Virus record (IMG/VR): IMGVR_UViG_3300028549_001461
Coordinates: 97,222-161,221 of that record
DNA from: a virus
Length of the DNA stretch: 64,000 nucleotides
Strand: one strand, 5' to 3'
Of this stretch, positions 1 to 64,000 are shown piece after piece. The notes beneath the pieces were generated by a model. It did not search any database. It saw nothing but the letters and a program-made list of their open reading frames with translations, and was not told where the DNA came from. Both the position numbers and the translations under genes were made by a program. How positions within the stretch are numbered: the stretch's first letter is position 1; each line of letters begins with the position of its first letter.

Positions 1-19
1 AAAATAATGAGGTAAAATA

Positions 20-199
20 ATGGATAGAACATCGAAGACAGTTTTAACAGAAATGCAGGAACTTTTTAATGCTATGATGGAAGATGGAGAGAAGTGGATT
101 GAAAAAGATAATAACTCCGCTGCGGCACGAGTTAGAAAATCTACATTGGCTCTTGAAAAACTTGGAAAAGAGTTTAGAAAGCTATCAGTTAAAGAGTAA
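20..199 (+). CDS. Histone H1-like (Hc1-type) small basic protein, 59 aa, not in ORF track
   Basis: GAGG RBS; MDRTSKTVLTEMQELFNAMMEDGEKWIEKDNNSAAARVRKSTLALEKLGKEFRKLSVKE resembles the NxAAxxRxRKxxLxLxKxxKEFRK pattern of bacterial histone-H1-like proteins. Confidence 0.65.
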   Translation: MDRTSKTVLTEMQELFNAMMEDGEKWIEKDNNSAAARVRKSTLALEKLGKEFRKLSVKE

Positions 200-211
200 T
201 TGTTTATTTGA

Positions 212-240
212 GACGGGTAAGTTTAGAAGCTTACCCGTTT
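212..240 (+). terminator. Hairpin, probable intrinsic terminator
   Basis: ACGGGTAAG...CTTACCCGT inverted repeat followed by TTT. Confidence 0.55.
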
Positions 241-255
241 AATTAGGAGGAAAGT

Positions 256-405
256 ATGTCTAAAGAAAAGGCTAAGAAGAATAAAAAAGTTGATTTATCT
301 GGGTATAACTTTGAAATTTTGTGCCCGCCTAAAATAGACCCTACTTTAGAAAGAATGCGTTTAGTAAAATACTATAATAGTAAACACTGTTGGCTAACAA
401 GATAA
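256..405 (+). CDS. Hypothetical protein, 49 aa
   Basis: AGGAGG RBS, open frame ATG256-TAA405. Confidence 0.5.
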   Translation: MSKEKAKKNKKVDLSGYNFEILCPPKIDPTLERMRLVKYYNSKHCWLTR

Positions 406-420
406 AGGAAAAGAATTATC

Positions 421-1260
421 ATGGCAAAACCATTATTGAAATGGATAGGTGGTAAAAATAAATTACTTAAAAATTTATCTTTATATGTTCCAACTGGTTA
501 CAGTAATTATATAGAGCCTTTTGTAGGTGGAGGTGCTCTATTATTCTACTTAAATCCTTCAATAGGAACTATAAACGACTCTAATAGAGAATTGATTAAT
601 TTTTATACACAGGTTAGAGATAACCCAATAGAATTATTGGAGTTAACTAAGCTATATAAACTATCAGAAGAATCATATTATTTGATTAGAGATGATGACA
701 AGGAAATGGATTGGAGAGACTACAAATCATGTTTACAAAGAGCAGCAAGATTTTTATTTTTAAATAAAACTGCTTTTAATGGAATTTGGCGGGTTAATGG
801 TAAAGGTCGTATGAACACACCATACGGAAAATATGACAAAGTTTTATGGCCTGACAAGGGTCATATGTTAAACGTATCAAGAATTTTGAAAAAGATTACT
901 ATTTTAAATGGTGATTTTTATAACACTGAACTATATATTAATAATAAAACTTTTGTTTATTTAGATCCACCATATATACCTTATTCAGATACAGCTAATT
1001 TTACAAACTACTCTTCAAAAGGTTTTGGAATACAAGATCATATTAGACTTGTAGATTACTGTAATTTTGTAAATGCTTGTGGAGCTAAATTCTTATTATC
1101 AAATTCAGACACACCCTTAACAAGAGAGTTGTTTAAGAGTTTTGAGATAAATTCTGTAGATGTGTATCATAGTGTAGGGGCTTCTGCTAAATCCAGAAAG
1201 GACAAAGGAGAGGTTATAATAAGGAATTACGAGGGAAGTTGTACAGGACTTTTTTTATAA
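421..1260 (+). CDS. dam: Dam-family DNA adenine methyltransferase
   Basis: KWIGGK, EPFVGGGA, FNGIWRVN and DPPY motifs. Confidence 0.93.
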   Translation: MAKPLLKWIGGKNKLLKNLSLYVPTGYSNYIEPFVGGGALLFYLNPSIGTINDSNRELINFYTQVRDNPIELLELTKLYKLSEESYYLIRDDDKEMDWRDYKSCLQRAARFLFLNKTAFNGIWRVNGKGRMNTPYGKYDKVLWPDKGHMLNVSRILKKITILNGDFYNTELYINNKTFVYLDPPYIPYSDTANFTNYSSKGFGIQDHIRLVDYCNFVNACGAKFLLSNSDTPLTRELFKSFEINSVDVYHSVGASAKSRKDKGEVIIRNYEGSCTGLFL

Positions 1261-1276
1261 AAAGGAGAATTTAATT

Positions 1277-2026
1277 ATGAGTAAATTTCAGTCGGCGTGG
1301 TCTGGCGTGTTTAAAGAGCTAGATGTTGTAAATCATGTAAATGCTTATGGTTTTTTAGATGTTACTTCTGATAAGCTAAAAGAGATTACTGGAGAAGAGT
1401 CAAGATTATTGGCTAAAATGGATAATAGAAAGAAACAACCAGCAGTTATGCGAGAAAATAATATATCTTTACTTGCAGTTAAAAATGGTAGATATAGGTT
1501 TACTAAAGAAAACCCATTTATTGCTATACCAGACATTTCAAATATGCGTGTTTATCCTATTAAGAAAATGGAAGGTTTGCTGACTTTAGATAAGTTTAGT
1601 AAAGATACTAAAACTGAAACTATGGCTTTAGACTTAGCACATTACAATAGTATATTAGACGATTGTTTTGGTGAAAAAGTGTCTTTAACACTTCGTAATA
1701 AGCGTAGAGCTTCTTTTAAATTTAAATTGGGAAGAACTGATTTTGATGTAGATAAAGTACAAATAGAAGTTGATGGTTGTTATGAAGGTGCTAAAGGAAT
1801 ACATATTGTAGAAGCTAAAAATTCGGATGAAAAAGATGCTACAATTCGTCAACTACTTTATGCTAAAAAGATGATTACTGAAGTAATTAGAGGGGAGAAA
1901 CCTGTTTATGCTTGGCTAATGGTGTATGATAGAAAAACAGGTGTATATAATTTTCATAAATTTTTAGAAGGTAGTAATAGATACTACTTTGATGTTGCAC
2001 AGAGCAAGAGATATGTTTTAAAATAA
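1277..2026 (+). CDS. Putative type II restriction endonuclease-like protein (PD-(D/E)xK)
   Basis: ESRLLAKMD N-terminal motif and QIEVDGCYEG...VEAKN catalytic-like motif; directly downstream of dam. Confidence 0.6.
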   Translation: MSKFQSAWSGVFKELDVVNHVNAYGFLDVTSDKLKEITGEESRLLAKMDNRKKQPAVMRENNISLLAVKNGRYRFTKENPFIAIPDISNMRVYPIKKMEGLLTLDKFSKDTKTETMALDLAHYNSILDDCFGEKVSLTLRNKRRASFKFKLGRTDFDVDKVQIEVDGCYEGAKGIHIVEAKNSDEKDATIRQLLYAKKMITEVIRGEKPVYAWLMVYDRKTGVYNFHKFLEGSNRYYFDVAQSKRYVLK

Positions 2027-2049
2027 GTCTATTTACAGGGGGTATTAAA

Positions 2050-2472
2050 ATGCTTTTACACGAGAAACTAAAAGAGGATTTAAAAGTAGCTATGAAAAAT
2101 AAAGCTACTTCTGCTAATGACCTGAAATATATTTTAGGTGAGTTCTCCAGATTAAAGGGTACTAAGGATGGTAAGGAATATATAGGTAGTGTTTTAACGG
2201 ATAAACAAGTTATTAGAATTTTTAAACTTATAATAGCCGGAGAAAATAAGCTTAAAGAACTTGTACCTAGTTCAGTTAGTACATTAATCCCCCTGATTGA
2301 TAATTATCTACCAAAGCAGATTTCAAGAGAAGACTTATTGTGTTTTATAGCCACTATAAATTTTTCAGAACTTGCAAACAAAATGCAAGCAGTAAAAATA
2401 ATTAAAGCTCATTTTGGAGACTCAGTTGATGGTAAGGTAGTTTCAGATATTATACAAGGATTAGATTTATGA
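2050..2472 (+). CDS. GatB/YqeY domain protein
   Basis: LKEDLKVAMK start, YLPKQ and DGKVVS motifs. Confidence 0.8.
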   Translation: MLLHEKLKEDLKVAMKNKATSANDLKYILGEFSRLKGTKDGKEYIGSVLTDKQVIRIFKLIIAGENKLKELVPSSVSTLIPLIDNYLPKQISREDLLCFIATINFSELANKMQAVKIIKAHFGDSVDGKVVSDIIQGLDL

Positions 2473-3503
2473 TTAAATTGATAAAAGGTAAAATAAACAT
2501 ACTTATTGATGGACAATTTGGTTCTACTGGTAAGGGTTTATTTGCAGAGTACTTATCTGATTTGGACATACAGATTGCCATTACTAACGCTGGCCCTAAT
2601 TCTGGTCATACCTTCTCTTTTAAAGGTGCCAAACAGGTAACAAAACAGTTACCTGTTACTGGCATACTTAATACAGATAGTATAATTTACATAACTCATG
2701 GATCCATAATTGAGCCATCAACCTTTTTTAAGGAACTTGAGTTATTTAATATAGCTGCCGAAAGAGTAATTATAGATCCAAGAGCTACTGTTGTTCATGA
2801 TAAAGATATATTCGCAGAGGAAGCAAGCAACTCTTCTTTTACTAATATATCTTCTACCCAGAGTGGTGCTGGTAATGCTTTATCCAGAAAAATTCGTAGA
2901 GAAGGAAACATAGCTGGTAATTACAACGCTTTTTCTGTATTTACGAAACCCTTTAATTTGGAACATAATCTGAATTCAGGTAAACTAGCTTTGATGGAAG
3001 TTCCACAAGGTTTAGGCTTATCTTTAAATTCTAAATTTTATCCCTACTGTACAAGCAGAGATATTACAATAGCAAACTCTCTAAATGATTGTGGTGTGCA
3101 CCCATATTATCTTGGTAAGGTCTTAGTATGTCTACGTACTTTTCCTATACGAGTTGGTAATCTAATTTCCAATTGTTCTGAAAATTCTTACAAAGACACA
3201 GGCACCACATGTGCAACTATTAATTATTCTGGGGATTTTTATAGAGACAGTGTGGAAACCACATGGGATGCCATAGGAGTTCCTAAAGAATATACTACTA
3301 ATACTAAACGTGTAAGAAGAGTGGCTACTTTTTCATATGAGCAATATAAAGATATGCTAGTTAAATTAAGGCCTGATTATGTATTTTTAAATTTTTGTAA
3401 TTACCTAAGTGAGGAAGAGTTATCTAGGTTATTAGACAATTTACCACTAGTAACCCACCTTGGTTTTGGAGATACTGTGGATAAAATTGTTTCAATAAAT
3501 TGA
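2469..3503 (+). CDS. purZ: PurZ-type adenylosuccinate synthetase homologue
   Basis: GQFGSTGKG (Ser where PurA has Asp in GDEGKG), FYPYCTSRD, RTFPIRVG, TTxTKRVRR, FLNFCNYL. Confidence 0.8.
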   Translation: MIKLIKGKINILIDGQFGSTGKGLFAEYLSDLDIQIAITNAGPNSGHTFSFKGAKQVTKQLPVTGILNTDSIIYITHGSIIEPSTFFKELELFNIAAERVIIDPRATVVHDKDIFAEEASNSSFTNISSTQSGAGNALSRKIRREGNIAGNYNAFSVFTKPFNLEHNLNSGKLALMEVPQGLGLSLNSKFYPYCTSRDITIANSLNDCGVHPYYLGKVLVCLRTFPIRVGNLISNCSENSYKDTGTTCATINYSGDFYRDSVETTWDAIGVPKEYTTNTKRVRRVATFSYEQYKDMLVKLRPDYVFLNFCNYLSEEELSRLLDNLPLVTHLGFGDTVDKIVSIN

Positions 3504-3545
3504 AAAAATTTAATATAATTATATATTTATAGTTATAAGCGAGGG

Positions 3546-4502
3546 TTGAATATGGAAGTATATAGAACAATAAATGGTCATGTAGCCAAGTATGTCCATG
3601 ATGACGGCTCAGAAACAGCTATAAAAACTATACCACCTGGAGAAGTTGGTTGTGGTGGTTATGGTAGTATAGGTAATAAGTACAATATTTTTATAAGTAC
3701 TTCTGTTGGATGCCCTGTATCATGTAAGTTTTGTTATTTGACAGTTAAAAAGTGCCCCTATCATAAATTAACTGCACGAGATGTAGTTTTAAATGTTTTA
3801 GACGCTTTAACTGCTGAGTTAAAAGAAAGACCAGAACTTAGATACATGTACACTAAAATTTCTTGGATGGGTATGGGAGATGGTTTTTTCGACACTTCAT
3901 TAGTCTTTGAAGCTACCGAAGACCTTATGGAGTACATACAAAGTTTTGAAATGTCTTTAGGTATAGATGGTGTAGATATAGCAACAACTTTACCAAAAAT
4001 ACCTGATGGTCCAGTTGATTACATAAAAAAGATATCCGAAAGTGTTTGGGAAACTTATTTAAATCCAAAACGGGAGTATAAGAGAGGTAGCAGCCAACAA
4101 CCTTTTAGGGTTTTTTATTCTTTACAAAGCGCAAATGAATTGACAAGAAAAAGTCTAATACCTAATAGTGTAAATATTTCAGATGCTATTGATTATTTAA
4201 AAAATTTAAATAACAACAACATACCTATTATATTTCATTATATGTTTTTTGAAGGTAAAAATGACTCTGAGGAAGAAGTTACAGCTCTTCTTAAACTTTT
4301 GAATAACTTTAATAATTCTGAACTTCGTTTACTACGTTTTAATAAATGCCCAGGCACTGATTTTTCAGAGTCACCAAAATTTAACGAACTGGTAGATACG
4401 ATATATACCAAGCATAAAAATTTAAAAGTACAAATTTCCCCAGGGTCCGAGATCCAGGCAGCTTGCGGTATGTTTTTATTATCTAAGATTTTAACTAAGT
4501 GA
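3546..4502 (+). CDS. RlmN/Cfr-like radical SAM protein (intact)
   Basis: DGSET, ISTSVGCPVSCKFC, MGMGD, C-terminal EIQAACG. Confidence 0.8.
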   Translation: MNMEVYRTINGHVAKYVHDDGSETAIKTIPPGEVGCGGYGSIGNKYNIFISTSVGCPVSCKFCYLTVKKCPYHKLTARDVVLNVLDALTAELKERPELRYMYTKISWMGMGDGFFDTSLVFEATEDLMEYIQSFEMSLGIDGVDIATTLPKIPDGPVDYIKKISESVWETYLNPKREYKRGSSQQPFRVFYSLQSANELTRKSLIPNSVNISDAIDYLKNLNNNNIPIIFHYMFFEGKNDSEEEVTALLKLLNNFNNSELRLLRFNKCPGTDFSESPKFNELVDTIYTKHKNLKVQISPGSEIQAACGMFLLSKILTK

Positions 4503-4510
4503 GGTTACTT

Positions 4511-4906
4511 ATGGATGCACAGAAGGCTAAAGCTCTTACTAAAAGTACCTTAGATACCAGACGTAAAAAAGAGTTATCTGAAAAAAAAGCTAAGGCTGCC
4601 GCTAGAGAAAAGAGACAACAGCGAGAAGCCATTGAGGTTACAGAGTATATCAAGAAGCATTTAGATGTTGACGTAACTTCTGCTGCTAAAAAAGGTAAAT
4701 CTGATATTTGGTATCATAAGGATGATTTTAAAAACTACTTAGATGAGTATACTTTGCATAGTCAATATATACAGCCTTTAACAAAGTACTTAAAAGATAA
4801 AGGCTTTAAAGTAGAATATTTTTCTGATGACTCAAAATCAGAAACATCTGACATTGACTATCAAGGTTATATTGAAGTTACCAGAAGTATCCACATTTCT
4901 TGGTAG
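4511..4906 (+). CDS. Hypothetical protein
   Basis: ORF track; ATG at 4511 after GAGG; ends TAG TAA. Confidence 0.6.
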   Translation: MDAQKAKALTKSTLDTRRKKELSEKKAKAAAREKRQQREAIEVTEYIKKHLDVDVTSAAKKGKSDIWYHKDDFKNYLDEYTLHSQYIQPLTKYLKDKGFKVEYFSDDSKSETSDIDYQGYIEVTRSIHISW

Positions 4907-4934
4907 TAACTTTACTTTAAAAGGTACTTAATAA

Positions 4935-5177
4935 ATGTTGAAAGATTACTGTGATTGTGGTAAAATAGCCACATGGTTATATATGCCAAGTTATTCAGGA
5001 CCACAGCATAATGACTTTTATTGTGATGAATGTGTCCCTAGGGGATGTAGCTGTAATTTAGAATGTAAAGATGGAAACTGTGACAACCAAGCACCAGATA
5101 ATTGGTACCAACCCATTGATGAACAAGGAAGAAAATATCCTTGTTGTGAATATTTTTATATAGGAGAATTAACATGA
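4935..5177 (+). CDS. Cys-rich hypothetical protein
   Basis: CDCG, YCDECVPRGCSC, YPCCEY. Confidence 0.6.
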   Translation: MLKDYCDCGKIATWLYMPSYSGPQHNDFYCDECVPRGCSCNLECKDGNCDNQAPDNWYQPIDEQGRKYPCCEYFYIGELT

Positions 5178-5464
5178 AAGTAAGATGTAAATTTTGTTGT
5201 AATACGGATGGCACTACTTGTAATTTAAAAGGTTTTAAAGTAGGTCAAAATAAATCAAGAATTTGTGATGACTTTTTGTTGGATCAAACAACTATCAAAC
5301 AGCCTTCCAAAATGGAAGCCACCTATACTCCGTATCATCTACGAAGTAAAAAAGCGTATAAAGCACACTTAAAAGAAGAGCAACAAAATAGGGTTACTAC
5401 CAGTCCTACATTAACTATACCTGATTGCCTATCTAAATACCGTGCTACTGTACCGCAAGATTAA
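5174..5464 (+). CDS. Hypothetical protein
   Basis: ORF track, overlapping start/stop with upstream gene. Confidence 0.55.
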   Translation: MKVRCKFCCNTDGTTCNLKGFKVGQNKSRICDDFLLDQTTIKQPSKMEATYTPYHLRSKKAYKAHLKEEQQNRVTTSPTLTIPDCLSKYRATVPQD

Positions 5465-5539
5465 TTTATTTTTTATCTAACTATACTAATATATGATGTA
5501 CTAAATAAAAAATTAATACTAACTTTAGGAGATATTATT

Positions 5540-5935
5540 ATGAATCAAAAATCAAAAGATGCATTTGATATGCTTTTAGGCTATTTCAAAGAGTTTGAAA
5601 AGGAAGGCACTAAATGGTGTACAAGTCTTGACATTGGCGGCGCAGCAAGAGCTAGAGGCTACGCAAAAAAAATAGTTAATGACATGCGTGTATTTGTTGA
5701 TGCTACAATCACAGAAGCAGGTAAGATACCAAGTGTGCCAGTAGAAGTACCGAAAGAAGAGCCGGTTGTGGTAGCTGAACCAGTAGTCGCGCCTAAAATT
5801 GAGCAGCCAGTGGTAGCTCCTAAAGTTACCCCTGTTGTAGAAGTTAAAGCCGCTGTTGAAGAAGTTAAAGTAGTTGAAGATAAATCTGATAAATTACCAG
5901 GTTTTTCTTCTCCTAAAAATTCAATAAAGAAATAA
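5540..5935 (+). CDS. Histone-H1-like N-terminal helix plus Pro/Val/Glu low-complexity tail
   Basis: EGTKW...GAARAR resembles ORF 20..199; PVVA repeats; AGGAGA RBS. Confidence 0.55.
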   Translation: MNQKSKDAFDMLLGYFKEFEKEGTKWCTSLDIGGAARARGYAKKIVNDMRVFVDATITEAGKIPSVPVEVPKEEPVVVAEPVVAPKIEQPVVAPKVTPVVEVKAAVEEVKVVEDKSDKLPGFSSPKNSIKK

Positions 5936-5938
5936 GCA

Positions 5939-6166
5939 ATGGCTATTAAATCTAATATTATTTTAGAAGAGCAATTGGACAATACTGAAAGAATTTTTGG
6001 TAGTGGTGTTTCATACTATCCAGTCTATGTAACAAAAGTTAACGGTGAAGAAGTTCCAGCATTATTTACTGAAGACCAGATTAACATAGCTATTAGAAGG
6101 GCCGAAAGAAATTTAGAAGATATGCCTAAAAGAAATTCTTCTTTACTAGGCTGGTTTTTTAATTAA
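5939..6166 (+). CDS. Hypothetical protein
   Basis: ORF track. Confidence 0.55.
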   Translation: MAIKSNIILEEQLDNTERIFGSGVSYYPVYVTKVNGEEVPALFTEDQINIAIRRAERNLEDMPKRNSSLLGWFFN

Positions 6167-6486
6167 AAGACAACATTAATATCTTTTATCTCTTCCAAAG
6201 TATTAGTAAGTTGTATAAAGTTCTCTAATATAGCCTGACCGTTTTTATTATTAACAATGGTCAGGCTATGTTTGTCTGTTACGTAAAATCTACCGTTATT
6301 TAAAGAAGCATCAGGGTCACACCATATAGCTGTGTGATAGTTGCTTAGACTGCGTAGTATAGGAAACGTAAATACAAAATCTCCAAAATTAAAGTCATAT
6401 ATTATATCCCCCGTATCTAGATCTTCCGCTGTAAATGTTAGGTTAATCTGTAGAGGTAGCTGGCTAAAATTAAAGTCTGTACTCAT
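6163..6486 (-). CDS. Hypothetical protein, last gene of virion operon
   Basis: ORF abutting 6488..10549. Confidence 0.6.
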   Translation of the reverse strand: MSTDFNFSQLPLQINLTFTAEDLDTGDIIYDFNFGDFVFTFPILRSLSNYHTAIWCDPDASLNNGRFYVTDKHSLTIVNNKNGQAILENFIQLTNTLEEIKDINVVF

Positions 6487-6487
6487 A

Positions 6488-9400
6488 TTATTTCCCGTTA
6501 TGCAAAAAGTTATCTCTAATTAAAGGGCTATAAGTAGTGCCATATTCATCATCAAAAGCTACTATAAAATGTTCATCGTTGGTATAAGAGGCTAATAAGT
6601 AATACCCAGTATAAGGATCTGACATAGTGGTATCAATTAAATTTCCGGTAGCTTTATTATATAACGACACTTTTCTGGTTACAGGTTGAGATAATTCTTT
6701 AATATAGCCATGAAAAAAGTATTCTTCAGGTATAGGTTCTGTATAGGTTTCGTTAGGGTAATATAATAACAGATTATCAAAATTGCTATAATATGTAGTT
6801 TTAATCCAACTATCCGATCTGGCTATATCAGATATACGTATTTCATCTATTGTGCCGTCAAAAAATCTAGTAGAATCATTATTAGTACTTACAGCTATTT
6901 GTATTGAATTAGTTGTATTATTCATAATAAACGCCCCTGTACTGGCTATATCAGGTGTATTATCATTGACATACATTTTTATTTCTGCTTTATCTAAAAC
7001 ACCTACTACATAAGAAAAAGTATTTATAGTTAGTGGGTTACTATTGTTAGCTGATAAATTATCAATTGTACCTGTTCCCATAGCCCCCATATTAATTGCA
7101 GTTAGGTTATACTCTATTGTTGAAGCCGCTGTACTTGTACCTGCAGTATTACGTTTTGCTATGATAGTATCAGCAATACCAAGTGTTTCTGGGTATACTA
7201 TAGCTTCTAATGTTAATTCATTAGAATAGAATTTATCTCCCACATCAATAAAGTCATTGACATTATCAAAATTTATTCCTTTGCCTATTAAACTACTAAC
7301 TGACGCGGAACTTGTTATAGACCCATAAGGGGTACCATTGTTACTATTACTTGTGCTATCTAAAATACAGGCTCCTCCTATTGACGGATCTTGACTCATA
7401 TGATAAACTACTTTGTAATTTTTATCCCAAACTTGTCTACCTTCAAAACTTCCCATACTTCCTATGTATCTTGTGTTATCGTTTTTAATTGGGTCAAAAT
7501 ATAAGTATAGTTTTGTGTTTTCCCCAGATATAATATTAGATATCTTAGTCCATAGTTGTATAGATTTATTTTCATGATCCCAGTTTTCAATTTCTACTGG
7601 TAGCTGTGTTTCCCCATCTTCGGAGGTTATAGCTATTTTTTTTCTAAATGGATGATAGTTATTTGGCCATATAAGTGTACCAGAGTTTATAACAAAATTA
7701 TCCATAGTAACTTCAAGTGTCATATTTACAGTAGTCATGCTTCTTAAGGCCACATTTACATTGTAATTAAGCCAAGATCCTGACCATAATGTAACCCAAA
7801 CGGTTGTAAAATACTGCGCTGTTACTGTGACACCTACTCTTATAAGTCTAAATTTAGTGTTAGTTATACTTGAAGTAATCATACCTTCTCCAGTCCCAGC
7901 ACTATTTATTACTTTCCACACAAAAAACTGTTCACCACTAAGGTATTTACGTGTTATAGTAAGATGGTTGCTGTCACTTTTGTACCAAAGCAATAGTTCT
8001 ACTACCCAAGAGTTACTGTTAGTTTTTGTTACTATATTAACATCTACTTGTATATCGAAGTCACCTTTTAAGTGAAAATTGGATTTGCATTGTTGATAAT
8101 CTGTAGAATTACTAATAATAAAATTGACTTTACCGTTTAATAAAAATGGTTTTTGTAGGGTACCATAAGTATTCCACAATATCGAATCAGGATAAGCATA
8201 GTCAGTTCCCGTAAAATAATCATATGTTGGTACAGCATACGCTAAAGTATCAAAAAAAGTCGTTAAATCATAATTATTTATTCCAGAAGAATCTGTTAAA
8301 TTTAGTAATACTGGAAAATCATTTAAAGGTGCTTCTATTTTTGTGTAGTCAACTTCTATAGGTATACGATTTGACCAAGGAGACAATTCACCATTTTCAT
8401 AGGTTTTTAACCATTTAACTTCTTTTTCAATATCGTAAATAAGGAGTTCATCTAAATTGGATTTACTAGTTACTTTTAACCATGCCTCTGACCTAAATGT
8501 TTTAGACACACGCACTTCACGTATTAAACCACTAAATAGATCTGAAATTACCCCTACGCCATCATATTCTTGTCCTACAGAGATTAAGTCTGTGCTACTT
8601 ACCCTATTTGTAATAGAGGCGGTACTTAAAAAAGATGGTTCAGTGTTTGGTGATATGTCTTCTCCATTAACACGCATAAAAATAGAGTTAGTCAGACTGT
8701 TTAGACTTAAACTAAAAGATCTCATAGTGTTGCTGTCATGTGTACCAGTATAGTAATAATTTGTTGTTGGGTCACTATATCCAAAAGTTAACTTATTTCC
8801 AGTGCTACTTGGGTTTTGTACAGATGTAAGGAAAGTATTATTACCTGTAGAAGAAGCATTGCCACAAATAAGGGCGTAGGATTGGCCACTTGCGGTTGTA
8901 TCAGCTCTATACATTACTTCCCAAGTAAAACTACCCGTAGTATAAGAGGCAACACTATTTATTTCAAGCCAACCACTTCTTGCTAAGCTTACAAAATTTC
9001 CTATGTTAGTCGTATCAATATCTGCGTTTCCATGAAAAGTTCCGTTTAACTTAAATAATGTACTGTTTTTAACTATTGAGTTTTCTGCGGGCCTTTGCGC
9101 CATATGATAAACACCAACGAAATCACTATCCCAAACATTTCCTGCAGCTAAACTACCTGTAGCACCTGTAAGTTCAAAATTATCTACTATATTTTTGTTG
9201 TAATGTATATACATACGTGTATCTGCTATACTTGATATCTCTGGAACACGTACCCAAATCTGCGCAGAACGTTTTAGTGGATCCCAATTTTCAACTTCGG
9301 CGCAATAACGAATTGTTTGAGTAAAGTCAGTTATAGCTATTTTACTATAATCCGATGCTAAAGATAATTCATCAAAAATTTTAGATATATCAACTTTATT

Positions 9401-10549
9401 TAAACCACTTTCTGATGAGATATTAATTAACACTGGGAAGTCTGTAACAGTTTCTTCTACAGCTCCTTTTGGGATTGTTATAAGTATTTTGTTTTGATAT
9501 ATCTCTCCGAAACTTCCTTGTGAATTATTTTCTATACCACCTTTTGTTAAAAGAGTATCAAAGTTAGAATAACGTGTTGCAGTACACCAGCTTTCTCCAC
9601 GTACTATTTTTGATATTCTTAATTCAGAGTAAACACCATAACCCCACTCATCAATACCATTCCAATTTATATAAATAGGTGCTGTAGAATCAGGTACAAC
9701 ACTTAAGCTTTTAGTATAAACCCCAACTTCTGAGTGAAAAGTCCAAGTAGTAGATGCTACACTATCTGCAAAATAGTGATGCTGATTGTTTGTGGCAGAT
9801 AGTGATATTGTTATGAAGTGGTCTTGGTTAGAACCTGCACCAGTTTCGTGCCAAAAGTTTGCACGGTCAGTGTATACACTAAATCTCATTATATTAGTTG
9901 CTACGGTTTCTCCTGTAGCACCTCTACAAAATGCAATAGCATTACCAGTAGCTTTTACAACTTTTTCCAAAGTAAAGGGTTGGTTTGACAACCATGTACT
10001 AATAGGAATACTAATATATTTATTGATGTTAAAAGAAAGTGTTTTGCCAATTAAACCATCTACTAAATCTGCAGAATTCATACCTGTTGGGGTACCATGC
10101 TTAACATTACTTGTGCTATCTAAAATGCACGCCCCTCCTATTGACGGATCTTGAACCATATGATAAACAGCCGAAAAATTACTATTCCACACTGCTTTTG
10201 CTGATGTTTCTCCAGTATTTCCAATATAAAAATGATCACTTTGTGTATTATCATAATACATATAAAATTCAGTAACACCTGTGCCAGAAGCAGCTACTGT
10301 AGGTAATTTAACCCACAGTTGCGCAGTATTTGCTGTTGCTTCCCAATAAGCTACCTCGCAGTAACAGTAATCATAAGTGTCACTGGTTATAAAACACATA
10401 CGTTTACTATTGCTACCTAAGGTATTAAAAACACCTGAATAAGTTGTATCTAATTTTACTAACACAGGGAAGTCATATAAGACTGTTTGTATTTTACTAT
10501 TGTCAACTGTGAACTTTATTCTGTTAGACCAATTAGGTAACCATTCCAT
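6488..10549 (-). CDS. Large virion/tail-associated protein with three DUF2341 + LamG-like modules
   Basis: Three DFPVL...E(V/I)xxW...Q(L/I)W...YxY...VWxxxxxxVYHM modules; IDEIRISDIARS LamG-type ends. Confidence 0.8.
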   Translation of the reverse strand: MEWLPNWSNRIKFTVDNSKIQTVLYDFPVLVKLDTTYSGVFNTLGSNSKRMCFITSDTYDYCYCEVAYWEATANTAQLWVKLPTVAASGTGVTEFYMYYDNTQSDHFYIGNTGETSAKAVWNSNFSAVYHMVQDPSIGGACILDSTSNVKHGTPTGMNSADLVDGLIGKTLSFNINKYISIPISTWLSNQPFTLEKVVKATGNAIAFCRGATGETVATNIMRFSVYTDRANFWHETGAGSNQDHFITISLSATNNQHHYFADSVASTTWTFHSEVGVYTKSLSVVPDSTAPIYINWNGIDEWGYGVYSELRISKIVRGESWCTATRYSNFDTLLTKGGIENNSQGSFGEIYQNKILITIPKGAVEETVTDFPVLINISSESGLNKVDISKIFDELSLASDYSKIAITDFTQTIRYCAEVENWDPLKRSAQIWVRVPEISSIADTRMYIHYNKNIVDNFELTGATGSLAAGNVWDSDFVGVYHMAQRPAENSIVKNSTLFKLNGTFHGNADIDTTNIGNFVSLARSGWLEINSVASYTTGSFTWEVMYRADTTASGQSYALICGNASSTGNNTFLTSVQNPSSTGNKLTFGYSDPTTNYYYTGTHDSNTMRSFSLSLNSLTNSIFMRVNGEDISPNTEPSFLSTASITNRVSSTDLISVGQEYDGVGVISDLFSGLIREVRVSKTFRSEAWLKVTSKSNLDELLIYDIEKEVKWLKTYENGELSPWSNRIPIEVDYTKIEAPLNDFPVLLNLTDSSGINNYDLTTFFDTLAYAVPTYDYFTGTDYAYPDSILWNTYGTLQKPFLLNGKVNFIISNSTDYQQCKSNFHLKGDFDIQVDVNIVTKTNSNSWVVELLLWYKSDSNHLTITRKYLSGEQFFVWKVINSAGTGEGMITSSITNTKFRLIRVGVTVTAQYFTTVWVTLWSGSWLNYNVNVALRSMTTVNMTLEVTMDNFVINSGTLIWPNNYHPFRKKIAITSEDGETQLPVEIENWDHENKSIQLWTKISNIISGENTKLYLYFDPIKNDNTRYIGSMGSFEGRQVWDKNYKVVYHMSQDPSIGGACILDSTSNSNNGTPYGSITSSASVSSLIGKGINFDNVNDFIDVGDKFYSNELTLEAIVYPETLGIADTIIAKRNTAGTSTAASTIEYNLTAINMGAMGTGTIDNLSANNSNPLTINTFSYVVGVLDKAEIKMYVNDNTPDIASTGAFIMNNTTNSIQIAVSTNNDSTRFFDGTIDEIRISDIARSDSWIKTTYYSNFDNLLLYYPNETYTEPIPEEYFFHGYIKELSQPVTRKVSLYNKATGNLIDTTMSDPYTGYYLLASYTNDEHFIVAFDDEYGTTYSPLIRDNFLHNGK

Positions 10550-13071
10550 TATACTAACTCCGTAGGTGTTTTTTTAGACATAATTAAATCATTATATACA
10601 GGGTCATCTGAATCATCAAGACATATTAAATTATGCGCGCCAGAATAAGTTGTGTATAAACTATAATACCCATTTGTATTTGACACGCATTTATCAACAA
10701 GTTCCCCTGAGTATCTTTCATAAAGATAAATTGTTCTCGATACAAATTCATCTTCTTTTTTAGTATATCCTGAAAATTGAAATAAAGGTGCTTTAGATAC
10801 ATAAAGTAAATCATCCGACATTGTAAGATTAGTAGTTTTCATCCAACCTTCACTTCTGGAAATTTTTGAAACAATTAATTGTCCTATATCACCGGAATAA
10901 GAAGAGTCATTTACACCATCACCTATTCTGGGCTCTTGTGTTGTATAATGTTTCAAATTGCCTGTTACTGATGTAGTTGAACTTACTTTTTTGTTGCTAT
11001 GGTAACCTGCAGTATAACCGCTTCTATACGAAGCAGAAAAAGTATGCCATGTTAAATCACCTCTGACTATTCGTGAACTACATATTAGTTGGGCATTAAC
11101 AGTAATAGTAGTACATATTTCTAGTCTAATATAACCATCAGTATCAGGATAAAAAGCATAACCATAACCTCCGCTATTTCGGAACCTATCAAAAATTCTT
11201 CCAAAGGCAATACAAGAAGAATCAACTAGGTTATACGTAGATATAGTTATTTCAGATGGTTTAAATAAATCATTAGAAGGTAAATTTATATAGTTACTTC
11301 CAGTAAAACTTATTGCTCTTCCTACTGGTGCGTCCAAATAATAAGCAGGCCCAAGACCCACAGTTGAGCCGTGTAGTGCGTTGTTTGTACTGTCATATAT
11401 ATATTTGCTGAGTGGGCTTTGTACCATATGGTACACAGCTAAATAGTTACTATCCCAGACTTGTCTCCCTGCAAAAGTAGCTGTGGGTCCAGTGTAATAA
11501 GTTTCACTTTGATTTTTGTCATAATACAGTAGTATATCTGTGGGCTGATCTTTTAAAATTCTAGGTACCTTCACCCAAAGCTGTATTGATTTTGTACCTT
11601 GATTCCAGTTTTCTATCTCACAAAATAATTGTTGTTGTTCTCCATGAACATATCTTTTATAAACTTCATTTTTTTCTAAATTATTCCAATCTACCTCTCC
11701 ATATTCTACTATAAATTCATTAAACAAAAACTCTACTGTAGGTTTGTTAGTCCATGATGCCACACCTATAACCACTTGTACTTTTGGAATTGACCCATAA
11801 GTGTAAGTTGTTCCGAACCAAGTTACTACATTTTGAGCGGCGTAACCAGCACTAAAAACCGCACCAGATCTTTTTATATACAATTTTCCATTTAAGTCTG
11901 TTCTTATTAATGGTGTTATTATATCAGTCCACACTCCACCTATTTTTCTATTAAATAAGAAATAGCGATTAGTGGTGCTTCTGTGAGCATATACTTGGAT
12001 GATATCACCAGTTTCCAACCACAGTTGTATACAGCCACCACCCTCTGATGCTGCAGCTAATTCTACTTCTTCAAATGTTAAGTATATACTAAAATTTCCT
12101 ACAAACGACCAGTTGCTTTTTAAAAGAGCACTAACGTCTGATCCACTTGTTATTGCCCTGGCTCTCAGTTTATTATTCTGTATTTCTGCAATTGAGCCAG
12201 AAGACAAACTGGTTATCCATAATTTACTATTTACAGCACTTCCATTACTTCCAGTAAACTCATCACTTATTTCTTCTACAAGATGCTCTTGTACACCAGG
12301 ATAAGCAGCTGTTATTTTAAATCTATTAGGATATGTTTCTGATGGCCAAAAAATTGTACCACTATTTATTTTGAAATTTTTAAGTTTAGCTGAAAATGAA
12401 GGGTTTCCGTCCCATGGACCGTGCTCAAAAAATATTCTCATTTTACCACTGGCATTGTAACTATAGCTACCCAAATTTACCCAAGCTGTATTATAGATAT
12501 AACCATATACTAAAGCACCTTCTCGTACAAGACGTAGTTTACATAATGTACTTGTGTCAGCAAGAGTATATATTATTGTAAAAACACCAGATATATATCT
12601 GACAATTTGAAATTTTTGTTGACCTACACTATACCTTCTTGATACTAAAAAAAAATCTGAAGAACTTTCAAGCTGGGCTATTAGACCAATAGACCATGAA
12701 TTTGTATTTGGATAAATTAATAATTCTACTTCTATTTCTACGTCAAAATCTCCGTCAAAATACCAGTTCGCATATATAGCTGAGTATAGTGCCGTTGACA
12801 TTGTAATTTCTTCGTTTAACAAAGATATTCCCGCTGAATTACTGAGCTGCCACATGTCAGTATTAAAGGAAGTATTATTTATACCACTAAAAATAGCACC
12901 AGGAAAAGTATAATCTAATTCCGTAAAAAGCTCAGAACAATTAAAACCATTTATTCCTGAACTTCCAGTTATATTAAGTAACACAGGAAAATCAACTAAA
13001 TCTTCATCTACAAGAGTATGATCTACACTAAATTTTAAAACATTATTTTTATTCCAATTAATTAAACTCAT
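10549..13071 (-). CDS. Virion protein with DUF2341 and concanavalin/LamG-like domains
   Basis: DFPVLLN, CEIENW...QLWVKVP, VWDSNYLAVYHM; C-terminus paralogous to that of 6488..10549. Confidence 0.75.
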   Translation of the reverse strand: MSLINWNKNNVLKFSVDHTLVDEDLVDFPVLLNITGSSGINGFNCSELFTELDYTFPGAIFSGINNTSFNTDMWQLSNSAGISLLNEEITMSTALYSAIYANWYFDGDFDVEIEVELLIYPNTNSWSIGLIAQLESSSDFFLVSRRYSVGQQKFQIVRYISGVFTIIYTLADTSTLCKLRLVREGALVYGYIYNTAWVNLGSYSYNASGKMRIFFEHGPWDGNPSFSAKLKNFKINSGTIFWPSETYPNRFKITAAYPGVQEHLVEEISDEFTGSNGSAVNSKLWITSLSSGSIAEIQNNKLRARAITSGSDVSALLKSNWSFVGNFSIYLTFEEVELAAASEGGGCIQLWLETGDIIQVYAHRSTTNRYFLFNRKIGGVWTDIITPLIRTDLNGKLYIKRSGAVFSAGYAAQNVVTWFGTTYTYGSIPKVQVVIGVASWTNKPTVEFLFNEFIVEYGEVDWNNLEKNEVYKRYVHGEQQQLFCEIENWNQGTKSIQLWVKVPRILKDQPTDILLYYDKNQSETYYTGPTATFAGRQVWDSNYLAVYHMVQSPLSKYIYDSTNNALHGSTVGLGPAYYLDAPVGRAISFTGSNYINLPSNDLFKPSEITISTYNLVDSSCIAFGRIFDRFRNSGGYGYAFYPDTDGYIRLEICTTITVNAQLICSSRIVRGDLTWHTFSASYRSGYTAGYHSNKKVSSTTSVTGNLKHYTTQEPRIGDGVNDSSYSGDIGQLIVSKISRSEGWMKTTNLTMSDDLLYVSKAPLFQFSGYTKKEDEFVSRTIYLYERYSGELVDKCVSNTNGYYSLYTTYSGAHNLICLDDSDDPVYNDLIMSKKTPTELV

Positions 13072-13073
13072 CG

Positions 13074-14273
13074 CTACCTCATATAATAAACTGCATATTG
13101 CTTTGAATCCTCATCTATTACGTAAACACCACTGGAGGTAGTACAGAAAATAGTATTTCCTCCTACTAATGCTGTATTTTCTGTTATATACATGTCAGTT
13201 AAATATAATCCTCTTGCAAATATACCACTTCCTGTAGTATATACTTCTGTTGGTAAGGTCCAATCGCATAGAAGATTGTCCATTCTGTTTAGTTTATATT
13301 CTACTTCTGAAGTAATTAAATTAGTCCCTGAAACAGTATAATATAAGGAGTCACTTGTGAGAAAACATTTTTCAGCCCCGGCTATATAAGTTTTACTATG
13401 TATTGTTGGATTTGTTTTTAGTTTAAAATAATCTACACCACTGTTTGTGCACACTAATAGATCCACATCTTTTATATGAATATACTTAATACTATTATTA
13501 GTTATGTTAGGCGCACTATAATCTTGTAGATAACTATTTAAATTTTGTGGTGAGAAATAAGTGCCGGAGATGGTTACAGAGTAATTTAAATATTTTATAC
13601 CTGAGCTTGTTGTACCCATAAATACACGTTCATCATCCCCACAAACTGTTGTAAAACCATTTAAATAATCAATAAAGGCCACTAAATAATTTGTGTTACT
13701 GTTATAAACTTTTAACCCCTCATCTGTAGCCGCGTATATAAATTCATTTCTAGTAAAAACTTGAAATAGTTTATAAGTTGTTTTTACATCTACAACTGCA
13801 TCAAATGAGTTTTCTTCTCTTACTGCCCGTCTTACATATGTTAGTAAATCTTTCTCTTCTTGTTTTGTTGGAACAATATAACTCTGTAAGTTCTCTATAC
13901 TTATGACATTTAAATCAGCTGATAAATACCTTGTAGCTGATTTTAATTCAGCATTTAAAATAATACCATAGGTAAAAGCTAGTTGATTGTCTAAAGAGTA
14001 AATCTGTATGTTACTGCTTATATAATTTGTATTACCAACTACAACATTATCATAGATAACAGATCTATTATTTGAGCTTGTTGTTACAATAGTTGGATTT
14101 TTTACGATTGCTTTTATTTCTTGTCCGAATCTTTTTGTTAACTCCGGATCATCCTGCGGCCCCCCTGAAAAGGTAGTGGTATTACCATGTACCAAAAAAC
14201 CATGATTATTTACTATACCACTACTAGTTACATTTGGTGTAAATAATAGTGGTATTGCGCCAAATATACCCAT
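13074..14273 (-). CDS. Putative virion protein, beta-rich C-terminal region
   Basis: IYAATDEGL / LVCTNSGV / FCTTSSGV blade-like repeats; in virion operon. Confidence 0.55.
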   Translation of the reverse strand: MGIFGAIPLLFTPNVTSSGIVNNHGFLVHGNTTTFSGGPQDDPELTKRFGQEIKAIVKNPTIVTTSSNNRSVIYDNVVVGNTNYISSNIQIYSLDNQLAFTYGIILNAELKSATRYLSADLNVISIENLQSYIVPTKQEEKDLLTYVRRAVREENSFDAVVDVKTTYKLFQVFTRNEFIYAATDEGLKVYNSNTNYLVAFIDYLNGFTTVCGDDERVFMGTTSSGIKYLNYSVTISGTYFSPQNLNSYLQDYSAPNITNNSIKYIHIKDVDLLVCTNSGVDYFKLKTNPTIHSKTYIAGAEKCFLTSDSLYYTVSGTNLITSEVEYKLNRMDNLLCDWTLPTEVYTTGSGIFARGLYLTDMYITENTALVGGNTIFCTTSSGVYVIDEDSKQYAVYYMR

Positions 14274-14274
14274 G

Positions 14275-16440
14275 TTAACTTTCTTCTACTGTTAATTTAG
14301 GATCAAAGTAAACTATTAAACCTGGTAATCTTTTGTTTAAATAAACTTTTACAGGAGCGTATTGTTCTTTTGGTATAGTTACAACACTGACTAATTTTAT
14401 TATAGTCATACTTTCAGGGACTCCTGACCATGTACTGTTGTCAGAACTTAAAGTAGATGTTGTATGTTCATAAGAGTAAGCATCCATTATATCTATACCA
14501 ATCTTGATATCATCCGAAGTTAATGCTCCACTTGATGCTGTATACATAAAATAAGCAGTTACAGTATAATTGGTGGCCAGCGGGAAATAAATCCATGTAG
14601 AATCTTCACCCAGATTTGGATATATAGCACTATATGAGTTATCAAGCTTTTTAATTATTTTAATAGAGTACCCAGCACCACCAGCTCTACTTACAATAGA
14701 AGTTTCAAATAATGTCTCGTAAGTTATATATTGAGCTGTACCATTATTAAAATCATTTAATATGGCTCTGGCATTAAGCCATTGGCGGTCTGTGATTGTA
14801 CCTATTCCAGAAAAACCTCTGTTTCTTACAGCCACTAAATTTAATGAATAGTCTGCGTTATTGTTAGATTTTACTAAATCAGTACCAGCACCAACGCAGT
14901 TGTATATTGTAGCATTAACATTTTGCAAATTAGTGCTTTCTATCTGTATAGGTATTCGGGATATAGTTGAATTAGTTAGTTTTATGTCTATATTTGTTAA
15001 AGTAGTAGAACCTTGTATAAAATCACCAAGTAAATAAGCTTTTTTTACTAAAAACAAACCACCTATGTCACTATTTAGCGCTTCAAAATAAGTAACAGAA
15101 CTTGTATATACTTTTTCATATTTTAGCAATGAATTCTTTAAATTAAGTATATTTACTTTTTGTGTAGCACCTCCTGTTCTTGATGCATCTAAGACATAAC
15201 CCAAACCATTGGTTATGTTTGATATAGTTATACTATTACTTGTTATAACATCCCAACTTGTAAAGCCAGCAAAGAAGTTTGTGTCATTATATGAAGTGTT
15301 TTCTGCATAAGGAACTGTTCCTGTAATGTTGGACAAATTTAAAGAGTTAATTGTAGTTTTTAAAAATATAAACATGTTTGATACTACAAAGTCATTAACT
15401 GTCCAGTCTACATTATTTATAGTTGCCGAAACATTATCCATTAATTCAAACATAGTATATTTATGTTGCCTTGTTAATGTAGTTGTATTTTGTATATCTA
15501 CAGATCCACCTGCAAAACGCATGAAAGATACAGGAATATCGGTACTTATAGGGTTACTATTTACAACTAATGATGTAGCATCTATACCCATTGTACAGCC
15601 GGAAAAAGTAGTTGTACAGTTAACAAAATGGTGTTGCGAATAGAAAATTGTTTCACTGTAAGTTGAAGCTATGTTTGAAGAACTTTGCTTTACACTAAAA
15701 TTACAGGTATTAAAAGTAAGAATACTATTTTCAGCGTAAGAGGATGCAGCACTGCTTAAGTAAGATACAACTGGTACTCCTGGTGATCCTGATAAAAAAT
15801 TACAATTAGAAAAATTTATTAGTGAATTTTTTAATTTTAATGTAGTGTTTCTACTAAAAGACGTAGTACCTGTGCCATCAATAGTGCTATTTATGATGTT
15901 TATATAATAGGCTCCTTCACAATACAGCACGCCACCCCACCAGTTTGTGTCGTTTGTAGACGGTGGTAGCCAAGCTATATAGGCGTAACAATTTTTTAGT
16001 GTTACATTACTAATATTTTTAATGGTTATTGCTGTTCTAATATTTGTACTATTTCCAAATTCATCTGAAATATAAAACCTATGCACGTTTATATTAGCTA
16101 CAAATCCGGCTGCAGGAGTTTCAGCTATATAATTAAGTCTACGTTGATAAGCATATTGTGTACTATCGGTGTCCCAAACTAATCTTAATGAATTTTCACG
16201 TATGTCATAATGTTCATCACCAGCGAAAGGCCAGCCAATATAATTTATTCTGTTATCTGAATCTGTGCCCGCCTTCCAGGCTATGAATTTTGTATCAGTA
16301 GGTACAATGTATCTTCTAAACCATACACTATCACCTGCATTTACACTTGCACTTTGAGTTGATGTGAAAACATTCCATGGAGAAGCTGCAGAACCAGTAC
16401 CATTAGTACCTGAACTGAAGTCCACATAATAATTTGCCAT
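14275..16440 (-). CDS. Putative parallel beta-helix virion/tail protein
   Basis: YYVDFSSGTNGTGSAASPW start, VNAGDSVW, Asn/Thr-rich repeats; AGGAGA RBS. Confidence 0.65.
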   Translation of the reverse strand: MANYYVDFSSGTNGTGSAASPWNVFTSTQSASVNAGDSVWFRRYIVPTDTKFIAWKAGTDSDNRINYIGWPFAGDEHYDIRENSLRLVWDTDSTQYAYQRRLNYIAETPAAGFVANINVHRFYISDEFGNSTNIRTAITIKNISNVTLKNCYAYIAWLPPSTNDTNWWGGVLYCEGAYYINIINSTIDGTGTTSFSRNTTLKLKNSLINFSNCNFLSGSPGVPVVSYLSSAASSYAENSILTFNTCNFSVKQSSSNIASTYSETIFYSQHHFVNCTTTFSGCTMGIDATSLVVNSNPISTDIPVSFMRFAGGSVDIQNTTTLTRQHKYTMFELMDNVSATINNVDWTVNDFVVSNMFIFLKTTINSLNLSNITGTVPYAENTSYNDTNFFAGFTSWDVITSNSITISNITNGLGYVLDASRTGGATQKVNILNLKNSLLKYEKVYTSSVTYFEALNSDIGGLFLVKKAYLLGDFIQGSTTLTNIDIKLTNSTISRIPIQIESTNLQNVNATIYNCVGAGTDLVKSNNNADYSLNLVAVRNRGFSGIGTITDRQWLNARAILNDFNNGTAQYITYETLFETSIVSRAGGAGYSIKIIKKLDNSYSAIYPNLGEDSTWIYFPLATNYTVTAYFMYTASSGALTSDDIKIGIDIMDAYSYEHTTSTLSSDNSTWSGVPESMTIIKLVSVVTIPKEQYAPVKVYLNKRLPGLIVYFDPKLTVEES

Positions 16441-16460
16441 AATTTATCTCCTAATTTATC

Positions 16461-16488
16461 TTGACTAATACGAAATATGTATTATAAT
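16461..16488 (+). promoter_or_regulatory. Sigma70-like promoter
   Basis: TTGACT-N16-TATAAT upstream of 16534. Confidence 0.5.
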
Positions 16489-16533
16489 TAAAGGCGTTCA
16501 TAATATATGGTAGTTAAATAAAAAAGGAGAATT

Positions 16534-17106
16534 ATGATAGACGCAGCAAATATAACTAATTACAATTTAACAGATTTTGAGCTAGAAACGACACTTATGT
16601 TTTGGATACTAGCTGCCGGAAAAAATGGCACCCGTGCTGCAGAAATAACTAATAAACTTAGAGGATTTTGGAATACTTTTAGTAAAGATATAAGTACCTT
16701 TAATTCTTTAATGCATTACGATCTAGAAGAAACCATAGATTTATTAAAGGAGTATAAAACAGGTTGTCATAACAATAAAGCAAGAACATTATGGCAACTA
16801 TGTCGAGAAGACCTAAATTTAAGAACTTGTACAGCAGAAGATCTTGAAAAAATATATGGTATAGGTATGAAAACATCCAGGTGTTTTATTATACATAGTA
16901 GGGAAAATGCGCCTTATGCCGGATTAGATACCCATATGTTGAAATATTTATCTAGTTTGGGGTATGATGTACCAAAAAATACACCAAGCAGTAAAAAATT
17001 GTACTTGACAATTGAAAAGATAGTGCTTAATTTAGCACAAGAGTCAGGAAAAACTCCAGCAGATTTTGATTTATCTGTTTGGAACAAGTATAAAATTGTA
17101 AATTAA
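16534..17106 (+). CDS. HhH-superfamily DNA glycosylase-like protein
   Basis: LEKIYGIGMKTSR helix-hairpin-helix and LDTHMLKYL. Confidence 0.7.
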   Translation: MIDAANITNYNLTDFELETTLMFWILAAGKNGTRAAEITNKLRGFWNTFSKDISTFNSLMHYDLEETIDLLKEYKTGCHNNKARTLWQLCREDLNLRTCTAEDLEKIYGIGMKTSRCFIIHSRENAPYAGLDTHMLKYLSSLGYDVPKNTPSSKKLYLTIEKIVLNLAQESGKTPADFDLSVWNKYKIVN

Positions 17107-17134
17107 CAAAAACAAATTAAAAGGAGAATGAGTA

Positions 17135-18991
17135 ATGGGAAGGATTATTGGAATAGATCTTGGTACAGGCTTTTCTTGTGTGTCAATTATGGAGAATGGA
17201 ACTCCTAAGGTAATTGTAAACAGTGATGGTAACAGAACCACCCCTTCGGTAGTTGCATTTACTGATGAAGGTAAATTAGTTGGGGGTTCAGCAAAAAGAC
17301 AAGCGGCCACAAACTCAAAGAGAACTATTTATGAGGCTAAGCGACTTATAGGAAGGAAATTTAAGGATAAAGAAGTACAAGATTTTGCAAAAATTACACC
17401 TTTCACGTTAAAGGAAGGTACTAGTGGTGAAGTACTAATTGAAGTAGATGGAAAAGAAATATCACCTGTAGAAATATCCGCAGCTGTTCTTGCAGAAATG
17501 AAAAAATTTGCGGAGGATTATTTAGGAGAAAAAGTTACAGAAGCCGTAGTGACTGTACCCGCGTATTTTACTGACGCTCAAAGGCAAGCTACTAAGGACG
17601 CTGGTGTAATAGCTGGTTTGGATGTAAAAAGAATTATTAGTGAACCAACCAGTGCAGCGTTGGCATATGGTTTAGAAGGTACAAAGGAAGAAAAAGTTTT
17701 AATAGTTGATACCGGTGCAGGAACACATGATGTGAGTTTACTTGAATTGGGTGATGGTGTAGTTGAAACAAAGGCCACTTCTGGTGACTCTTTCTTAGGT
17801 GGTACTGATTTTGATCAGGTTATTGTTAATTGGTTAGTTGCTGAGTTTAGAAAATCAGAGGGCATTGATTTATCTAAAGATAACATGGCTCTTCAGAGAC
17901 TCAAAGACGAAGCAGAAACTGCAAAAAAAGAGCTGTCTTCTGTAACAGAGGTTTCTATTAGTTTACCATTTATCACTGCAGACGCCAGTGGTCCAAAACA
18001 TCTTTCTATGAAACTTACAAGAGCTAAGTTTGATGATATGACAAGACATTTAGTAGAAAGAATTTTAATACCGTGTAAGACTGTTCTTAATGATTCAAAC
18101 ATCTCTATTGCTGAAATTGATGAAGTTATTTTAGTGGGAGGTTCCACCAGAATCCCAGCTATTCAAAAAGCAGTGGAAGATTTCTTTGGTAAAAAAGCAA
18201 ATAAATCAGTTAATCCTGATGAAGTTGTAGCTCAAGGCGCGGCTATTCAAGCTAGTATCATTGCTGGTGAAACCACAGATGTATTACTTCTCGATGTAAC
18301 TGCTCTTTCATTTAGTATTGAAACTTTAGGTGGTATTGCTACTAAAATTATAGAGAAAAATACTTCTATACCTGTACTTAGAACTCAAGTTTTTAGTACA
18401 GCTTCAGACAATCAAGATGCTGTTTCTATCCATGTTATACAAGGTGAAAGAGAAATGGCCAGAGATAATAAAACTTTAGGTAGATTTGACTTAATAGGCA
18501 TACCTCCAGCACCACGTGGTGTTCCTCAAATTGAGGTTAGTTTTAATATTGATGCCAATGGTATTTTAACAGTTTCCGCTAAAGATTTAGGGACAGGTAA
18601 GGAACAATCTATAAAAATAGAATCTTCAAGTGGTTTGTCTAAGGAAGATATTGAACGTATGGTACGAGACGCTGAGGAACATGCTGAAGCTGATAAGAAT
18701 AAACGTGCATTAATCGAAGCTAAAAATCAAGCTGAGAGCACTGTATACCATATGGAAAAGACTTTAAAAGACAACGCTGAAAAGATCACTGAGGAAGAAA
18801 AACTCGCTGTTGAAACTAAGGTTAATGAACTACGTGAATTAGTTGGTAGTTCAGAAGATAAAGATCTAATCATGACAAAGCTTAATGAAGTTAATGAATC
18901 TTTTCATCCACTAGCTCAGAAAATATATGCACAAGCTTCTCAAGAAAGTGCACCTACTTCTGACGAGTTTACTGGCTCTGCTACCAATTAA
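17135..18991 (+). CDS. dnaK: Chaperone DnaK (Hsp70)
   Basis: [43 protein letters not shown]. Confidence 0.97.
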
Positions 18992-19003
18992 TATTACCTT
19001 TAC

Positions 19004-19038
19004 TAAATAAGAGTACCTATACTAGGTACTCTTATTTA
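19004..19038 (+). terminator. 16-bp hairpin after dnaK
   Basis: TAAATAAGAGTACCTA / TAGGTACTCTTATTTA perfect inverted repeat. Confidence 0.7.
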
Positions 19039-19113
19039 CCTTTTGCTCTTAATAAACTAACTATATTATTATGTAATGTATCTTAAAAAAATTTTCATAT
19101 AAGGAGCAAATTT

Positions 19114-19638
19114 ATGGGTAACTATAATTATAATTTTTTTCAAATCCCTGCTTCTGGTCCTGTTGGTGGGGGAGCAGTAGGTAATCAACAAACAAGAGAT
19201 GCCGATTCCAAAGTTTCTAATTTTGGTGCATTAAATTACGGCACAAGAAGTACAGACGACTACACAACCTTTGTAAAGAGTTTTAAATCTAAGGATGAGT
19301 GGCAAAATCCTGTTGTTGAAGAGCAACGTCCTTCTGGTTTTGGTGACTGGACTGGTGCTGATAACAATCCATATTCTGCCGGATCTACTGTTAAAAAAAT
19401 ACGCAACGATGAACTAGTTGTTATGATGCTTAAGTCACGTGATGCAAAAAGTCCTGAATACCCAAGTTTTGATATTATGGATACTAATGTTTCCCTTGAC
19501 ACTACTGTTAGTGGTGTAACCTATGTTACTGCTAGTGGTATAACTGTATCTGGTACTGGTATGTCCTTGTACTATCCTAATGAAGGTTACAAACCTTTTG
19601 GTGGAAGAACTGGTGGTCCATTAGGTTACATGGCTTAA
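19114..19638 (+). CDS. Hypothetical protein, possibly virion
   Basis: AAGGAG RBS; Gly/Thr-rich with TxSG repeats. Confidence 0.6.
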   Translation: MGNYNYNFFQIPASGPVGGGAVGNQQTRDADSKVSNFGALNYGTRSTDDYTTFVKSFKSKDEWQNPVVEEQRPSGFGDWTGADNNPYSAGSTVKKIRNDELVVMMLKSRDAKSPEYPSFDIMDTNVSLDTTVSGVTYVTASGITVSGTGMSLYYPNEGYKPFGGRTGGPLGYMA

Positions 19639-19681
19639 TAAATTTTATAAATAATTTAGAATTTTTATTTGTAAGGAGGCA

Positions 19682-19710
19682 AAGGGGTCTACTTTATGGT
19701 AGGCCCCTTA
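19682..19710 (+). terminator. Hairpin, possible terminator
   Basis: AAGGGGTCTAC/GTAGGCCCCTT. Confidence 0.45.
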
Positions 19711-19717
19711 AATTACT

Positions 19718-19903
19718 ATGCATTGTTGTGAAGACTTACAAAATATAATAAATGACCATCCAGAACTTTTCAAAAAACACTCTGACTATGGCGTACTTAT
19801 AACTTGGTTAGAGTTATCAGAGGAAGTGACTTTTACTAAAAAACATAATTATGGTGTTCCAATTAGATTTTGCCCTTTTTGTGGTGAGAGGTTACGCAAA
19901 TGA
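19718..19903 (+). CDS. Small Zn-finger-like protein
   Basis: HCC...FCPFCG. Confidence 0.55.
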   Translation: MHCCEDLQNIINDHPELFKKHSDYGVLITWLELSEEVTFTKKHNYGVPIRFCPFCGERLRK

Positions 19904-20190
19904 TTAAAAACTTACTAATACACTTGTGTATTTTATTAGTATTGCTAGTCCCTAGTTATTTATCCCCATCTTTTATAAATTTTGATATAGCTACTGACAC
20001 ACATTTAGTGGATACAAGAACACGTACTATTTATAAAATAACTGACATTACAGATGCTACTATATGTATTACTAACGTTTCTTTAAATACTGTACCAGAT
20101 AATTCTAATGTTACAGCCAATCCAATCTCATGCATAAGTGAAGCTTTTATGTTTGATATTATACAGAATGGTATTTTAAAAATTATATGA
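19900..20190 (+). CDS. Hypothetical protein with N-terminal hydrophobic segment
   Basis: ORF track. Confidence 0.5.
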   Translation: MIKNLLIHLCILLVLLVPSYLSPSFINFDIATDTHLVDTRTRTIYKITDITDATICITNVSLNTVPDNSNVTANPISCISEAFMFDIIQNGILKII

Positions 20191-20241
20191 TAATGTAGAT
20201 TGCTATTATAGTAAATTATACAAATAAACTAAGGAGAAGTT

Positions 20242-20538
20242 ATGCAAAGAGGTTGGGAAGTTACTTTAAGTAATGGTGAAGTATTAAATGAAACTATATG
20301 TGAATGGCGTGAAGTACCCAAACTATCTATAAAAAAATTATCTTTGCTCTTTGATAATAGACGTTGGGATCTTTCCGACAAGGCTGCTTATTTTGTTAGA
20401 AATACTGCATCAGTTGTTCCAGGCTCTCAGTCATCCTTTAGGGTAGAAAAGCGTTGCATAGGTTACTACGAGGGAAACAAGAAGATATTTTATTCTGTCA
20501 ATGAACTTACTGGAGAATTCACAATGTTTGTAGAGTGA
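20242..20538 (+). CDS. Hypothetical protein
   Basis: AAGGAGA RBS. Confidence 0.6.
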   Translation: MQRGWEVTLSNGEVLNETICEWREVPKLSIKKLSLLFDNRRWDLSDKAAYFVRNTASVVPGSQSSFRVEKRCIGYYEGNKKIFYSVNELTGEFTMFVE

Positions 20539-20920
20539 ATTTAACTTATATGATTACCATGCTTGACGACATACATAAATTATATTTGTCATACGCCCCT
20601 TTTAATAAATGGTTGGCTGAAGAAGAGCTTGTTGTTAATGGTACATACTTATGTAAGGCACAAGATTTCCATATTGGCACTTGGACAGGAGAATATTTCT
20701 CTTACGTGGTAATTAGTTGCGGGCAAGTTATAAGAAAGAAAGCATATCATTATGATAATAAACTAAATAAAGGTACAGTAAAACCACTAAATATTGTAGA
20801 TTAACTATAATAAATATGTTGCTTTATTTGTAAATATATATTATAATATATTTATAAACACATTAACTAATACAGTTAATACTCATTAAAAAGAATTAAA
20901 AAGAATTAAGGAGAATTACA

Positions 20921-21391
20921 ATGAACAGATATCTAGATGTAGACGCAGAATTAGAAAATACCTTCCAAAATATTTTGGCCAATGACTTTCCTAACCTAGC
21001 CGGAATAACTTTTAAACTTTTATTCGACACAAAAAAAAGAGTAACAAAAGGTAATATTGTTATATCTTCTGTGGAGCTAACTAATGAAAAAGTTAGATTT
21101 CTTACAGCAGATGCACTATCCCCTGAGGGTTACGACTGCTTGCTAATTTTAGATAATCTAGCTTGGCAGTATACTCCAGAATTAGATAAGAAAAGAATCT
21201 TATCACACGAATTAAACCACGTAATGTTAGACGAGAAGGGTAAACTAAAAATTGTAGGACATGATGTAGAAGACTTTGCTAGTGAAATAGCTAAAAATGC
21301 TGATGATCCAAATTGGTCAGTTAAGTTAGCACAAATTACAAGAGCCATTTATGATCAGCAGGAAGACCAACAACAAGAAGAGGTTATGTAA
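20921..21391 (+). CDS. Putative phage metallopeptidase
   Basis: HELNH zinc motif then GHDVEDF; TTGCTT-N17-TATAAT at 20819-20847. Confidence 0.75.
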   Translation: MNRYLDVDAELENTFQNILANDFPNLAGITFKLLFDTKKRVTKGNIVISSVELTNEKVRFLTADALSPEGYDCLLILDNLAWQYTPELDKKRILSHELNHVMLDEKGKLKIVGHDVEDFASEIAKNADDPNWSVKLAQITRAIYDQQEDQQQEEVM

Positions 21392-21392
21392 T

Positions 21393-21647
21393 ATGAAAGC
21401 AAAAGAAAAAAAACAACAAGAAGTATCAGTAGACACTTGGGAATCTGACGTAAGATCTGAAATTAATGCACTTTTAGATAGGCTACTTCCTCCAAGTGTT
21501 TCTGGAAGTATTCAGTTAAAATATAGTGACTTAGTGCTTATTGAGTTAGAGACTGGTACTGAGTATGATAATACAAAAGCCGTAGGAGCACAAGTTATTA
21601 TAAATTTAAATTTTGACAATCCGATAAACAAAAATTTAGTTGTTTAA
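21393..21647 (+). CDS. Hypothetical protein
   Basis: Likely ATG at 21393 right after upstream stop. Confidence 0.55.
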   Translation: MKAKEKKQQEVSVDTWESDVRSEINALLDRLLPPSVSGSIQLKYSDLVLIELETGTEYDNTKAVGAQVIINLNFDNPINKNLVV

Positions 21648-21659
21648 TAGCACCATGTA

Positions 21660-22268
21660 TTGAAAGGGAGTAGTTCTATGCAAACAGCCACTGGTATTTA
21701 TTTTAAAGATGGTGAAATACTTAGTTCCCACGGTGAAGCTAAGGTTTACAATATGAATGATGAACTTTTTCTAGAGGTGGGCCCTGGTCATAACTTATGG
21801 GCCTTAGAAAGTGAATACAAAGACTACATGGAGCAGTTGGGTGATAGACCAAGAGGTAACTGCCTTGAAATTGGTTTAGGTTTAGGTATAGCTTCAAGGT
21901 GTATTCTTACATACCCTAAAGTAGACTACCTAACAACTGTTGAACTTAGATCTGATGTTATAAAAACTCAAAAAGATACTATAGATTTTTTAGACAGAAA
22001 ATCTAATAAGTGGTTAGCTTATAATCCTTTAAAACATTCTATTATTAATGAGGATGGTTTAAAATTTATGATACGTACAAAAGAAAAGTATGATTTTATA
22101 TTTTTGGATTTTTATAAACATATAGACGAAGACACTCTGCCTGTTATACAAGACATGGTAGCAGTGGCAAAAAAGATATGTTTAAAAAGAGAAGGAAAAA
22201 TATTAGGATGGTTCGACCCTCATACAGCAAAAGAATTTACGGAACCGTTTTTTAAGTTGTTTATTTAA
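21660..22268 (+). CDS. Class I SAM-dependent methyltransferase, spermidine-synthase-like
   Basis: LEIGLGLG, TVE, INEDG, YDFIFLD. Confidence 0.75.
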   Translation: MKGSSSMQTATGIYFKDGEILSSHGEAKVYNMNDELFLEVGPGHNLWALESEYKDYMEQLGDRPRGNCLEIGLGLGIASRCILTYPKVDYLTTVELRSDVIKTQKDTIDFLDRKSNKWLAYNPLKHSIINEDGLKFMIRTKEKYDFIFLDFYKHIDEDTLPVIQDMVAVAKKICLKREGKILGWFDPHTAKEFTEPFFKLFI

Positions 22269-22398
22269 ATTTAATTGGTTTTTTAAAATAACCCACTATT
22301 CTTTATGATTAGTGGGTTTTTTAATATTCCTAAATTAACTGACCCTTATTATAATATAGATATTTTTTTATAAAAAAAAATTTACAGGAGATTACTGT

Positions 22399-23019
22399 AT
22401 GAAAACTTTTGGATATTTAACTATCACATCTTGTATACTTTGTCTTTCTTTGGCAGGTTGTGCTGGTAATTACACAGAGTATGCTAAAGCTAAAAAATCA
22501 GAAAACTTAGCTATTCAATTACAAGCCGAGAAGGAAGAAAATAAACGCGAGGCTGTACAAAAGGAGCATGAGAAAAAGGTATTGGCAATGACGGAGAAGC
22601 TTATGACTGCTGTTGCAGCCACACCTGACCCAACAGATAATGTTGTAGCGCCTCTTCTTATATTAGTTTTAGAAGATAAATGGGCGCAGTCGAAAGAGAA
22701 CTCCGCAAGAAATGTAAAGGTTGCAACTACTTCTCCTATAGAACCACCTGAAACACTTGGTGAGACTATACAAAAATCAGGTGCTGTTATTTTAGGTGCT
22801 GGTGGTATATTCTTGGGTATAAGACAGTCTGATAATTTAGCTGATGTAGCTAAAGTTGGTATAGGTAGTGCTGGTACTAAATACACTGCTTCAGAGGGGA
22901 GTGTTATAAATACTGGAAAAATAGAAGAATCTCAAATTAGTGGAGCTAAAACAGAGTCTACAATAGCAGTGGACGACAGTTATAATAGTACGTCTTCAGA
23001 AAGAAACACAAGTAATTAA
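22399..23019 (+). CDS. Putative lipoprotein with coiled coil
   Basis: LAGC lipobox. Confidence 0.6.
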   Translation: MKTFGYLTITSCILCLSLAGCAGNYTEYAKAKKSENLAIQLQAEKEENKREAVQKEHEKKVLAMTEKLMTAVAATPDPTDNVVAPLLILVLEDKWAQSKENSARNVKVATTSPIEPPETLGETIQKSGAVILGAGGIFLGIRQSDNLADVAKVGIGSAGTKYTASEGSVINTGKIEESQISGAKTESTIAVDDSYNSTSSERNTSN

Positions 23020-23035
23020 AGTATAGGTATTTAAT

Positions 23036-23581
23036 ATGAAAAAATTATTTATTTATTTATTATTAAGTTCTTTTATACTTATTGGTTGTGGTAAATTACC
23101 ACCTATTTATAGTTACAATGTTGCTTCATTATCTTCAACAGTCCTTTCTATTACCTCAGCTCAAGCTAAAGTTAAATATATATTAGAATTCAAACAAGCG
23201 GAAACTAAAATATTTAGTGACGAGGAATGGTCCGCTTTAACAGATGTAGATGCCACTATAAATTTAATTGTGTTAAAATATAACACTTTAATTAGAGCTG
23301 ATTTGGAAGACACAGACCTTTACGAAATGGTACTACTGTGGGATGTGGTTAAACTAAGTTATTCAAAAGCTCGTCAAGTTATTCTAAATCATTATTCTCA
23401 GTTTGACACTTCTTCTAAAATGCTTCTAAAAAGTTTCGATGACGAGGCTTTGAAAGTTTCAAGTAAAATAGACTTACTCATGGTAGATCCCACAGACGAA
23501 AATATAAAAGAATCAATTGGCTTGGTACTTGATGTTATGAATTTAGCCATTAAATTAATTAGTGTAGCTATATTGCTATAA
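23036..23581 (+). CDS. Putative lipoprotein
   Basis: MKKLF...LIGC lipobox. Confidence 0.6.
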   Translation: MKKLFIYLLLSSFILIGCGKLPPIYSYNVASLSSTVLSITSAQAKVKYILEFKQAETKIFSDEEWSALTDVDATINLIVLKYNTLIRADLEDTDLYEMVLLWDVVKLSYSKARQVILNHYSQFDTSSKMLLKSFDDEALKVSSKIDLLMVDPTDENIKESIGLVLDVMNLAIKLISVAILL

Positions 23582-23593
23582 AGGAGATGTATT

Positions 23594-23899
23594 ATGATTA
23601 AGCCCTCATATAAATCACTTGAAGGTCAATCTTTGGGTGGTGTTTTACTTGGAGGATTATTTCTTTTGTACGAAGTTTTGTCTGATGGTAATGCGAAACT
23701 TCCACCGGCAGAAGATCTTATTAACTATGCAAATTCTGCTAAAGAAATGGCGGATGCTATAAGAGCCTCTGGTACTTTAGATGTGGCATCCTTATCAAAT
23801 ATGGGTAAGACAGGTTTAATTTTAGTTTTTATGTATAAAATGTACGATAAATTTGTAGACGCAAGGACAGAATTAAAGAAGAAAGCGTTGGAAAAATGA
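23594..23899 (+). CDS. Small membrane protein, holin-like
   Basis: Two hydrophobic segments, basic C-terminus. Confidence 0.4.
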   Translation: MIKPSYKSLEGQSLGGVLLGGLFLLYEVLSDGNAKLPPAEDLINYANSAKEMADAIRASGTLDVASLSNMGKTGLILVFMYKMYDKFVDARTELKKKALEK

Positions 23900-24057
23900 A
23901 AATAGTTGCTTTTTTAATTTGTTTATTTTTGGGACACATATTTTTTGTTTGTAGTTGTTCTCAAGTATCTTACAATTATACACCATTTAAAACAGGTTCA
24001 GAGGTTGCTCCTCCCAAGGCCTGTATAGATGGTAAAATAAATGGTGTAGATTGTTAG
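23896..24057 (+). CDS. Small secreted/lipoprotein, 53 aa, not in ORF track
   Basis: MKIVAFLICLFLGHIFFVCSCSQ...GSEVAPPKACIDGKINGVDC; ATGA overlap with upstream stop. Confidence 0.55.
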   Translation: MKIVAFLICLFLGHIFFVCSCSQVSYNYTPFKTGSEVAPPKACIDGKINGVDC

Positions 24058-24488
24058 ATATGCTACCAGAAGACTTAGATAAATTAACTAAAGAAGAACG
24101 AATAGATTTGTATGATAAATTAACAGTTATTTTTAAAAAAACCTTAAACAGATTTAAGTATGTACCAGATATAGTATTATGGGATGTGCTGGACCACTGG
24201 GAAACTTATAAACAAATTCCAGACAGTGGTATTATAGAGGGAGATTGTGACTGTTTTGCTTTAGCTTGTAGAAAAGAATGTCACTTTTTAAATATACCTT
24301 CTAGATTATTATTTTGTACTGTGTTTATGAATAATAGACGTTCGGGGCATTTGGTTTTAGAGTGTGCAGGTTTTATTCTTGATTGTAGACAGAAAGAAGT
24401 TGTTGTTAATAACCAACTAACTGATTATTTATGGGTCTCTATTTCTGGATATAATACTGGGGATCCTTGGTGTAGGGTTTATTTATAA
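24051..24488 (+). CDS. Transglutaminase-like cysteine peptidase (BTLCP/LapG-like)
   Basis: FKYVPD...DHW, GDCDCFAL, GHLVL, ILD (Cys-His-Asp triad). Confidence 0.75.
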   Translation: MLDMLPEDLDKLTKEERIDLYDKLTVIFKKTLNRFKYVPDIVLWDVLDHWETYKQIPDSGIIEGDCDCFALACRKECHFLNIPSRLLFCTVFMNNRRSGHLVLECAGFILDCRQKEVVVNNQLTDYLWVSISGYNTGDPWCRVYL

Positions 24489-24701
24489 CTTATAATTAAT
24501 AAAAACTTTAGAGGTATTAAAATGGATATAGAAAATATGTTATTAAGTTGTTTGAAAGCGGTTAATATAGGGTCAATTTTTTTTATATCCCTTTTGCTAT
24601 TAAACAAAGTTTATCGTAGACTTTCAGGTAGTACTGATAATATAAACCACAAACGTAGGATTTACGATATTTAGTAAATTCGTTTAAAGAGGAAAAAGTC
24701 T

Positions 24702-25223
24702 ATGTGTAGTTTATTTTTTAAAAAAGACATAACTATTTCTAATTACCCAATACGTATGCCTTCTTTTAGTCCTGTACGTATACCTACTAAAGGTTTACCT
24801 TGGTGGCAAAAAATAAAACAAGAATTTAGTAGACGTATGTGGGTTATAGACCATGATTACTTTCTTTATATTCCTTGGCTTAATGAAACAATTTTCATAC
24901 CTAAAGGATTCGTTTTTGACGGTGCGTCTGTGCCTAGAGTTTTTTGGCCTATATTAGATCCTGTAGGTATTTTACTTATAGGTAGTATTTTTCATGATTT
25001 TAGTTATGTTTATGGCTACCTGTTGAATTGTGCTGGTGATAAAGTTTTTGTTAACAAGCCCCAATCTTTTTACGACCAACTACTACGAGATATTACTGTA
25101 TATGTCAATGATACTTATCTTTTAAATGATATAGCTTACATTGTTTTAAGACTTTTTGGGCGTTTTGCCTGGAATAGAAGTAGAAAAATACCTAGCAATG
25201 CTATAGAAGATTTACTTGTCTAA
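24702..25223 (+). CDS. DUF1353 family protein
   Basis: IPKGFVFDGASVPR and HDFSY motifs. Confidence 0.8.
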   Translation: MCSLFFKKDITISNYPIRMPSFSPVRIPTKGLPWWQKIKQEFSRRMWVIDHDYFLYIPWLNETIFIPKGFVFDGASVPRVFWPILDPVGILLIGSIFHDFSYVYGYLLNCAGDKVFVNKPQSFYDQLLRDITVYVNDTYLLNDIAYIVLRLFGRFAWNRSRKIPSNAIEDLLV

Positions 25224-25439
25224 CGTGCTGGTTAAAGAGGAGTTATGCAACAATTAAAACAAATAACAAATTATGTATTTACTGAAGATGATCTTGACTC
25301 TTGCTGGCCTCACTACAAAGCATATTTAGTGGAAATCCTTAACGGAGAATATACTTTGGATGCTGCTAAAGAGGACCTCATCAGTTTGATTGGTAGTAAA
25401 TACGACAGTCGCACATAACTATTTAATAGAGGAAAAACA

Positions 25440-26324
25440 ATGGCTAACTTTAGTGCAGTACTAGTAGGAATAAATAAGTACAATAGTGCTCCTCTGCGTG
25501 GATGCGTTAATGACGTTATAATAATGCGTGATATCCTTGTTAAGATTTATGGTGTTCCAGCGCATCAAATACGTTTGGTCCTTGATGAAAGAGCTACAAA
25601 AGAAAACATACTTGAAAGATTAGAGTGGTTAATAACTAATGACGCAGAAAATAAATTATTTTATTACTCTGGTCATGGTGCTCAGATCCCAGTACAGAAT
25701 TACTCTACAGACAATTACGAACCAGACTCTATGGATGAATTGATTTGTCCTGTAGATTTTGATTGGGATGGTACTTATATATTAGATAACCATATTGAAT
25801 TACTTGTACGTAAATTAAAGATAGGGCACCACATGTCTATGGTAATTGATGCTTGCCATAGCGGTTCAATAGACAGGGCACACAGCGATGGGGATTTACG
25901 AATAAAAAAGATAGACACACCATTAGATTTAATGTCCCGACTTTCAGGAATATCTTTGTCTAATGATATTTTTGAGGATAAGCTAATGTCTAATATTAAA
26001 AATGAAGATGATAGATTTTTTCTGGATAACCTTTTTCCACAAGATGATTGTATTCCGATAAATACTCCTTCATATAGTAAACATAATATATCTATTATTA
26101 CTGGATGTAAGGATGACCAGACTTCTGCAGATGCTTATTTCACTAATAGATATCAAGGTGCTTTGTCTTTTGTTATGCAAAGTATTCTTCTAAAAAATCC
26201 TAAAATAGATCTGAAGTCATTAAGGGATCGGTGTGAAGAAATTTTAAAGAACCGTCGTTTTGAACAAACTCCACAGGTAATTAGTAGCGAAGATAATATT
26301 GTAAAACCTTTTATACAACTGTAG
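25440..26324 (+). CDS. Metacaspase (peptidase C14)
   Basis: VGINKY, LRGCVND, YYSGHG, DACHSG, GCKDDQTSAD, GALS, QTPQ. Confidence 0.9.
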   Translation: MANFSAVLVGINKYNSAPLRGCVNDVIIMRDILVKIYGVPAHQIRLVLDERATKENILERLEWLITNDAENKLFYYSGHGAQIPVQNYSTDNYEPDSMDELICPVDFDWDGTYILDNHIELLVRKLKIGHHMSMVIDACHSGSIDRAHSDGDLRIKKIDTPLDLMSRLSGISLSNDIFEDKLMSNIKNEDDRFFLDNLFPQDDCIPINTPSYSKHNISIITGCKDDQTSADAYFTNRYQGALSFVMQSILLKNPKIDLKSLRDRCEEILKNRRFEQTPQVISSEDNIVKPFIQL

Positions 26325-26334
26325 CAGTATAAAG

Positions 26335-26565
26335 ATGAAATGTTTAATATACGCAATAAATAAGTTTAAATCTGACGGGGGTTACATAGTTATAAGACGT
26401 TGCAGAGTTTTTAAATATTTATGGTTGCCTCATTTTTTACATGCAGAAAGAATAGAGGGTGTTACACATATGGGAGGTAAGGTCCCTCCAGGAAAATGGT
26501 GGCAAGAGCTTTGGTGGTTAGTTACAGGTCAAAATTACGTAATGAAATATGATGATGACTTATAA
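26335..26565 (+). CDS. Hypothetical protein
   Basis: ORF track. Confidence 0.5.
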   Translation: MKCLIYAINKFKSDGGYIVIRRCRVFKYLWLPHFLHAERIEGVTHMGGKVPPGKWWQELWWLVTGQNYVMKYDDDL

Positions 26566-26640
26566 TTTATTTTGTTGCATTTATAAAAAATAGTTAGTAT
26601 AATTATATTAACAAAATAAAAATCAACCAAAGAGGTTATA

Positions 26641-26859
26641 ATGCATCTACAGATTTATAAAAATGATATATTAGCGATACTTGGTTTTTTACTCTTACTT
26701 TTTTCTTTGCGAGGTCTGCTTACTATGGGTTATGTATATGAGTTAAACAAAGCAAAACTTCCTGTCGCAGATAAAGAAAAAATTGTTTTAAACAATACGG
26801 CGTATACTGTATTATCACTGTTTGTGTTTATTATTGCTATTAAATTTACTTTTAATTAA
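26641..26859 (+). CDS. Small two-TM membrane protein
   Basis: Hydrophobic segments; TTGCAT-N17-TATAAT at 26575-26603. Confidence 0.55.
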   Translation: MHLQIYKNDILAILGFLLLLFSLRGLLTMGYVYELNKAKLPVADKEKIVLNNTAYTVLSLFVFIIAIKFTFN

Positions 26860-27017
26860 CTAACCTAAAATAAGTATATAAACATATTTTATTAAAAATA
26901 ATTTAAGGATAACGACAATGAATAAGAACTACTCCAAAGGCTTTATTAGTTATAAAGAGGAAAAATCCTCAATGGGGTGGTTTATCTAGTCGTTAGAAAC
27001 TAAATTTTTGTAAGTTT

Positions 27018-27053
27018 AAGGCGACTAGGGGGAAACTCTAAGTCGCCTTTTTT
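27018..27053 (+). terminator. Intrinsic terminator ahead of tRNA cluster, with alternative antiterminator pairing
   Basis: AAGGCGACT...AGTCGCCTT followed by a T run. Confidence 0.7.
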
Positions 27054-27055
27054 AT

Positions 27056-27128
27056 TGGTGGGTATTTCAGGTGGTAGAAAATCAGTCTCATAAGCTGAAA
27101 GTCGTCGGTTCGACTCCGTACTCACCAA
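27056..27128 (+). tRNA. tRNA with CAU anticodon (Met or Ile2)
   Basis: TGGTGGG/CTCACCA acceptor, TTTC/GAAA D stem, TCAGT-CTCATAA-GCTGA; weak T stem. Confidence 0.75.
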
Positions 27129-27137
27129 AATAATTAA

Positions 27138-27209
27138 GGCTTTGTAACTCAGAGGTAGAGTGCTTCCCTGAAGAGGAAGAGGTCGATAACTCAAAATTAT
27201 CCAAAGCCG
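27138..27209 (+). tRNA. tRNA-Phe(GAA)
   Basis: GGCTTTG/CAAAGCC, CTTCC-CTGAAGA-GGAAG; atypical T loop CTCAAAA. Confidence 0.8.
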
Positions 27210-27218
27210 TATAGTTAA

Positions 27219-27291
27219 TGACCCATAGCTTAGTTGGTAGAGCAAGGAGCTTTTAACTCCGAGGTCGAGAGTTCAAATCTCTCTGGGTCAA
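27219..27291 (+). tRNA. tRNA-Lys(UUU)
   Basis: TGACCCA/TGGGTCA, GGAG-CTTTTAA-CTCC, GAGAG-TTCAAAT-CTCTC. Confidence 0.88.
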
Positions 27292-27294
27292 AAT

Positions 27295-27407
27295 ATGTAG
27301 TCGAGCCATTGCTGATAAGCGGTTTCCGCAGAGTACGAATGCAAGAAAAAGAATGTGCTTGGAGTAAACTATAGCGGGATTAAAGAGACTGTGTCCGCCC
27401 ACTACAT
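27295..27407 (+). ncRNA. Candidate unclassified structured RNA inside tRNA cluster
   Basis: Closing stem ATGTAGT/ACTACAT with internal GC-rich hairpins; no tRNA anticodon or T arm. Confidence 0.4.
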
Positions 27408-27441
27408 TTTTATTGCTTTTTGTTTTTGTATATGTTATAAT

Positions 27442-27514
27442 GATGCCATAGTATAATGGTTAGTACACAAGACTTTCAATCTTGTAACGGAGGGTTCAAC
27501 TCCCCCTGGCACCA
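27442..27514 (+). tRNA. tRNA-Glu(UUC)
   Basis: CAAGA-CTTTCAA-TCTTG, GGG-TTCAACT-CCC, TGCCA/TGGCA acceptor. Confidence 0.8.
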
Positions 27515-27519
27515 AATAA

Positions 27520-27605
27520 GGAGAATGTCAATAAGGTAAGCTGGGCTTACGGCGGACTGTAAATCCGCTCCCACAGGGCAAGTGGTTCGATTCCATCATT
27601 CTCCA
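27520..27605 (+). tRNA. tRNA-Tyr(GUA), non-canonical fold
   Basis: GCGGA-CTGTAAA-TCCGC; GGAGAATG/CATTCTCC acceptor; GTAAGC-TGG-GCTTAC D arm. Confidence 0.75.
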
Positions 27606-27614
27606 CACTTTAAA

Positions 27615-27700
27615 GGAAAGCGTCCGGCTGGACGAGGAGCCTGTCTTGAAAACAGGTAGCGGCTTAAAAACCGTTTGGGGTTCGAGTCCCTAGCTTTCCG
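27615..27700 (+). tRNA. tRNA-Ser(UGA)
   Basis: GGAAAGC/GCTTTCC, CCTGT-CTTGAAA-ACAGG, long V arm, G73. Confidence 0.85.
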
Positions 27701-27703
27701 AAT

Positions 27704-27782
27704 GCGGGTAGATAAGCACTGGGTGCTAAGGGACCTTCCAAGTCTCGGTCTTTGACGTGGAGTTCGATTCTCCCTACCCGCT
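27704..27782 (+). tRNA. tRNA-Gly(UCC), non-canonical fold with V arm
   Basis: GCGGGTAG/CTACCCGC, GGGAC-CTTCCAA-GTCTC, U73. Confidence 0.75.
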
Positions 27783-27808
27783 AATACTAAGCAAAACACG
27801 GAGGTTTA

Positions 27809-28246
27809 ATGAAGAAATTATTATTAACAACTTTTGTTTTATTTGCGTCTTACACCTCATGCATTGCCGCAGATAAAAATTATGGTACATTTACTGGAGT
27901 TACCGTACTAAGTAACTACGATGGTGATACCCTTACAGTGAATATACCAGGAGTACCAGATATTATTGGTGATGCTATGTCTATTAGAGTAGCCGGAATT
28001 GACACTCCAGAAATGCGGGGAAAATGCGATAAAGAAAAAATGTTAGCCGAAGCCGCTAAAGAAGAGGTGCATATCATTGTAAGAGATTACCCAGTTGTAA
28101 CATTAAATAATATGCGTAGAGATAAATACTTCAGAATTTTAGCTGATGTCGAAACTATTAAAGGAGACCTTGCTACTATTTTACTTGACAAAGGTTTAGC
28201 AATAAGATATAATGGAGGCACAAAGGAACAAGAGTGGTGTGAATAA
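27809..28246 (+). CDS. Thermonuclease (SNase) family protein with signal peptide
   Basis: YDGDT, IRVAGIDTPE, DKYFRILA. Confidence 0.88.
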   Translation: MKKLLLTTFVLFASYTSCIAADKNYGTFTGVTVLSNYDGDTLTVNIPGVPDIIGDAMSIRVAGIDTPEMRGKCDKEKMLAEAAKEEVHIIVRDYPVVTLNNMRRDKYFRILADVETIKGDLATILLDKGLAIRYNGGTKEQEWCE

Positions 28247-28356
28247 TGTTAATTATATTTTAAAGGCAATTATATTTATTTTAATTATATTGCAAATAGT
28301 ACATAGTAGTTGAAGTAGTCAATTAAGACTAGTATTTTTAATTAAAGGAGTTCACT

Positions 28357-28962
28357 ATGTTCGAACAATTGGGTATTACACGTAATGATGTATTCGCAGC
28401 GGCTAACACAAGAGAAGTAATTAAAACAGCTATAGTTAATAACAGAGATTCTCTACTAGGTATAGATGATGTTTCTTACTTTTTTGCTATTTTAAAGGCA
28501 TATACTCCTTCACAAATGTACGGAGTGCTAACACCTCAATATATAGCACATAAATTAGGTAATTTGAAAGCTATAACCAGTAAAGATAATCTTGATGGGG
28601 ACTTTAAAATCCGCAACACTAATACAACTGTTGAAATGAAGACCACTTTTCTTAGCATTGACAACACGTATAATCTTGTACAAGTAAGATTGTACGAAGA
28701 CATTGATTTATTTTTCGTATGTGCTGTTGATAAATCTTATAATTTAAGTATGTTTGTTTTGACCAAAGCTCAGATGCAGCAAGAAGTTTCCTTATTGGGG
28801 TCTTCCGCTCATGTAAGTAGTAAATATATACTGGCTAATGTTAATATAGAATATCGTATCACATTACATACAAATAACTCTCATTGGTTACGTTGGATTA
28901 ATACATACAGATTTGAAACTTTTGATTGTGTGAGGAATAAATTTGATAACTTTACAAAATAA
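28357..28962 (+). CDS. Putative restriction endonuclease-like protein
   Basis: DGD...VEMKT, LVQVR; overlaps following MTase. Confidence 0.5.
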   Translation: MFEQLGITRNDVFAAANTREVIKTAIVNNRDSLLGIDDVSYFFAILKAYTPSQMYGVLTPQYIAHKLGNLKAITSKDNLDGDFKIRNTNTTVEMKTTFLSIDNTYNLVQVRLYEDIDLFFVCAVDKSYNLSMFVLTKAQMQQEVSLLGSSAHVSSKYILANVNIEYRITLHTNNSHWLRWINTYRFETFDCVRNKFDNFTK

Positions 28963-29683
28963 TACAATTCAACTTATTAATGGTGAATGTTTGGAGGAAA
29001 TGTTTAGTCTTCCTAAAAATACTATAGACTTAATTTTAGTAGATTTACCCTACGGTACGACAAAAAATAAATGGGATGTTATTATACCTTTTGTTGATAT
29101 GTGGCGGGCTTTTGAGCATGTCTTAAAAGCAGAGGGGCGTGTAGTATTAACCGCTGCACAACCATTCGCTAGTCAACTTATTATGAGTAATCCTTCTTTA
29201 TTTAAGTATGATTTAATATGGGAAAAAACTGTAGCATCAGGGCAATTAAACGTAAAAAAAATGCCTTTAAGGACTCATGAGTATATACTTATCTTTTATA
29301 AAAAATTTAATACTTACAATGAACAGAAAACAGAAGGCATACCATACAAGATTTCAAGAAAAGGAGACTATTCTGAAGGTTGTTATAATGGACAAAAAGC
29401 CAGCATTAAAAATAATAGTGGCTATAGGCACGCAAAAAGTGTTATCAAAATACCTAATCCAAGAATAAAGGGTGGTCACCCCACTCAGAAACCTCTGGCA
29501 CTTATGGTATACCTAGTAAACACTTTCTCAAACAAGGGTGATTTGGTTTTAGATTGTTGTATGGGTAGCGGTACTACTGGGGAAGCATGTATAGCTACTG
29601 GTAGAAGATTTGTAGGTATTGAATTAGATACTAACTATTTCAATGTTGCAAAAGATAGACTATCACAATTATACATTATATAA
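28943..29683 (+). CDS. N4/N6 DNA methyltransferase (beta class)
   Basis: DLPYG, HPTQKP, VLDCCMGSGTT. Confidence 0.9.
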   Translation: MITLQNNTIQLINGECLEEMFSLPKNTIDLILVDLPYGTTKNKWDVIIPFVDMWRAFEHVLKAEGRVVLTAAQPFASQLIMSNPSLFKYDLIWEKTVASGQLNVKKMPLRTHEYILIFYKKFNTYNEQKTEGIPYKISRKGDYSEGCYNGQKASIKNNSGYRHAKSVIKIPNPRIKGGHPTQKPLALMVYLVNTFSNKGDLVLDCCMGSGTTGEACIATGRRFVGIELDTNYFNVAKDRLSQLYII

Positions 29684-29728
29684 AATATGTATGTTTAACA
29701 ATTACTAATATTATATTGAGGTGGAATT

Positions 29729-30127
29729 ATGCTTGATACCTACACGTACAGTAGTCCTTCTACTAATTACGTACCTTATGAAAAAACAGTGATAGAAAAA
29801 AAAGCTCCCACAGATGAGAGTATCCGTTTATATGGTGAATTTTTAGAAAAAGCCCGAAACTCTATATTTGATTCTTTTAGTGTGACCAGCACTACGTTAA
29901 ATTTTTATATTACTATTTTTAGAGATCATCTCACTCTAAAAAATTATGCTGTTTATAAATTAAATTTAAATAACCAAGAATTTATAAATAAAGTTGAATT
30001 ATTTTCGTCATTTGATATTTCAGACCGAAGACAAGTTGTGAAAACAATTTTTAAAGCTATAGCTGAAGATATAGCTCTGCAGTTTGAAGATAAAATAGTT
30101 TATGAAATAAAAGGAAGTGGTTTATGA
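29729..30127 (+). CDS. Hypothetical protein
   Basis: GAGGTGG RBS. Confidence 0.6.
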   Translation: MLDTYTYSSPSTNYVPYEKTVIEKKAPTDESIRLYGEFLEKARNSIFDSFSVTSTTLNFYITIFRDHLTLKNYAVYKLNLNNQEFINKVELFSSFDISDRRQVVKTIFKAIAEDIALQFEDKIVYEIKGSGL

Positions 30128-30846
30128 AAACAATTTCAATGACTGCATATAATAGACCAGATTATTTGGCGGCAACCTTGAATGACTTAACAAAAAACGA
30201 CCCTTATGATTGGCATTTCTTTATAAGTGTTGACCCTTCAGATAAAACAGAACAGATTTTAAGAGTTCTTAACAAAGAATATGGTTTCGCTTCAAAAACC
30301 ATTATCGTAAATCCACAAAGAAAAGATCATCGTAGAAATCAACATGATGCTATAGCTAAGGCTTTTGATACAGGTTCAACATTTAATCTCCATTTTGATG
30401 ATGACCTCTTTATTTCTCCAGATGCTTTAGAATTAGCTAATTATTATGAAAGAACTTTTAAAGATAAACCTTTAACTTTTAATAGTTATGGTTTATTTAA
30501 TTATGATAGTAATCCTAATGAACCTAGTAAGTTAATTTCTAGAGTAGGCACCTTTACAGGGTTAGGCTGGATGTGTTTTAGAGAGGGGTTCGAGAAAGTT
30601 TTTAACCCAAATTGGTTTTATGATGGGTTAGCTTTAAAAATTTTTGGTTCTTATGGTTGGGACTGGTCAGTGGCTGCTTGGTGTAAACAAAATAACTTAT
30701 CTGAAATTTATCCAGCCTTTTCAAGAACAAATCATCGTGGCAGAGAGTGTGGTACTTGTTGTAGTTATGAGTGGCATGATAAGGCTTTTGCTAATTTACA
30801 ATGGAATAAAAATATAATTGTTAAGGAATACTACTATGATAAATAA
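30124..30846 (+). CDS. GT-A fold glycosyltransferase
   Basis: AYNRPDYL, FDDDL, GLGW, GWD, SRTNHRG. Confidence 0.75.
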   Translation: MKTISMTAYNRPDYLAATLNDLTKNDPYDWHFFISVDPSDKTEQILRVLNKEYGFASKTIIVNPQRKDHRRNQHDAIAKAFDTGSTFNLHFDDDLFISPDALELANYYERTFKDKPLTFNSYGLFNYDSNPNEPSKLISRVGTFTGLGWMCFREGFEKVFNPNWFYDGLALKIFGSYGWDWSVAAWCKQNNLSEIYPAFSRTNHRGRECGTCCSYEWHDKAFANLQWNKNIIVKEYYYDK

Positions 30847-31765
30847 AGAACAACTATATACGAGTACGCAGACAAAACTTTTGCATAATTTAGATAATTT
30901 AAAAACTATGCAGCGTGGAGTTTTTAAACCTATAAGTATTCAGTTAGCTCCTACAGATATATGTAATTTAAACTGTATTATGTGTTCTGTTAAAGAACGA
31001 GAAGGTGATGAACTTACTCTTGAGCAATGCATTCAAGTATTGATAGATTTTAAAGGCCTTGGTGCTAAGACTGTGGAATTCACCGGGGGTGGAGATCCCA
31101 CAATGTATAAGTATATTAATGAAGTTATTACTTGTGCCCATGGTTTGGGTTATAGTATAGGCTTAATAACTAATGGTGTAAAACTAAATAACATATCTTT
31201 GGAAAATTTGGCCAAGCTTACTTGGATACGTATTAGTTTAAATTGTTTAGATTATGTAAAAGATATCGATATACAAGTACCAGTGAATGTTACTTTAGGT
31301 TTCTCATATGTTTGGACTGATCTATCTGATGAAGCTAAATTAGAAAAGATAGCTAAATATTATAAGAAATATAAAGCAGCTTATGTAAGAGTTGTTCCTA
31401 ACTGTCTTTCTATTGAGGATATATCTAAAGCTACTGAAGCAGTTAAGCCGTATTTAGAGAAGTATCCAGGCTTCTTTTTTCAACAGAAGAAATATGTAGT
31501 TCCTAAAAAATGTTGGATGGGACTAATTAAACCTTTTGTTAATACTGATGGCTTTGTGTATCATTGTTCAGCAAATCCTTTAATTAATAGAAAATTTAAT
31601 TCTAATTTTAGAATGTGTGCTATACAAGATATTGATAAATATTGGAGGTCTACTCCTGAAGCTTTTAATACTTCTATGTGTCAAGAAGGTAAATGTTTTT
31701 TTGCAGAGCATAATAATTTAATTGAGCAGGTAATCACACCTTGCGAGCATGGAGACTTTATATGA
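30818..31765 (+). CDS. Radical SAM protein with SPASM/twitch-type C-terminus
   Basis: CNLNCIMC, TGGGDP, ITNG, C...DGFVYHC; likely start ATG 30836. Confidence 0.85.
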   Translation: MLRNTTMINKEQLYTSTQTKLLHNLDNLKTMQRGVFKPISIQLAPTDICNLNCIMCSVKEREGDELTLEQCIQVLIDFKGLGAKTVEFTGGGDPTMYKYINEVITCAHGLGYSIGLITNGVKLNNISLENLAKLTWIRISLNCLDYVKDIDIQVPVNVTLGFSYVWTDLSDEAKLEKIAKYYKKYKAAYVRVVPNCLSIEDISKATEAVKPYLEKYPGFFFQQKKYVVPKKCWMGLIKPFVNTDGFVYHCSANPLINRKFNSNFRMCAIQDIDKYWRSTPEAFNTSMCQEGKCFFAEHNNLIEQVITPCEHGDFI

Positions 31766-32373
31766 TGCCATTTAATAAAGATTATTACGTTGATAGTACA
31801 ATAAGTAATTACAAAGATTATAGACAGAAAAAATTTGCCAAATTGGCAGATGATTTATATCCATATTTAGCTCATAGAAAGGTGTTAGATTATGGTTGTG
31901 CTACAGGTGGTTTAATGTTTGAACTATATTTACGAGATGTTTCTTGCGTAGGTACAGATATAAGTTTATGGGCAGTAGAATTTGGTAGAAAGCACTATGG
32001 ATTATCAGAAGAAAAATTACAACATGATAACTCTCAACTGGTTACAAAGAATTTTGATGTAGTTCTATTTCTTGATGTACTTGAACATATTCCTACTGGG
32101 GAACTTGAAACACTTATAGAGAATATAAAAGCAAATCAATTAATAGTGCGTATACCAGTATCTGAAAATGAAGGTGAAGATTTTGTACTTGATGTTAGTA
32201 AGAATGATAAAACACATATTCAAATACATTCTAAGCAATGGTGGCTTGACTTATTCTCAAAATATGGTTATAATAAATTTAAAGCATTAAAAGAAACTAA
32301 TATTTATAATTCAGACGGTGTGTTGGCAGGGGTACTCATAAAGGGTACTTCTTTTATTAATACTACAGTATAA
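31741..32373 (+). CDS. Class I SAM-dependent methyltransferase
   Basis: VLDYGCATG, GTDIS, DVLEHI, DKTHI; likely start ATG 31762. Confidence 0.85.
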   Translation: MRAWRLYMMPFNKDYYVDSTISNYKDYRQKKFAKLADDLYPYLAHRKVLDYGCATGGLMFELYLRDVSCVGTDISLWAVEFGRKHYGLSEEKLQHDNSQLVTKNFDVVLFLDVLEHIPTGELETLIENIKANQLIVRIPVSENEGEDFVLDVSKNDKTHIQIHSKQWWLDLFSKYGYNKFKALKETNIYNSDGVLAGVLIKGTSFINTTV

Positions 32374-32384
32374 AGGAGAAAACT

Positions 32385-32450
32385 ATGGCTAAAAAAGGCG
32401 GCGGTAAAGGTGGTAAAGGTGGTAAAGGTGGTAAGGGTGGTGGATGTTAA
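32385..32450 (+). CDS. 21-aa Gly/Lys peptide MAKKGGGKGGKGGKGGKGGGC, not in ORF track
   Basis: AAAGGAGA RBS; (GGTAAAGGT)n repeat encoding GGK with synonymous variation. Confidence 0.65.
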   Translation: MAKKGGGKGGKGGKGGKGGGC

Positions 32451-32481
32451 ATTTCTAATTATGAGTTAAAAGGAACGTATT

Positions 32482-32922
32482 ATGCTTAAAACTACTTGCA
32501 CTAAAGAACCCTCTGTAAAAGAGTTAGCTAAAAAAATTAAAGCTGATTTAGATCATAAGAACCAAGAGAAACAAAGAGAAGCTGATATCAAACGTAAAAA
32601 TGAGATGAAAAAAGAAGAAGAACTTGTAGGTAATAAACTTATAGATTTGTTTAAAGGTAGATTTTTTAGTCTATCTTCTTCTAATCATAGAGTGGCTTCT
32701 TTAGTGGCAAGTAGAGATGATTATTATGTGCTCGCCTATGATGGCTTAGCTTTTCATGGAGATAATGAAATATTTAGAAACTACACCAGACAACTAGAAA
32801 AAAAATTTGACATACGTATAAGTATGTCTACTGTTAAACCACCGGATTACTACTCTGGTTCTGGTGATGATATGGTTTATCGTAGAAATCCTACTGAACT
32901 TAGAGTTTGGATTAAAGCGTAA
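32482..32922 (+). CDS. Hypothetical protein
   Basis: ORF track, AAGGA RBS. Confidence 0.6.
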   Translation: MLKTTCTKEPSVKELAKKIKADLDHKNQEKQREADIKRKNEMKKEEELVGNKLIDLFKGRFFSLSSSNHRVASLVASRDDYYVLAYDGLAFHGDNEIFRNYTRQLEKKFDIRISMSTVKPPDYYSGSGDDMVYRRNPTELRVWIKA

Positions 32923-32954
32923 TATGTTTTAATTAATTTAAAATATGAGATACT

Positions 32955-33266
32955 ATGAAAATAACTTGGTACAGATATGAAGACACATATAGAGTAGACC
33001 CACCAATTACTGTACAATTTAATGAAGTTACCAGCAGAGAAGGAGCTTTTGAAGATTTGTTACGTGTAATTACAGAGGATTTTGAGCCTTGGATTACAGA
33101 ACATTGGCCAGAAATAAATGGCTTGGTCACTTTACATAGTTGGCCTGATATAAATACTGACTTTAAAAAGATACAGTATATTGAAGACACATTCTCAGTA
33201 AATATGTTATACGGTATACCTATGTGGCGTGATAGAGTTACAGGAAAATTAACTTTTATAGATTAG
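32955..33266 (+). CDS. Hypothetical protein
   Basis: ORF track. Confidence 0.55.
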   Translation: MKITWYRYEDTYRVDPPITVQFNEVTSREGAFEDLLRVITEDFEPWITEHWPEINGLVTLHSWPDINTDFKKIQYIEDTFSVNMLYGIPMWRDRVTGKLTFID

Positions 33267-33274
33267 GAGATCTT

Positions 33275-33316
33275 ATGGAAAACTCAGGTTTTACATAGAA
33301 CAATAGATCACCGTAA
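33275..33316 (+). promoter_or_regulatory. Amber-containing leader ORF MENSGFT(TAG)NNRSP(TAA)
   Basis: AGGAGA RBS at 33265-33270; TAG 33296-33298; downstream hairpin 33308-33368 covers next RBS. Confidence 0.6.
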
Positions 33317-33373
33317 CTAAGATTATTATTTAAAGTTGCTAATTAAATCAATAATCTTAATTCGGAGAACTAT

Positions 33374-33685
33374 ATGAAAACTATGAAAGAAATGAAAGCT
33401 TATTTAAAAGAAACCGCAGTAAAAATAAAAGAAGCAAAGAAACAAAGAAAAGGTGCCACATATGGCTTTGTGGAGGTTTTAGATTCCTATAACCCACAGA
33501 TAAATTTAAGATATCAATACAGACATCACCATATAGCCTACAGCTTACTACGTGGACGTACTATGGAACAGATAGAACGTACCTGTAGAGAAGATAATAA
33601 ACCTAATGAAGATTATTATAATTTACTTATGATACCTATAATTAGAATAAAAAGAGAAGAGGAGCTATTACAAAATGTCGCTTAA
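33374..33685 (+). CDS. Basic hypothetical protein of the amber module
   Basis: GGAGA RBS; YRHHHIAYSLLRGR motif; overlaps next gene by 11 nt. Confidence 0.7.
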   Translation: MKTMKEMKAYLKETAVKIKEAKKQRKGATYGFVEVLDSYNPQINLRYQYRHHHIAYSLLRGRTMEQIERTCREDNKPNEDYYNLLMIPIIRIKREEELLQNVA

Positions 33686-33968
33686 ACTCTATGTAGTAAC
33701 TCGTAAGGATTTGTCAGTATCTCAACAAGCTGTTCAGGCTGGCCATGCTTTGGCAGAATATTTATTAAATAGAAAAACTGAATGGCGTAATGGTACTTTG
33801 GTTTATTTGTAGGTTTCTGACGAAAATGCATTAAAGTACTTGACATGTTCTTTAAAAAATAGTAATATTGATTATGTAGAATTTAAAGAGCCTGACAGAG
33901 CCAGTGAACTAACAGCTATTGCCAGTTTGGGTAGCAATAAATTTTTCAAAAAACTAAAACTATTATAA
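33675..33968 (+). CDS. Pth2-like peptidyl-tRNA hydrolase with one in-frame TAG (codon 46), not in ORF track
   Basis: MSLKLYVVTRKDLSVSQQAVQAGHALAEY...WRNGTLVYL*VSDENAL...FKEPD...LTAIA...LKLL; Pth2 motifs on both sides of TAG 33810-33812. Confidence 0.8.
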
Positions 33969-33973
33969 AACAA

Positions 33974-34010
33974 AAGGTCTGTTTCTAAAATATTATTATT
34001 AACAGACCTT
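33974..34010 (+). promoter_or_regulatory. 10-bp hairpin between Pth2-like gene and suppressor tRNA
   Basis: AAGGTCTGTT/AACAGACCTT followed by ATTCTT. Confidence 0.5.
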
Positions 34011-34016
34011 ATTCTT

Positions 34017-34088
34017 GCTTCTATAGCTTAATGGTTAAAGCGGCAGTCTCTAAAACTGCACATATGGTTTCGATCACCATTAGAAGCA
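34017..34088 (+). tRNA. Amber suppressor tRNA (CUA anticodon)
   Basis: GCTTCTA/TAGAAGC, GCTT/AAGC, GCAGT-CTCTAAA-ACTGC, ATGGT-TTCGATC-ACCAT; all stems fully paired; A73. Confidence 0.9.
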
Positions 34089-34103
34089 TATAAGGAGTAT
34101 TAT

Positions 34104-34322
34104 ATGGATATTACAGTAAAAGAACTTTCTAAATTAAAACAAGAAGCTGAAAGTGACATAGCTAAAGAAGTGTCCAGAATTTTAGAAGACTTTAAAGAAA
34201 AATCCGGGATACGTTGTGCAGATCACTCTGTATATATAGATATGGTTTACTCAAGAACGATAGACAATAAATATTCAGAAGCATTTGTGTCTGATGCTTC
34301 AATAAGAATGGAGATTTTTTAA
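34104..34322 (+). CDS. Hypothetical protein
   Basis: AAGGAG RBS. Confidence 0.6.
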   Translation: MDITVKELSKLKQEAESDIAKEVSRILEDFKEKSGIRCADHSVYIDMVYSRTIDNKYSEAFVSDASIRMEIF

Positions 34323-34711
34323 TGGACACTAAACAAGTTATAGTAATGCGTAAAGATTTAAATATGAGGAAAGGCAAAATGGTGGCACAAGGTAGCCACG
34401 CTAGTTTAGCAAATATATTAAAAGAATTGGATTACGACTCTTGTGTAGCTTCTCACGAACCTCCTTGGTTTAATGATACTATAATACATTGGCTAGAAAA
34501 TTCTTTTGCTAAAGTGTGTGTTGGTGTTAATTCTGAGGCAGAATTGTTGTCTATCTATGATCAAGCCACTCAAGCAGGTTTGTTATGCTGTTTAATAAAA
34601 GATTCAGGAAGAACTGAATTTGGCGGCGTCCCAACGTATACTTGTCTTTGTGTGGGGCCTAATATTAATGAAGACATAGATAAAATAACAGGACATTTAG
34701 CACTTTTATAA
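34322..34711 (+). CDS. pth2: Peptidyl-tRNA hydrolase Pth2 (intact)
   Basis: KQVIVMRKDLNMRKGKMVAQGSHA, KVCV, DSGRTEF, TCLCVGP, IDKITGHLALL. Confidence 0.92.
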   Translation: MDTKQVIVMRKDLNMRKGKMVAQGSHASLANILKELDYDSCVASHEPPWFNDTIIHWLENSFAKVCVGVNSEAELLSIYDQATQAGLLCCLIKDSGRTEFGGVPTYTCLCVGPNINEDIDKITGHLALL

Positions 34712-34721
34712 GGAGTTAAAT

Positions 34722-35033
34722 ATGGAATTATTTAATAAGTATTTTGAAGCTAAGACTGAATTGCTAAGTTTTTTTAACTGCGATACATTATTTAATAATG
34801 CACATTCTATTTATAGAAATGACCTTTGTTATTGGGAAATACTTGAAGACATTGTGTATGTCTCTTATAATTTAGACAATGTTAGGAATATTAAACTTGA
34901 TTATTGCGATAAATATTTCGCTTTCGATAAAATATGGATTTATCCTAGTAAGGAATACACACTTCTACATTTAAAAACTGGTAATTCAGGTGTATTTGAG
35001 ATATATTTAAATAAGATGAGGATGTATGATTAA
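34722..35033 (+). CDS. Hypothetical protein
   Basis: AGGAG RBS. Confidence 0.55.
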   Translation: MELFNKYFEAKTELLSFFNCDTLFNNAHSIYRNDLCYWEILEDIVYVSYNLDNVRNIKLDYCDKYFAFDKIWIYPSKEYTLLHLKTGNSGVFEIYLNKMRMYD

Positions 35034-35364
35034 AAATAAGTTGACTAAAAAAATAAAAAATGTTAAAGTAACAAAAAAAATAAAATCAGAAGTTAAAAAA
35101 GATAAAGCTATACATAAGCCTTATAAAAAACTAACAAAAGAAGAATATGCAAGAGCTCTTCAGCACCCAAAGTGGCAAAAGAAAAGATTAGAGGTTTTTG
35201 AAAGAGATAATTGGCAGTGTGTAGAATGTGGAGATACAGAAACAACCCTACATTTACACCATTTGAAATATACTACAAAGTTTCCATGGAATGAGAAATC
35301 AATAAATTTAATAACATTATGTAATTCATGCCATGCCAAGGCGCACAGATTGCTGAAAAGATAA
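35026..35364 (+). CDS. HNH endonuclease
   Basis: PKWQKKRLEVFERDNWQCVECG, LHLHH, NLITLCNSCH. Confidence 0.85.
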   Translation: MIKNKLTKKIKNVKVTKKIKSEVKKDKAIHKPYKKLTKEEYARALQHPKWQKKRLEVFERDNWQCVECGDTETTLHLHHLKYTTKFPWNEKSINLITLCNSCHAKAHRLLKR

Positions 35365-35398
35365 ACGTTACTAAAATTAAATACTAAGGGAGTAATTT

Positions 35399-35719
35399 AT
35401 GCAGTGTTCTTTAATTGATTTCTACTTTAAGACTACAGAAGCCTTATTCAATCTTTTCAACGTAGAAAAAAAGTCTAGAGATGATACACAAGCACTGGTC
35501 GATAGAAGGGATTCAAAGTGGTATTTAGATGAAGATGGTTATAATTTATATGTAGAAGATGAAGTACACGCTTATACAGGTAAGTTTGAAAGTGATTTTT
35601 TAAAAAAATTACCAAGTAGGTCTGAAATTTTGGTACATGTCAGGCGAAATGACCTGGGTTGGACATATTTTATGTTAGATAAGAACAACGAAGACATTAC
35701 TATAAAGGAAAAACTATGA
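35399..35719 (+). CDS. Hypothetical protein
   Basis: ORF track, GGGAG RBS. Confidence 0.55.
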   Translation: MQCSLIDFYFKTTEALFNLFNVEKKSRDDTQALVDRRDSKWYLDEDGYNLYVEDEVHAYTGKFESDFLKKLPSRSEILVHVRRNDLGWTYFMLDKNNEDITIKEKL

Positions 35720-36132
35720 AAGAAGGATATGATTTTTATACAGCTCTAACTGCAAAATTATTTAGGAAATCCGAAGTAGATATTACTTCTGAAGAAAGAC
35801 AATACACTAAAAAATGTTTATTACGAGAGATGTACTCTGGCATTATGCATGATAGTCCGGAAACAAATGTGATTATACCAGAACTACTTTCTAATAATAA
35901 TAGAAATTAGACATTTAGGGAGAAAAGTTATGACTTATAAAGTTTGTATAGCACTGTTCGCAGTAGAAGACCATAAACATGTAACAGAATTTACTAAGTT
36001 TACTTCTGGTGGTACCACTTTAATAGTACCTACACTTGAATTTACAGGAAGTCCAGAAGATATTGAGGATTCAGTAAAAGAAGTACTATCTAAACTTGTA
36101 AACACTTTACCTGATAATACTTAAAAAAATAA

Positions 36133-36219
36133 GGAGAGATGACCGAGAGGCCGATGGTGCTTGTCTGCTAAACAAGTGTGGGGTAAAAGCCACCGAGGGT
36201 TCAAATCCCTCTCTCTCCG
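36133..36219 (+). tRNA. tRNA-Ser(GCU)
   Basis: GGAGAGA/TCTCTCC, CTTGT-CTGCTAA-ACAAG, long V arm, GAGGG-TTCAAAT-CCCTC. Confidence 0.92.
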
Positions 36220-36236
36220 AACTAAAAGGAGTATCT

Positions 36237-36542
36237 ATGCTAACTAATAAACCTGTATACATTGATTATGTTGCCAAGGCATTTAATTTATATCCAAATG
36301 AATATAAAGACCTATATTATTATGAGTATTATTGGTTTATTATAAAGCCGTACAAACTCCTTTTTATGGCTGAAGATTGTGCATTTTCTGTGAATCTTCT
36401 ACAAGTACCTATTGCTACTACAACTGTGGTATCAGCTGGTGATTATTTTACCGTAGTTTTTACCGAATCCACGGATTTTATAGTTTTATCTAATGACTTT
36501 CATATTACTTATAAATACAAAAACTTTGGAGTTACTCAATGA
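36237..36542 (+). CDS. Hypothetical protein
   Basis: AAGGAG RBS. Confidence 0.55.
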   Translation: MLTNKPVYIDYVAKAFNLYPNEYKDLYYYEYYWFIIKPYKLLFMAEDCAFSVNLLQVPIATTTVVSAGDYFTVVFTESTDFIVLSNDFHITYKYKNFGVTQ

Positions 36543-37129
36543 ACAAAAATAAAACAGCCGTAGTTGATATAGATGGCATTTTATGGAATATGGCAGAATT
36601 TTGGTACGATGAATTAATTAAAATAAACCCAGCTTGTCCTTATCCAGGTAGTACTTCTGCTTGGTGCTTTCACAAGGGTTACATGTCAGACGAGGAGTTT
36701 CAAAAAACTATTGATATAGTTCACATGAAGCAGGAGCATTTTCCAGCATTCAAGGAGGCGTATAAACTGCCTAATATGCTATATAGTGCGGGCTTTCGTG
36801 TTAATATAGCTTCACATAGAACAGCACTATCTAAAACAACCACTGCTAATTGGTTGTATAAAAATAGTATTTATTATGACGAATTACATACTGTCTCGGA
36901 TAAGCATTTTCTTCTTAAAGATGCTGATCTATTTATAGACGACAGTCCAACCAGTCAAAAATATGCGATAAACAACCATATACCTGTACTTTCTTTAAAA
37001 TATCTTTATAACGAGCATGTAAAAGGTGTTTTATTTTTTGACACTTTTAGCGAGATGTTAGGTGGTTTAGAGAAATGGTTAGATGATTTTAAGTACACGC
37101 AAGGCCCACATGTTTCAATTAAAAAGTAA
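36539..37129 (+). CDS. HAD-family 5'(3')-deoxyribonucleotidase-like protein
   Basis: VDIDGIL, ASHR, FIDDSP. Confidence 0.8.
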   Translation: MNKNKTAVVDIDGILWNMAEFWYDELIKINPACPYPGSTSAWCFHKGYMSDEEFQKTIDIVHMKQEHFPAFKEAYKLPNMLYSAGFRVNIASHRTALSKTTTANWLYKNSIYYDELHTVSDKHFLLKDADLFIDDSPTSQKYAINNHIPVLSLKYLYNEHVKGVLFFDTFSEMLGGLEKWLDDFKYTQGPHVSIKK

Positions 37130-37807
37130 TAGTCTGGTTATCTTATAGAAAATAATAACCATTCAAATTCCATTGAAAATCCAATTGCTAAAAATTTTGA
37201 ATGCTAAGAAGAAGTATTGAAAAAGTTTTTAATAATCTTACTTATATAAATTAGATAACTATGTTTTTAATAGCTTAATAATTTATTTAGGAGAACTATA
37301 TATGGATGCTGTTTATTTTGTTGTTTCAGAGGGAGACGAACCAGAAAAGATTTATTTTTCTGATGAAGAGGCTTTTGCCTCTGGTGCTATGTACATTGAT
37401 GGATTTGATGAAGAGGGTCTTAAAGTAATTTCGTATAAATTGCAAGACGTTCAAGCGGACATGGGTTTTCTAGGTACTACCAGCGAAGAAGATTATACTA
37501 CAGAATTTTAGTTGACTTTTATAATATATGTAGTATAATATACATAATGAATGGTGATTATATGCTAACAGTAAGCAAAGACAATACACGTTTAGAATAC
37601 ACTAAAGTTGTTAAAGCAAAAATTGAGATAAAGAATTTTGTAGCCTCTTTGAAAGAGAAAGGCTTTACTAACAAAGAGCTTATGATTTTACAGGACTGTT
37701 TTGATAGTGAGTTACAAACAAAAACATTTTGGTGAAAAAATATATTGCATAATTTATTTTGATTTGGTATAATTAACCATGATAGAAATTTAACTAAAGG
37801 AGTTATT

Positions 37808-38683
37808 ATGGAACAGAATGTTATTGATAAATTGTACGAGAACTTAGAAGTAGCTTTAAAACCAGGTCAAGGTTTCAAGTATGTGAAAACTAGATATGTT
37901 TTAGATAGATTAAATAAAGCATTTCAAAACAACTGGGGCTCCATAGTTAAGGAGCACAAAATTATTGATGACGAGGTTTTAGTATTAGTCTCTTTATTTG
38001 TTTACGACAATAACGGGAATATCTTAGCTACCCAAGATGGTTTTGGTTCAGCTAAGAAATTTAAAAATGTAGATTTAGGAAATCTTTACAAGTCAGCTAC
38101 GTCGAGGGCTATAAAGAGTGCTGCAAGAAATTGGGGTGTTGGTTTATTTTTAGAAGAAGAGGATAATGCCGACACTGGTATTAGTGAGTCGTACTCGTCA
38201 AACAATACTTTAAGTGTACCCTCAAGCTTGCCAATATCTTCTATGCCTTCTGTACCTTCTATGCCAAGTACAGGTACACCTAACTTTACGAGTACACCGA
38301 GTACTGGGTTACCAAATCATACAAGTATGCCCAGCACAACCGCTACAGTAACCACGGGTGTACCTGATAGTAAACCAAAGATGCCGAAGAATACTACGCC
38401 ATCTAAGGTTTCAGAAGTAGTAGAAAAACCAAAAGGTTTCCCAAGTGTTTCTACTGTTTTAGGTACACCACCTATGATGCCTACTAAAGGGTCAGGTGAA
38501 GGTAATTTGTTAACAATGGTACAAAAAGTAGCTATAACTTCCAGACTGTCCTCTAAGAATTTACAGTTCGAAGATGTAGCAAAAGAATTTTATGCAGCAA
38601 GGGACTCTGAAGCACCTGAATCATTAGAAGGTATGCTTTATTCCGATGCCCTTGATATGGTAACTTTTTTAAGCTCTAAATAA
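37808..38683 (+). CDS. Rad52/Sak-like single-strand annealing protein with Pro/Ser/Thr linker
   Basis: YV...VLDRLNKAF..NW, GFG, YKSATSRAIKSAARNWGVGLFL; TTGCAT-N17-TATAAT at 37745-37773. Confidence 0.8.
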   Translation: MEQNVIDKLYENLEVALKPGQGFKYVKTRYVLDRLNKAFQNNWGSIVKEHKIIDDEVLVLVSLFVYDNNGNILATQDGFGSAKKFKNVDLGNLYKSATSRAIKSAARNWGVGLFLEEEDNADTGISESYSSNNTLSVPSSLPISSMPSVPSMPSTGTPNFTSTPSTGLPNHTSMPSTTATVTTGVPDSKPKMPKNTTPSKVSEVVEKPKGFPSVSTVLGTPPMMPTKGSGEGNLLTMVQKVAITSRLSSKNLQFEDVAKEFYAARDSEAPESLEGMLYSDALDMVTFLSSK

Positions 38684-38693
38684 GCGAGGTTTT

Positions 38694-40670
38694 ATGACTA
38701 ACCAAATAAATTATGAAGTTCATGAAGTATATTGTGATTTACTTGACAGTACTGTTTTAGTTCTTGAAATACCAGAAGAAGAGACAGAAGATAAATTAGT
38801 CTACTTCGCTAAAGATGAAGGGTTAATTTCTAAAATTCTTTTTGAAGATTTTATGCTTGCTACTTATATAGCTAACATAAATCAAGTTTTACATAAATTT
38901 AGCGATGGCTCATTATCAGCAGACTTTGATTTTTTAAAGCTCCGCACACAACTGATTGAATACATTCTTGATAAGAATCCTTGTTTAAATTTTGATGGTT
39001 TAGTTATAAATAGAAACAATGTTTTGAAAATAAAAAAATTCCATGACGATTTAAAAGACGTAATACCTATTGCCGATAATCCACTCTGGTTGTATGACCC
39101 TAATACTAATGCTTTGCCTGATATAGAAGACAACGCCAATATTATAGAGGGATTTGTTGACCAATATGGTAATCCAATTATTGAGTCTCCAAAGGACACC
39201 AGCGATGGTGTCCTTGGCGTCGTTGAGACAAAAGATAAGTGGTGGAAACTTATAGGAAGATATGTATCTATTAAAATCTTTAAGGAAGCTGATTTAGCTA
39301 CTATACTAAAAGGTAGATTTTTTCATAGTAGTGTAAGTTTCAATACTTTTGTTGTAACTTTGTGTATAGAGGATTTTGAGGCTCTTTTTCAATTGTTAGA
39401 GAATATGGGGGTACCAGCCAGGGTTTCCCCACCCTTACTTATGAAGGAGCTTTATAACTTATGCCAATCTTGTAATCCATTCCTTACTTACGAAAATGCA
39501 CAAGAATTAGTAAGTAAAGATAAAAAAGAAGCTGGATGTTCTGATTGTACTAGTGATAAAAAAAGTGGATCTGTGGGGACAACTACTATGGGGCAGTTCG
39601 CTAATAAGGCTGATAAAAAGAAAAAAGTTTTCGCAGATGTGCCGGAAGAAGATTTGATTAATCTAAATACCAATATGAAGGTTTCACTGATTGGTCAAGA
39701 CAAAGTAGTTGATAGTATAACTGAGGCAATTCAGAGAGCTAGTGTGGGTTTGAAAGACCCAGTTAGACCTATAGGTTCTTTCCTATTTGCCGGTTCGACT
39801 GGGTGTGGTAAATCCCTTACTGGAAAAATTTTAGCTGATGAACTTGTGAAGGATAGAGATAATCTGATTACTATAGATTGCTCAGAGTACTCTGCAGATC
39901 ATGAGTACTCAAAACTTATAGGTAGTCCTAATGGCTATCAAGGTTATGAGAATGGTGGTTTGTTAACTAATGCTATTATAGAGAACCCTTTTAGTGTTGT
40001 TGTTTTCGATGAGATTGAAAAAGCCTCAAGTAAGATCTACCAATTACTTCTTCAAGTTTTGGATGAAGGAAGATTGACAGACAACAAGGGTACTAAGGTA
40101 TCTTTTAAAGATACAGTTATTATCATGACATCTAATTTAGGTGTTGAAAATGTTGCTAATATTAGTAAGACTATTGGCTTTGGTGATGTAGCTTTGGTGA
40201 CTGAAGGTAAAAAAGAAAAAGCTATAGAAAAAGCTTTAAAACAAAAATTTAAACCAGAATTTTTGAATAGGTTGGACGAAATAATTTATTTCAATGACTT
40301 AACAAAAGAAGATTATTTAAGAATTATTGATATAGAACTTTTCAAACTTAATACAAATCTACAAAGCAACAAAACTAAATACAAAGATATGGAAATAATT
40401 TTTGATGCTAAAGTTTGTCAGTTCATATACGAGAAAGGTATCACAAAAGAATACGGTGCACGACCTTTGAAGAGAGCTATTGAAAGATATATTTCTACAC
40501 CATTGGCTTTAAAACTTCTTAAGGGTGTTACTGACTATTCTACTATAGTAAATGTTAGCACCAGTAAAGGAGAAATTGTTTTTAAGTTTTCAAAAAAACC
40601 AAGTAAATCTCCTAAGTTTTTAAGTAAACAGGAGCAAAATTCTAATATAGTTGAGACAACAAATGTATAA
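38694..40670 (+). CDS. ClpA/ClpB-like AAA+ ATPase (second ATPase module only, novel N-terminus)
   Basis: IGQD, RPIGSFLFAGSTGCGKS, IDCSEY, FDEIEKA, DEGRLTD, PEFLNRLD, YGARPLKR. Confidence 0.88.
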   Translation: MTNQINYEVHEVYCDLLDSTVLVLEIPEEETEDKLVYFAKDEGLISKILFEDFMLATYIANINQVLHKFSDGSLSADFDFLKLRTQLIEYILDKNPCLNFDGLVINRNNVLKIKKFHDDLKDVIPIADNPLWLYDPNTNALPDIEDNANIIEGFVDQYGNPIIESPKDTSDGVLGVVETKDKWWKLIGRYVSIKIFKEADLATILKGRFFHSSVSFNTFVVTLCIEDFEALFQLLENMGVPARVSPPLLMKELYNLCQSCNPFLTYENAQELVSKDKKEAGCSDCTSDKKSGSVGTTTMGQFANKADKKKKVFADVPEEDLINLNTNMKVSLIGQDKVVDSITEAIQRASVGLKDPVRPIGSFLFAGSTGCGKSLTGKILADELVKDRDNLITIDCSEYSADHEYSKLIGSPNGYQGYENGGLLTNAIIENPFSVVVFDEIEKASSKIYQLLLQVLDEGRLTDNKGTKVSFKDTVIIMTSNLGVENVANISKTIGFGDVALVTEGKKEKAIEKALKQKFKPEFLNRLDEIIYFNDLTKEDYLRIIDIELFKLNTNLQSNKTKYKDMEIIFDAKVCQFIYEKGITKEYGARPLKRAIERYISTPLALKLLKGVTDYSTIVNVSTSKGEIVFKFSKKPSKSPKFLSKQEQNSNIVETTNV

Positions 40671-41205
40671 TTTAGCTGAATTACAAATAGAAGTTGATGT
40701 TATGTTAAATGCGTTTATGTTACAGTTTAAAAGATTACCTATAGGTAATAATCTACCTGATGCTTTTGTTACAATTGAGCTTGGTGTAGTTATTGTAGCT
40801 ATAAATCCGCTTGATTATACTTATGTACTTCAAAAATTATATGAGAAATACAATGGATACAGATACATTATACTAACATGTGATGACGACTTAAACATAA
40901 AAAAAGACGAAATCACATGGGAGTTAATGCGTAGCGGATATTTAAGATATATTCGCTATAAGTACCAAAGGCAATTCAGTAATCTTATACAACAGGGTTT
41001 CGGGAGAAGGATAATAGCAGAACGATTAAGAATATGGGGAGAAGATCAGAAATATAAATTCCTTATAGAGGAAAATAAAAAGTGCTTAAATGTATCGGAA
41101 CCTTATATTTTAACTCAAGACCCTTCTTTTTTTGATTTCATGCCTGAAGACCCTAAATTAAATTTTAAAGGAGGTATTCCATGTACAGTGCAAATGGTAG
41201 ATTGA
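40651..41205 (+). CDS. Hypothetical protein
   Basis: ORF track; likely start 40663. Confidence 0.6.
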   Translation: MRQQMYNLAELQIEVDVMLNAFMLQFKRLPIGNNLPDAFVTIELGVVIVAINPLDYTYVLQKLYEKYNGYRYIILTCDDDLNIKKDEITWELMRSGYLRYIRYKYQRQFSNLIQQGFGRRIIAERLRIWGEDQKYKFLIEENKKCLNVSEPYILTQDPSFFDFMPEDPKLNFKGGIPCTVQMVD

Positions 41206-41357
41206 AAACAAATAAAGAAGTAGCCAAAGAAAAACAAAATATTTCAATAATGATATGTAACAAATGTGGTGCAAAAGAACTAAGACAGAAGGTATTTGGT
41301 GAAGTAACTAGATGTGCCACTTGTGGTTCTGAAGATGTAGAATTTACAATGGAGTAA
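41181..41357 (+). CDS. Zinc-ribbon protein, 58 aa, not in ORF track
   Basis: AAGGAGG RBS; CNKC...CATC. Confidence 0.6.
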   Translation: MYSANGRLKTNKEVAKEKQNISIMICNKCGAKELRQKVFGEVTRCATCGSEDVEFTME

Positions 41358-41429
41358 CGGCTGAATTACTGCACTGCGCTATTTGTAGAATCTACTTTAT
41401 TGGGTGTTATTCCTACTAAGGGAAAAAAT

Positions 41430-41648
41430 ATGATAATAAGGGTTGAAATCGAAGTGCCGGATGGCGACTTTTGCCAGGGATGCAATAGATCAATTGAGTG
41501 GGAACCATGCACCTTAGGCTGCTCTTTGTTTTGGAAGTGTGTTCACGCATCACAAAAACTACCTGAGTGCAAAGCTGCCGAGGTAAGAGAGGCGAGAACG
41601 CACTCTTGTGATATACCAGGATGCTTGTCTTGCGGCAATCCAGAATAA
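41430..41648 (+). CDS. Cys-rich hypothetical protein, GC-richer than surroundings
   Basis: MIIRVEIEVPDGDFCQGC...; AAGGGA RBS. Confidence 0.5.
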   Translation: MIIRVEIEVPDGDFCQGCNRSIEWEPCTLGCSLFWKCVHASQKLPECKAAEVREARTHSCDIPGCLSCGNPE

Positions 41649-41746
41649 CGTGCGCCGGGCCGCAAGAGTTCAAAATAAATAACTCAGCCTTCCAGGTGTT
41701 GACTGTAGTTGATTGTTATAAAAATTTAATTTAAAAAAGAGTTATC

Positions 41747-42301
41747 ATGAATAAAAATATAATAGCAATTAGTGGTACCCAAGGTACAGGTAAAAGTTAT
41801 CTTGCTTACAGGTTATGTACTTATTTACGTAAACTTGGAAATAATGTAATTGTTTTTGACGAGCTTGCTCGTGAATGTCCCTTTCCTATAAATAAAGAAG
41901 CTGATGATGTTACACAAATATGGTTGGCTACCACACAAGTAGCCAGGGAGCTAGAGAAAATTGATAAATACGACTATATTGTTGTAGACAGAAGTGTCTT
42001 GGATTCTTTTGCGTATGGTTTATATCTCGCTTCCAGCCATAATGATGTTATATTTAGCTACCTAAAAGAATATCTTGTGAGACACATAAAAAAATATTAT
42101 CTCAGGCTATACCTTTTAGATCCAATTGCGTTTAATTTTAATATAGAAGACGGTGTTAGAGACACTGACCCAGTTTTCAGGATAGCTGTGCATAACATAC
42201 TTGTTGACCTATATACAGCATCTAATATAGATTTTAAAATAATTTTAGATGAATTTGAAGTTTTTTCTGATATAACTAGTACGGATTTATTTAAAAAATA
42301 A
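41747..42301 (+). CDS. P-loop nucleotide kinase-like ATPase
   Basis: GTQGTGKS, ELARECP, VDRSVLD, DGVR. Confidence 0.75.
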   Translation: MNKNIIAISGTQGTGKSYLAYRLCTYLRKLGNNVIVFDELARECPFPINKEADDVTQIWLATTQVARELEKIDKYDYIVVDRSVLDSFAYGLYLASSHNDVIFSYLKEYLVRHIKKYYLRLYLLDPIAFNFNIEDGVRDTDPVFRIAVHNILVDLYTASNIDFKIILDEFEVFSDITSTDLFKK

Positions 42302-42331
42302 CTTTTGTCTTCGTAGTAGTCTGTTTTACTA

Positions 42332-42396
42332 TTGACTTACAACTAAATATATAGTATACTAAGGGTATCAAAGTAGATTTCTACTGAAGATACCCT
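42332..42396 (+). promoter_or_regulatory. Sigma70-like promoter followed by leader hairpin
   Basis: TTGACT-N17-TATACT then AGGGTATC..AGTAGA/TCTACT..GATACCCT. Confidence 0.5.
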
Positions 42397-42423
42397 AATC
42401 AATTTTAAATAGGTGAAAAGAAG

Positions 42424-43125
42424 ATGGATACAAAAGAGTTTTTACTACATAATAATCACATTATAGAAAGATTTAAAGATATAGCTCCTGGTACTTATAG
42501 ACATTGTTGCAATGTAGCACAATTATGTGAGCCAGTTGCAAAAGAGTTAGCTATAAACAGTGATACTTTAATTCTAGCAGCTACCCTTCACGATATAGGT
42601 AAATGCACCTGCCCTATAAACTTTATAGAAAATCAAGTTGATGATAATAATCCACATGATAAATTAGATCCAGCTATATCCTTTCAGTTACTCTCAAGAC
42701 ATTTATCAGATAGTGTATTAAAACTAATTCAAATGAACGCGCCAATTGAAGTCATACGTATTGTTAGTGAGCATCATGGAAATACCCTTATTAAGTCTAT
42801 ATTTACAAAAGCCAAAGAAGTTTACAAAGGTAATGCTGTAGAAGAACACTATAAATATAAATCAGCAAAACCATCAAGTGTAGAGTCTTGTGTATTAATG
42901 TGTTGTGATGTCGTTGAAAGTGCTTGTAGGGCATTATCAAACGCTGGTAAATTGAAAGACTACAAAAGTACTGTAGAAAAACTAATGCTTGTTATGAGCG
43001 AAGAAGAACAGATAGATATACTTTCTTTAGGACAACTTAGAACTATAAAAAAAGTTCTTTCAGCCGAGATAGGAGCAATTTATCACAAAAGAGTTGACTA
43101 CGAAGAAGTAAGTATAGAGAAATAA
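42424..43125 (+). CDS. Stand-alone PgpH-type HD phosphodiesterase domain
   Basis: APGTYRH, HDIGK, FIENQ, NPHDKL, EHHG, KP.S.E, DVVESACR. Confidence 0.8.
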   Translation: MDTKEFLLHNNHIIERFKDIAPGTYRHCCNVAQLCEPVAKELAINSDTLILAATLHDIGKCTCPINFIENQVDDNNPHDKLDPAISFQLLSRHLSDSVLKLIQMNAPIEVIRIVSEHHGNTLIKSIFTKAKEVYKGNAVEEHYKYKSAKPSSVESCVLMCCDVVESACRALSNAGKLKDYKSTVEKLMLVMSEEEQIDILSLGQLRTIKKVLSAEIGAIYHKRVDYEEVSIEK

Positions 43126-43145
43126 AGAAGTTATAGGAGAGTATT

Positions 43146-43646
43146 ATGAGTATTATAGCTGTAAAAATAAACAAAGATACTATAGATATAGCTTCAGATA
43201 GTATTATGGTTATAAATGATTTTGCACAAAATAGAAGTACAAATAAATATACAAAACTTATAGAAACAAATAATTTAATAATAGGATCTGCAGGAACTGC
43301 TCAAGAAAGCAGTCTATTATGGGTTTTTTGCAATACGCATAAACCGGAGCAAGCTACAGAATCCTCTTTAATATCTTTTTTTGCTGAATTTTCTGATTGG
43401 AAAAATAATAAAACTGGAAGTTCCGCTTTAGAAAATGAATATATAATTATAGTAGACAAAAAAGTTTTTTCTGTTTATAATTTTTTTGTAGAAGAAATTT
43501 TTAATTATACTGCCATTGGTGCAGGTATGTATTTTGCTTTGGCAGTATTACACTTGGGACACACTGTACAGAAAGCGGTTGAAACTGCTTGTGAACTATC
43601 CTTGTATTGTGAACCCCCTATTAAAGCAATAACTATTAACAAGTAA
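43146..43646 (+). CDS. Ntn-hydrolase (HslV/proteasome-beta-like) peptidase
   Basis: N-terminal Ser after Met, IASDS, GSAG, AIGAG, AVETA. Confidence 0.7.
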   Translation: MSIIAVKINKDTIDIASDSIMVINDFAQNRSTNKYTKLIETNNLIIGSAGTAQESSLLWVFCNTHKPEQATESSLISFFAEFSDWKNNKTGSSALENEYIIIVDKKVFSVYNFFVEEIFNYTAIGAGMYFALAVLHLGHTVQKAVETACELSLYCEPPIKAITINK

Positions 43647-43658
43647 AGGAGAATTAAA

Positions 43659-44243
43659 ATGAAAAAAAATAAAACATTTATTGCTATGGTTGTGGATAAA
43701 AGTGGCTCTATGAGCGAGATTAAACAGGGGGCTATTGACGGCTTTAATAATTTTATTAGCGCACAAAAAAAAGTCAAAGGCAAGGCATTAGCTACGGTTT
43801 GTTTGTTTGACACTACCTATGAATTCGTAGAAGATAATGTAGATCTCAATGATGTTCGATTGCTGACTAACTTTAATTACAGACCTAATGGTGGTACTGC
43901 TTTAAACGATACTTTAGGTACTGTTATAAGTAAAGTAGGTCAACAAATAGTATCTATGCCTTCTAAAGATAGACCTTCAAAAGTAATTGTGTGTGTAGTA
44001 ACAGACGGAGAAGAAAACGCATCTAAAGAGTTCACATCAGAGCAGATTAAATCTCTAATAGAATATCGCAAAGAGCATTTTGGATGGGAGTTTGTATTTG
44101 TTGGAGCAAACCAAGATGTAGTAAAAACTGCTAAAGTTTATTCTTTTAATCCTGAAGCTACTTTTTCTTTTAACGCTACTACAGTTGGTGTTTCAGAAGG
44201 TTACGATAGACTATCTTGCTATGTAACTACTTCTAGGAGTTAA
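43659..44243 (+). CDS. von Willebrand factor A domain protein
   Basis: DKSGSM MIDAS, GGTALND, TDGEENAS, FVGAN. Confidence 0.88.
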   Translation: MKKNKTFIAMVVDKSGSMSEIKQGAIDGFNNFISAQKKVKGKALATVCLFDTTYEFVEDNVDLNDVRLLTNFNYRPNGGTALNDTLGTVISKVGQQIVSMPSKDRPSKVIVCVVTDGEENASKEFTSEQIKSLIEYRKEHFGWEFVFVGANQDVVKTAKVYSFNPEATFSFNATTVGVSEGYDRLSCYVTTSRS

Positions 44244-44250
44244 GTACATT

Positions 44251-44811
44251 ATGACAGAATTTATCAGTATTATACTAGGTTTTGTGCTTTTTGGTTTTTT
44301 ATATGTTGGTTTATATATTTATTTTTCAAGACAACAAGAAAGGGCAATCCTACAAAAAGTTGAAGCTGCTTGTGCTGAAAAAGAAAATAGTGTTATTGAA
44401 CTTTCAGAAATAATTGAAATACAAAAAAATGTTATATTAGATCAAAAGGCAGAAATAAATTCTCAGAACATAGGTATTAACCGTCTAAAAGAAACATCTT
44501 TAAAAGTAGAATCACAAAAAAAGTCTAGTGAAGTTCGTCTTGGTTTAATGGCTGAAAATTTTATGCCTTTTATTAGAGACTACCCATATGACCACAAGCA
44601 GTTTAGATTTTTAGCTAATCCTGTAGACGGTATACAAGTTAATCCAGATTCAATAGTTTTCGTAGAGTTTAAAACAGGTGGTGCTAAACTTAGCTGTAGT
44701 CAAAAACACATAAAGAAATTGGTGGCAGAGGGCAAGGTACGTTTTGAGACTTTTAGAGTGGATGAAGATGGTACACATTTGAAACTTGAAAGTAATATGG
44801 CAGACGCATAA
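44251..44811 (+). CDS. Membrane-anchored endonuclease related to archaeal Holliday junction resolvase
   Basis: N-terminal TM, G.MAENFMPF, FLANPVDG, VFVEFKTG. Confidence 0.75.
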   Translation: MTEFISIILGFVLFGFLYVGLYIYFSRQQERAILQKVEAACAEKENSVIELSEIIEIQKNVILDQKAEINSQNIGINRLKETSLKVESQKKSSEVRLGLMAENFMPFIRDYPYDHKQFRFLANPVDGIQVNPDSIVFVEFKTGGAKLSCSQKHIKKLVAEGKVRFETFRVDEDGTHLKLESNMADA

Positions 44812-45081
44812 AAATAAGAGGGGCTTAATTATGGATTTAGAAAATTATACCAACATGGTTGATTACTATAGATTACAAAGTGATTTTTTAGAACTGCAAA
44901 AATATGTTGACAAACTTGAAGAAATGTTGTTTACTTTAGGAGCTATGACAATTACACCTTGTTTTAGATGTGGTTATAATGGCCCTGATTATTATCAACC
45001 TGAAACCCATTCGTGCGCTTCTAAACACCACGAGTTTTATTCGGATAATCAAAGTACATATGATACAAAACTTTAAAAGTA

Positions 45082-46035
45082 GTGAGGAGCTCTATGAAAG
45101 ACCTAGCAATAATTTCGGGAAGTTCTAATATACCTTTAGCTACAAAAATTAGTAACATTTTGGGAATCCCACTTACTAAAGTAGTTACTACTACTTTCGG
45201 TAATGGTGAATGTAGAGTAGAAATCAGTGAGAATGTTCGCAATAAAGACGTATTTGTTATACAAAGTGCAAGCAATTCAACGAATGACCATTTAGTAGAG
45301 TTGCTTCTTATATTGGACGCTCTTAGAAGGTCAAGCTGCTACAGAGTAACCACAGTTCTACCTTGCTTTCCTTATAGTAGACAAGATAGAAAAGTTATGT
45401 CGAGGGTGCCAATATCTGCAAAGCTTGTAGCTAACCTAATAGCTACTGCTGGTACAGACAGGGTGCTTACCAGTGAATTACACAGTCCTCAAATATCTGG
45501 TTTCTTTGATATTCCTGTAGATAACCTACATATGTTTAATATATTTGTACCACACATTAGAGATAAACATCCAAACAATAACATTTGTGTAGTTGCCCCG
45601 GATGCTGGTTCTATTAAAGTTGCCAAAAGTTACGCTGGTAAACTTGGGTGTGGTGTTGCTATGATATACAAGCAGCGCACAGGCCCATCAGAAATAGGTG
45701 AGATGTTTTTAATTGGTGAAGTGAGAGGAAAACATTGCATTATAGCGGATGATATGGTAGACTCTGGAGGTACGCTTGTAAAAGCTGCTAATTTACTTGT
45801 AGCTAATGAAGCGGCATCTGTAGAGTGTTACTGCGCCCATCCTGTACTAAGTGGTAAAGCTTTTGATACTTTAGAAAGATCTTATATTGAGAAATTGTAT
45901 GTTTCCGATACAATTAATAATACACGTATAAAAACTTCAACTAAAATAGAGATACTTTCTGCTGCACCTTTATTCGCTGAAGCTATAGATGGCATCTATA
46001 ATGAACAAAGTTTAAGCTACTTATTTGATAATTAA
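45082..46035 (+). CDS. prs: Ribose-phosphate pyrophosphokinase
   Basis: FGNGE, PYSRQDRK, ELHSPQISGFF, VAPDAG, DDMVDSGGT; likely start 45094. Confidence 0.95.
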   Translation: MRSSMKDLAIISGSSNIPLATKISNILGIPLTKVVTTTFGNGECRVEISENVRNKDVFVIQSASNSTNDHLVELLLILDALRRSSCYRVTTVLPCFPYSRQDRKVMSRVPISAKLVANLIATAGTDRVLTSELHSPQISGFFDIPVDNLHMFNIFVPHIRDKHPNNNICVVAPDAGSIKVAKSYAGKLGCGVAMIYKQRTGPSEIGEMFLIGEVRGKHCIIADDMVDSGGTLVKAANLLVANEAASVECYCAHPVLSGKAFDTLERSYIEKLYVSDTINNTRIKTSTKIEILSAAPLFAEAIDGIYNEQSLSYLFDN

Positions 46036-46130
46036 ATAGCTGTTGAGTGCAAAATTATCCCGGATATGAAAATATATTCGGGTCAAAGGTTCTACTGGCT
46101 TCGCCAAATTTTTTGAATTAGGGAGTTACT

Positions 46131-46967
46131 ATGGAAATAATAGACGTTCGCATCTTCAATCCTGATAAGTCGTTGTTTAAAAGTCAGCTAAAGCCAGCTG
46201 AATGTATTATTTATAAATGTAAAAATAAAGAACATTGTGAACTTTTCAAAAATTCAAAATGTATATTAAAAAAGATTTTTTCTGGTAATTGTCCTTATGG
46301 TACTATTGAAACTATAAAAGGTCCTACAAAAAAATCAAAAAAATTTTATACATGGTTAAAAGAACATACAGAACTTTATAAGGATTATTTAAATTTATTA
46401 AGTGGGCCAGAAAAAATTGTTTGTAAAGTAGGAGACTATTACTATTTGCCTTACGCACATATTTCCTTTGATTCCTCCTTACCTTTTTTAGCCAAAAGTA
46501 CAATTATGTCTTCTGGTATGCCTTTTATACATGAAAATGATTTTACTGTTCAAACGATACTACGAGCAATAAATCATAGGCCTCATGCTATGCTGGGAGG
46601 TGAAATTACAGATTACCAAAAAAAAGAACTACCTATATTTTTAAAACACTTGTCGGAAAAATATCATGATCTTTTTTCGGAGTTAATTAAACATGTTGAT
46701 ATAACAATATATTTAAAAACATTTAGTAATATAGGGAGAAAAGTTTTACTTAGTTCTTTAAAATCAGGCACAGTTATTAAACCTAGTAAAAGCAGTAATG
46801 AAACTTGGCGCTGGAATGGTGAATACTTGATTTCTACTAATGCACATTTATCTTTTACACCAGTTAAATTTTCTGAGCATTACATAAAAATAAAACCAAA
46901 TCCAGATGAAACTATTTGTATTGATAATGAAGATCAGGTAACTACTAGTACAATTTTTATATCTTGA
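46131..46967 (+). CDS. Hypothetical phage protein
   Basis: 278-aa ORF, GGGAG RBS. Confidence 0.65.
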   Translation: MEIIDVRIFNPDKSLFKSQLKPAECIIYKCKNKEHCELFKNSKCILKKIFSGNCPYGTIETIKGPTKKSKKFYTWLKEHTELYKDYLNLLSGPEKIVCKVGDYYYLPYAHISFDSSLPFLAKSTIMSSGMPFIHENDFTVQTILRAINHRPHAMLGGEITDYQKKELPIFLKHLSEKYHDLFSELIKHVDITIYLKTFSNIGRKVLLSSLKSGTVIKPSKSSNETWRWNGEYLISTNAHLSFTPVKFSEHYIKIKPNPDETICIDNEDQVTTSTIFIS

Positions 46968-47436
46968 GGAAATATATTATGGCAAAAGATTATTTAGGAC
47001 GTGAATTATTTGTCGGAGATGAAGTTGTATTTATGCAAATTCGTTATAGGGGGCTTATGAAAGGTGTAATAAAATCTCTATCAAAACTTAAAGCTACTAT
47101 AACTCATGAAAGAACTAATGTTGGCTCTGTAGAAAGTATACAATTCCAGGATCAAATCATAAAGATTACTGCCCCGTAAATTTTTGGGGATATGAATAGA
47201 GGGCTGGTCAAGAGAGTTCCCGCTTCGCAGTATTTTAAAAAATTTATAACATAGAAACCAAGCATTTAAAAGCAGTAAAGAAACAAACAAAGAAACTAAC
47301 AACAGTATCAATGTCAGTAATCACTAAGTTAACAGTAGTACTTACGCCGCCAAAAGCCTGTAGCACAGTAGTGGTACTAAGTTGTTTTTGAGAATGAGTA
47401 GTACGTTTGTAAAATTTAAAGAGAGAATCTACTAAT

Positions 47437-48183
47437 ATGATCATTATAAACACCACAAATGAACAAACTAAATTAAGAGAAAATGGTAGGATAGTGGGGG
47501 TAGTGCATAAAGAACTAAAAAAATTAATACGTCCTGGTATAACTACTTTATTTTTGGATAAGATTGCTGAAGAAATAATTCGTAGTGAAGGGGCTACCCC
47601 AGTATTTAAAGGATACAAAGGATATGATTTTAGTACTTGTATTTCTGTTAACGAAGAAGTTGTACATGGTAGACCTAATGCACAAAGAGTATTACAAGAT
47701 GGAGACATAGTATCAGTAGATGTAGGTACAAATAAATTAGGCTACTGTGGAGACGCTTGTTTTACCATTGGAGTTGGTGTAATAAGTCGAAAAGCGGAGG
47801 GTTTACTAAAAGCTACCAAAGGAGCTTTAAATGCCGCTATAAGCGTAGTTAAAGAAGGTGTGACTACTGGTATGGTTGGTAGCATTATCGAAGCGTATGC
47901 GGCAAATAAAGGCTTTTCTGTTATAAAAGAATATGGAGGACATTCAATAGGTAGAGAGTTACACATGGATCCGTTTGTGCCTAATTATGGTAGACCTATA
48001 GAAGGGCAAAAACTTAAAGCAGGATGTTGTGTTTGCATAGAGCCTATACTTTGCTTAGGTAGTCCTGTTAATCATAGATTAAAAGATGGCTGGACAGTTG
48101 TTACAGATGATAAATCATTAAGCGCTCATGAAGAACACCAAATAATAGTACATAAAGACTACGCAGAAATTATAACTAGCTAA
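47437..48183 (+). CDS. map: Type I methionine aminopeptidase
   Basis: CISVNEEVVHGRP, GDIVSVD, GHSIG, IEP, SAHEEH. Confidence 0.95.
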   Translation: MIIINTTNEQTKLRENGRIVGVVHKELKKLIRPGITTLFLDKIAEEIIRSEGATPVFKGYKGYDFSTCISVNEEVVHGRPNAQRVLQDGDIVSVDVGTNKLGYCGDACFTIGVGVISRKAEGLLKATKGALNAAISVVKEGVTTGMVGSIIEAYAANKGFSVIKEYGGHSIGRELHMDPFVPNYGRPIEGQKLKAGCCVCIEPILCLGSPVNHRLKDGWTVVTDDKSLSAHEEHQIIVHKDYAEIITS

Positions 48184-48198
48184 TAGCAGGAGTACACT

Positions 48199-48444
48199 AT
48201 GGATAATTTTATGTTTGACCCAAGAAGACATTGTATTAGTTGTGGAGGTATGGGCTCTGTAGGACAAGGTTCTACTTGTCAAACTTGTGGTGGTACTGGA
48301 AATACTAAAGAGGAACTTAGTAGAATAAAAAAAGCAGCTCATATAAAATGGTTGGAAAATGAGTTTAGCAAATTTAGCTTTTCAGAGGAGATTATATATA
48401 ATGGCGAACTTGAAAAATTTATTAGATGGGTCAAAAGAAACTAA
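48199..48444 (+). CDS. Small protein with DnaJ-type CxxCxGxG repeats
   Basis: CISCGGMG, CQTCGGTG. Confidence 0.55.
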   Translation: MDNFMFDPRRHCISCGGMGSVGQGSTCQTCGGTGNTKEELSRIKKAAHIKWLENEFSKFSFSEEIIYNGELEKFIRWVKRN

Positions 48445-48480
48445 ATATAAACAATTATTACTATTTATAATGAGATAAAT

Positions 48481-49674
48481 ATGTTTTTACATAATCTAAC
48501 TAAGCTATATAGGGGGCGTTTCTTACTATACAATCTATTAAAAGGATACACTACTATGAAGCTTTTTTCTTTTTTTACTAATTTTTTTGGTGACACCAAA
48601 ATAAATGTTGACACAACAAGAAGAGTCTTATTTGTGTTAAAACAACGTCAAAATTATGAAGAACAAGACAAAAGTGTACAACACTTTGCTAAGTCTTTAG
48701 TTACTGGTATGTATAATTCTGTAACATTTATTTCAGAAATGTTAAATAGCATAGGCGTAACTGCTAAAGTAGTTATAGTAGTTGATAATAACTCAATCGA
48801 CCGAGAAGTATCTATTTTCAAACCAACAGATGTTTTTATTGAAGGTATGTGGGTTGTGAGTGAAAAATTTGATATACTAAAAAAATTACATCCTAAAATA
48901 AATTGGGTTGTTAGATGCCACAGTGAAATCCCTTTTTTGTCAGGGGAAGGGAATGCAATAGAAAGAGCCTTTGGCTATGTGAAAAGAGGAGTTGCTTTAT
49001 CTGGTAATAGTTATAGAGTTGGTAACACTTTTAAAAGTATAATAGGTGGCGCTTTATTATTTAATAAAGCAAATAGAGATAAACTATTTCCTGTGCTTCC
49101 TAATTATTATCCAGTTGTAGAGTACAAAGAAAAACAAAACAAGAAATACAAACAAGTATTAGATATAGGCTGTTTTGGTGCGATTCGTCCTTTAAAGAAT
49201 CAATTAATACAAGCTATAGCAGCAATTGAATTAGCTAAAACATTGGGCAAACCATTAAATTTTCATATTAACATAGGTAGAGTTGAAGGAAATGCAACTA
49301 GTCAACTAAAGAACATCAGAAGTCTATTTTATAATTTAGACAATAATTATAATTTAATAGAACATAGTTGGATAGAGCATGAAGAATTCTGTGATTTGTT
49401 AGAGAAGATGGATTTATGTATGCAAGTTTCTTTCTCAGAAACTTTTAACATTGTTACTGCAGACGCGGTAGTTAGAAATGTTCCTGTTGTAGTGTCTTCT
49501 GAAATTTTATGGACAAATCATTTTTGTTGGGCTGAGACAACCAGTGTTGAAGATATAGTTGAAGTAGGTTTGTTAGTACTTAACAATAAGAGAATATGTA
49601 GAGAGAATAAAAGTAGTTTAAAAAACTACTCAGAAGACACGAAAAAAGTTTGGATGAAGTATTTCGCTAAGTAA
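48481..49674 (+). CDS. GT-B (family 4-like) glycosyltransferase
   Basis: GAIRPLKN, SETFNIVTADA, PVVVS; likely start 48556. Confidence 0.75.
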   Translation: MFLHNLTKLYRGRFLLYNLLKGYTTMKLFSFFTNFFGDTKINVDTTRRVLFVLKQRQNYEEQDKSVQHFAKSLVTGMYNSVTFISEMLNSIGVTAKVVIVVDNNSIDREVSIFKPTDVFIEGMWVVSEKFDILKKLHPKINWVVRCHSEIPFLSGEGNAIERAFGYVKRGVALSGNSYRVGNTFKSIIGGALLFNKANRDKLFPVLPNYYPVVEYKEKQNKKYKQVLDIGCFGAIRPLKNQLIQAIAAIELAKTLGKPLNFHINIGRVEGNATSQLKNIRSLFYNLDNNYNLIEHSWIEHEEFCDLLEKMDLCMQVSFSETFNIVTADAVVRNVPVVVSSEILWTNHFCWAETTSVEDIVEVGLLVLNNKRICRENKSSLKNYSEDTKKVWMKYFAK

Positions 49675-49942
49675 ATTTTTGTTAATATGTACATTCATAA
49701 CATGAAAATCTTAACAAGAAATCTTCAGGTTTTACTTTTTTATTTTTTATCTTTTCACCACAAAATGTTTTATCATCCCATGGTAAACAAACGTGCAATT
49801 TATCATCTACACCAACACAATTGATTACAAAATCTTCTTTATTACTACTATCTTTCATAATAGCACCATATAAGATTACATCGTTTAAGCTAATGTACAA
49901 ATAGCTGGCTTAAACGATGTAAAATAATTATTTTTTGGATTG

Positions 49943-50569
49943 TTACAACATATTAAGAGCCGTTACCACAATAACAACAATACAAATTAAAGATCCTAAA
50001 GCAGAATAAAAAGTGATTTCATCATTAGCATTTCCACTTATTGCAGAAAACTTTGGTACCAATACATCTTGTTTTTGGATTATTACTCCAGAGGCATCGG
50101 TTTTATTTAATGTGATAATTTTCTTAGTGTTAAATTTATATAGAAGTACTAAAAATATAGTAATAAATATAGTGCCCATAAAACATGACCACATACCTTC
50201 AAATACACCAAGTTTATAAATAATACCTATTGCAGTTAATATACCTACAGGTGTAAATATAAATTCATTAGCTTTTACTCCTAACTTATCGAAGAAATCA
50301 ACAATAGTATCAGCTATCGCCATAGTTTTACCTCTAAAAGTTTCTATATCCATTGCAGCTAATGTTTTCATATTTTCAGGACTGATTGCTGGTTGTACTT
50401 CTTTCAATTGTGCTTGCTTTTTTAAACCCTCGAAAACAGCGTTACGTGCATTACTGTCCATATTCATTAAAGCTTCTTGTGATATAACAGTATCTGAAGC
50501 ATTTCCAGCAAATACTGGTGAAGCACAAATAAGCATAAAGATTGTAAATAGTAATACTAATTTTTTCAT
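49943..50569 (-). CDS. Membrane protein with signal peptide
   Basis: Signal peptide plus three hydrophobic segments. Confidence 0.6.
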   Translation of the reverse strand: MKKLVLLFTIFMLICASPVFAGNASDTVISQEALMNMDSNARNAVFEGLKKQAQLKEVQPAISPENMKTLAAMDIETFRGKTMAIADTIVDFFDKLGVKANEFIFTPVGILTAIGIIYKLGVFEGMWSCFMGTIFITIFLVLLYKFNTKKIITLNKTDASGVIIQKQDVLVPKFSAISGNANDEITFYSALGSLICIVVIVVTALNML

Positions 50570-50860
50570 ATTTTTTTTCCTTAATTTATTTTTTTTGTTG
50601 TTTATTAACTTGAGTATTTACCTGTACTATTACATAAATCACAATCAAAGTTTAATCTTTCATGTTCGCCATATTTAGACCAGGCCATTTTTCTAAAAAT
50701 AGTTACGTATTTTCTACCTTCACATTTAGGGCAAACACCTTTATTTTTTAAAAGTTTCTCATATTCTAATTTACGTTTCTCTGCTTCGTATCTTTTATCT
50801 GAAGGACCACACGGGCCCATACTACACTCTTCTCAAGATTTACCTGTTCCGCACATATTG

Positions 50861-51442
50861 CTATTCCTTATATTTTTCTCTTTTTATAATTGCTAATTTT
50901 AATATAGCAACTTGTATATAATGAATTTGTTCTTTTAGATGTTTTTTAATTTTTTCATATTCTCTTTTTTTCATCCATTCTACTATGTACATATCACGAC
51001 AATGTTTATAAGGATCCAAAAAATAATCGGCTGCTAAAAAACAGGCATCTTCTGCAGCAAGTAGCCAATCCAATTTTATATCTTCTGGAATATTAACTAT
51101 TGCAGCATACTGACAAATCGGATATATTGTTAAGGCTTCTTTTGAACATATTTCACGCGGTTTATACTCTTTCCCTTTTTCTAGTCTAAATTCTTTAATC
51201 CAAGATGTTTCATCTTCTTCTGTACTCATTAATTGAATAGAGAAATAATTTTCTGGTAAACTATGAATAATAACTTCTTCTTTTTCTGAATAAGCTAATT
51301 CTCCATTAATCCAATCTAAACCATTACCATTTGTAAAAAATAACTGATCTAATACTTTGTCTCTAGATTTTTCAAAATTTTCATCTTTATACAAAAGAGG
51401 ATATTCAAATATGGAGTTTATAATAAATTGATTTACATTCAT
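50861..51442 (-). CDS. Hypothetical protein
   Basis: ORF track. Confidence 0.6.
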   Translation of the reverse strand: MNVNQFIINSIFEYPLLYKDENFEKSRDKVLDQLFFTNGNGLDWINGELAYSEKEEVIIHSLPENYFSIQLMSTEEDETSWIKEFRLEKGKEYKPREICSKEALTIYPICQYAAIVNIPEDIKLDWLLAAEDACFLAADYFLDPYKHCRDMYIVEWMKKREYEKIKKHLKEQIHYIQVAILKLAIIKREKYKE

Positions 51443-51455
51443 AATTTAATAGTTC

Positions 51456-51761
51456 CTATTTATAACATTTAGCTACTTCTTCTGTCCAACCAGAATCTAA
51501 AACAAAGCCATATCTATCTTTTGAATAACGAATTAATTTTTCTATCACAAAATCTTCATCACCTTCTCCTGTAACTTTGCAAGTATCGCCAACTTTAAGT
51601 CCATCTAATTCTGTGATTGTATAAGTTAGTTTTCCGTGCTCTTTTTCTAGAAGAAGTAAATCATTAGATAACCAATCATTTACTTCTTTATCACTAGAAA
51701 AGACATAGTTTGCTGAAAGGTTTCCTCTTGTTGTTAGTCGTTTAATAAAAATTTTATTCAT
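51456..51761 (-). CDS. Hypothetical protein
   Basis: ORF track. Confidence 0.55.
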   Translation of the reverse strand: MNKIFIKRLTTRGNLSANYVFSSDKEVNDWLSNDLLLLEKEHGKLTYTITELDGLKVGDTCKVTGEGDEDFVIEKLIRYSKDRYGFVLDSGWTEEVAKCYK

Positions 51762-52893
51762 TATTTTCTAGCAACCATTCAGGATTTATAACTTTAAAAC
51801 TAATAGTTTCATCATCAGATCTTCTAACAACAATTCCTTCAGCAGTTACTTTTGGGTTGACCTTACTTTTTCTTTTGGATAGTTCCATAAAATAATTTAC
51901 GTCATGGTCATGCTCAAGAACAAAAGGATCACCAGAAGGCACTATTTTAATACCAACTTGCTTACAAGCAACTTGTTTGTCAAACTTGGATAAAAATGTT
52001 TGATTTTGTATATTAAAAACATTAAAACAATAAAAATCAAGAGTATCTAATTTATATTTATTTTCTTGAATACCTGGACCAATAAGCTCACCTTGTATAG
52101 CTACACTAAAACCTAAAAGATCTGAAAGTTCTTGTACTTTAAGTTCAATGTTATTATCAAGGGCATAACGCCACCAATACCTATTATCAGGAGTAACAAG
52201 TCTTAAGTTTCTTGAACAAACACCAAAACCATTTCCTTTATCTATCTGAAATAAACCAAATTTTTTTCCAACTAATTTTTTATTAAAAAAATAAGACGCT
52301 GAACTACCATCAAGTTTTTCAGTATCGTAAAAAACTTTACCAATGTTTCTACGTAGTATTGTAGGATAACTTTGTAAACGTGTTTCATCAGTTTTTAAAA
52401 TGAACTCTGGAAAATTACCTTTACTCTTTCCAGGCATTATTCTATTGTATACATACCTAAACCAGTGATAATCCATTAAAAAACTTAATACAGGATTATA
52501 TTTTTTGTTACCGGTAGGGTCAGCATTTTCTGGACGAGGATCATATTTAGTAACACCAATTAACTTTGTTACATCTTCCCCTTCCTTATAATATTTTAGT
52601 TCTTTATTACTGAATTCTTTAAGTATAGAAAGTGGAAGAGCCAGACCTTGCGCAATTTGTTTTCGTAGTTTTATAGTTCTAACTCTATATTTTCTATCAG
52701 CCAAAAAATCAAATACAGCTTCTTTAGGAAGTTGAGAATCTATTTCAAAATATACGCATAGATCCCCAATTTGAAATTCGCCTTTTCTTACAACACATTC
52801 CCAACCCAGAATGGAAGCTACTTCAATTTTATCTGCCCCAGGAATTGCTTGTAAATCTAAAATTTTTTGTATAGATGCTAATTGTCTTTCCAT
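51754..52893 (-). CDS. RNA ligase, DRB0094 family
   Basis: RQLASIQKI...IPGADKIE, KTDETRLQ, EKLDGSS, QGELIGPGIQ, EGIV, SFKVI. Confidence 0.9.
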   Translation of the reverse strand: MERQLASIQKILDLQAIPGADKIEVASILGWECVVRKGEFQIGDLCVYFEIDSQLPKEAVFDFLADRKYRVRTIKLRKQIAQGLALPLSILKEFSNKELKYYKEGEDVTKLIGVTKYDPRPENADPTGNKKYNPVLSFLMDYHWFRYVYNRIMPGKSKGNFPEFILKTDETRLQSYPTILRRNIGKVFYDTEKLDGSSASYFFNKKLVGKKFGLFQIDKGNGFGVCSRNLRLVTPDNRYWWRYALDNNIELKVQELSDLLGFSVAIQGELIGPGIQENKYKLDTLDFYCFNVFNIQNQTFLSKFDKQVACKQVGIKIVPSGDPFVLEHDHDVNYFMELSKRKSKVNPKVTAEGIVVRRSDDETISFKVINPEWLLENNE

Positions 52894-53516
52894 TGTTATT
52901 TTCCTGTTACATTACATTTGTTATTTTGTTCTTCTATAAAATCTTTAATTATTTTTTCACCGTCTTCTTTTAAAATAGAACGACTTAGTTTTATAAGGTC
53001 TAATAGTTGTTGTTCTTTTGCGCTAATATCTGAAAGACAACTTTGTTTTATGGAATTTGCTTTAAATAAAGCCCAATTATAACCAGAAACAAATACATGT
53101 ATTAGACTGCCTATAAATATTAATGCTGTAACTATGTAATGCTCCCTAAGTTTTGGTAGTAATGAGGTAAAAAGAATAATATCGTCTGCTGCAACTATAG
53201 TCAAGTATATAGAAAATAAAGCTGATACAAATATAGATCCTATTACAAAGTAGATATCTTTCATTATTTTTTCCTTATGTAGATAATATAAAAATTTTAT
53301 GTCATTTCCAATGAGCATTTAACCACTCAGTAGCATCGTTTTTAAATATTGTATCAGAGCATCCCCAACGCATTGCACTCTTTTTAATAGTGTCTGGTAA
53401 CATATCATAACATGTTTTTACGTTAGGCTTAGATAAGTATTTTTTGTTTGTAATATTATGGTCATGTAAAACCTTTTCTACAATTTTGTGAAAATCCCTA
53501 TATGCAAACCCTTTAC

Positions 53517-54149
53517 TCATACACACTCCAGTTTTAATTTATTTTTTACTATTGGTTTATTCAACCAGTGCTCGTCTGTTTGCACATGACCGGCTCTAAC
53601 ATATTTTGCAACACTATTTGGAAACTCTTCAAGTGCGAATGACCCGGCTAAACGTACAACATATCCTTCCATTTCACCTTTTTCAGTAGGTGTTAATTTT
53701 ATATTTTTTACAAAATCTTCATCCCATATACCATCATATATTACTGGTGCATGAGGTATACCCAAATACTCTAAATCGATTAAAGTATTATCCCATGATT
53801 GACATATGTTATCAAACCATATAGAAAATGCATAAAAAAAGTTTGTAAGATTTATATATGAAATTGAATGTTCTGCAAAAACGTTTTCTCCACATATTTT
53901 TACATGTCTTTCAAGTATCTGGGTCAAATAACCGTAACGATTCTTTATCCAATGCCTTGATGCATGATCTTTTGAATCCATAGATCTTGCGTGTATCTTA
54001 CCATATTTTATGGTAGTACACTCTCCATCAAGTTTTTCTGTAATTATTATACGTTTTCCAACAAAATGGTCTATGGATTTAATAATTTTATCGTCTTTTG
54101 TAACTCCAGGAGACCATGGTAGGTGGTAAGTCTTTGGATATTTAAACAT
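53517..54149 (-). CDS. RNA ligase family nucleotidyltransferase
   Basis: KYPKTYHLPWS, TEKLDGE, GEN, EGYVVR, AKYVR. Confidence 0.85.
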   Translation of the reverse strand: MFKYPKTYHLPWSPGVTKDDKIIKSIDHFVGKRIIITEKLDGECTTIKYGKIHARSMDSKDHASRHWIKNRYGYLTQILERHVKICGENVFAEHSISYINLTNFFYAFSIWFDNICQSWDNTLIDLEYLGIPHAPVIYDGIWDEDFVKNIKLTPTEKGEMEGYVVRLAGSFALEEFPNSVAKYVRAGHVQTDEHWLNKPIVKNKLKLECV

Positions 54150-54509
54150 GATCTCTCTCTCTCCTATTATAATTCAGAGCCCTCTTTCCAAGCTGCAATA
54201 GCTTTGTCACTAATACTTTGTAAATTATACAACAATTTTCCATGAGGAAAAAGTACGTCATATCTCGTTCCACCTTTTGTGAGACTAAAAAACATTGGCG
54301 TAGTACCAGAATTTCTTACTTGAAAAGACATACTGCTACTATTAAAAAAACAAGGCACTGTAATAAAATATATATTGTCTTCACTATCGTAAGAACACTT
54401 AACCTCTTGTAGCAGTTTATTTATATTTGTAAAATACTTGTTTTCAATTTTTTCTATTTGTTCTTTTGTAGCTTGTACAACATTTAAAAACATTTTAATA
54501 CTCCTTGAT

Positions 54510-54833
54510 TTATTTTTTGTGTGCTTTTAGTAATTCTTCTATAGAATAATAAACTGGAATTTTTAAACGCTTTGCCATTGTCTCTTCTATATCCGCGCCT
54601 TTACTTTTACCTTCTAATCTCAATACGCAGTCGCACAATTTTAACCAACTTATTAAAGCACCAAGCCAAAAATTGTAAGGTCTATGTTGTTCTTGCTCAA
54701 GGTAGTGAGAAAGCAGTGGTACAAATGGATTAAAACCATTATCAATTAAAATGTTACCTACAGTAATTTGTGCTTTAACATTCGCCTCTCTGTCACCTTC
54801 GCTATATTTTGAAGATATATAAACTCTTTTCAT
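54510..54833 (-). CDS. DUF4406 / nucleoside 2-deoxyribosyltransferase-like protein
   Basis: VYISSKY, PFVP, CDCVLRL, SKGADIE. Confidence 0.7.
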   Translation of the reverse strand: MKRVYISSKYSEGDREANVKAQITVGNILIDNGFNPFVPLLSHYLEQEQHRPYNFWLGALISWLKLCDCVLRLEGKSKGADIEETMAKRLKIPVYYSIEELLKAHKK

Positions 54834-55094
54834 AGATACTCCTAATTAATTATTACATAAGTATATTTGTTCTTACAAGAAAGGCAAATAGGCTAAAAAT
54901 AGCTAAGAGTATTCCAAGGGCAAATGATATAAATGCCCCACCTGCTATTATAATTACATACTCCCCATGGTTTTTTCTAACTTTTGTATTAATTACGGAC
55001 CCATTCGCTACATATTTTTTCTTATACCATTTTTCATAATTATAACCTACAATGAATAAAATTACACTAAATAATATTAAGGAAATTGTTATCA

Positions 55095-55301
55095 TTATTT
55101 ATCACTTGTTTGTTCAATAATGGCTAACTGACCGCAAGCAGCACCAGCTTTAATTTCCGCATCAGTAGCGATTGCCACTGCATAGTCGTAGCCAGCTTCT
55201 TGAAGCTGCAGTTTAATAAGTTCTTCTTCAACCTTTTTTATATATTCTTCTTTTGTTACCAATCTACCATCACTGGTTTGTTTTCTAATATTTTCAGACA
55301 T
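55095..55301 (-). CDS. Small protein carrying the RlmN/Cfr C-terminal AACGQL motif
   Basis: LQEAGYDYAVAIATDAEIKAGAACGQLAII; AAGGAGA RBS. Confidence 0.7.
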   Translation of the reverse strand: MSENIRKQTSDGRLVTKEEYIKKVEEELIKLQLQEAGYDYAVAIATDAEIKAGAACGQLAIIEQTSDK

Positions 55302-55354
55302 ATGCTTCTCCTTAGAATAGAATTTTACTACCTTAATTTCTTAGTTCAGTTTTG

Positions 55355-55561
55355 TTATCTAAACATCCCTGCTCTTATAGTAAATGTATAATGAAGAATA
55401 TTATTAAGCATGATAGGAAAAAAATCGCCTACATCAACCCATTCGTTACTTTTTAACATTTCTTCTGCCATTTTAGTTGCAAACTCATTTGCTTTACTAG
55501 CTTCAATAGTAAATGTCTCTATTTGTACAATCTCATTAGCTTCTTTTTTTAATTTAGACAT
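55355..55561 (-). CDS. Hypothetical protein
   Basis: ORF between the two radical SAM parts. Confidence 0.55.
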   Translation of the reverse strand: MSKLKKEANEIVQIETFTIEASKANEFATKMAEEMLKSNEWVDVGDFFPIMLNNILHYTFTIRAGMFR

Positions 55562-55563
55562 AG

Positions 55564-56364
55564 TTATACCAAATTATGTTGTTTAATTATACCTTTTCCC
55601 ATACCATTTTTTTCAGATACTTCATTAGTATTTATAGGTGAGATTTTAATAAAGAAATATTTTGGATCAAAATACTTCTTTAGTGTGTTAATATCAAAGT
55701 CTTCTGGTCGGGCTAAAGTTAGATTGATAGTAGTTTTGAGCTTACTGTTTGTTCTGACTTTACCCATTTCTTCAAGAGAGATCTTATGCTTATAAGGAAT
55801 AAGCCAGTCACGATAATCTTCTTTGAATGAATGCACAGAAAATTGTAAAGTAATATTATCTTTAATCCAAGAGTAGTCTGCCCCTTTTACACCAATGGTA
55901 GAGATGTAGTGATGCACTTTTGTATTAGGAAACTTTTTATCAATAATAGAGATAGCTTCTCTAACAGCCTCTAGATTTAAAAACGGTTCGCCCATACGAG
56001 TATAATTTATTTTAAATTCTTTAGCATCACATGTGTTGTAAGAAAAGTTGTCGTTGTTAAGGATAACAAACACTACTTGCTCAACAATCTCTTCAGCTGT
56101 AAGATTTCTACATTTTTTCATTGTTGCAGTAGCACAAAATTTACAACCAACTGGACAACCACTCATTGTAGAAACACCAATCATCCAACGTTCAGCTCTA
56201 CTACCAAGATTACCATCTTCTAAAAAGTTTTGATGCTTACCAATAGCATCTTTAGTATAAAATGGTAAGAAAGTATCAGTAACTTCTAATGGATAACCAT
56301 CTTCTGTTTCCAATAAGTAAACCACACCGTTAGCGAATTTTTTATTTTTTATCTCTTTTAACAT
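55564..56364 (-). CDS. RlmN-like radical SAM protein lacking the C-terminal AACG segment
   Basis: STMSGCPVGCKFC, RNLTAEEIVEQV, MGEP, ISTIG, LQFSVH; ends soon after ISPIN. Confidence 0.85.
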   Translation of the reverse strand: MLKEIKNKKFANGVVYLLETEDGYPLEVTDTFLPFYTKDAIGKHQNFLEDGNLGSRAERWMIGVSTMSGCPVGCKFCATATMKKCRNLTAEEIVEQVVFVILNNDNFSYNTCDAKEFKINYTRMGEPFLNLEAVREAISIIDKKFPNTKVHHYISTIGVKGADYSWIKDNITLQFSVHSFKEDYRDWLIPYKHKISLEEMGKVRTNSKLKTTINLTLARPEDFDINTLKKYFDPKYFFIKISPINTNEVSEKNGMGKGIIKQHNLV

Positions 56365-56375
56365 TTTACAACTCT

Positions 56376-56762
56376 TCAGATTGATTTTTTATGTACCATT
56401 ATTTTAGATTTAGTTTCTTTGCTTAAATCACCGTCTATCCACAACTCTCCTTGAACTGTGTCTATTAAATTTTCCAGTTTTTCTAATTCATTGAGAAGAA
56501 ATAATATTATATCACCTTCGCTAAGATCTTCACAAGTAACTCTTAATTCATCTCTACCGTCTTTAGTCAACCAATAATCATTAGTTCTCATATGGTCTCC
56601 TCTATGCTTCAAAATGGGTACTGTTTTTTTTAATTGTTCATTTTCTTCATGTAGTTTTTTTATTACCTTCCAAGCCATTTCTGGGTACTCTTTAATAACA
56701 TCCCATGGTTTTTCCAGTTTAAACATATCTGGTAAATTTGCAGCACATATGTTGTCAAACAT
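56376..56762 (-). CDS. Hypothetical protein
   Basis: AAGGAGA RBS. Confidence 0.55.
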   Translation of the reverse strand: MFDNICAANLPDMFKLEKPWDVIKEYPEMAWKVIKKLHEENEQLKKTVPILKHRGDHMRTNDYWLTKDGRDELRVTCEDLSEGDIILFLLNELEKLENLIDTVQGELWIDGDLSKETKSKIMVHKKSI

Positions 56763-56822
56763 AATTCTCCTTAAATAAAGACAAATTTAATATCATTATA
56801 ACAATATTCTATGAGTATACCA

Positions 56823-57080
56823 CTACATCTCTAAAATGTGACTAAAAGAAGATGCCAAATCATCTCTTATACCCAATGATTGTAAAGTACATTCATCAGG
56901 TACTGTTATTGTAGTATAATGAAAACCATCACCATCAATACCCACAATATCATCCCAACCTAATTTACCATCATCATGTAATTTTTCTGCTTTTGTTATC
57001 CACTCTTTACTAAATGTAAATTTTGGTATATACGAACCATCCATACTATCTTGTACTAATACATATAATTCTTTTGACAT
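56823..57080 (-). CDS. Hypothetical protein
   Basis: ORF track. Confidence 0.55.
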   Translation of the reverse strand: MSKELYVLVQDSMDGSYIPKFTFSKEWITKAEKLHDDGKLGWDDIVGIDGDGFHYTTITVPDECTLQSLGIRDDLASSFSHILEM

Positions 57081-57092
57081 AATATTATCTAC

Positions 57093-57545
57093 CTATTTAT
57101 AATAAACCAAAGCATTAAACTTACCAAGTGTTTTATCTACAATTTTTTCGACTACGCTCCAATTACCACCTGCAAGACCACAACCAATTTTTGGTAATCT
57201 TATTTCCCAAGTACTATACTTTTCAGCAACAGTAGCCATGCACTTTTCTATAGCTTCATACTCAGCATATAGTCTGTTGTCTCTTCCGTAATAATATTGT
57301 GTGTAACAATTAAGAATATGTAAGTTATCAGAAATAACTGCAGTACTAAAAGTACCTAATTTTTTTCTATCTCCTCTAATTGTTTGTGTTATATCAGCAG
57401 TGTACACTTGAGGAAATTTATTTTTTAAATATTTTGCTATCCCAGAGCCCATGGTGTGGAAACAGTTACATCCGTGAAGAATTACTGTTTTCTGATTATT
57501 GATATCTAAATTACTCAATATATCAGCTTTAATTGTGTTTATCAT
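57093..57545 (-). CDS. Macrodomain (ADP-ribose processing) protein
   Basis: HGCNCFHTMGSGIA, NCYTQ, PKIGCGLAGGNW. Confidence 0.88.
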   Translation of the reverse strand: MINTIKADILSNLDINNQKTVILHGCNCFHTMGSGIAKYLKNKFPQVYTADITQTIRGDRKKLGTFSTAVISDNLHILNCYTQYYYGRDNRLYAEYEAIEKCMATVAEKYSTWEIRLPKIGCGLAGGNWSVVEKIVDKTLGKFNALVYYK

Positions 57546-57553
57546 AATAATTA

Positions 57554-58297
57554 TTAACTCCTTATAGAATAGTTCCAGCCTAGTTTCGTGTGTATAGCTT
57601 CAAAAAAAGATGTAAATTTAACTAATTTAATTATGATATCACTTTTAACTATAGTCATATTGTACAATGTGTCTTCAAAAACAGGTACACCATCTATATT
57701 TATCTCTGCTTTCTTAGATGTTCTTAGTGTTAATTTAGATGTATCTGAAATTATCAATGGCCGGGCTGCTAAAGAGAAAGGACATATAGGCGCAATACTT
57801 ATTACGTTTGTATTTGGTTGAACTATAGAGCCACCTGCAGACAAATTATATGCTGTTGATCCAGACGGTGTTGAAATAATAACTCCATCACCTTTGTAAT
57901 TTAGATTATTATCATCTACTTTTAATTGTATATCAAACAATTGACCTCTTTTTACAGCCTGTACAACTACTTCGTTAAAGCCTACAAATTCTTTATTTTC
58001 AATAATAATTTTTAAAACACTTCTGTTTTCTATTTTTGATTCATCAGGATTTTTAAGGAACTCCATAACTTGCTTTTTAGTTATATCATTAGATAAAAAA
58101 CCAACATGTCCTGTGTTAATACCAAGTATAGGTATATGTGTCATGTCATTTTCTATTAGTAGTTGACTAGCTCTTAGTATAGATCCATCTCCACCATCAA
58201 CTACAAAAATACCAGCTTGTTTAATATTATTTACTCTGTCTGGGCCATTGATATCTGTGCAAGGAATTGCTTGTCCATTAGTGTAGTAGTCTAACAT
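57554..58297 (-). CDS. NAD kinase
   Basis: GGDGS, GINTGHVGFL, NE, GDG, STPSGSTAYNLSAGG, IDG. Confidence 0.9.
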   Translation of the reverse strand: MLDYYTNGQAIPCTDINGPDRVNNIKQAGIFVVDGGDGSILRASQLLIENDMTHIPILGINTGHVGFLSNDITKKQVMEFLKNPDESKIENRSVLKIIIENKEFVGFNEVVVQAVKRGQLFDIQLKVDDNNLNYKGDGVIISTPSGSTAYNLSAGGSIVQPNTNVISIAPICPFSLAARPLIISDTSKLTLRTSKKAEINIDGVPVFEDTLYNMTIVKSDIIIKLVKFTSFFEAIHTKLGWNYSIRS

Positions 58298-58694
58298 ATA
58301 CCTATCCTTTATTTTTTATTAGTTTACCAACAATTCCAACACCACCTACTGTTGCATGTTTTGCTATCTTACTTTCTTTGTAAGTAGATATATTTCTTTT
58401 CTTTTTTGGATTTACTTTTTGTTCCAGAACTACTATAGGAAAATATTCAACTATGTTATTCTTAGTCTTCATATTATACTTTCTTTCTTTTTAGTGGAGG
58501 CGAAGGGGAAGGTGAAGAAGGTTTTCTTACTTTTTCTTGATGTGGACATAGTTCACTACTATTGGGATATTCACTACAACATCTTGCACCTAATCCGAAT
58601 AAACTTTTGTTTATATTCAAGTTATTACACCAAGCGCCTTTGTTGTTGTAAATACAATTTACTTTAATCATCATATCTGGCCCTTTTATTTTAT

Positions 58695-58800
58695 GTAATA
58701 CTACCAGTATCACTGCCTACAGATTTGACAGATCTTGTAATTCGTAGACTCACTGGTAGTATTACCTATGCGGATACTCAAAGTAGCATAGTCTTGTCAG
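58695..58800 (-). ncRNA. Candidate structured RNA (14-bp stem, K-turn-like loop, possible pseudoknot)
   Basis: GTAATACTACCAGT/ACTGGTAGTATTAC perfect inverted repeat plus CTATGC/GCATAG hairpin. Confidence 0.45.
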
Positions 58801-58847
58801 TTACTATACTACTTTTATACCCTCTGAATTAATTTTATTCAGTTATT

Positions 58848-60197
58848 TTAAAAACTAGTAACACGGTCCAATTCTGCTAGAGCAGAAGCTCTTAACTGTT
58901 CAAAACAATACTGCCTATAAAACATACCATTTTTCCATACAAGTGGTAGATTTAAATTATCAAATCTTCCGCGCTTACTCTTTTTCCAAGGCGCATCAGA
59001 AGGTTCTTTAAATACATCGGCCCAAGCATATTGATCATCTTCACCTGCTTTAAAGATTGCAGACATTTTCATGGCATATTTATAGGTGTCTCTATTTACT
59101 TGTTGTAAAGATCCTCCTCCCATACCAAAAGCAACATTATCTGCAGACCAACCAGCATTTGTAATTGTTTCTAAAACTTTTCTAATATCATCAGGGCCGT
59201 TTAAACCATCACCTTGAATAACACGTATACAGCTTGGTAAGATTTTATAGCCCTTACTATTTATAATAGTACCAAAACATTCACCAAGTTGTTCAAGGGT
59301 ACGAAGAACAATCTCAGAAGGTTCACCAGAATCTGGGCGAACTACAAGAGTTCCACCAGATTGTACAATCCTATCTTTAAATTCACCACCCCAGTATTTA
59401 AGTATTGCGTTACTCAGGTCATAACTATCAGACACAACAGCTACAATTGATCCTGGTTTCAAAAACTGATTTAACATGTTTTCATAAGCATCTCTTTCGA
59501 ACTCACGGCCCCATGCAGTTATTGTACTGTGCTCTGCAGCATTGATGCTAAAGCCAAGCATAGCATCAGTGTTGTAGTAATCCTGAGCTTCAAAGATTCC
59601 AGCAACAGTATCAGTACCCATAGAGGTAAGTAACTCAGCAGAAGCACCAATACCAGCAGATTCTTCGGAACTTACACCACGATAACCAAAAGAATGTAGT
59701 TTAAATGGTGCTTGTTCAGGAGTACCAGTTTTCTTCAAGTATTCAAGAATAACTTTCTTGCACTCAAATTGTTTGGTAGCAACAGTAGTAGGATACCATA
59801 ATTGTAACAGACGTGTTTCTACCCATCCAGGAAGCCATCCAAAACGGTCGTCAGTGGATTCAATTGTTACTTGTACCTCTTTAGTCTTAACTAATTTACC
59901 TTCTTCTACAGCATGAATTTCAAGCGGATAATAACCAAGTTTTACAAGATCCAGCCAACCCTGTTTATTAAATTTAACACCATGTTCTGCCCAAAATTTT
60001 GCAGCTTTTTTGACTTCTTTTTTGGTTACCATTTTTGTAAGTAACCGTTTAATGATAGCTTGAAGACCAAAGAATAGTACTTCTTCTGCACCACCTCTGG
60101 ATTCAATATAATAATAACTTCCACGATTTTCAGGGAATTGTAGATAATGACTTACCTTGTAACTATCAGTTGTAAAAACTAAGTTTCTTTTTTTCAT
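58848..60197 (-). CDS. nadV: Nicotinamide phosphoribosyltransferase
   Basis: TDSYKVSH, YIESRG, WYPTTVAT, AAEHS, VSDSYD, RPDSG, IQGDG, FGMGG; start placed at 60197 after AGGGAG. Confidence 0.93.
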   Translation of the reverse strand: MKKRNLVFTTDSYKVSHYLQFPENRGSYYYIESRGGAEEVLFFGLQAIIKRLLTKMVTKKEVKKAAKFWAEHGVKFNKQGWLDLVKLGYYPLEIHAVEEGKLVKTKEVQVTIESTDDRFGWLPGWVETRLLQLWYPTTVATKQFECKKVILEYLKKTGTPEQAPFKLHSFGYRGVSSEESAGIGASAELLTSMGTDTVAGIFEAQDYYNTDAMLGFSINAAEHSTITAWGREFERDAYENMLNQFLKPGSIVAVVSDSYDLSNAILKYWGGEFKDRIVQSGGTLVVRPDSGEPSEIVLRTLEQLGECFGTIINSKGYKILPSCIRVIQGDGLNGPDDIRKVLETITNAGWSADNVAFGMGGGSLQQVNRDTYKYAMKMSAIFKAGEDDQYAWADVFKEPSDAPWKKSKRGRFDNLNLPLVWKNGMFYRQYCFEQLRASALAELDRVTSF

Positions 60198-60200
60198 GTT

Positions 60201-60232
60201 TGTTCTCCCTTGCATCAACGCATCTAGGATTT
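60201..60232 (-). promoter_or_regulatory. SD-sequestering hairpin motif upstream of nadV
   Basis: AATCCTAGATGCGTTGATGCAAGGGAGAACA; near copy at 61570-61603. Confidence 0.55.
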
Positions 60233-60675
60233 TTATTTGTACTACTCTGGTTTTACTGTCATTTCAAGGGTATTGTCTACCCATTTCGTTTTTGAGTCAT
60301 TGCAATTCATATAGGAAACATCAATAGCTACTTCATATCCTAGCCAATTACCAAGGTCTTGTTCTCCTTGGTCACTGTACCAAGCTACGAATGCTTCAGC
60401 TTGTTCCTTTGTTTCAAAACCTTTTATTAATACTTTTGGCATATTTACCACCAACCTTTAGATAGTCTTTCATTTTCTTGTAAAATTTCTTTAGCTATTG
60501 CTAACTCTTTCTCTACTCGGTATTTGCAATTTTTTGCATGACCTTTGAGACGACCATTTATTTCAGGGCTACTTCTTTTACAACACAAACAGCAATAATA
60601 AGGATTATCTCCGCCTATAGGCTCTGTAGGATAATTATTATCATATTCTATTTCTTTCTGTCTTTTCATATACTG

Positions 60676-61569
60676 TTAACTCTTGCTTATAAGTAATAAA
60701 TGATTCATCATCTCTAAATGTTCAGGAACGATATATTGCATGATGTCACCAGTAAAATCAAACCATCTGAGTTCATGTATGTCATCATCTGGTTCAGGTG
60801 TTCCTGATTTTATAGTGGCAGTATGAAGTATCGTAGTGATTTTATCTCTTTCGCCCTTATATCTCCAATCAGTAGACGGAAAACTATCGATGTATTTAAT
60901 ATTTTTTAGTATTAAATGAGTTTCTTCATAAGCTTCCCTTGCTACAGCCTCAGATACTTTTTCCGAATTCTGTATAAAACCACCAATGAATCTATACTGT
61001 GTCTCTCTTGATTTTCTTCCTAAAAGGATTTTTGAAAATAGATCATCAAATATAGCAACATCAATTGTAAATTTAGGAGAAGGCCATTGATTTCCCATAG
61101 CCCAAATAGCACCAGCTCTAAAATCTTTTGTTACATTAGAACGTATGGCAACTTGTTTTCTTATTTCAGTTCCTGAGTAATATGTTTCTTGAACTAATTC
61201 TTTAGTCTGAAATTTGCCATTGTAATAAGGTATAAAAGAATCCCTGCTTCCATATAAACATACAGTTTGTTCTGGACCGATGAAACTTTTAATTTTGTCA
61301 TCGAGATCTTTAGACCATAATTTATCATCATGTACATCTTTGATATAGACTATGGTGGCTTTAGGAAAATGTTGTTGGATCATGGCTCGTCTAGATTCAA
61401 AATCCAAAGGATTATTGAAAGTACACTTGCAGTGAGAAAGACCTACAAAAATTATAAGTCTATTGTGAGATTGCTCTACTGTTGAGAGCAGTTTGAGATG
61501 GCCTTCATGGAGATCGTCTACTTGAAAACGACCAATTACTACACCTACGTCTGCGCTTTTTTCTTTCAT
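60676..61569 (-). CDS. Bifunctional NMN adenylyltransferase / Nudix hydrolase (NadM-Nudix, NatV-like)
   Basis: GRFQ..LHEGH, NPL, GSRDSF, SGTEIR; Nudix GGF...AREAYEET. Confidence 0.88.
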   Translation of the reverse strand: MKEKSADVGVVIGRFQVDDLHEGHLKLLSTVEQSHNRLIIFVGLSHCKCTFNNPLDFESRRAMIQQHFPKATIVYIKDVHDDKLWSKDLDDKIKSFIGPEQTVCLYGSRDSFIPYYNGKFQTKELVQETYYSGTEIRKQVAIRSNVTKDFRAGAIWAMGNQWPSPKFTIDVAIFDDLFSKILLGRKSRETQYRFIGGFIQNSEKVSEAVAREAYEETHLILKNIKYIDSFPSTDWRYKGERDKITTILHTATIKSGTPEPDDDIHELRWFDFTGDIMQYIVPEHLEMMNHLLLISKS

Positions 61570-61603
61570 TGTTTCCCCTTTCGCATCATTGCATCTAAGG
61601 ATT
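61570..61603 (-). promoter_or_regulatory. SD-sequestering hairpin motif upstream of NMNAT-Nudix
   Basis: AATCCTTAGATGCAATGATGCGAAAGGGGAAACA immediately before ATG. Confidence 0.55.
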
Positions 61604-61989
61604 AATAAAATATGTGATACTACAATACTGTACTACAATAGCACAGTTACTTAATTAGAGGTACCAAAAGATTTTTTAGTATTTGTGAACCTTCCGAAAG
61701 TATCACCCATTTAACTTTTTTTATTGACTTGCTTGGATTCCCACTCTTTATACACATCATTGGGTATTACACAAAACATATCATCTAACACTACTGATGA
61801 GACGGAATCTATAGTTTCCCCCATAGCTACTACTTCTTTTTCTATTCTACTTAACATCTCTTTCATCATACCGAAAAGTTCTGCTGGAGTTGGTTCAGCT
61901 TCTTCAGAATTCAAATAATCAGGTTTATATTCTTCACTCATAGTTCATCTCTCTATAAATTTTTAAAGTGTGCTTTTTCTTACAAGTGT

Positions 61990-62916
61990 TTAATCAAACC
62001 AATTAATACCGCTGACTTCAAAATCAGTTGTATTACCTTCATTATTTAGAATTACTTGATGCCATTTTGTGTATTTTATTGTCTTGTGATCTTTATGTCT
62101 TACACAACCTCGCACGAAAACTTCTTTTTTTCTAATTGAATAAATTGGTTTTACTACGGATAAATCTTTATTTTTATTAGCCCATTTTGAAGATTGTGCT
62201 TCGACGATAATTTTTTCTTTGTCCGGTAATACTACTAATTCATCAGCTATATGAGGATTACCTTTGGGTTTTCCAGCGTGTTTGCCTATGCTTTCTTTTT
62301 CTAAAACAAAGATACGTTTCTTGTCTAACAACAAATTTAAAATATCTTCTTGTTCTTTTGTAGCTTCAACAAAAAACCACTCACCTTGTCTTCCAGGTGT
62401 CATTTTACGAGCACCTTCATGGAATAAAACTGTATTACCTAATTGTTTTTTAGCTTCAATTATATTTGTAACACCTGTATTTAACTGAGCAATAAAAAGT
62501 TGACGTTCATCAACACCCATTAAAAAATGCCGGGCTCTTCCAGAAGTTTTTCTGGTAATGATGAAATGTCTTGCTGTTTCTTTAAATTTAACTTTGGCAT
62601 TTATTAAATTGTTTCTAACAATATCTGCATTATATCTTTTTCTTTCAGTTACTTCAAATTCACGTTCTTTTTCTTTAACAAGTAGTAATACTTGTTTTGA
62701 TTTTAAATCAGTGTCAAGAATTTGTGCGTAATTTTTTGAATTTCCTTGGTAGATCTCAAACCATTCTGTACGTCTTGTTCCTTTAACTTCCCTTTTAATA
62801 GTCATTTGAAAAATTTCTTTATTTACTCTCCTGACTAAAGGTTTATCACTAATTTTTAAGATTAGACCTACTTCATAAAATCGTTTTACTAAACTGTTTT
62901 TCATGAGTATCTCCAT
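61990..62916 (-). CDS. Hypothetical phage protein
   Basis: FLMGVDER, RQGEWFF, VRGCVRHKDH motifs. Confidence 0.65.
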   Translation of the reverse strand: MEILMKNSLVKRFYEVGLILKISDKPLVRRVNKEIFQMTIKREVKGTRRTEWFEIYQGNSKNYAQILDTDLKSKQVLLLVKEKEREFEVTERKRYNADIVRNNLINAKVKFKETARHFIITRKTSGRARHFLMGVDERQLFIAQLNTGVTNIIEAKKQLGNTVLFHEGARKMTPGRQGEWFFVEATKEQEDILNLLLDKKRIFVLEKESIGKHAGKPKGNPHIADELVVLPDKEKIIVEAQSSKWANKNKDLSVVKPIYSIRKKEVFVRGCVRHKDHKTIKYTKWHQVILNNEGNTTDFEVSGINWFD

Positions 62917-62923
62917 TATTGTA

Positions 62924-63148
62924 TTACTTTTTTTTCTTTGCTGCTACTTGTCTTATGATCTTACTTTCTTTCTTATTGGGTACATGCTCACGTTGGTTAA
63001 GTTCTTCTTTCAATTGAAAAGTTGTCCAACCATATTCATTATCATATGGAGAATAAAATCCGCCACATTTACGAGCTTTTTCTAATAGCTTCATTAATGT
63101 TTTTGTGTGTTTACTTTTTAAGTCTAATGCGATCATTTTTGTCACCAT
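62924..63148 (-). CDS. Hypothetical basic protein
   Basis: LKEELNQREHVPNKKE. Confidence 0.55.
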   Translation of the reverse strand: MVTKMIALDLKSKHTKTLMKLLEKARKCGGFYSPYDNEYGWTTFQLKEELNQREHVPNKKESKIIRQVAAKKKK

Positions 63149-63158
63149 TAATTTTTTA

Positions 63159-63294
63159 TGCCTCGTGGTAGATTCGAACTACCGTCTTTCTTTTATCATA
63201 AGAGAAGTAACCATGCTATACACCACTTGTTTTATTAAACAAGGGAACTAGTTAACAAGGTGGCTTAATGCTCTACCAATTGAGCTAACGAGGC
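63159..63294 (-). ncRNA. tRNA-shaped RNA with ~80-nt structured insert in place of the anticodon arm
   Basis: GCCTCGT/ACGAGGC acceptor, GCTC-AATTGGTA-GAGC D arm, GGTAG-TTCGAAT-CTACC T arm. Confidence 0.75.
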
Positions 63295-63304
63295 GTACTA
63301 AGAA

Positions 63305-63829
63305 CTATTTTTCTAAAATTAAATACATTTGATTTATCAAAGTTTCTGCTTTTGCTCTTAAAATAGCACTTGCTTTTGTTAAATTCCACAAGAGCTGTCT
63401 CTTTTCTTCCAAGTACGTAGGAGCAAATACTGGATCGCATAATACAATACCTTGAATATTATGTAGCATGTCAGCTACTTTCAGATCTTGTGAATATGCA
63501 GTGCCGTTACAGTAATGTATTCTATCAATCTCTTTTCTTACTTTTCTGGAACCATCTTCTTTTGTTGCTTTTTCAGTAGCATAAAATACAGTACTTGCTA
63601 CAACTTCTCCAAAGCGTTCATGTATAACTTCTAGTGTGATGTCTTTACAATCTTCAACAGTATCGTGTAGTAAAGCTGCTGCAAGTACCTCGGCATTATT
63701 GGCATAAATTTCTGTTAATATACCCATTACTGCAAGTGGGTGTTGTATGTAAGCAGTGCCACCGAATTTTCTAAACTGTCCTTTATGAGCTTCCATTGCA
63801 AATTGAAAAGCTTTTTCAATGAGTGGCAT
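63305..63829 (-). CDS. HD-domain (p)ppGpp hydrolase-like protein (small alarmone hydrolase fold)
   Basis: AHKGQFRK, YIQHP, ALLHDTVED, KVADMLHN. Confidence 0.85.
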   Translation of the reverse strand: MPLIEKAFQFAMEAHKGQFRKFGGTAYIQHPLAVMGILTEIYANNAEVLAAALLHDTVEDCKDITLEVIHERFGEVVASTVFYATEKATKEDGSRKVRKEIDRIHYCNGTAYSQDLKVADMLHNIQGIVLCDPVFAPTYLEEKRQLLWNLTKASAILRAKAETLINQMYLILEK

Positions 63830-64000
63830 AATAACATCCCTAATTTTTAATTACAATATTCTTTACAAGTTTTAATACTATATTCGTTTAATACGATTGT
63901 TCTACCTTTATTAGCATATCCGTAGTCATATATGTAATGACCTACTTCTTGCTTTCTTTTTTCATCCCACCAAGTTACCCAGTATAAATGGCAATTTGAA

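What the first reader, a model, noticed from the sequence alone, without database searches (positions are those of the whole stretch)
33265..34711. Self-contained amber-readthrough module: amber leader, ORF, amber-interrupted Pth2-like gene, CUA suppressor tRNA, second Pth2
Seen: within ~820 nt, two in-frame TAG codons (33296, 33810) lie directly upstream of a fully paired tRNA with CUA anticodon (34017-34088). The interrupted gene keeps Pth2 motifs on both sides of TAG with no frameshift or other stop, which argues against decay. The window is not globally recoded: long virion ORFs contain no TAG and many genes end in TAG. Inference: a genetic switch in which competition between RF1 and the suppressor gates a peptidyl-tRNA hydrolase-like protein and possibly the tRNA itself. 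It could be a sensor of termination stress, a timer, or a starting kit for stop-codon recoding. I know of no description of this arrangement.
Basis: partly seen in the sequence, partly recalled or inferred. Interest (0 to 1): 0.95.

Follow-up and report, generated by a model that had tools for sequence, protein, structure and literature searches.

The report
Amber-readthrough-gated phage Pth2-like operon
A large phage that uses the normal genetic code carries its own UAG-reading tRNA beside a small operon with two UAG "locks", so the operon's two proteins are probably made only while that tRNA overrides the stop signal; I found no published description of such a switch.

Summary
The window has a canonical tRNA(CUA), a 97-codon Pth2-fold gene with one in-frame TAG at codon 46, a short leader ORF with an in-frame TAG, and a second, canonical PTH2.

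Neither TAG is an error. TAG46 stands in contigs from three other runs and in 79%-identical relatives, where neighbouring synonymous sites have turned over and dN/dS downstream of it is 0.07-0.38. The 161-kb record is not recoded.

The conserved unit is leader, 103-aa helical "partner" protein, Pth2-like protein, then tRNA(CUA).
- 62 of 73 related phage loci have the tRNA, 61 downstream on the same strand.
- At least 52 have the partner, which is fused to the Pth2-like domain in one clade.
- 36 of 45 have a Shine-Dalgarno-led mini-ORF that ends in TAG and runs on in frame to (R/K)-x-Pro-Pro-stop.
- That stop lies beside a hairpin that pairs the partner's ribosome-binding site.

Best reading: a leader attenuator that senses UAG readthrough, plus a second gate inside the Pth2-like gene in this lineage. 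What the two proteins do is unknown; the catalytic Lys of Pth2 is replaced by Gln.

Nothing here is experimental. This scan has noted the same design on many other genomes. I found no publication describing it.

The parts
33265..33269 (+). Shine-Dalgarno (AGGAG) of the leader ORF. It overlaps the TAG stop (33264-33266) of the preceding gene.
   Evidence: Sequence. An SD in front of the leader ATG is present in all 36 related leaders.
33275..33298 (+). Leader ORF M-E-N-S-G-F-T ending in TAG (33296-33298): the first amber gate.
   Evidence: SD-led mini-ORFs upstream of the partner gene end in TAG 36 times, TGA 3 times and TAA once; the background in the same loci is TAA 259, TAG 248, TGA 201. 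The relatives L040 and L041 have M-x-K-S-G-F-V-TAG. The base after the TAG is a purine in 35 of 36 leaders.
33299..33316 (+). Readthrough extension N-N-R-S-P followed by TAA (33314-33316): the proposed stall and termination site. The Ser-Pro codons TCACCG (33308-33313) act as the anti-SD.
   Evidence: In the family the extensions end in (R/K)-(G/S/P)-P-P-stop. The first CCNCC after the TAG is in frame as Pro-Pro in 30 of 31 loci. L040 and L041 have x-x-R-S-P-TAA, like the window.
33303..33373 (+). Hairpin that pairs the end of the leader extension with the Shine-Dalgarno (GGAG, 33364-33367) of the partner gene.
   Evidence: MFE -17.1 kcal/mol, z -3.8, 1 of 200 shuffles folds as well. The same architecture, with different sequences, appears in L040, L041, L121, L102, L083, L066 and L118; the SD is paired in 24 of 28 loci (44% in 254 control genes), and the anti-SD lies within -12 to +11 nt of the final stop in 22 of 24.
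33374..33685 (+). Partner gene: a 103-aa all-helical protein of an unnamed family, motif (Y/F)RHxHIAYCxLRGRxxEQIE. Its 3' end overlaps the start of the Pth2-like gene by 11 nt.
   Evidence: Present directly upstream of the Pth2-like gene in at least 52 of 82 loci. Alignment A2. Fused to the Pth2-like domain in one clade. Model pLDDT 92 with no convincing PDB match. No Pfam or PHROG hit. 1,720 clusters at 50% identity match the profile.
33675..33968 (+). Short (97 codons) Pth2-fold gene with an in-frame TAG at 33810-33812 (codon 46): the second amber gate.
   Evidence: Model pLDDT 93.6; Foldseek finds Pth2 structures with TM 0.7-0.8. The TAG is kept in L121-L124 and in three other runs. dN/dS downstream of the TAG is 0.07-0.38.
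33974..34010 (+). 10-bp hairpin followed by AUUCUU, between the Pth2-like stop and the tRNA: a weak terminator or a processing site.
   Evidence: fold of 33960-34095: -33.7 kcal/mol, z -5.2, tRNA included. L121 and L122 have an analogous hairpin after the gene. Its function was not tested.
34017..34088 (+). Amber-suppressor-type tRNA, anticodon CUA (34050-34052), loop C-U-CUA-A-A, discriminator A, no encoded CCA.
   Evidence: A tRNA(CUA) lies in 62 of 73 non-redundant related loci, 61 of them downstream on the same strand, at a median of 46 nt. The loop is Y-U-CUA-A-A in 63 of 67.
34104..34322 (+). 72-aa ORF of unknown function between the tRNA and the canonical PTH2. It is lineage-specific.
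   Evidence: Homologues only in L040 and L041. No Pfam or PHROG hit.
34322..34711 (+). Canonical PTH2-family peptidyl-tRNA hydrolase (129 aa) with no internal stop. It is not part of the conserved cassette.
   Evidence: Pfam PF01981, 108.5 bits, covering 2-115 of 115 profile positions. Nearby only in L040, L041 and L049. It keeps the RKGK...HA motif.

Best explanation
The locus is a phage operon that is translated only when UAG is being read through. It has four conserved parts in a row: a short leader ORF, a 103-aa helical partner protein, a 97-aa Pth2-fold protein, and a tRNA with anticodon CUA.

Proposed mechanism. The sequence features are shown; the dynamics are inferred.
1. Ribosomes start on the leader (33275).
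2. If a release factor ends translation at the UAG (33296), the downstream hairpin (33303-33373) keeps the partner gene's Shine-Dalgarno paired with the Ser-Pro codons of the leader extension. The partner is not translated, and neither is the Pth2-like gene, whose start overlaps the partner's end.
3. If the phage tRNA(CUA) decodes the UAG, the ribosome goes five codons further to Arg-Ser-Pro-UAA. In most relatives this is Arg/Lys-x-Pro-Pro-stop, which resembles RAPP/RGPP arrest motifs and slow Pro-stop termination.
4. The ribosome sits there on the 5' arm of the hairpin and frees the Shine-Dalgarno.

In this lineage the Pth2-like gene needs a second readthrough at codon 46, so output should rise steeply with suppressor activity.

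The products probably act on the suppressor tRNA or on the by-products of suppression, such as ester-linked tRNA species. Whether this limits suppression (a homeostat, as RF2 limits itself through its in-frame UGA), cleans up after it, or reinforces it is not resolved.
For: TAG46 is real and selected.
- Contigs of three other runs keep it while differing elsewhere.
- Relatives at 79% identity from other samples have TAG at the same codon. They form a supported clade (98) with the window, whose sisters have AAA there.
- The neighbouring Leu codon varies (TTG, TTA, CTA), pS is 0.35-0.70, and dN/dS downstream of the TAG is 0.07-0.38.

TAG recurs in this gene only.
- In 78 distinct family sequences (73 related loci plus the window, two short assembly contigs and two cultured phages), internal stops occur at five different places: codon 4, 34-36, 46, 59 and 69. 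All are TAG, and they need at least 8 gains.
- The co-translated partner gene has one in 55.
- No other convincing case exists in the 161-kb record.

The genome uses the standard code. So does a 94%-complete relative with TAG at the same column (G001).

Linkage.
- tRNA(CUA) lies in 62 of 73 loci, 61 of them downstream on the same strand, at a median of 46 nt, and is the commonest tRNA there.
- The partner is upstream in at least 52 loci and fused to the Pth2-like domain in a clade.

Leader.
- TAG ends 36 of 40 SD-led mini-ORFs at that place, against 35% in the background.
- The first CCNCC after it is in frame as Pro-Pro in 30 of 31 loci.
- Extensions end in (R/K)-x-P-P-stop.
- The base after the TAG is a purine in 35 of 36, whereas true TAG stops of this genome are followed by T 12, G 7, C 3, A 1.
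- The partner's SD is paired in 24 of 28 loci (controls 44%), with the anti-SD within -12 to +11 nt of the final stop in 22 of 24.
- The window's hairpin has z -3.8.

RAPP and RGPP are published robust arrest motifs (PMC10951233, PMC7897499, PMC12992588).

The tRNA loops keep A37-A38 (63 of 67). From my own knowledge, this is the context of efficient amber suppressors.
Against: - No experiment or RNA data show that the tRNA is made or charged, or that it suppresses.
- Its amino-acid identity cannot be assigned.
- The 161-kb record encodes no release factor and no GlnRS/GluRS.
- 23 of 164 phage ORFs end in TAG, including the gene just upstream of the leader, so strong suppression should be costly.
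- The window's leader ends in R-S-P-stop with a single Pro. It is not the R-x-P-P of most relatives and not a tested arrest motif.
- The UAG lies only 10-15 nt upstream of the anti-SD, so a ribosome at the UAG itself may already disturb the hairpin base.
- The hairpin is AT-rich and of modest stability (-17 kcal/mol).
- SD pairing in MFE folds is common (44% of control genes).
- The Pth2-like protein lacks the catalytic Lys (it has an invariant Gln) and the C-terminal part of Pth2, so a hydrolase activity is not assured.
- Most family members (about 85%) have no internal TAG, so the second gate is optional.
- The record is only 61% complete.
Confidence: 0.6

Rival explanations
1. Tolerated passengers. 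Because a suppressor tRNA is made from the same locus, TAG mutations in the neighbouring gene and leader are nearly neutral and drift in and out without any regulatory meaning.
For: About 85% of family members have no internal TAG. TAG positions fall in variable columns or loops (codon 34-36 loop; column 46 holds G, K, S, N, A, T, R, V, Q or E). Close relatives differ in where the TAG lies or whether there is one (L090, L088, L093).
Against: Tolerance should extend to every phage gene expressed while the tRNA is present, yet no other gene in 161 kb carries one, and the co-translated partner gene has 1 in 55. TAG46 is kept while synonymous sites are close to saturation. The leader TAG is present in 36 of 45 loci, frame-locked to Pro-Pro-stop and set in a purine context. 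That is a design and not drift.
Confidence: 0.15
2. Ordinary stop-codon recoding. The tRNA's real job is to decode many in-frame TAGs in late genes that lie in the unsequenced 39% of the genome, as in code-15 phages, and the cassette's TAGs are just two of many.
For: The record is estimated at 61% complete. Lak phages, which are TAG-recoded, also carry a homologue of the Pth2-like gene. Borges et al. describe suppressor tRNAs and late-gene recoding (10.1101/2021.08.26.457843).
Against: The 161 kb include giant virion-type ORFs and long ORFs of 399-1,353 aa without any TAG, and coverage under the standard code is 0.946. A 94%-complete relative with TAG at the same column is standard code too (0.946, against 0.978 with TAG as sense and 0.966 with TGA as sense). 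In XacN1, in-silico readthrough of the 18 amber stop codons uncovered no added database similarity, so its authors could not name targets for its CUA tRNAs (PMC5852040).
Confidence: 0.1
3. RNA-only or minigene leader. The leader is a start-stop-like minigene that ends at the TAG and is never read through. The CCNCC that follows is conserved only as an anti-Shine-Dalgarno. The minigene might act through peptidyl-tRNA drop-off, like lambda bar minigenes, which would explain the link to a Pth-like gene.
For: Most leaders are only M-X-TAG, the format of bar minigenes (my own knowledge). CCNCC is complementary to GGNGG Shine-Dalgarno sequences and pairs perfectly with the partner's SD in L121.
Against: CCNCC is in frame with the leader in 30 of 31 loci and is followed directly by an in-frame stop. 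The third positions of the Pro codons vary freely (T 11, A 10, G 2, C 2 and A 8, C 7, T 6, G 4). Leaders with two or three TAGs in series keep the frame to a final R-G-P-P-stop. None of this is expected for an untranslated RNA element.
Confidence: 0.1
4. Broken gene or assembly error. The Pth2-like gene is a pseudogene and the canonical PTH2 downstream has taken over.
For: An intact canonical PTH2 lies 350 nt downstream. The Pfam score of the interrupted gene is just under the cut-off (22.7 against 23).
Against: The TAG is confirmed in independent runs and samples. There is no frameshift or other stop. All 24 invariant family residues are kept on both sides. dN/dS downstream is 0.07-0.38. The model is confident (pLDDT 93.6). 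All interruptions in the family are TAG, never TAA or TGA.
Confidence: 0.03

Closest known systems
RAPP/RGPP-type regulatory arrest peptides (ApdA, ApdP, ApcA; SecM with RAGP) and the Streptomyces RAPP/RGPP leaders (PMC7897499, PMC10951233, PMC12992588)
   Same: A short upstream ORF ends in Arg-x-Pro-Pro, next to an RNA structure that hides the ribosome-binding site of the next gene. A ribosome held at the motif would expose that site. Relatives of the window carry RGPP, RSPP, RPP or KPP just before the stop.
   Different: Here the motif can be reached only by reading through one to three in-frame UAG codons, so the input signal is suppressor-tRNA activity and not secretion or membrane insertion. 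The peptides are far shorter (8-20 residues). The window's own version is R-S-P-stop with one Pro. Arrest is not tested.
Leader-peptide translational attenuation (ermC, cat-86, cmlA leaders; TnaC Pro-stop stalling)
   Same: The position of a ribosome in a leader decides whether a hairpin keeps the downstream Shine-Dalgarno paired. Termination after Pro is slow (my own knowledge).
   Different: The trigger is not an antibiotic or a small molecule but whether a stop codon is read as sense by a tRNA encoded in the same operon.
Stop-codon-recoded phages with suppressor tRNAs (TAG read as Gln, 'code 15'; Lak, crAss-like and others; Borges et al., 10.1101/2021.08.26.457843)
   Same: A phage-encoded tRNA(CUA) in a standard-code host, with in-frame TAG proposed as a post-transcriptional regulator of phage genes. 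Standard-code relatives that have acquired a suppressor tRNA are mentioned there.
   Different: This genome is not recoded. The only homology-supported targets are the leader and the Pth2-like gene beside the tRNA. The preprint does not mention a hydrolase, the partner protein or a leader.
prfB (RF2) autoregulation through an in-frame UGA
   Same: An in-frame stop codon early in a translation-factor gene serves as a sensor of how efficiently that stop codon is being terminated.
   Different: RF2 uses a +1 frameshift and senses its own product. Here plain readthrough by a tRNA is needed, and whether the products feed back on the tRNA is unknown.
Peptidyl-tRNA hydrolase 2 (PF01981; PDB 2zv3, 3erj, 1wn2, 1xty, 1q7s)
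   Same: The same fold (Foldseek probability 1.0, TM 0.7-0.8). The R-x-D...Q-x-x-H-A signature is shared.
   Different: It is about 20 residues shorter at the C-terminus and has a two-residue deletion in the GxGK loop. The Lys reported as catalytic is replaced by an invariant Gln. It comes with an obligatory partner protein that is sometimes fused to it.

Membership tests
Peptidyl-tRNA hydrolase 2 (Pfam PF01981) - short gene 33675-33968 | Score at or above the family's gathering threshold over the whole domain | tested here: not met
   22.7 bits against a cut-off of 23. Only profile positions 1-82 of 115 are matched. Genome scan: 19.6 bits.
Peptidyl-tRNA hydrolase 2 (Pfam PF01981) - short gene 33675-33968 | Pth2 alpha/beta fold | tested here: met
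   AlphaFold model pLDDT 93.6. Foldseek top hits are 2zv3, 3erj, 1wn2, 1q7s and 1xty, with probability 1.0 and TM 0.68-0.79.
Peptidyl-tRNA hydrolase 2 (Pfam PF01981) - short gene 33675-33968 | Catalytic Lys of the GxGK loop (reported as essential in Sulfolobus Pth2; my own knowledge) | tested here: not met
   The profile alignment to 2zv3 and 24bt puts the invariant Q17 of the family at the Lys position, with a two-residue deletion in the loop.
Peptidyl-tRNA hydrolase 2 (Pfam PF01981) - gene 34322-34711 | Score above the gathering threshold, full-length domain | tested here: met
   108.5 bits, covering profile positions 2-115 of 115.
tRNA (Rfam RF00005), amber-suppressor type | Cloverleaf above the gathering score with anticodon CUA | tested here: met
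   67.3 bits against 29. ARAGORN finds anticodon cta. The MFE fold is a cloverleaf.
tRNA (Rfam RF00005), amber-suppressor type | Is expressed, aminoacylated and decodes UAG | not testable with these tools
   No run on record as RNA holds the stretch. The isotype cannot be assigned by similarity.
Arrest-peptide leader attenuators (RAPP/RGPP type) | Short SD-led upstream ORF whose C-terminus carries R-[A/G]-P-P | tested here: inconclusive
   The window has R-S-P-TAA, with a single Pro. Relatives have RGPP, RSPP, RPP or KPP before the final stop.
Arrest-peptide leader attenuators (RAPP/RGPP type) | RNA structure that sequesters the downstream Shine-Dalgarno and overlaps the stall site | tested here: met
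   Window hairpin 33303-33373, z -3.8. The SD is paired in 24 of 28 loci, with the anti-SD within -12 to +11 nt of the final stop in 22 of 24.
Arrest-peptide leader attenuators (RAPP/RGPP type) | Demonstrated ribosome arrest | not testable with these tools
   This needs toeprinting or in vitro translation.
Stop-codon-recoded ('code 15') phages | Many genes with in-frame TAG, and coding density that rises specifically when TAG is read as sense | tested here: not met
   The record scores 0.946 under the standard code, 0.960 with TAG as sense and 0.959 with TGA as sense. Control Lak-B5 goes from 0.61 to 0.89. Only 18 uncovered gaps of 100 nt or more exist in 161 kb.
Stop-codon-recoded ('code 15') phages | Phage-encoded suppressor tRNA(CUA) | tested here: met

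The most novel reading that the evidence does not exclude
The cassette is a natural, self-contained readthrough homeostat. An arrest-peptide leader measures how often UAG is decoded by the operon's own suppressor tRNA. It switches on a Pth2-derived effector and its partner, which act back on that tRNA or on its ester-linked products. A standard-code phage could then run a controlled level of stop-codon suppression. This would give 'orphan' suppressor tRNAs of large phages a function and mark a plausible first step towards genetic-code change.
Probability: 0.3. Interest if true: 0.92.

Novelty: new variant of a known kind. Interest (0 to 1): 0.85.

Why it matters
Suppressor tRNAs in phages that use the standard code have had no known targets. 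The XacN1 authors, for example, could not identify any (PMC5852040). This locus supplies targets: the tRNA's own neighbours.

If the model holds, it is a new input for leader-peptide attenuation, namely decoding of a stop codon, built from known parts: an arrest-like motif and a hairpin that masks a ribosome-binding site.

It also defines two large uncharacterised protein families that presumably deal with the tRNA or with the consequences of readthrough. One is a Pth2 fold without the catalytic Lys. The other is a helical partner with at least 1,720 clusters.

It bears on how genetic-code change starts in phages. It also offers compact natural parts for synthetic circuits that report or limit amber suppression. 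Cultured relatives such as Cronobacter phage GAP32 make it testable.

Tried and rejected
- Other in-frame TAG genes in the window. Candidates 62924-63850(-), 56796-57599(-) and 47244-47984(-) turned out to be separate genes that end in TAG, or shadow ORFs. The 3,338-codon frame in the genome is two genes separated by TAG, an SD and an ATG.
- A list of TAG-containing ORFs in relatives G001 and G002 was too noisy to define a regulon.
- All-against-all BLAST of locus ORFs found few further homology-supported TAGs in the TAG-bearing loci. Many hits were antisense shadows.
- My first translation of the leader started one base off. It is corrected to ATG 33275.
- tRNA isotype: the best similarities are 70-74% to mixed isotypes, and discriminator bases vary. 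No assignment.
- Partner protein: no Pfam or PHROG hit, nothing usable in the ESM Atlas, no Foldseek PDB match. VIA-align gave only Z of 5.7 or less to generic helical hairpins.
- Expression: no run on record as RNA was listed as holding the stretch. The wastewater 'RNA-Seq' runs are only guessed to be RNA and are kept as contigs.
- The promoter scan found no more sites than shuffles, and the terminator scan did not call the 33974-34010 hairpin.
- Nucleotide search of isolated phages found only one 37-nt match.
- No RF-1 domain and no class Ic synthetase were found in the 161-kb record. The record is incomplete.
- Literature: five searches on this design, plus a sixth that only looked for the Borges paper, and reading of the Borges preprint and a 2026 jumbo-phage survey, found no description of the cassette.
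Full report
**What is there.**
The window is bases 97222-161221 of a 161-kb IMG/VR virus record, about 61% complete, with 33% GC. At the reported place I confirm the following.
- A canonical tRNA with anticodon CUA at 34017-34088 (Rfam 67.3 bits).
- A 97-codon ORF, 33675-33968, with one in-frame TAG at 33810 (codon 46). Read through, it matches Pfam PTH2 across the TAG at 22.7 bits, just under the cut-off of 23.
- A second, canonical PTH2 at 34322-34711 (108.5 bits).
- A short ORF behind a strong Shine-Dalgarno: ATG 33275, seven codons, TAG 33296. Its frame continues N-N-R-S-P to TAA at 33314.

**Not an error, not a pseudogene.**
- Contigs of three further sequencing runs from two other studies cover 33810-33812 with no difference there, although they differ at other positions. 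One has 25 differences in 746 nt.
- The two closest proteins in the large collection (79% identity, from other samples) 'translate with TAG=Q'. Their DNA has TAG at the same codon 46.
- These sequences form a supported clade (98) with the window. The sisters L040 and L041 have AAA at that codon.
- Within the clade the neighbouring Leu codon is TTG, TTA or CTA. Synonymous divergence is 0.35-0.70, and dN/dS downstream of the TAG is 0.07-0.38.
- All 24 invariant residues of the family are present on both sides of the TAG. The readthrough protein folds confidently (pLDDT 93.6) into a Pth2 fold.

**Not a recoded genome.**
- ORFs under the standard code cover 0.946 of the 161 kb. Reading TAG as sense adds no more than reading TGA as sense does (0.960 and 0.959). 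The known TAG-recoded Lak-B5 goes from 0.61 to 0.89, and only with TAG.
- Only 18 stretches of 100 nt or more are left uncovered, and none hides another convincing amber-interrupted gene.
- Candidates I looked at were separate genes.
- TAG ends 23 of 164 ORFs.
- A 94%-complete relative whose homologue has TAG at the same column is also standard code.

**A conserved cassette.**
- Searches of IMG/VR with the protein and with a profile gave 80 loci, 73 of them non-redundant.
- A tRNA(CUA) lies in 62 of the 73, 61 of them downstream on the same strand, at a median of 46 nt after the gene. It is the commonest tRNA in these loci (74 of roughly 450 tRNAs).
- The tRNAs differ widely in sequence and in discriminator base, but 63 of 67 keep the loop Y-U-CUA-A-A.
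- The gene just upstream in the window (33374-33685, 103 aa, no Pfam or PHROG match) is conserved directly upstream of the Pth2-like gene in at least 52 of 82 loci. Its motif is (Y/F)RHxHIAYCxLRGRxxEQIE.
- In one clade this partner is fused to the Pth2-like domain in a single ORF. In L106 the two are joined through a TAG with no start codon behind it.
- The partner family is large, with 1,720 clusters at 50% identity. It is all-helical (pLDDT 92) and has no informative structural match.
- The canonical PTH2 and the 72-aa ORF before it occur only in the closest relatives and are not part of the unit.

**TAG recurs in the Pth2-like gene, and only there.**
- I compared 78 distinct family sequences: the 73 related loci plus the window, two short assembly contigs and two cultured phages.
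- Internal stops occur at codon 34-36 (8 loci), codon 46 (the window's clade, and independently L075), codon 59 and codon 69.
- They also occur at codon 4 in the cultured phages GAP32 and fHe-Yen9-04, where GenBank leaves the gene truncated or unannotated.
- All are TAG, never TAA or TGA.
- The tree needs at least 8 gains. Three close relatives (L090, L088, L093) have TAG at codon 34, TAG at codon 69 and none.
- The co-translated partner gene shows one case in 55, in a decayed locus.
- GAP32 has a tRNA(CUA) 2.9 kb downstream of its gene.

**The leader.**
- Earlier notes of this scan prompted me to test whether the mini-ORF is conserved. It is.
- In 36 of 45 non-redundant loci, an SD-led mini-ORF 80-130 nt upstream of the partner gene ends in TAG. 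The stop counts are TAG 36, TGA 3 and TAA 1. The background for SD-led mini-ORFs in the same loci is 259 TAA, 248 TAG and 201 TGA.
- Most leaders are just M-X-TAG.
- Reading on in frame gives about five codons that end in (R/K)-(G/S/P)-Pro-Pro-stop. Where the second stop is again TAG, reading on leads to a final R-G-P-P or R-S-P-P followed by TAA or TGA. Leaders hold one TAG (18 loci), two (7) or three (3).
- The first CCNCC after the TAG is in frame as Pro-Pro in 30 of 31 loci, and the third positions of the Pro codons vary freely. So the extension is constrained as coding sequence, which argues that the TAG is read through.
- The base after the leader TAG is a purine in 35 of 36 loci. Genuine TAG stops of this genome are followed by T 12, G 7, C 3 and A 1.

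**The hairpin.**
- In the window, 33303-33373 folds into a hairpin (-17.1 kcal/mol, z -3.8). It pairs the Ser-Pro codons TCACCG (33308-33313) with the partner's Shine-Dalgarno (GGAG, 33364-33367), just before ATG 33374.
- Relatives with unrelated sequences have the same layout.
- Across loci the partner's SD is at least 75% paired in 24 of 28 MFE folds, against 44% of 254 control genes. The pairing segment lies within -12 to +11 nt of the leader's final stop in 22 of 24.

**How it most likely works.**
- Shown: the sequence features, their conservation, the frame constraint and the purifying selection.
- Inferred: ribosomes that terminate at the leader UAG leave the hairpin closed. Ribosomes that read through, using the operon's tRNA(CUA), reach the Pro-rich end and stay there. 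They cover the 5' arm of the hairpin and free the partner's ribosome-binding site.
- RAPP and RGPP are published robust arrest motifs (PMC10951233, PMC7897499, PMC12992588). Termination after Pro is slow (my own knowledge).
- The Pth2-like gene starts 11 nt before the partner's stop, so the two are probably translationally coupled. In this lineage it needs a second readthrough at codon 46.
- I put the gating model at about 0.6.

**What the two proteins do is open.**
- The Pth2-like protein keeps the fold and the R-x-D...Q-x-x-H-A signature. It has an invariant Gln where Pth2 has the Lys reported as catalytic, and it lacks the C-terminal fifth of the domain.
- The fusion with the partner suggests that they work together.
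- Three roles remain possible:
  - limiting suppression (a homeostat that protects the 14% of genes ending in TAG);
  - cleaning up products of readthrough;
  - reinforcing suppression.

**Weak points.**
- There is no expression or charging data.
- The window's leader has a single Pro (R-S-P-stop).
- The UAG is close to the anti-SD.
- The hairpin is AT-rich, and SD pairing is common in folds.
- The internal TAG is absent from about 85% of family members.
- The record is incomplete.
- Rivals are scored separately: tolerated passenger TAGs, hidden genome-wide recoding, an untranslated RNA or minigene leader, and a pseudogene.

**Known or new.**
- Borges et al. (10.1101/2021.08.26.457843) describe suppressor tRNAs, 'code change modules' and standard-code relatives that carry suppressor tRNAs. 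They do not describe a hydrolase, a partner protein or a leader.
- In XacN1, in-silico readthrough of the 18 amber stop codons uncovered no added similarity, so its authors could not identify targets for its CUA tRNAs.
- A 2026 survey of jumbo phages does not mention the cassette.
- Five literature searches on the design found no description. A sixth search only looked for the Borges paper.
- This scan itself has noted the same design on many other genomes, including a separate note on this window's leader.
- My analysis reached the same architecture from this window's relatives. It adds the mid-gene TAG46 clade with its selection test, the count of independent TAG gains, the partner fusions and the frame statistics.

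Noticed in passing
L036 (JN882285.1, Cronobacter phage GAP32) 2474-2812; L037 (NC_042116.1, Yersinia phage fHe-Yen9-04) 2474-2812: In these cultured jumbo phages the Pth2-like homologue starts M-A-Q-TAG or M-S-H-TAG. GenBank annotates a truncated CDS (GAP32_397) or nothing at all. GAP32 has a tRNA(CUA) at record 293273-293344, about 2.9 kb downstream.
   Followed up: partly
L066:5619-5700, L068:5609-5690: Leaders with three TAGs in series: M-F-K-TAG-I-K-(I/V)-P-P-TAG-V-R-G-P-P-TAG, then three codons (V-L-L-TAA in L066, F-L-L-TGA in L068). The anti-SD lies at the last stop, as if several readthrough events were counted.
   Followed up: partly
L106:5695-6306; L101-L105 and L107-L109 (e.g. L101:799-1362): The partner protein and the Pth2-like domain are fused in one ORF in a whole clade. 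In L106 they are joined through a TAG, and the Pth2-like part has no start codon of its own.
   Followed up: partly
window 33374-33685: The partner protein belongs to a large family with no Pfam or PHROG model: 1,720 clusters at 50% identity with E up to 0.001. Most members are 90-115 aa.
   Followed up: partly
window 27138-27209: Rfam finds a tRNA here (59.4 bits) that ARAGORN does not list. ARAGORN lists 27615-27700 and 27704-27782, which Rfam's gathering table does not. Some tRNAs of the cluster are therefore atypical.
   Followed up: no
window 63305-63829 (-) and 57093-57545 (-): An HD-domain-like protein and a macro-domain-like protein (both read from sequence motifs only) each end in TAG. 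A small ORF follows in the same frame, which looked at first like further amber-interrupted genes.
   Followed up: partly
G000:C1:57857-67870 (upstream of the window): Two giant ORFs of about 2,271 and 1,067 codons lie in the same frame, separated only by TAG, GGGGA and ATG.
   Followed up: partly
window 35026-35364: An HNH endonuclease gene (Pfam HNH, 22.9 bits) sits just downstream of the cassette. L040 and L041 have it too.
   Followed up: no
G006 (genome of L117), L170:1690-1760: A 488-kb complete relative carries a tRNA with anticodon UCA (opal-suppressor type). Its Pth2-like gene has an internal TAG, and no tRNA(CUA) was seen among the 39 of 68 tRNAs I could read.
   Followed up: no

Follow-up and report, generated by a model that had tools for sequence, protein, structure and literature searches.

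A UAG-interrupted leader mini-ORF conserved in phage loci is probably a translational switch with amber read-through as its input

The window analysed here is a stretch of 64,000 nt from IMG/VR virus record IMGVR_UViG_3300028549_001461. It carries a leader mini-ORF with an internal in-frame UAG, and the Shine-Dalgarno (SD) sequence of the following gene is predicted to be paired in a helix whose 5' strand begins in the codons behind this UAG. On comparative and folding grounds the arrangement is, with good confidence though short of certainty, a leader-peptide translational switch with UAG read-through as its input. An initial annotation, made from the letters of the window, had proposed translational attenuation that senses amber suppression, and this proposal is supported by 42 leaders in related loci, by a helix with locus-specific complementarity, and by folding models. 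The features of the region are listed in Table 1.

Table 1. Features of the leader region and its downstream genes, in window coordinates
Feature	Position	Strand	Remark
Upstream ORF, 103 aa, no family	32955-33266	+	TAG stop 33264-66 overlaps leader SD
Leader Shine-Dalgarno AGGAGA	33265-33270	+	4 nt before ATG 33275
Leader mini-ORF, 13 codons with internal UAG	33275-33316	+	read directly from sequence
Gate helix	33303-33333 with 33343-33373, loop 33334-42	+	RNAfold, -16.8 kcal/mol
Gated gene 1, 103-aa all-helical protein	33374-33685	+	unnamed family, model pLDDT 91
Gated gene 2, mini Pth2-like, 97 aa	33675-33968	+	PF01981 E=1.2e-4, 22.7 bits vs cut-off 23
tRNA, anticodon CUA (amber suppressor)	34016-34089	+	640 nt downstream of leader finding
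Canonical Pth2, 129 aa, neighbourhood gene	34322-34711	+	PF01981 E=2.8e-31

The source record is a single contig of 161,221 bp with a G+C content of 32.7%, and the window is its last 64 kb. The genome looks like that of a large phage, with genes in long co-directional blocks, seven tRNAs, and proteins that match phage contigs only. It uses the standard code, as ORFs of at least 100 aa span 92% of the genome under table 11. A greedy ORF set of the whole genome (n=170) ends in TAA in 118 cases, TGA in 26, and TAG in 26, and the TAG-ending ORFs include proteins of 1890 and 2269 aa. Recoding of the whole genome was ruled out by the standard-code coverage of 0.92 together with the 26 of 170 ORFs ending in TAG. 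The same use of TAG as a terminator was counted against the UAG-sensor explanation, with regard to the tolerance of suppression. Two other candidate genes with an in-frame TAG to be read through were rejected; the family matches of 56796-57545 are two separate genes, and those of 62924-63829 show a normal gene end. GenBank phages have no DNA similarity to the window beyond a 37-nt piece of tRNA, and no match to the ORF 33374 protein was obtained among them in tblastn. A scan of genome contigs for closer relatives found none.

The leader was recovered base for base as the initial annotation had described it, with AGGAGA, seven codons, TAG, the codons for NNRSP, and TAA. Its codons are ATG GAA AAC TCA GGT TTT ACA TAG AAC AAT AGA TCA CCG TAA, and the peptide is M-E-N-S-G-F-T-UAG-N-N-R-S-P-UAA, with UAG at 33296-98, A as the base following it, and UAA at 33314-16. 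The leader has its own ribosome-binding site, ends with a Pro-stop pair (CCG TAA, 33311-33316), and lies with its stop 57 nt from ATG 33374. A small hairpin is seen within the leader at 33274-33297, where UAUG of the leader start pairs with CAUA overlapping the UAG and encloses AAAAC paired with GUUUU; a comparable small hairpin lies across the conserved S-G-F codons of the relative L005. The upstream ORF has no relatives in IMG/VR; beyond its TAG the frame stays open for 18 codons, as far as TAA 33318-20 at the base of the gate helix. By itself the mini-ORF could be due to chance, because a scan of the whole genome (161 kb) for SD, ATG, at most eight codons, and TAG followed by a Pro-stop gave 2 matches vs 0.7 expected in shuffled sequence. 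It is the comparison with loci of relatives that lifts it above chance.

The ORF 33374 protein and an alignment of five sequences were used to search IMG/VR and JGI metagenomes for homologues, by protein similarity only; alignment A2 proved too diverse for finding loci, and A1 was used. The search returned 39 loci from IMG/VR and 20 from the JGI metagenomes, at about 30-50% identity. Upstream of the homologues, 42 non-identical leaders of one design were found, most of them preceded by an SD-like motif and consisting of ATG, 1-6 further codons, and UAG, which is codon 3 in 30 leaders. UAG is followed by a purine in 57 of 58 cases, and in 43 of 58 by a codon for Val or Ile. The part behind the UAG is 3-20 codons long; it ends in Pro-Pro-stop in 33 of the 42 leaders and contains Pro-Pro somewhere in 38. 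Pro-Pro has a Lys before it in 20 leaders, and several contain R-G/A/S-P-P. There are also twelve leaders with two in-frame UAGs and two with three, and the frame is kept in all of them. The median gap between the leader stop and the downstream AUG is 54 nt. A few homologous loci, such as L061, have no recognisable leader.

A chance mini-ORF beside an ordinary intergenic hairpin would suit the genome-wide count given above, but such an origin is next to impossible for an element which stands at the same position in 42 diverged loci and has a helix of locus-specific complementarity. When both strands of 411 kb of locus sequence were scanned, the leader pattern occurred 37 times, always 30-110 nt upstream of a homologue and nowhere else. 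The Pro-Pro pair is encoded by 12 different hexamers across the leaders, and together with the preserved frame this argues for selection on the peptide, from which read-through of the UAG is inferred. Part of the Pro-Pro conservation could lie at the RNA level, as CCUCC is complementary to GGAGG, and the anti-SD of L044, L049, and L054 is formed by the K-P-P-stop codons themselves.

The window has the features of this family, namely SD, ATG, 1-7 codons, and UAG followed by a purine, and then the RGRTxEQIE protein, the mini-Pth2, and tRNA(CUA). Its leader is a variant with seven codons before the UAG and an R-S-P-stop ending; further variations are the TAG of the upstream ORF, which overlaps the leader SD, and a second UAG gate in the mini-Pth2 gene. 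The nearest relative is L005, with 49% protein identity and the same order of genes and tRNAs. The L005 leader reads M-Y-K-S-G-F-V-UAG-V-A-R-S-P-UAA, so that SGF-x-UAG-xx-RSP-UAA is common to both, as is the CCG/CGG base of the helix (in L005, CCG(UA) joined to (UA)CGG of the SD), while the AT-rich stems differ. The R-S-P-stop variant is found in the window and L005 only, other endings being mostly Pro-Pro-stop, and a DNA pattern search for the SGF-UAG-RSP subtype found the contig of L005 only.

Several loci have further peculiarities. In L009, L023, L052, and L053 the 3' end of an endolysin-like gene (...DDIMKK-TAG) contains the leader ATG in frame, so the TAG stop of that gene would be the sensor codon; the read-through tail in these loci ends in K-P-P-stop. 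The published megaphage Prevotella phage Lak-A1 (L065, MK250016) has at 1245-2309 a tRNA(UUA) followed by a mini-ORF M-K-L-Q-H-W-TAA-V-T-L-S-R-G-S-P... and then a divergent helical protein and mini-Pth2, which looks like an ochre-codon version of the module.

Both inverted repeats reported in the initial annotation, of 10 and 6 bp, are present at 33318-33 / 33343-59. TAAGATTATT (33318-27) and AATAATCTTA (33350-59) are exact reverse complements of each other, and ATTTAA (33328-33) is the reverse complement of TTAAAT (33343-48). The pairing that it had drawn between TCACCG (33308-13) and CGGAGA (33363-68) holds at five of six positions, with one A.A mismatch. GGAGA at 33364-68 is the SD of ORF 33374, 5 nt before its ATG. 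RNAfold yields this same helix, lengthened by pairing of AUAG (33303-06) with CUAU (33370-73). The 5' strand consists of the read-through codons, the leader stop, and the next 17 nt; the 3' strand takes in the SD and the 4 nt before the AUG. The 146-nt region has a folding z of -3.4, and none of 200 shuffles folds as well. The end of the window leader pairs with its own SD region at -14.0 kcal/mol, compared with a median of -4.0 across the SD regions of the 42 families, and its own region ranks first of 42. A terminator scan at 33318-33359 found nothing and no U tract follows the stem after 33359; on these two results an intrinsic terminator, and with it transcription attenuation of the trp/his type, was rejected.

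A hairpin of this kind is predicted by RNAfold in nearly every locus. It begins 0-10 nt past the last stop of the leader, and its 3' arm covers the SD of the homologue and often the AUG too. The mean paired probability of the SD of the gated gene is 0.79 vs 0.52 for 153 control SD genes of the same loci (Mann-Whitney p=2e-9). The leader end pairs with its own SD region at -14.0 kcal/mol on average, mismatched pairs at -8.0 (permutation p<=5e-5), and the own SD region is the best partner for 17 of 42 leaders and among the top three for 32. Arm sequences differ between loci and the complementarity is locus-specific. The sequence elements and the predicted helix are conserved, with covariation, in over 40 loci.

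The effect of a ribosome on the helix was modelled by imposing its footprint as unpaired during folding. Across the family the SD pairing is 0.85 in the free RNA, 0.86 when the A site holds the UAG, and 0.50 when it holds the final stop (Wilcoxon p=1e-11). The corresponding values for the window are 0.78 free, 0.70 with the ribosome at the UAG, and 0.45 at UAA 33314, so the proposal that only a ribosome which has read through the UAG opens the helix agrees with the folding models, in which opening occurs at the final stop and not at the UAG. The window SD is released in part only (0.78 to 0.45), as some weak alternative pairs persist. A ribosome that has passed the TAG of the upstream ORF and stopped at 33318-20 also removes the gate in the folding model.

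It is improbable that the hairpin chiefly serves processing (by RNase III or otherwise), mRNA stability, or transcription termination, or that a read-through ribosome represses the downstream genes. A long, AT-rich stem located between genes of a long co-directional cluster would suit such a role, as would the partial release of the window SD in the ribosome model. Against it stand the negative terminator scan and the one constant across loci, a 3' arm lying on the SD (often on the AUG) and a 5' arm abutting the leader stop. Repression is opposed by L016, which has no separate leader. There the homologous gene itself reads SD-ATG-CGG-TAG straight into the conserved N-terminus (M-R-UAG); it offers no alternative start codon, and its neighbours are standard-code genes. 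With the UAG inside the gene itself, L016 can only mean that the gene is ON when the UAG is suppressed. Three independent points, namely the helix geometry, L016, and the UAG in the mini-Pth2 gene, agree that suppression would turn the genes ON.

The switch with UAG read-through as input would then operate as follows, its read-through, R-S-P-stop pause, ON direction, and purpose being inferred. By default, the SD GGAGA (33364-68) would be locked in the helix with 33303-33333. A ribosome starting at the leader AUG would meet the UAG at codon 8, where RF1 would release it, and the helix would never be reached. Under induction, the phage tRNA(CUA) would decode the UAG, and the ribosome would translate N-N-R-S-P and come to sit on UAA 33314-16, where slow termination after the C-terminal proline may hold it. 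The held ribosome would cover the 5' strand of the helix and free the SD, and the helical protein would be translated. The overlapping mini-Pth2 gene would probably follow by coupling, with a second UAG gate at its codon 46. Ribosomes reading through the TAG of the upstream ORF would end at 33318-20 with the same effect, and even without a pause the passage of a ribosome would open the helix transiently.

Regarding the pause, a C-terminal Pro-Pro disturbs termination in every context tested in E. coli (PMC3834316, citing Hayes et al. 2002). RAPP-like cores cause robust ribosome arrest, RGPP and RAPP being the strongest and RSPP partly permissive (PMC12992588; PMC10951233). The R-S-P-stop ending of the window resembles the P-site state of RSPP arrest with a stop codon in the A site, and by this analogy a pause is plausible; because the ending is not Pro-Pro-stop, the stalling literature applies to it less directly.

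A tRNA(CUA) gene lies 0.3-1 kb downstream of the homologue in about 33 of the 39 IMG/VR loci, mostly with the mini-Pth2 gene in between. A few loci (L018, L019, L037, L043) have no tRNA(CUA) within the 5-kb stretch taken, and L015, L028, and L038 have two different tRNA(CUA) genes each. The acceptor stems and discriminator bases of the suppressor tRNAs differ across loci, so they point to no single amino acid. The tRNAs probably share neither a common origin nor a common amino acid. At L047, a tRNA with anticodon TCA (opal suppressor; SeC in ARAGORN) and a tRNA-Met lie at 330-650, just upstream of a leader that reads M-K-K-F-G-UAG-V-V-N-R-A-R-P-P-P-K-G-G-UAG. Eight loci (L011, L028, L032, L033, L036, L038, L039, L041) have a promoter of the TGnTATAAT type about 100-200 nt before the leader, followed by an unusual tRNA-like gene (80-84 nt) that immediately precedes the UAG leader. 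ARAGORN predicts this gene as tRNA-Phe(aaa) or with a 4-base anticodon (taaa), and it has an oversized A-rich anticodon loop.

UAG read-through depends on the ratio of suppressor tRNA to RF1, and the sensor necessarily reads this balance and not the tRNA alone. The same hardware might even have RF1 activity, depleted or inhibited by host state or a phage factor, as the quantity sensed. Whatever lowers termination at the UAG would in that case unlock the gate. The few loci without a tRNA(CUA) in the stretch taken would fit this. A purine following UAG is linked to a weak termination context, and its near-constant presence in the leaders fits a context tuned for weak termination. Sensing of RF1 activity is nevertheless unlikely, as the tRNA(CUA) near most of the loci and at 34016-34089 in the window is the simplest source of read-through, and near-cognate read-through of UAG without a suppressor is normally far too low to serve as a signal.

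The protein encoded by gated gene 1 has the family core (E/Q)(Y/F)RHKHIAYxLLRGRTxEQIE. It matched no family in Pfam and PHROG, its model gave nothing at E<=0.001 in Foldseek, and VIA-align returned generic helical hairpins only, with a best Z of 6.4, which is below the meaningful level for helical proteins. Codon 46 of the overlapping mini-Pth2 gene is an in-frame TAG (33810-12) with GTT behind it, a TAG-Val context that most leaders share. The residue at this position is K, G, or A in homologues (AAG, Lys, in L005) and the motifs continue on both sides of it, so the gene would need suppression. The helical protein and the mini-Pth2 are fused in one group of loci (about 187 aa), and in a natural fusion of this kind the C-terminal half adopts the Pth2 fold (Foldseek probability 1.00 to MJ0051, Sulfolobus Pth2, and Bit1); the fusions imply that the two proteins work together. 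The mini-Pth2 gene of the window is followed by tRNA(CUA), a 72-aa ORF, and the canonical Pth2, and the suppressor tRNA is thus flanked by two Pth2-type genes. L004/L040 have at 3428-4000 an HNH-endonuclease-like ORF in place of the mini-Pth2, between the helical-protein gene and tRNA(CUA).

Minigenes and early hungry codons accumulate peptidyl-tRNA that Pth must clear (PMC2490762, PMC10192219). The module might accordingly be a minigene or peptidyl-tRNA drop-off circuit like the lambda bar minigenes, with Pth2-like enzymes handling or sensing the load and the codons behind the UAG irrelevant. Most leaders (30 of 42) have only two codons before the UAG, a strong SD, and a place beside Pth2-like genes, as such a circuit would. 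It is still highly improbable, since it leaves unexplained the in-frame, peptide-level conservation of Pro-Pro-stop with its 12 synonymous hexamers, the leaders with two or three in-frame UAGs, and the helix of leader end and SD, and the window leader has seven codons before its UAG.

What the gated proteins act on can be guessed as tRNA or peptidyl-tRNA once suppression is active, for damage control or as feedback on the suppressor. Together with the switch they might form a self-measuring controller of code override, in which the leader gauges UAG read as sense and turns ON a two-part enzyme, whose helical targeting domain and mini-Pth2 hydrolase act on the suppressor tRNA or on peptidyl-tRNAs made by suppression. 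This is a speculative proposal that is rather doubtful at present. If it were true, a phage that ends 15% of its genes in TAG could keep suppression tolerable, and the UAG within the mini-Pth2 gene would steepen the response.

Known leader-peptide switches respond to antibiotics, amino acids, secretion, or charged tRNAs. The searchable literature yielded no description of a natural UAG-gated leader, or of a natural switch that senses a stop codon read as sense, and a survey of recoded phages mentions, in its full text, neither leaders nor attenuation nor hydrolases. Many phages have suppressor tRNAs without recoding, and a conserved sensor with two proteins beside the tRNA would be a testable handle on why. 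It would also supply a compact natural part of about 100 nt that reports amber suppression and is useful for genetic-code-expansion work.

The closest mechanics are those of ermC, cat, and cmlA attenuation. These systems, like the window, have a short leader ORF with its own SD, and the regulated SD is in a hairpin whose 5' arm is in or beside the leader. When a ribosome is held at a set point of the leader, the hairpin opens and translation is turned ON; the same is proposed here. The signal there is a ribosome-bound antibiotic, whereas in the window it would be decoding of the internal UAG by a suppressor tRNA. Unlike in ermC, cat, and cmlA, the holding site would be Pro(-Pro)-stop, reachable only after read-through. 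No resistance gene was found downstream of the window leader with Pfam and PHROG; the conserved feature is the UAG beside tRNA(CUA).

The RAPP-like arrest peptides ApdA, ApdP, ApcA, and SecM have an R-[A/G/S]-P-P or R-x-x-P core (PMC10951233, PMC12992588). Such cores end a small upstream ORF that regulates the next gene, and several leaders of the family end in RGPP, RAPP, or RSPP, whereas K-P-P, the ending of most, does not count as a RAPP core. In the window, R-S-P has UAA and not a Pro codon behind it in the A site, so that the R-A/G-P-P core is absent. Its 13-residue peptide has no signal or membrane segment and no link to Sec or YidC, and a helical protein and a mini-Pth2 are encoded downstream.

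YbeL-PP and TnaC resemble the leader in that the nascent chain ends in proline while a stop codon occupies the A site, which slows release there and may do so here. The pausing of YbeL-PP at Pro-Pro termination (Hayes, Bose and Sauer 2002, as cited in PMC3834316) is a side effect leading to tmRNA tagging and not a switch. The likeness to TnaC, to which the initial annotation had compared the leader, holds for the Pro-stop ending but not for the rest. TnaC needs free tryptophan and controls Rho-dependent transcription termination, neither of which applies to the window, where the helix covers the SD and not a rut or terminator region, and the leader peptide contains no Trp and no Asp.

The prfB gene for RF2 also gauges stop recognition at an early in-frame stop, with expression following the outcome. 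It does so by a +1 frameshift at a UGA inside the regulated gene and measures RF2, whereas the window has a separate leader, in-frame UAG suppression, and an RNA helix, and none of the regulated products is a release factor. Engineered amber leader switches for unnatural amino acids are the nearest in input, as the UAGs in their leaders reportedly make expression depend on an amber suppressor tRNA. They are said to be synthetic constructs on tna and trp leaders, whereas the element in the window is natural, conserved, and located on a phage genome.

Follow-up and report, generated by a model that had tools for sequence, protein, structure and literature searches.

The locus described here raises the question of whether a radical-SAM methylase can be built from two chains, with its methyl-carrier cysteine on a small protein of its own. 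RlmN is the E. coli C2-methyltransferase for A2503 of 23S rRNA and A37 of tRNA; its Cys355, in the loop AACGQL, is methylated and crosslinked to RNA, and Cys118 is required for release. In a 64,000-nt stretch of viral DNA (IMGVR_UViG_3300028549_001461, positions 97,222 to 161,221), called the window below, the ORF list holds three head-to-tail ORFs on the minus strand that encode a 266-aa core, a middle protein of 68 aa and a peptide of 68 aa (Table 1). We propose, with a probability of roughly 0.78, that the core and peptide genes specify a single enzyme made of two chains, which is related to the class A methylases RlmN and Cfr and specific to phages. The proposal rests on the fold, a docking model and conservation; the chemistry is inferred by analogy.

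The middle ORF starts 2 nt past the stop codon of the core gene, and the peptide gene, which is present as a single copy in the 161-kb record, follows 53 nt further on. A scan for promoters and terminators near the genes gave nothing exceeding the shuffled background. No phage record matched 12 kb of the window in a megablast search, and tblastn with a 1353-aa neighbour protein gave only distant archaeal-virus matches; the taxonomy and host of the phage are therefore left open.

Table 1. Features of the locus and of related loci. Positions without a prefix refer to the window; an L prefix marks another locus.
Feature	Position	Strand	Evidence
Core subunit, 266 aa, RlmN/Cfr-type radical-SAM barrel	55564..56364	(-)	ORF, PF04055, TIGR00048, AlphaFold2 model, fold matches
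Codons of C70-P-V-G-C74-K-F-C77, [4Fe-4S] cluster motif	56134..56157	(-)	Sequence
Codon of Gly63, position of RlmN resolving Cys118	56176..56178	(-)	Alignment to RlmN chains
Middle ORF, 68 aa, cysteine-free, function unassigned	55355..55561	(-)	ORF; homologues in relatives
Small subunit (peptide), 68 aa	55095..55301	(-)	Homologues, hhalign, docking model
Codon of Cys56, equivalent of RlmN methyl-carrier Cys355	55134..55136	(-)	Invariant in alignment A1; complex model
AAGGAG Shine-Dalgarno site of peptide gene, 6 nt 5' of ATG	55308..55313	(-)	Sequence
Two RNA ligases (379 aa with PHA02142 OB domain; 210 aa) and DUF7768 protein, module flank	51754-54833	(-)	
Macro-domain protein, NAD kinase, NAMPT, NMNAT-Nudix protein, module flank	57093-61569	(-)	
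Fused RlmN/Cfr-like paralogue, 318 aa (P0271)	3546-4502	(+)	
240-aa ORF, no family determined	30124-30846	(+)	
The 240-aa ORF, 315-aa MoaA/PqqE-like radical-SAM gene, overlapping 210-aa methyltransferase-like ORF	30124-32373	(+)	Family scan for the radical-SAM gene; other labels read from sequence, without family scan
Adjoining DNA-methylase-like ORF	28943-29683		Read from sequence, without family scan
Nested pair: 90-101-aa protein ending DPC[SG]HG...SC, then ~290-aa MoaA/viperin-like radical-SAM protein	L095:2216-3354, L012:8804-9969, L014:9019-10379		
Different nested pair: 243-262-aa MoaA/viperin-like radical-SAM protein overlapping ~148-aa SAM-methyltransferase-like protein	L026:8780-9968, L018:8734-9899, L004:5471-6627		
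GIY-YIG/NUMOD1 homing endonuclease gene, free-standing mobile, between core and peptide	L013:8792-9607		

The core is related to RlmN at a distance. It matches PF04055 with 38.8 bits and TIGR00048 with 78.4 bits against a cut-off of 290, the latter match being limited to positions 102-244 of the 355 in the model. With the Cfr models NF000424 and TIGR04432 it scores 61 bits against a cut-off of 530 and 58 against 550 (58-61 against 468-550 elsewhere in our analysis), and none of the curated RlmN/Cfr cut-offs (TIGR00048, NF000424, TIGR04432) is reached. For the AlphaFold2 model of the core (pLDDT 84), the best Foldseek matches are RlmN structures (E 1e-11). Residues 1-266 superpose on residues 79-333 of E. 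coli RlmN with a Z of 22.4 and an rmsd of 2.7 A over 232 aligned residues (VIA, 3RF9). In the fold ranking, RlmN structures (Z 21-22) are followed by Cfr (Z 16.2) and by TYW1 as the next family (Z 12.8). The CxxxCxxC cluster motif (C70-x3-C74-x2-C77) is present, and its cysteines are the sole invariant ones of the family.

Since the core superposes on RlmN 79-333 only, it stops ahead of the last strand and the Cys355 loop, its end being equivalent to RlmN residue 333. Residue 1 of the model aligns with RlmN residue 79, and the N-terminal domain (RlmN 1-78) is absent. Judged from the model, the core is thus RlmN minus its N-terminal domain, last strand and cysteine loop. The preliminary description of this locus had placed the end of the enzyme ahead of the last helix or strand, which the fold alignment bears out, and it had omitted the loss of the N-terminal domain. 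It had also held that the missing part is supplied by the peptide two genes downstream with its own ribosome-binding site, a claim that agrees with the AAGGAG site and with the alignment of the peptide to RlmN described next.

The C-terminal end of the peptide reads ...AGAACGQLAIIEQTSDK, and the terminal segment is also given as ...AGYDYAVAIATDAEIKAGAACGQLAII... Residues 29-62 provide a helix, then Y38-T46 as the final strand of the barrel, then the AACGQL cysteine loop, and residues 1-25 are a variable N-terminal extension. Free-standing homologues form 206 clusters of 39-111 aa with 16 invariant positions, and Cys56 is invariant in alignment A1. HMMER searches of PDB sequences, with the peptide as a single sequence and as profile A1, gave no RlmN match; the lack of a significant match for the peptide alone counts against a two-chain enzyme. 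When a profile of 31 peptide homologues was compared with the canonical RlmN-type alignment by hhalign, it matched columns 309-347 of 351, including AACGQL, at the RlmN C-terminus, with a probability of 88% and an E of 2.9e-6. Neither the peptide nor the middle ORF has a match in Pfam, NCBIfam or PHROGs.

Modelled together, core and peptide give a complex with a score of 0.77, against 0.01 for the best control. Solved complexes come up to this mark in 58 of 80 cases and mismatched pairs in 2 of 110; contact agreement between runs was at least 51% and partner pLDDT at least 57. The docked peptide occupies the site of RlmN's own C-terminal segment. Its strand 36-46 is modelled against the last core strand, 237-243 (FFIKISP), and its loop 48-62 with Cys56 contacts the core both in its cluster motif, at residues 74 and 76-79, and in its SAM motif, at residues 122 and 124. 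The C-terminal part of the peptide lies close to the N-terminus of the core, which is consistent with a natural fusion, P0124, in which the peptide stands at the N-terminus of the core. Because the whole fold, of which core and peptide are the two halves, is known from single-chain structures, the docking result may stem from likeness to RlmN; the model demonstrates resemblance and not binding.

Conservation of the arrangement provides evidence of another kind. Fusions are rare, and the split is the normal state of the family, not a one-off break. Among 80 viral loci, taken from 395 viral core relatives and fetched via the core alone, the peptide gene is present on the same strand in 79; in the one locus without it, 4 kb are deleted compared with a twin of 99% identity. 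A search of 185,579 species genomes found it in 39 of 41 core-found loci (mostly MAG contigs), the two without it being a contig end and a broken core. Core and peptide are the only genes common to all 31 dereplicated loci, and the closest full-length core relatives (250-294 aa) share the same end point. The family is phage-specific and confined to phages, and the pair is found in isolated phages that are unrelated to one another (Kehishuvirus, Moorella phage MTATph1, Pectobacterium Wc4 and Arno, Yersinia P778, Vibrio D479), with Bacteroides among their hosts. The spacing of the two genes ranges from overlapping to 1.8 kb, whole genes intervene in many loci, and the peptide gene is upstream of the core in L004 and L135.

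These observations refute a reading of the split as a chance disruption, pseudogene or sequencing error, or as an intron-split gene rejoined by splicing, and we give it almost no credence. The split is found in ~120 loci and 206 clusters of free-standing peptides, the peptide has its own start codon and ribosome-binding site, and its gene can precede the core or stand 1-2 kb from it, separated by whole genes. The likely source run X1, a microbial mat metagenome, yields a contig that covers the stretch with no difference. Among sequencing runs, X1 alone spans it, and no RNA run is listed as carrying it; contigs from wastewater runs are fragmentary relatives, with one low-depth joint from 55145 to 55838 that allows no interpretation. 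Beyond the split itself, the one point in favour of disruption or splicing is the homing endonuclease gene that lies between the two genes in L013. Scanning 54800-56800 with Rfam returned neither an intron nor any other RNA family at E <= 1, and a gene split by a self-splicing intron was ruled out by the reversed order in L004 and L135, the intervening genes and the absence of an intron family.

The natural fusions of the two parts, which speak for a two-chain enzyme, are P0124, already mentioned, and a fused sister clade (P0175, P0207; ~30% identity) with the peptide at the C-terminus. A search for longer proteins containing the peptide gave only two, both apparent read-through fusions to unrelated neighbours, a result that is weak evidence, and in L017 the peptide is fused (330 aa) to the end of a different radical-SAM protein, the MoaA/viperin-like one that is nested elsewhere. 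The rarity of fusions is a difficulty for a plain heterodimer: many core-peptide gene pairs are only 10-20 nt apart and fusions would be expected to be common, yet there are two longer proteins and one N-terminal fusion.

Three further observations concern the outlines of related proteins. In P0211 (78 aa), from the search of representatives, the first ~62 core residues are joined straight to the peptide end (...RWMITAKAACGQLAII...); this is probably a deletion variant or a misassembly. A group of RlmN-like proteins of 258-284 aa with the motif 'KIGVS..SGC' (P0192, P0193, P0199, P0204, P0209, P0233, P0239, P0246) stops just past the last barrel strand, without a cysteine loop. On a Methanoregula MAG contig (L134:143-1768), a 541-aa core homologue with 13 cysteines is followed by a 46-aa peptide gene; its extra 280 residues may be an intein or a fusion.

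Taken together, the split in nearly all relatives and the docking model support the heterodimeric enzyme inferred in the preliminary description. It had asked whether the peptide docks into the barrel, as it does in the model, and had named fusion in all homologues as the mark of a one-off disruption; homologues are almost never fused.

The genes that surround the pair bear on a different proposal, that the peptide is a RiPP-like precursor, the core its maturase and the modified peptide the product. The middle ORF, which had been called unrelated, does lack a family match and is no orphan: two homologues are known (94% and 65% identity), and the 65%-identical copy directly follows the core in L095, the nearest relative (core 81% identical). 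It is absent from most other lineages. In L095 the core is followed by the middle ORF; next come a small protein of 90 aa that ends DPC...SC and a MoaA/viperin-like radical-SAM protein of 290 aa, and the peptide is last. L012, L008 and L014 are arranged like L095, and the window is without the small protein and radical-SAM pair. A RiPP-like cassette is one possible reading of this pair; another is that it performs a further step in the pathway of the module. L032 is among the loci that carry a different MoaA/viperin-like radical-SAM gene together with a SAM-methyltransferase-like gene between core and peptide, and altogether a second radical-SAM gene is nested in the module in 11 of the 31 lineages.

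A small ORF beside a radical-SAM gene, and in relatives a second small protein with a Cys-rich C-terminus next to a second radical-SAM gene, are what a RiPP cluster would offer. The peptide itself does not look like a precursor: the 33 residues of its conserved part hardly vary and are homologous to a structural segment inside RlmN, the alignment reveals no leader/core layout, family scans of the core enzyme found no SPASM, RRE or peptide-recognition domain, and the peptide is found fused to the core. We hold it to be very improbable that the peptide is a RiPP-like precursor.

Elsewhere in the window, a group of ORFs on the plus strand includes a radical-SAM gene of its own (Table 1). The MoaA-like gene there (30818-31765) was compared with the nested genes and ruled out as their orthologue.

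At the position of Cys118, seven residues ahead of the first cluster cysteine, the core has 'MIGVSTMSGC' (Gly63) where RlmN has 'LCVSSQVGC' in the alignment to RlmN chains. The lack of a Cys118 equivalent had been recognised at the outset for this one enzyme, and it now extends to all surveyed cores: Gly is found in the 18 closest of 19 aligned cores, in 31 of 31 dereplicated loci and in 41 of 41 genome loci. Four cores have the cluster cysteines only, three in all. The conserved part of the peptide holds one cysteine, with an extra one eight residues later in five lineages. No second cysteine is conserved anywhere in the core-peptide system, and the disulfide release of RlmN cannot run as known within one core-peptide pair. 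In RlmN, the C118A mutation abolishes m2A formation and leaves the enzyme trapped in a covalent complex with RNA (PMC5130265). In the absence of that cysteine there may thus be no catalytic methylation at all, which is a point against a two-chain methylase.

The same facts favour a peptide that is a consumable co-substrate, loaded by the core and used once, which stays methylene-bridged to the target base, in a nucleic acid or a nucleotide, or leaves the core as an adduct to be resolved elsewhere, while a fresh peptide rebinds. The absence of a resolving cysteine, with Gly at the Gly63 position in all cores examined and only three cysteines in four of them, the one cysteine in the conserved part of the peptide and the covalent complex trapped by C118A would all fit. 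So would the survival of the split, with few fusions, through deep divergence and changes of gene order. In the window, the ribosome-binding site of the peptide gene is far stronger than that of the core gene (Shine-Dalgarno duplex energies of -9.1 and -2.9 kcal/mol), which also speaks for consumption; across the 31 lineages, the peptide gene has no stronger site than the core gene (stronger in 20 of 31; Wilcoxon p = 0.36). The comparison is limited in that many of these phages do not use such sites and start codons are uncertain.

Against consumption, the model makes the peptide an integral strand of the barrel and so suggests that it is stably bound, and fused forms exist (P0124, P0175, P0207). 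A search of representatives also found 25 fused RlmN-like proteins without a cysteine at the Cys118 position, and the fused paralogue in the same window, with the loop ...EIQAACGMF, has Phe there; the missing cysteine is thus not specific to the split form. The link between the missing Cys118 and the split is weakened by these Cys-less fused families and by P0124. We regard a consumable peptide as unlikely. The more specific claim, that after each reaction a peptide of 40-70 residues is left covalently bound by Cys-S-CH2 to an adenine, which may belong to a nucleic acid or nucleotide of the host or of the phage, is unlikely too. A consumable peptide on RNA and a RiPP-style product, both raised in the preliminary description, are neither supported nor excluded by the present analysis.

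The paralogue has a further cysteine, in 'VGCGGYG', ~20 residues ahead of its cluster motif. A similar 318-aa gene lies ~250 nt upstream of the split core in L014.

For the two-chain enzyme, a mechanism can be outlined by analogy with RlmN. The 266-aa core would bind the [4Fe-4S] cluster and SAM, and the peptide would add the last barrel strand beside core strand F237-P243 and place the Cys56 loop over the cluster/SAM site. Cys56 would take a methyl group from one SAM; the 5'-deoxyadenosyl radical from a second SAM would then abstract a hydrogen from this methyl group, and the resulting thiomethylene radical would add to an sp2 carbon of the target, probably adenine. Our best guess is that a stable heterodimer releases its product in some other way than RlmN, e.g. 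by means of an outside thiol or a second copy of the peptide. No glutaredoxin was found in the 161 kb of the record, which is ~61% complete. There are no data on substrate, expression or activity, and the proposal of a two-chain enzyme is weaker for it.

A two-chain enzyme might also use Cys56 differently, as a hydrogen-atom donor or thiyl radical in a reaction other than methylation. Single-cysteine hydrogen donors are known in other radical-SAM enzymes, e.g. spore photoproduct lyase. Such a role would accommodate both the absence of the second cysteine of the RlmN cycle and family scores far under the RlmN and Cfr cut-offs. The AACGQL loop, identical letter for letter to that of RlmN, argues for the same first steps, and we consider a hydrogen donor improbable.

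For the target of the proposed two-chain methylase there are only weak hints. RNA is an assumption: the core is without the N-terminal domain of RlmN, and it is not a basic protein. Cores of the family have a median pI of 7.6 and a net charge of +1, close to neutral, compared with +2 to +19 for canonical RlmN-type representatives. Two weak hints come from gene neighbours. The nested genes belong to nucleotide-acting radical-SAM families, and in this clade the module lies between NAD-salvage genes and two RNA ligases, in an island of RNA-repair and NAD-salvage genes (Table 1). The missing N-terminal domain, the near-neutral core and the nested nucleotide-type radical-SAM genes point, weakly, away from a simple RlmN role on rRNA or tRNA. 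The phages that carry the module differ widely in host, and crAss-like gut phages are among them, so that its target is probably universal. The culturable carriers make genetics possible. The 40-residue gene tends to be overlooked in gene calling and annotation, or to go without a name. A description of a split or phage RlmN-like enzyme was not found in the literature within our coverage, from which most papers in subscription journals are missing.

To our knowledge, RlmN and Cfr are the only class A radical-SAM methylases that have been studied, and their mechanism depends on a pair of cysteines within the same chain; Cfr consists of a single chain and has the two of them. The phage enzyme shares with RlmN (3RF9, 3RFA, 4PL1, 5HR6, 5HR7, 6FZ6) the barrel, the CxxxCxxC and GEP (SAM) motifs and, following the last strand, the AACGQL loop. 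It differs from RlmN in having two chains, no N-terminal domain, Gly in place of Cys118 and a near-neutral instead of a basic charge, and in being confined to phages. Cfr (9P0P), the C8-methyltransferase for A2503 of 23S rRNA, has the same class A fold and a C-terminal methyl-carrier cysteine, and is further from the phage core than RlmN. The fused Cys118-less relatives (P0271, P0175, P0207 and a 'SNCGQ' group) are short and lack the N-terminal domain, as the phage family does; unlike it, they are single chains with other loops (AACGMF, AACGQA, SNCGQ), and none reaches a curated cut-off. The closest parallel in the missing resolving cysteine is the RlmN C118A mutant, an engineered dead end, whereas the phage family is in this state by nature. 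There must be a productive outcome, since selection has fixed the cysteine-less state in many lineages of phages. With the methyl-carrier loop kept letter for letter on a separate protein and no second cysteine, that outcome would be either an alternative means of release or a covalent peptide adduct. The adduct, if true, would be a natural, programmed cross-linking of peptide to nucleobase in which the split lets the core reload, and both outcomes can be tested with two small recombinant proteins.

Follow-up and report, generated by a model that had tools for sequence, protein, structure and literature searches.

A bulged leader hairpin at the ribosome-binding sites of phage NAD-salvage genes is probably a new control element

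Leader RNAs that are read by proteins include the IRE/IRP system (aconitase), the operators of T4 gene 43, regA, and E. coli thrS, and the PyrR and TRAP attenuation systems. For NAD+, two classes of leader RNA have been described that bind the metabolite directly. The NAD+-I riboswitch (nadA motif) is composed of two tandem bulged stem-loops with a ACANCCCC bulge (PMC7297122) and is restricted to Acidobacteria, where it lies upstream of nadA (PMC6859854, PMC7297122). The NAD+-II riboswitch (pnuC motif; Panchapakesan et al. 2021) contains the helices P1 and P1a and a pseudoknot with the ribosome-binding site (RBS) (PMC7749635). In phages, NAD+ is reconstituted by NARP2, a recently recognised counter-defence that consists of a Nampt and an NMNAT/Nudix enzyme; the pathway makes excess NAD+ and depletes PRPP also in the absence of a defence, and the text of the paper describing it mentions no riboswitch, UTR, or promoter (10.1101/2024.02.11.579819).

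Both kinds of enzyme are encoded in the 64,000-nucleotide stretch of viral DNA analysed here (the window), which is part of a 161,221-bp record. The nadV product matches the Pfam families NAPRTase (6e-43) and NAMPT_N (2e-19), and its N terminus aligns with homologues from the ATG at 60197 onward. The natV product matches NUDIX (8e-13) and CTP_transf_like (5e-4) and belongs by alignment to the GRFQVDDLHEGH subfamily. The phage prs gene lies 15 kb from this NAD cluster on the opposite strand, and a megablast of the region against GenBank phages gave no match. Immediately upstream of nadV and of natV stands the same small hairpin (Table 1), which is predicted to consist of an outer stem (P1), a 5′ AGA bulge, a 4-bp inner stem UGCR/UGCR (P2), and an NNGA loop. 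The bulged hairpin is both the MFE and the centroid structure of the two window copies (RNAfold). An earlier reading made from the sequence only had reported both strings with this P1, bulge, and P2, and the minus-strand sequence and RNAfold agree with it; the loop, however, is better described as four nucleotides, NNGA, closed by a fourth pair (G-U or A-U), than as six of the form nnTGAT. The core AGATGCNNTGATGC has only two sites in the whole record, which are the two window copies, and a covariance model (R1) scores these copies at 36.7 and 40.7 bits, with the next best match in the record at 13 bits. As that reading had also stated, the hairpin is absent before the two small intervening ORFs, prs, and the NAD kinase gene, as judged from the upstream sequences and the R1 search. 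The intervening ORFs belong to no informative family, and the NAD kinase gene serves as a negative control inside the pathway.

Table 1 Features of the leader hairpins and the genes around them in the window
Feature	Position	Strand	Basis or remark
prs, ribose-phosphate pyrophosphokinase	45082..46035	plus	PF13793 1.6e-45
NAD kinase, same cluster	57554..58297	minus	Pfam NAD_kinase_C 2e-26
nadV, nicotinamide phosphoribosyltransferase (NAMPT), 449 aa, gene behind copy 1	58848..60197	minus	Pfam
nadV start ATG	60197	minus	
Leader hairpin copy 1 (nadV)	60205..60229	minus	sequence, MFE fold, CM R1 36.7 bits
nadV copy, P1 5′ strand UCCU	60229-60226	minus	
nadV copy, bulge AGA	60225-60223	minus	
nadV copy, P2 UGCG	60222-60219	minus	
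nadV copy, loop UUGA	60218-60215	minus	
nadV copy, P2′ UGCA	60214-60211	minus	
nadV copy, P1 3′ strand AGGG	60210-60207	minus	first four bases of SD AGGGAG
Single AGTAGTAC ahead of nadV hairpin	about 60239-60246	minus	sequence
Two small ORFs (74 aa, about 66 aa) between natV and nadV	60242..60669	minus	
natV, bifunctional NMN adenylyltransferase-Nudix, 297 aa, gene behind copy 2	60676..61569	minus	Pfam, alignment
natV start ATG	61569	minus	
Leader hairpin copy 2 (natV)	61575..61601	minus	sequence, MFE fold, CM R1 40.7 bits
natV copy, P1 5′ strand UCCUU	61601-61597	minus	
natV copy, bulge AGA	61596-61594	minus	
natV copy, P2 UGCA	61593-61590	minus	
natV copy, loop AUGA	61589-61586	minus	
natV copy, P2′ UGCG	61585-61582	minus	
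natV copy, 1-nt 3′ junction A	61581	minus	
natV copy, P1 3′ strand AAGGG	61580-61576	minus	within SD AAGGGG
Direct repeat ATTGTAGTA x2, 15-25 nt 5′ of natV hairpin	61617..61645	minus	sequence

Like NAD+-II, the phage element is a small 5′-UTR element of an NAD-pathway gene with the RBS drawn into the fold and a predicted OFF logic, and just a few dozen unique sequences of it are known, with a narrow host range. However, NAD+-II occurs in Streptococcus before pnuC and is built from P1, P1a, and a pseudoknot, whereas the phage element precedes natV, nadV, or pncB and is a single bulged hairpin with the Shine-Dalgarno sequence (SD) in the 3′ strand of P1; the two share no sequence or structure match (Rfam, E ≤ 10). 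NAD+-I likewise has a bulged stem-loop architecture, adjoins the SD of a gene for NAD biosynthesis, and works by OFF logic, but it has two domains and the ACANCCCC bulge, while the phage element has one domain, an AGA bulge, and a conserved P2 and loop. Neither class was matched in the cmscan searches, in keeping with the earlier statement that the element is unlike the known NAD riboswitches: no Rfam family matched at any copy, either in positions 60150-61700 at E ≤ 10 or at seven related loci at E ≤ 1. At gathering and permissive thresholds, Rfam matched only tRNAs and, by chance, snoRNA and miRNA models elsewhere. A search of the literature found no paper describing this hairpin.

The two window hairpins are weak, with folding energies of −6.0 and −6.8 kcal/mol, and they are no more stable than shuffled sequence (z −1.0 to −1.3), so that their thermodynamic significance is uninformative. 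Because of this, the evidence for the hairpin is comparative. We collected 43 distinct copies across about 22 phage contigs, all on the sense strand and directly 5′ of a gene, namely natV (21 copies), nadV (18), a pncB-type NAPRTase gene (3), or a radical-SAM gene (1); as most copies came from searches centred on natV homologues, the co-occurrence with natV is partly by construction. An alignment query was needed to find the natV relatives in IMG/VR, as a single-protein scan gave nothing. In the closest relative, a near-identical copy stands ahead of nadV. Every carrier of the hairpin has a natV of the GRFQVDxLH type, although natV was the route by which most carriers were found, and the hairpin is missing from many natV loci, including about two thirds of those with the same NatV subfamily.

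The specificity for NAD genes was assessed in several ways. In five whole phage records (562 kb), the covariance model exceeded 30 bits only at 10 natV and nadV copies, and the next matches, at 23 and 21 bits, both fell inside ORFs and were discarded. An occurrence before unrelated genes genome-wide, which the sequence-only reading had named as one result that would speak against it, was thus not seen in these records. Two exact-pattern scans of all IMG/VR gave true matches solely ahead of natV or nadV. Most exact-pattern matches were in coding DNA and were discarded on inspection, for example one inside a methyltransferase ORF (L128), and so were those at L123-L137, which precede an unrelated 127-aa gene. 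In the genomes of 185,579 cellular species (GTDB), no credible copy was found; 30 pattern matches, which is about the number estimated for chance, included none before an NAD-salvage gene and none with pairing flanks.

Although the NatV and NadV proteins of the carriers are just 43-50% identical, hardly any variation is seen in the core AGAUGC-NN-(U/A)GAUGC. Ten of its positions are invariant across copies, and about 14 highly conserved positions cluster in the bulge, P2, and the loop, with the AGA bulge present in 40 of the 43 copies. P2 is 95% paired and shows double changes at two of its four pairs (G:C to U:A and C:G to U:A), while P1 is formed by at least 10 different complementary sequence pairs. 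On the ungapped alignment, RNAalifold recovered P2 and missed P1. The 3′ junction, whose length ranges from 0 to 5 nt, hides P1 from RNAalifold, and P1 was therefore tested by flank permutation: cognate flanks scored 10.7 against 8.3 ± 0.4 for permuted flanks, and 0 of 2000 permutations scored as high. The check that had been proposed from the window sequence, a motif search with covariation upstream of phage nadV and natV genes, returned compensatory changes in both stems. Inspection of the flanks by eye revealed no pseudoknot partner or conserved complement of the loop or bulge. Overall, these data support a conserved, structured, and strand-specific cis element that is dedicated to NAD-salvage genes.

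Two expression platforms are associated with the hairpin. The SD lies within the 3′ strand of P1 in 31 of the 43 copies and just 3′ of P1 in 4, which places a cis hairpin over the RBS of the controlled genes as in a translational operator. At four loci (L193, L196, L197, and L234), the element sits at the transcript 5′ end after a sigma-70-like promoter, and its core could pair with both the 5′ arm and the loop of a terminator (a hairpin plus U5-8) directly before the SD. The core-terminator duplexes have energies of −15.6 to −26.1 kcal/mol (z −2.5 to −5.9); these terminators have 9-nt loops, were missed by the terminator scan, and were verified by folding. In two further loci (L146 and L148), whose copies lie 80-110 nt upstream of the natV start, there is no complementarity between aptamer and terminator, and the platform differs, being a pyrimidine-rich anti-SD. 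Both the SD-in-P1 and the terminator layouts imply that a stabilised hairpin turns the gene OFF and an unstabilised one leaves it ON, and we infer that binding of the hairpin switches the gene off. The window sequence had earlier been interpreted as a regulatory element that turns on NAD repair when NAD falls or ADP-ribose rises. This interpretation is supported in part: the RNA is a conserved, SD-occluding element specific to NAD-salvage genes, and activation at low NAD fits the OFF logic of both platforms if the signal reports NAD sufficiency. A rise in ADP-ribose as the activating ligand fits the anatomy less well, unless it were to pull a repressor protein off the RNA.

Other phages have different leaders at the same genes. 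A second type (class B) occupies the same position and is a plain hairpin whose pentaloop reads RUAGA; often another hairpin, which contains the SD, comes after it. Class B was defined (model R2) by a covarying stem that closes an RNAGA pentaloop and lies 15-25 nt 5′ of the SD, occurs in one copy per gene before natV/nadM-Nudix and nadV, is specific to NAD loci within whole contigs, and has no Rfam match. Model R2 gave no match at the NAD genes of the window or in 94 loci with the window type of natV. Class B and the bulged hairpin have the genes, the position, and an unpaired AGA in common, whereas their folds differ, and the stems of class B vary freely while P2 of the bulged hairpin is almost invariant. 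The two are mutually exclusive and are found with GRFQPFHNGH and GRFQVDxLH NatV subfamilies, respectively. This partition of leader type with NatV subfamily could be explained by plain co-inheritance, given the linkage of leader and natV. A third leader type is a stem closing a loop that contains AGAUA, and AGATA is present in 42% of natV and nadV upstream regions compared with 9% of controls. Several leader folds with an unpaired AGAY or AGAUA on the same genes point to a wider, uncatalogued regulatory system. Neither the bulged hairpin nor class B is present in the cultured or GenBank phages KVP40, Mx1, RsoM2USA, Ci1, and Tunturi_5, or in three of the four huge-phage records matching natV (LR756502, LR745206, and LR756500).

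The reading that we favour, at a probability of about 45%, is that the hairpin is a cis-acting leader RNA read by a phage protein, for which NatV, speculatively, is the best candidate. The element would start the nadV and natV messages. As the bare hairpin is weak (about −6 kcal/mol), the ribosome site would be open by default and both enzymes would be made, until a trans-acting reader clamped the hairpin by contacting the unpaired AGA and the loop GA, locking P1, hiding the SD, and stopping translation; in the relatives with terminators, the same clamping would free the terminator instead. With NatV as the reader, this would amount to feedback on NARP2, an NAD+ rebuilding pathway that consumes PRPP and ATP, and the feedback may be modulated by the enzyme's own ligands. 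A protein is favoured because the natV and nadV leaders of the other types differ in structure and have no more in common than a short unpaired AGAY or AGAUA, a pattern that would be typical of a sequence-reading protein. The simple hairpin, with its bulge and loop 4 bp apart, the partition of leader type with NatV subfamily, and the lack of a credible copy in the cellular genomes also speak for a protein. The known protein-read operators bear no sequence relationship to the phage element and serve as a model of an enzyme acting as its own regulator. By analogy, a conserved bulge and a conserved loop at either end of a short helix would resemble the IRE, the overlap with the RBS would recall the gene 43 and thrS operators, and the members that act as apparent anti-antiterminators, in which stabilisation would let the terminator form, would parallel PyrR and TRAP. 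However, NatV is not known to bind RNA and has no evident RNA-binding domain, as Pfam shows only its NMNAT and Nudix domains, and the near-invariant P2 sequence could equally mean a ligand pocket. The low stability of the window hairpins relative to shuffles and the same-subfamily loci that lack the element also count against a protein reader, and three pathway enzymes under SD-type and terminator-type platforms are a classic signature of metabolite riboswitches too.

That signature leads to the next reading, which we consider possible though on balance unlikely: a riboswitch of a third NAD-pathway class that senses the metabolite directly, with NAD+, NMN, or a related nucleotide binding the AGA bulge and P2 and stabilising P1, such that NadV and NatV are made solely once the host NAD+ pool is depleted. 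Slightly more doubtful is its specific form, in which the hairpin is the aptamer of a phage-borne NAD+ (or NMN) class that senses, in cis and without a protein, that defences such as Thoeris, SIR2, and DSR have drained the NAD+, and by which the virus would turn on NAD+ reconstitution just then. A covarying structured domain, an association with the genes of one pathway (natV, nadV, and pncB), and mutually exclusive folds are features expected of riboswitches, as are the conserved positions in the bulge, P2, and loop and the location at transcript 5′ ends. The SD-sequestering and terminator/antiterminator platforms have the same OFF logic as NAD+-I and NAD+-II, and the 43 unique representatives equal the number that defined NAD+-II (PMC7749635). 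Feedback would also pay, given the NAD+ overproduction and PRPP consumption of NARP2 (10.1101/2024.02.11.579819). On the other hand, the architecture is a simple hairpin of about 27 nt in which neither a junction nor a pseudoknot was detected, and a 4-bp helix keeps the bulge and loop apart, making a single pocket hard to form. The sister leaders have just a short linear AGAY or AGAUA in common and fold quite differently, which would be unusual for one aptamer class, and together the simple fold and these heterogeneous leaders argue weakly against ligand binding by RNA alone. The lack of copies in cellular genomes and of matches to the Rfam NAD riboswitch models points in the same direction.

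It is improbable that the hairpin has no dedicated reader and acts as a constitutive signal for tuning or processing, whether as a fixed attenuator of translation, as a site of RNase cleavage or mRNA stability by which the temporal class of these genes is set, or as the target of a general RNA-binding protein of the host. A hairpin on the SD must damp initiation to some degree, phages do use SD-targeting nucleases such as T4 RegB, and a candidate promoter box ahead of each window copy suggests a common expression class. Yet a fixed attenuator would have no need to keep the sequences of bulge, stem, and loop invariant between phages with enzymes that are less than 50% identical. The element is restricted to NAD genes and does not mark a temporal class (2 copies in 161 kb), and the conserved complementarity to the terminator arm implies switching between alternative folds.

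In bacteria, the classical regulator of the genes for NAD salvage (nadV, prs, and nadM-Nudix) is NrtR, a DNA-binding repressor related to Nudix proteins. An operator of the NrtR, NiaR, or NadR type, or a promoter element of NAD genes, would agree with the closeness of the element to possible promoters, but we consider such a DNA-level site very improbable. The core is a direct repeat and not the dyad-symmetric, orientation-independent site of NrtR; all 43 copies are sense-oriented at a fixed distance to the SD and not to the promoter; and the flanks vary freely yet keep their complementarity, which selection for DNA binding leaves unexplained. Moreover, the nadV copy of L147 overlaps the natV stop codon inside the operon. 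Chance, or a recent local duplication of the 5′ UTR without function, could have been entertained from the window, with just two copies, unremarkable fold z-scores, and a pattern expected 0.24 times with 3 mismatches, but it is refuted by the recurrence of the element, with compensatory changes, ahead of these genes in about 22 contigs whose proteins have diverged strongly.

The bulged hairpin is therefore probably a new control element for the pathway with which phages counter bacterial defences that deplete NAD. An RNA switch dedicated to each gene would account for the way in which phages limit the cost of NARP2, and the hairpin would be a compact, portable, and possibly NAD-responsive regulatory part. 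If NatV is the reader, a further metabolic enzyme would join those that moonlight as translational repressors; if the RNA itself is the reader, the hairpin would be a new riboswitch class for a cofactor with rare known riboswitches. The ATTGTAGTA and AGTAGTAC repeats upstream of the two window hairpins are a possible phage promoter box, which would place the start of each leader near its hairpin; GTAGTA(T/C) occurs on the minus strand at 2-3 times expectation.

Both strings that the sequence-only reading had quoted ahead of nadV (NAMPT) and natV (NMNAT-Nudix) are present as stated, and RNAfold returned the proposed bulged hairpin as the minimum free energy and centroid structure of each copy. 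The outer stem (P1) pairs UCCU with AGGG or UCCUU with AAGGG and is followed by a 5' AGA bulge, a 4-bp inner stem (P2; UGCG/UGCA or UGCA/UGCG), and a UUGA or AUGA loop, and the two P2 versions differ by G-U/A-U and U-A/U-G exchanges. In both copies, the 5' part of the Shine-Dalgarno sequence (SD) forms the 3' strand of P1, as expected for the suggested SD occlusion. Predicted stability is low for both hairpins (-6.0 and -6.8 kcal/mol) and does not exceed that of shuffled sequences (z about -1). Their core, AGATGCNNTGATGC, was found at only two sites in the 161,221-bp IMG/VR record containing the window (GC 32.7%, completeness estimate 61%), and both sites are the hairpins. A covariance-model search and the upstream sequences likewise revealed no similar element ahead of prs, the NAD kinase, or either of the small ORFs between natV and nadV, in agreement with the earlier observation.

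The element recurs in other phages. A close nadV relative in IMG/VR (74% identity, n = 1) carries it ahead of both its nadV and natV. An exact-pattern scan of all IMG/VR gave 81 loci, nearly all within coding DNA; one exception was a higher-GC phage contig with one copy ahead of natV and one ahead of nadV. NatV and NadV of this contig share only 43% identity with the window enzymes. Its nadV copy has a different outer stem, CCAAA/UUUGG, which still ends in the SD. We then sampled loci independently of the RNA by natV-profile scans of IMG/VR and JGI metagenomes, applying after each scan a covariance model for which 12 copies had served as the input. After duplicates were removed, 43 distinct copies from about 22 contigs were obtained, all in the orientation of the gene strand, and the gene directly 3' was natV in 21, nadV in 18, pncB in three, and a radical-SAM gene in one. 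The three pncB products are bona fide NAPRTases (Pfam NAPRTase and NAPRTase_N). Within five complete records totaling 562 kb, only the ten natV/nadV copies scored above 30 bits, and the next-best two matches lay within ORFs. No further gene classes came to light when IMG/VR was scanned with looser patterns. Among 185,579 bacterial and archaeal species (one genome each), 30 matches were detected versus about 20 expected by chance on a rough estimate, none of them before an NAD-salvage gene and none with pairing flanks.

The core comprises ten invariant positions across the 43 copies, with the bulge reading AGA in 40 and the loop conforming to NNGA (UUGA, AUGA, UAGA, GUGA, or AAGA). RNAalifold independently predicted P2, in which 95% of positions pair; its second pair shows a full compensatory change from G:C to U:A in three loci (L172, L173, and L185) and its third from C:G to U:A in one (L202), while the first toggles between U-A and U-G and the fourth between G-U and A-U. 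P1 varies in sequence, in length (2-10 bp), and in its A-rich 3' junction (0-5 nt), and at least ten kinds of complementary pairs occur: UCCU/AGGA, CUCU/GGAG, CUCC/GGAG, CCAAA/UUUGG, AGCC/GGCU, GGCU/AGCC, CGUC/GGCG, UGACUU/GAGUCA, AUUCC/GGAAU, and AUCUC/GAGAU. Cognate flanks paired better than permuted ones (10.7 versus 8.3 ± 0.4; 0 of 2000 permutations as high), but this test ignores relatedness, so more weight belongs to the number of distinct P1 pairings. The motif search with covariation named earlier as a check thus recovered the element upstream of natV and nadV in about 22 contigs, with compensatory changes in its stems. At the level of comparative sequence analysis, the bulged hairpin is confirmed, far beyond chance, as a structured leader RNA specific to NAD salvage.

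The element is also unlike the known NAD riboswitches, as had been remarked, since neither class matches by Rfam model or by defining features. NAD+-I consists of tandem domains, each with a ACANCCCC bulge (PMC7297122), whereas NAD+-II is defined by P1, P1a, and a pseudoknot with the ribosome-binding site (PMC7749635). Full-text literature searches for a riboswitch, hairpin, or RNA motif connected with nadV, natV, or NAMPT returned nothing relevant, and the text of the paper on NARP2, the phage NAD+ rebuilding pathway, mentions no riboswitch, UTR, or promoter. The bulged-hairpin form was found in none of the catalogues and papers searched.

The SD overlaps the 3' strand of P1 in 31 of the 43 copies and lies 1-3 nt past P1 in four; the hairpins average only -5.9 kcal/mol. 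In seven natV copies, 80-130 nt separate the element from the start codon, and four of these (L193, L196, L197, and L234) have an attenuator-like layout. A promoter-like site stands just ahead of the element in all four (TTGACA-16-TATTAT with TG in L193, 11/12 matches). In the first three, a strong hairpin of -10.6 to -17.5 kcal/mol followed by U5-8 ends the leader directly before the SD, while L234 has a shorter tract of four U. The 5' arm and loop of this terminator are a near-perfect reverse complement of the element core in all four. Predicted duplex energies range from -15.6 to -26.1 kcal/mol, with z scores of -4.4 and -5.9 for one pair of leaders and of -2.5 and -2.9 for the remaining pair, so the unclamped element could serve as the antiterminator strand. 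If a reader, that is, a trans-acting factor or ligand, clamped the element, the terminator would form. As the SD-type and terminator-type anatomies agree, we infer the rule that reader binding would turn the gene off; in the window, hairpin stabilization most likely represses translation. The order of parts in these four leaders is promoter-like site, bulged hairpin, middle hairpin, terminator, and SD of natV. They also contain a CUUCAG segment with alternative partners, CUGAAG beside P1 or the SD/AUG region.

Other phages also carry different natV and nadV leaders, whose sole common feature with the bulged hairpin is a short unpaired AGAY or AGAUA. One type, the pentaloop leader, has a covarying 7-10-bp stem and a RUAGA(C) loop 15-25 nt 5' of the SD, and precedes nadV and natV of the GRFQPFHNGH subfamily. 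A second small hairpin holding the SD often follows (GGAG-AUAGA-CUCC, GGA-GUAGA-UCC, or AAUAAA-GGAGA-UUUAUU). Whole contigs (30-327 kb) contain only 1-3 pentaloop matches each. On inspection of the stronger matches, most fell in the natV-nadV region; a 257-kb record contains one further match. Neither this leader nor the bulged hairpin was found in any cultured phage examined. A third type, frequent ahead of window-type natV (GRFQVDxLH subfamily) lacking the bulged hairpin, has a stem (ACC/GGU, AUCC/GGAU, AUUC/GAAU, or ACGU/ACGU) closing a 10-12-nt loop that starts with (N)AGAUA(C/A), its 3' strand in or beside the SD. In an unbiased comparison of 5-mers, AGATA showed the strongest enrichment in natV/nadV upstream regions, occurring in 42% of 85 such regions versus 9% of 449 other upstream regions from the same loci (relatedness ignored). 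Third-type loci show an additional upstream hairpin with the loop UGAUUU(U/A)GAUAA. In a 323-kb contig, nadV is apparently split into two ORFs, the second preceded by a pentaloop hairpin (CCCGAAG-AUAGA-CUUCGGG) and an SD-in-loop hairpin.

Our best guess for the reader is a protein, with NatV as the candidate (probability about 0.45). The plain-hairpin fold, the diversity of sister leaders, and the partition of leader type with NatV subfamily favor this reading: pentaloop loci lack the bulged hairpin, and none of 94 loci with window-type natV has the pentaloop. Linkage alone could produce this partition, and natV was the route by which most carriers were found; for these two reasons we place the protein reader no higher. 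Direct ligand sensing by a riboswitch is the next most likely reading, somewhat less probable than a protein reader, as the 4-bp helix separating bulge and loop is typical of protein operators and would be awkward for a single ligand pocket. Other explanations share the remaining probability.

Locations of the hairpins, genes, and related features (window positions, or locus:positions in other phage loci and contigs)
Feature	Position	Strand	Remark
Bulged hairpin, nadV	60205-60229	-	
Bulged hairpin, natV	61575-61601	-	
nadV (NAMPT)	58848-60197	-	Pfam
natV (NMNAT-Nudix)	60676-61569	-	Pfam; cytidylyltransferase-like and Nudix fusion
NAD kinase	57554-58297	-	Pfam
prs	45082-46035	+	outside NAD cluster
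308-aa ORF	61990-62916	-	directly upstream of natV; not prs
150-aa ORF	57093-57545	-	after NAD kinase
GTAGTA(T/C) box	61617-61645, ~60239-60246, ~58806-58813, ~58698-58705	-	sequence
tRNA-like element	63159-63294		
Hairpin before pncB	L193:1168-1205, L196:2054-2091, L197:3438-3475		three contigs
Hairpin before 270-aa radical-SAM protein	L170:4079-4117		one contig
Attenuator-like leaders, complete	L193:35-215, L197:2311-2495, L196:~450-640, L234:~1400-1590		
Pentaloop leaders	L005-L039; e.g. L012:2943-2967, L015:2953-2977, L039:2943-2967 and 1821-1845		
Third leader type	L186:~2420-2480, L201, L204, L216, L190/L194/L213		upstream of natV
Split nadV	L036:2712-3410 and 4597-5300		
tRNA gene clusters	L145:2307-2459, L147:1796-2365		

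Every gene of 57.5-64 kb is carried on the minus strand. The 308-aa ORF had no match in Pfam or PHROG searches. The 150-aa ORF matched a phage phosphatase family (phrog_335, 1.5e-50) and may be a member of the NAD(P) cluster. The GTAGTA(T/C) box lies 15-25 nt 5' of both window hairpins and also ahead of the next small genes; the form ATTGTAGTA is present twice ahead of natV. The box occurs at 2-3 times the expected frequency on the genome minus strand. It may be a phage promoter element. Radical-SAM genes adjoin nadV both in the window (55.1-56.4 kb) and in KVP40. The tRNA-like element of the window is in the same neighborhood as the natV hairpin, and in two other carriers a tRNA gene cluster ends directly 5' of this hairpin.
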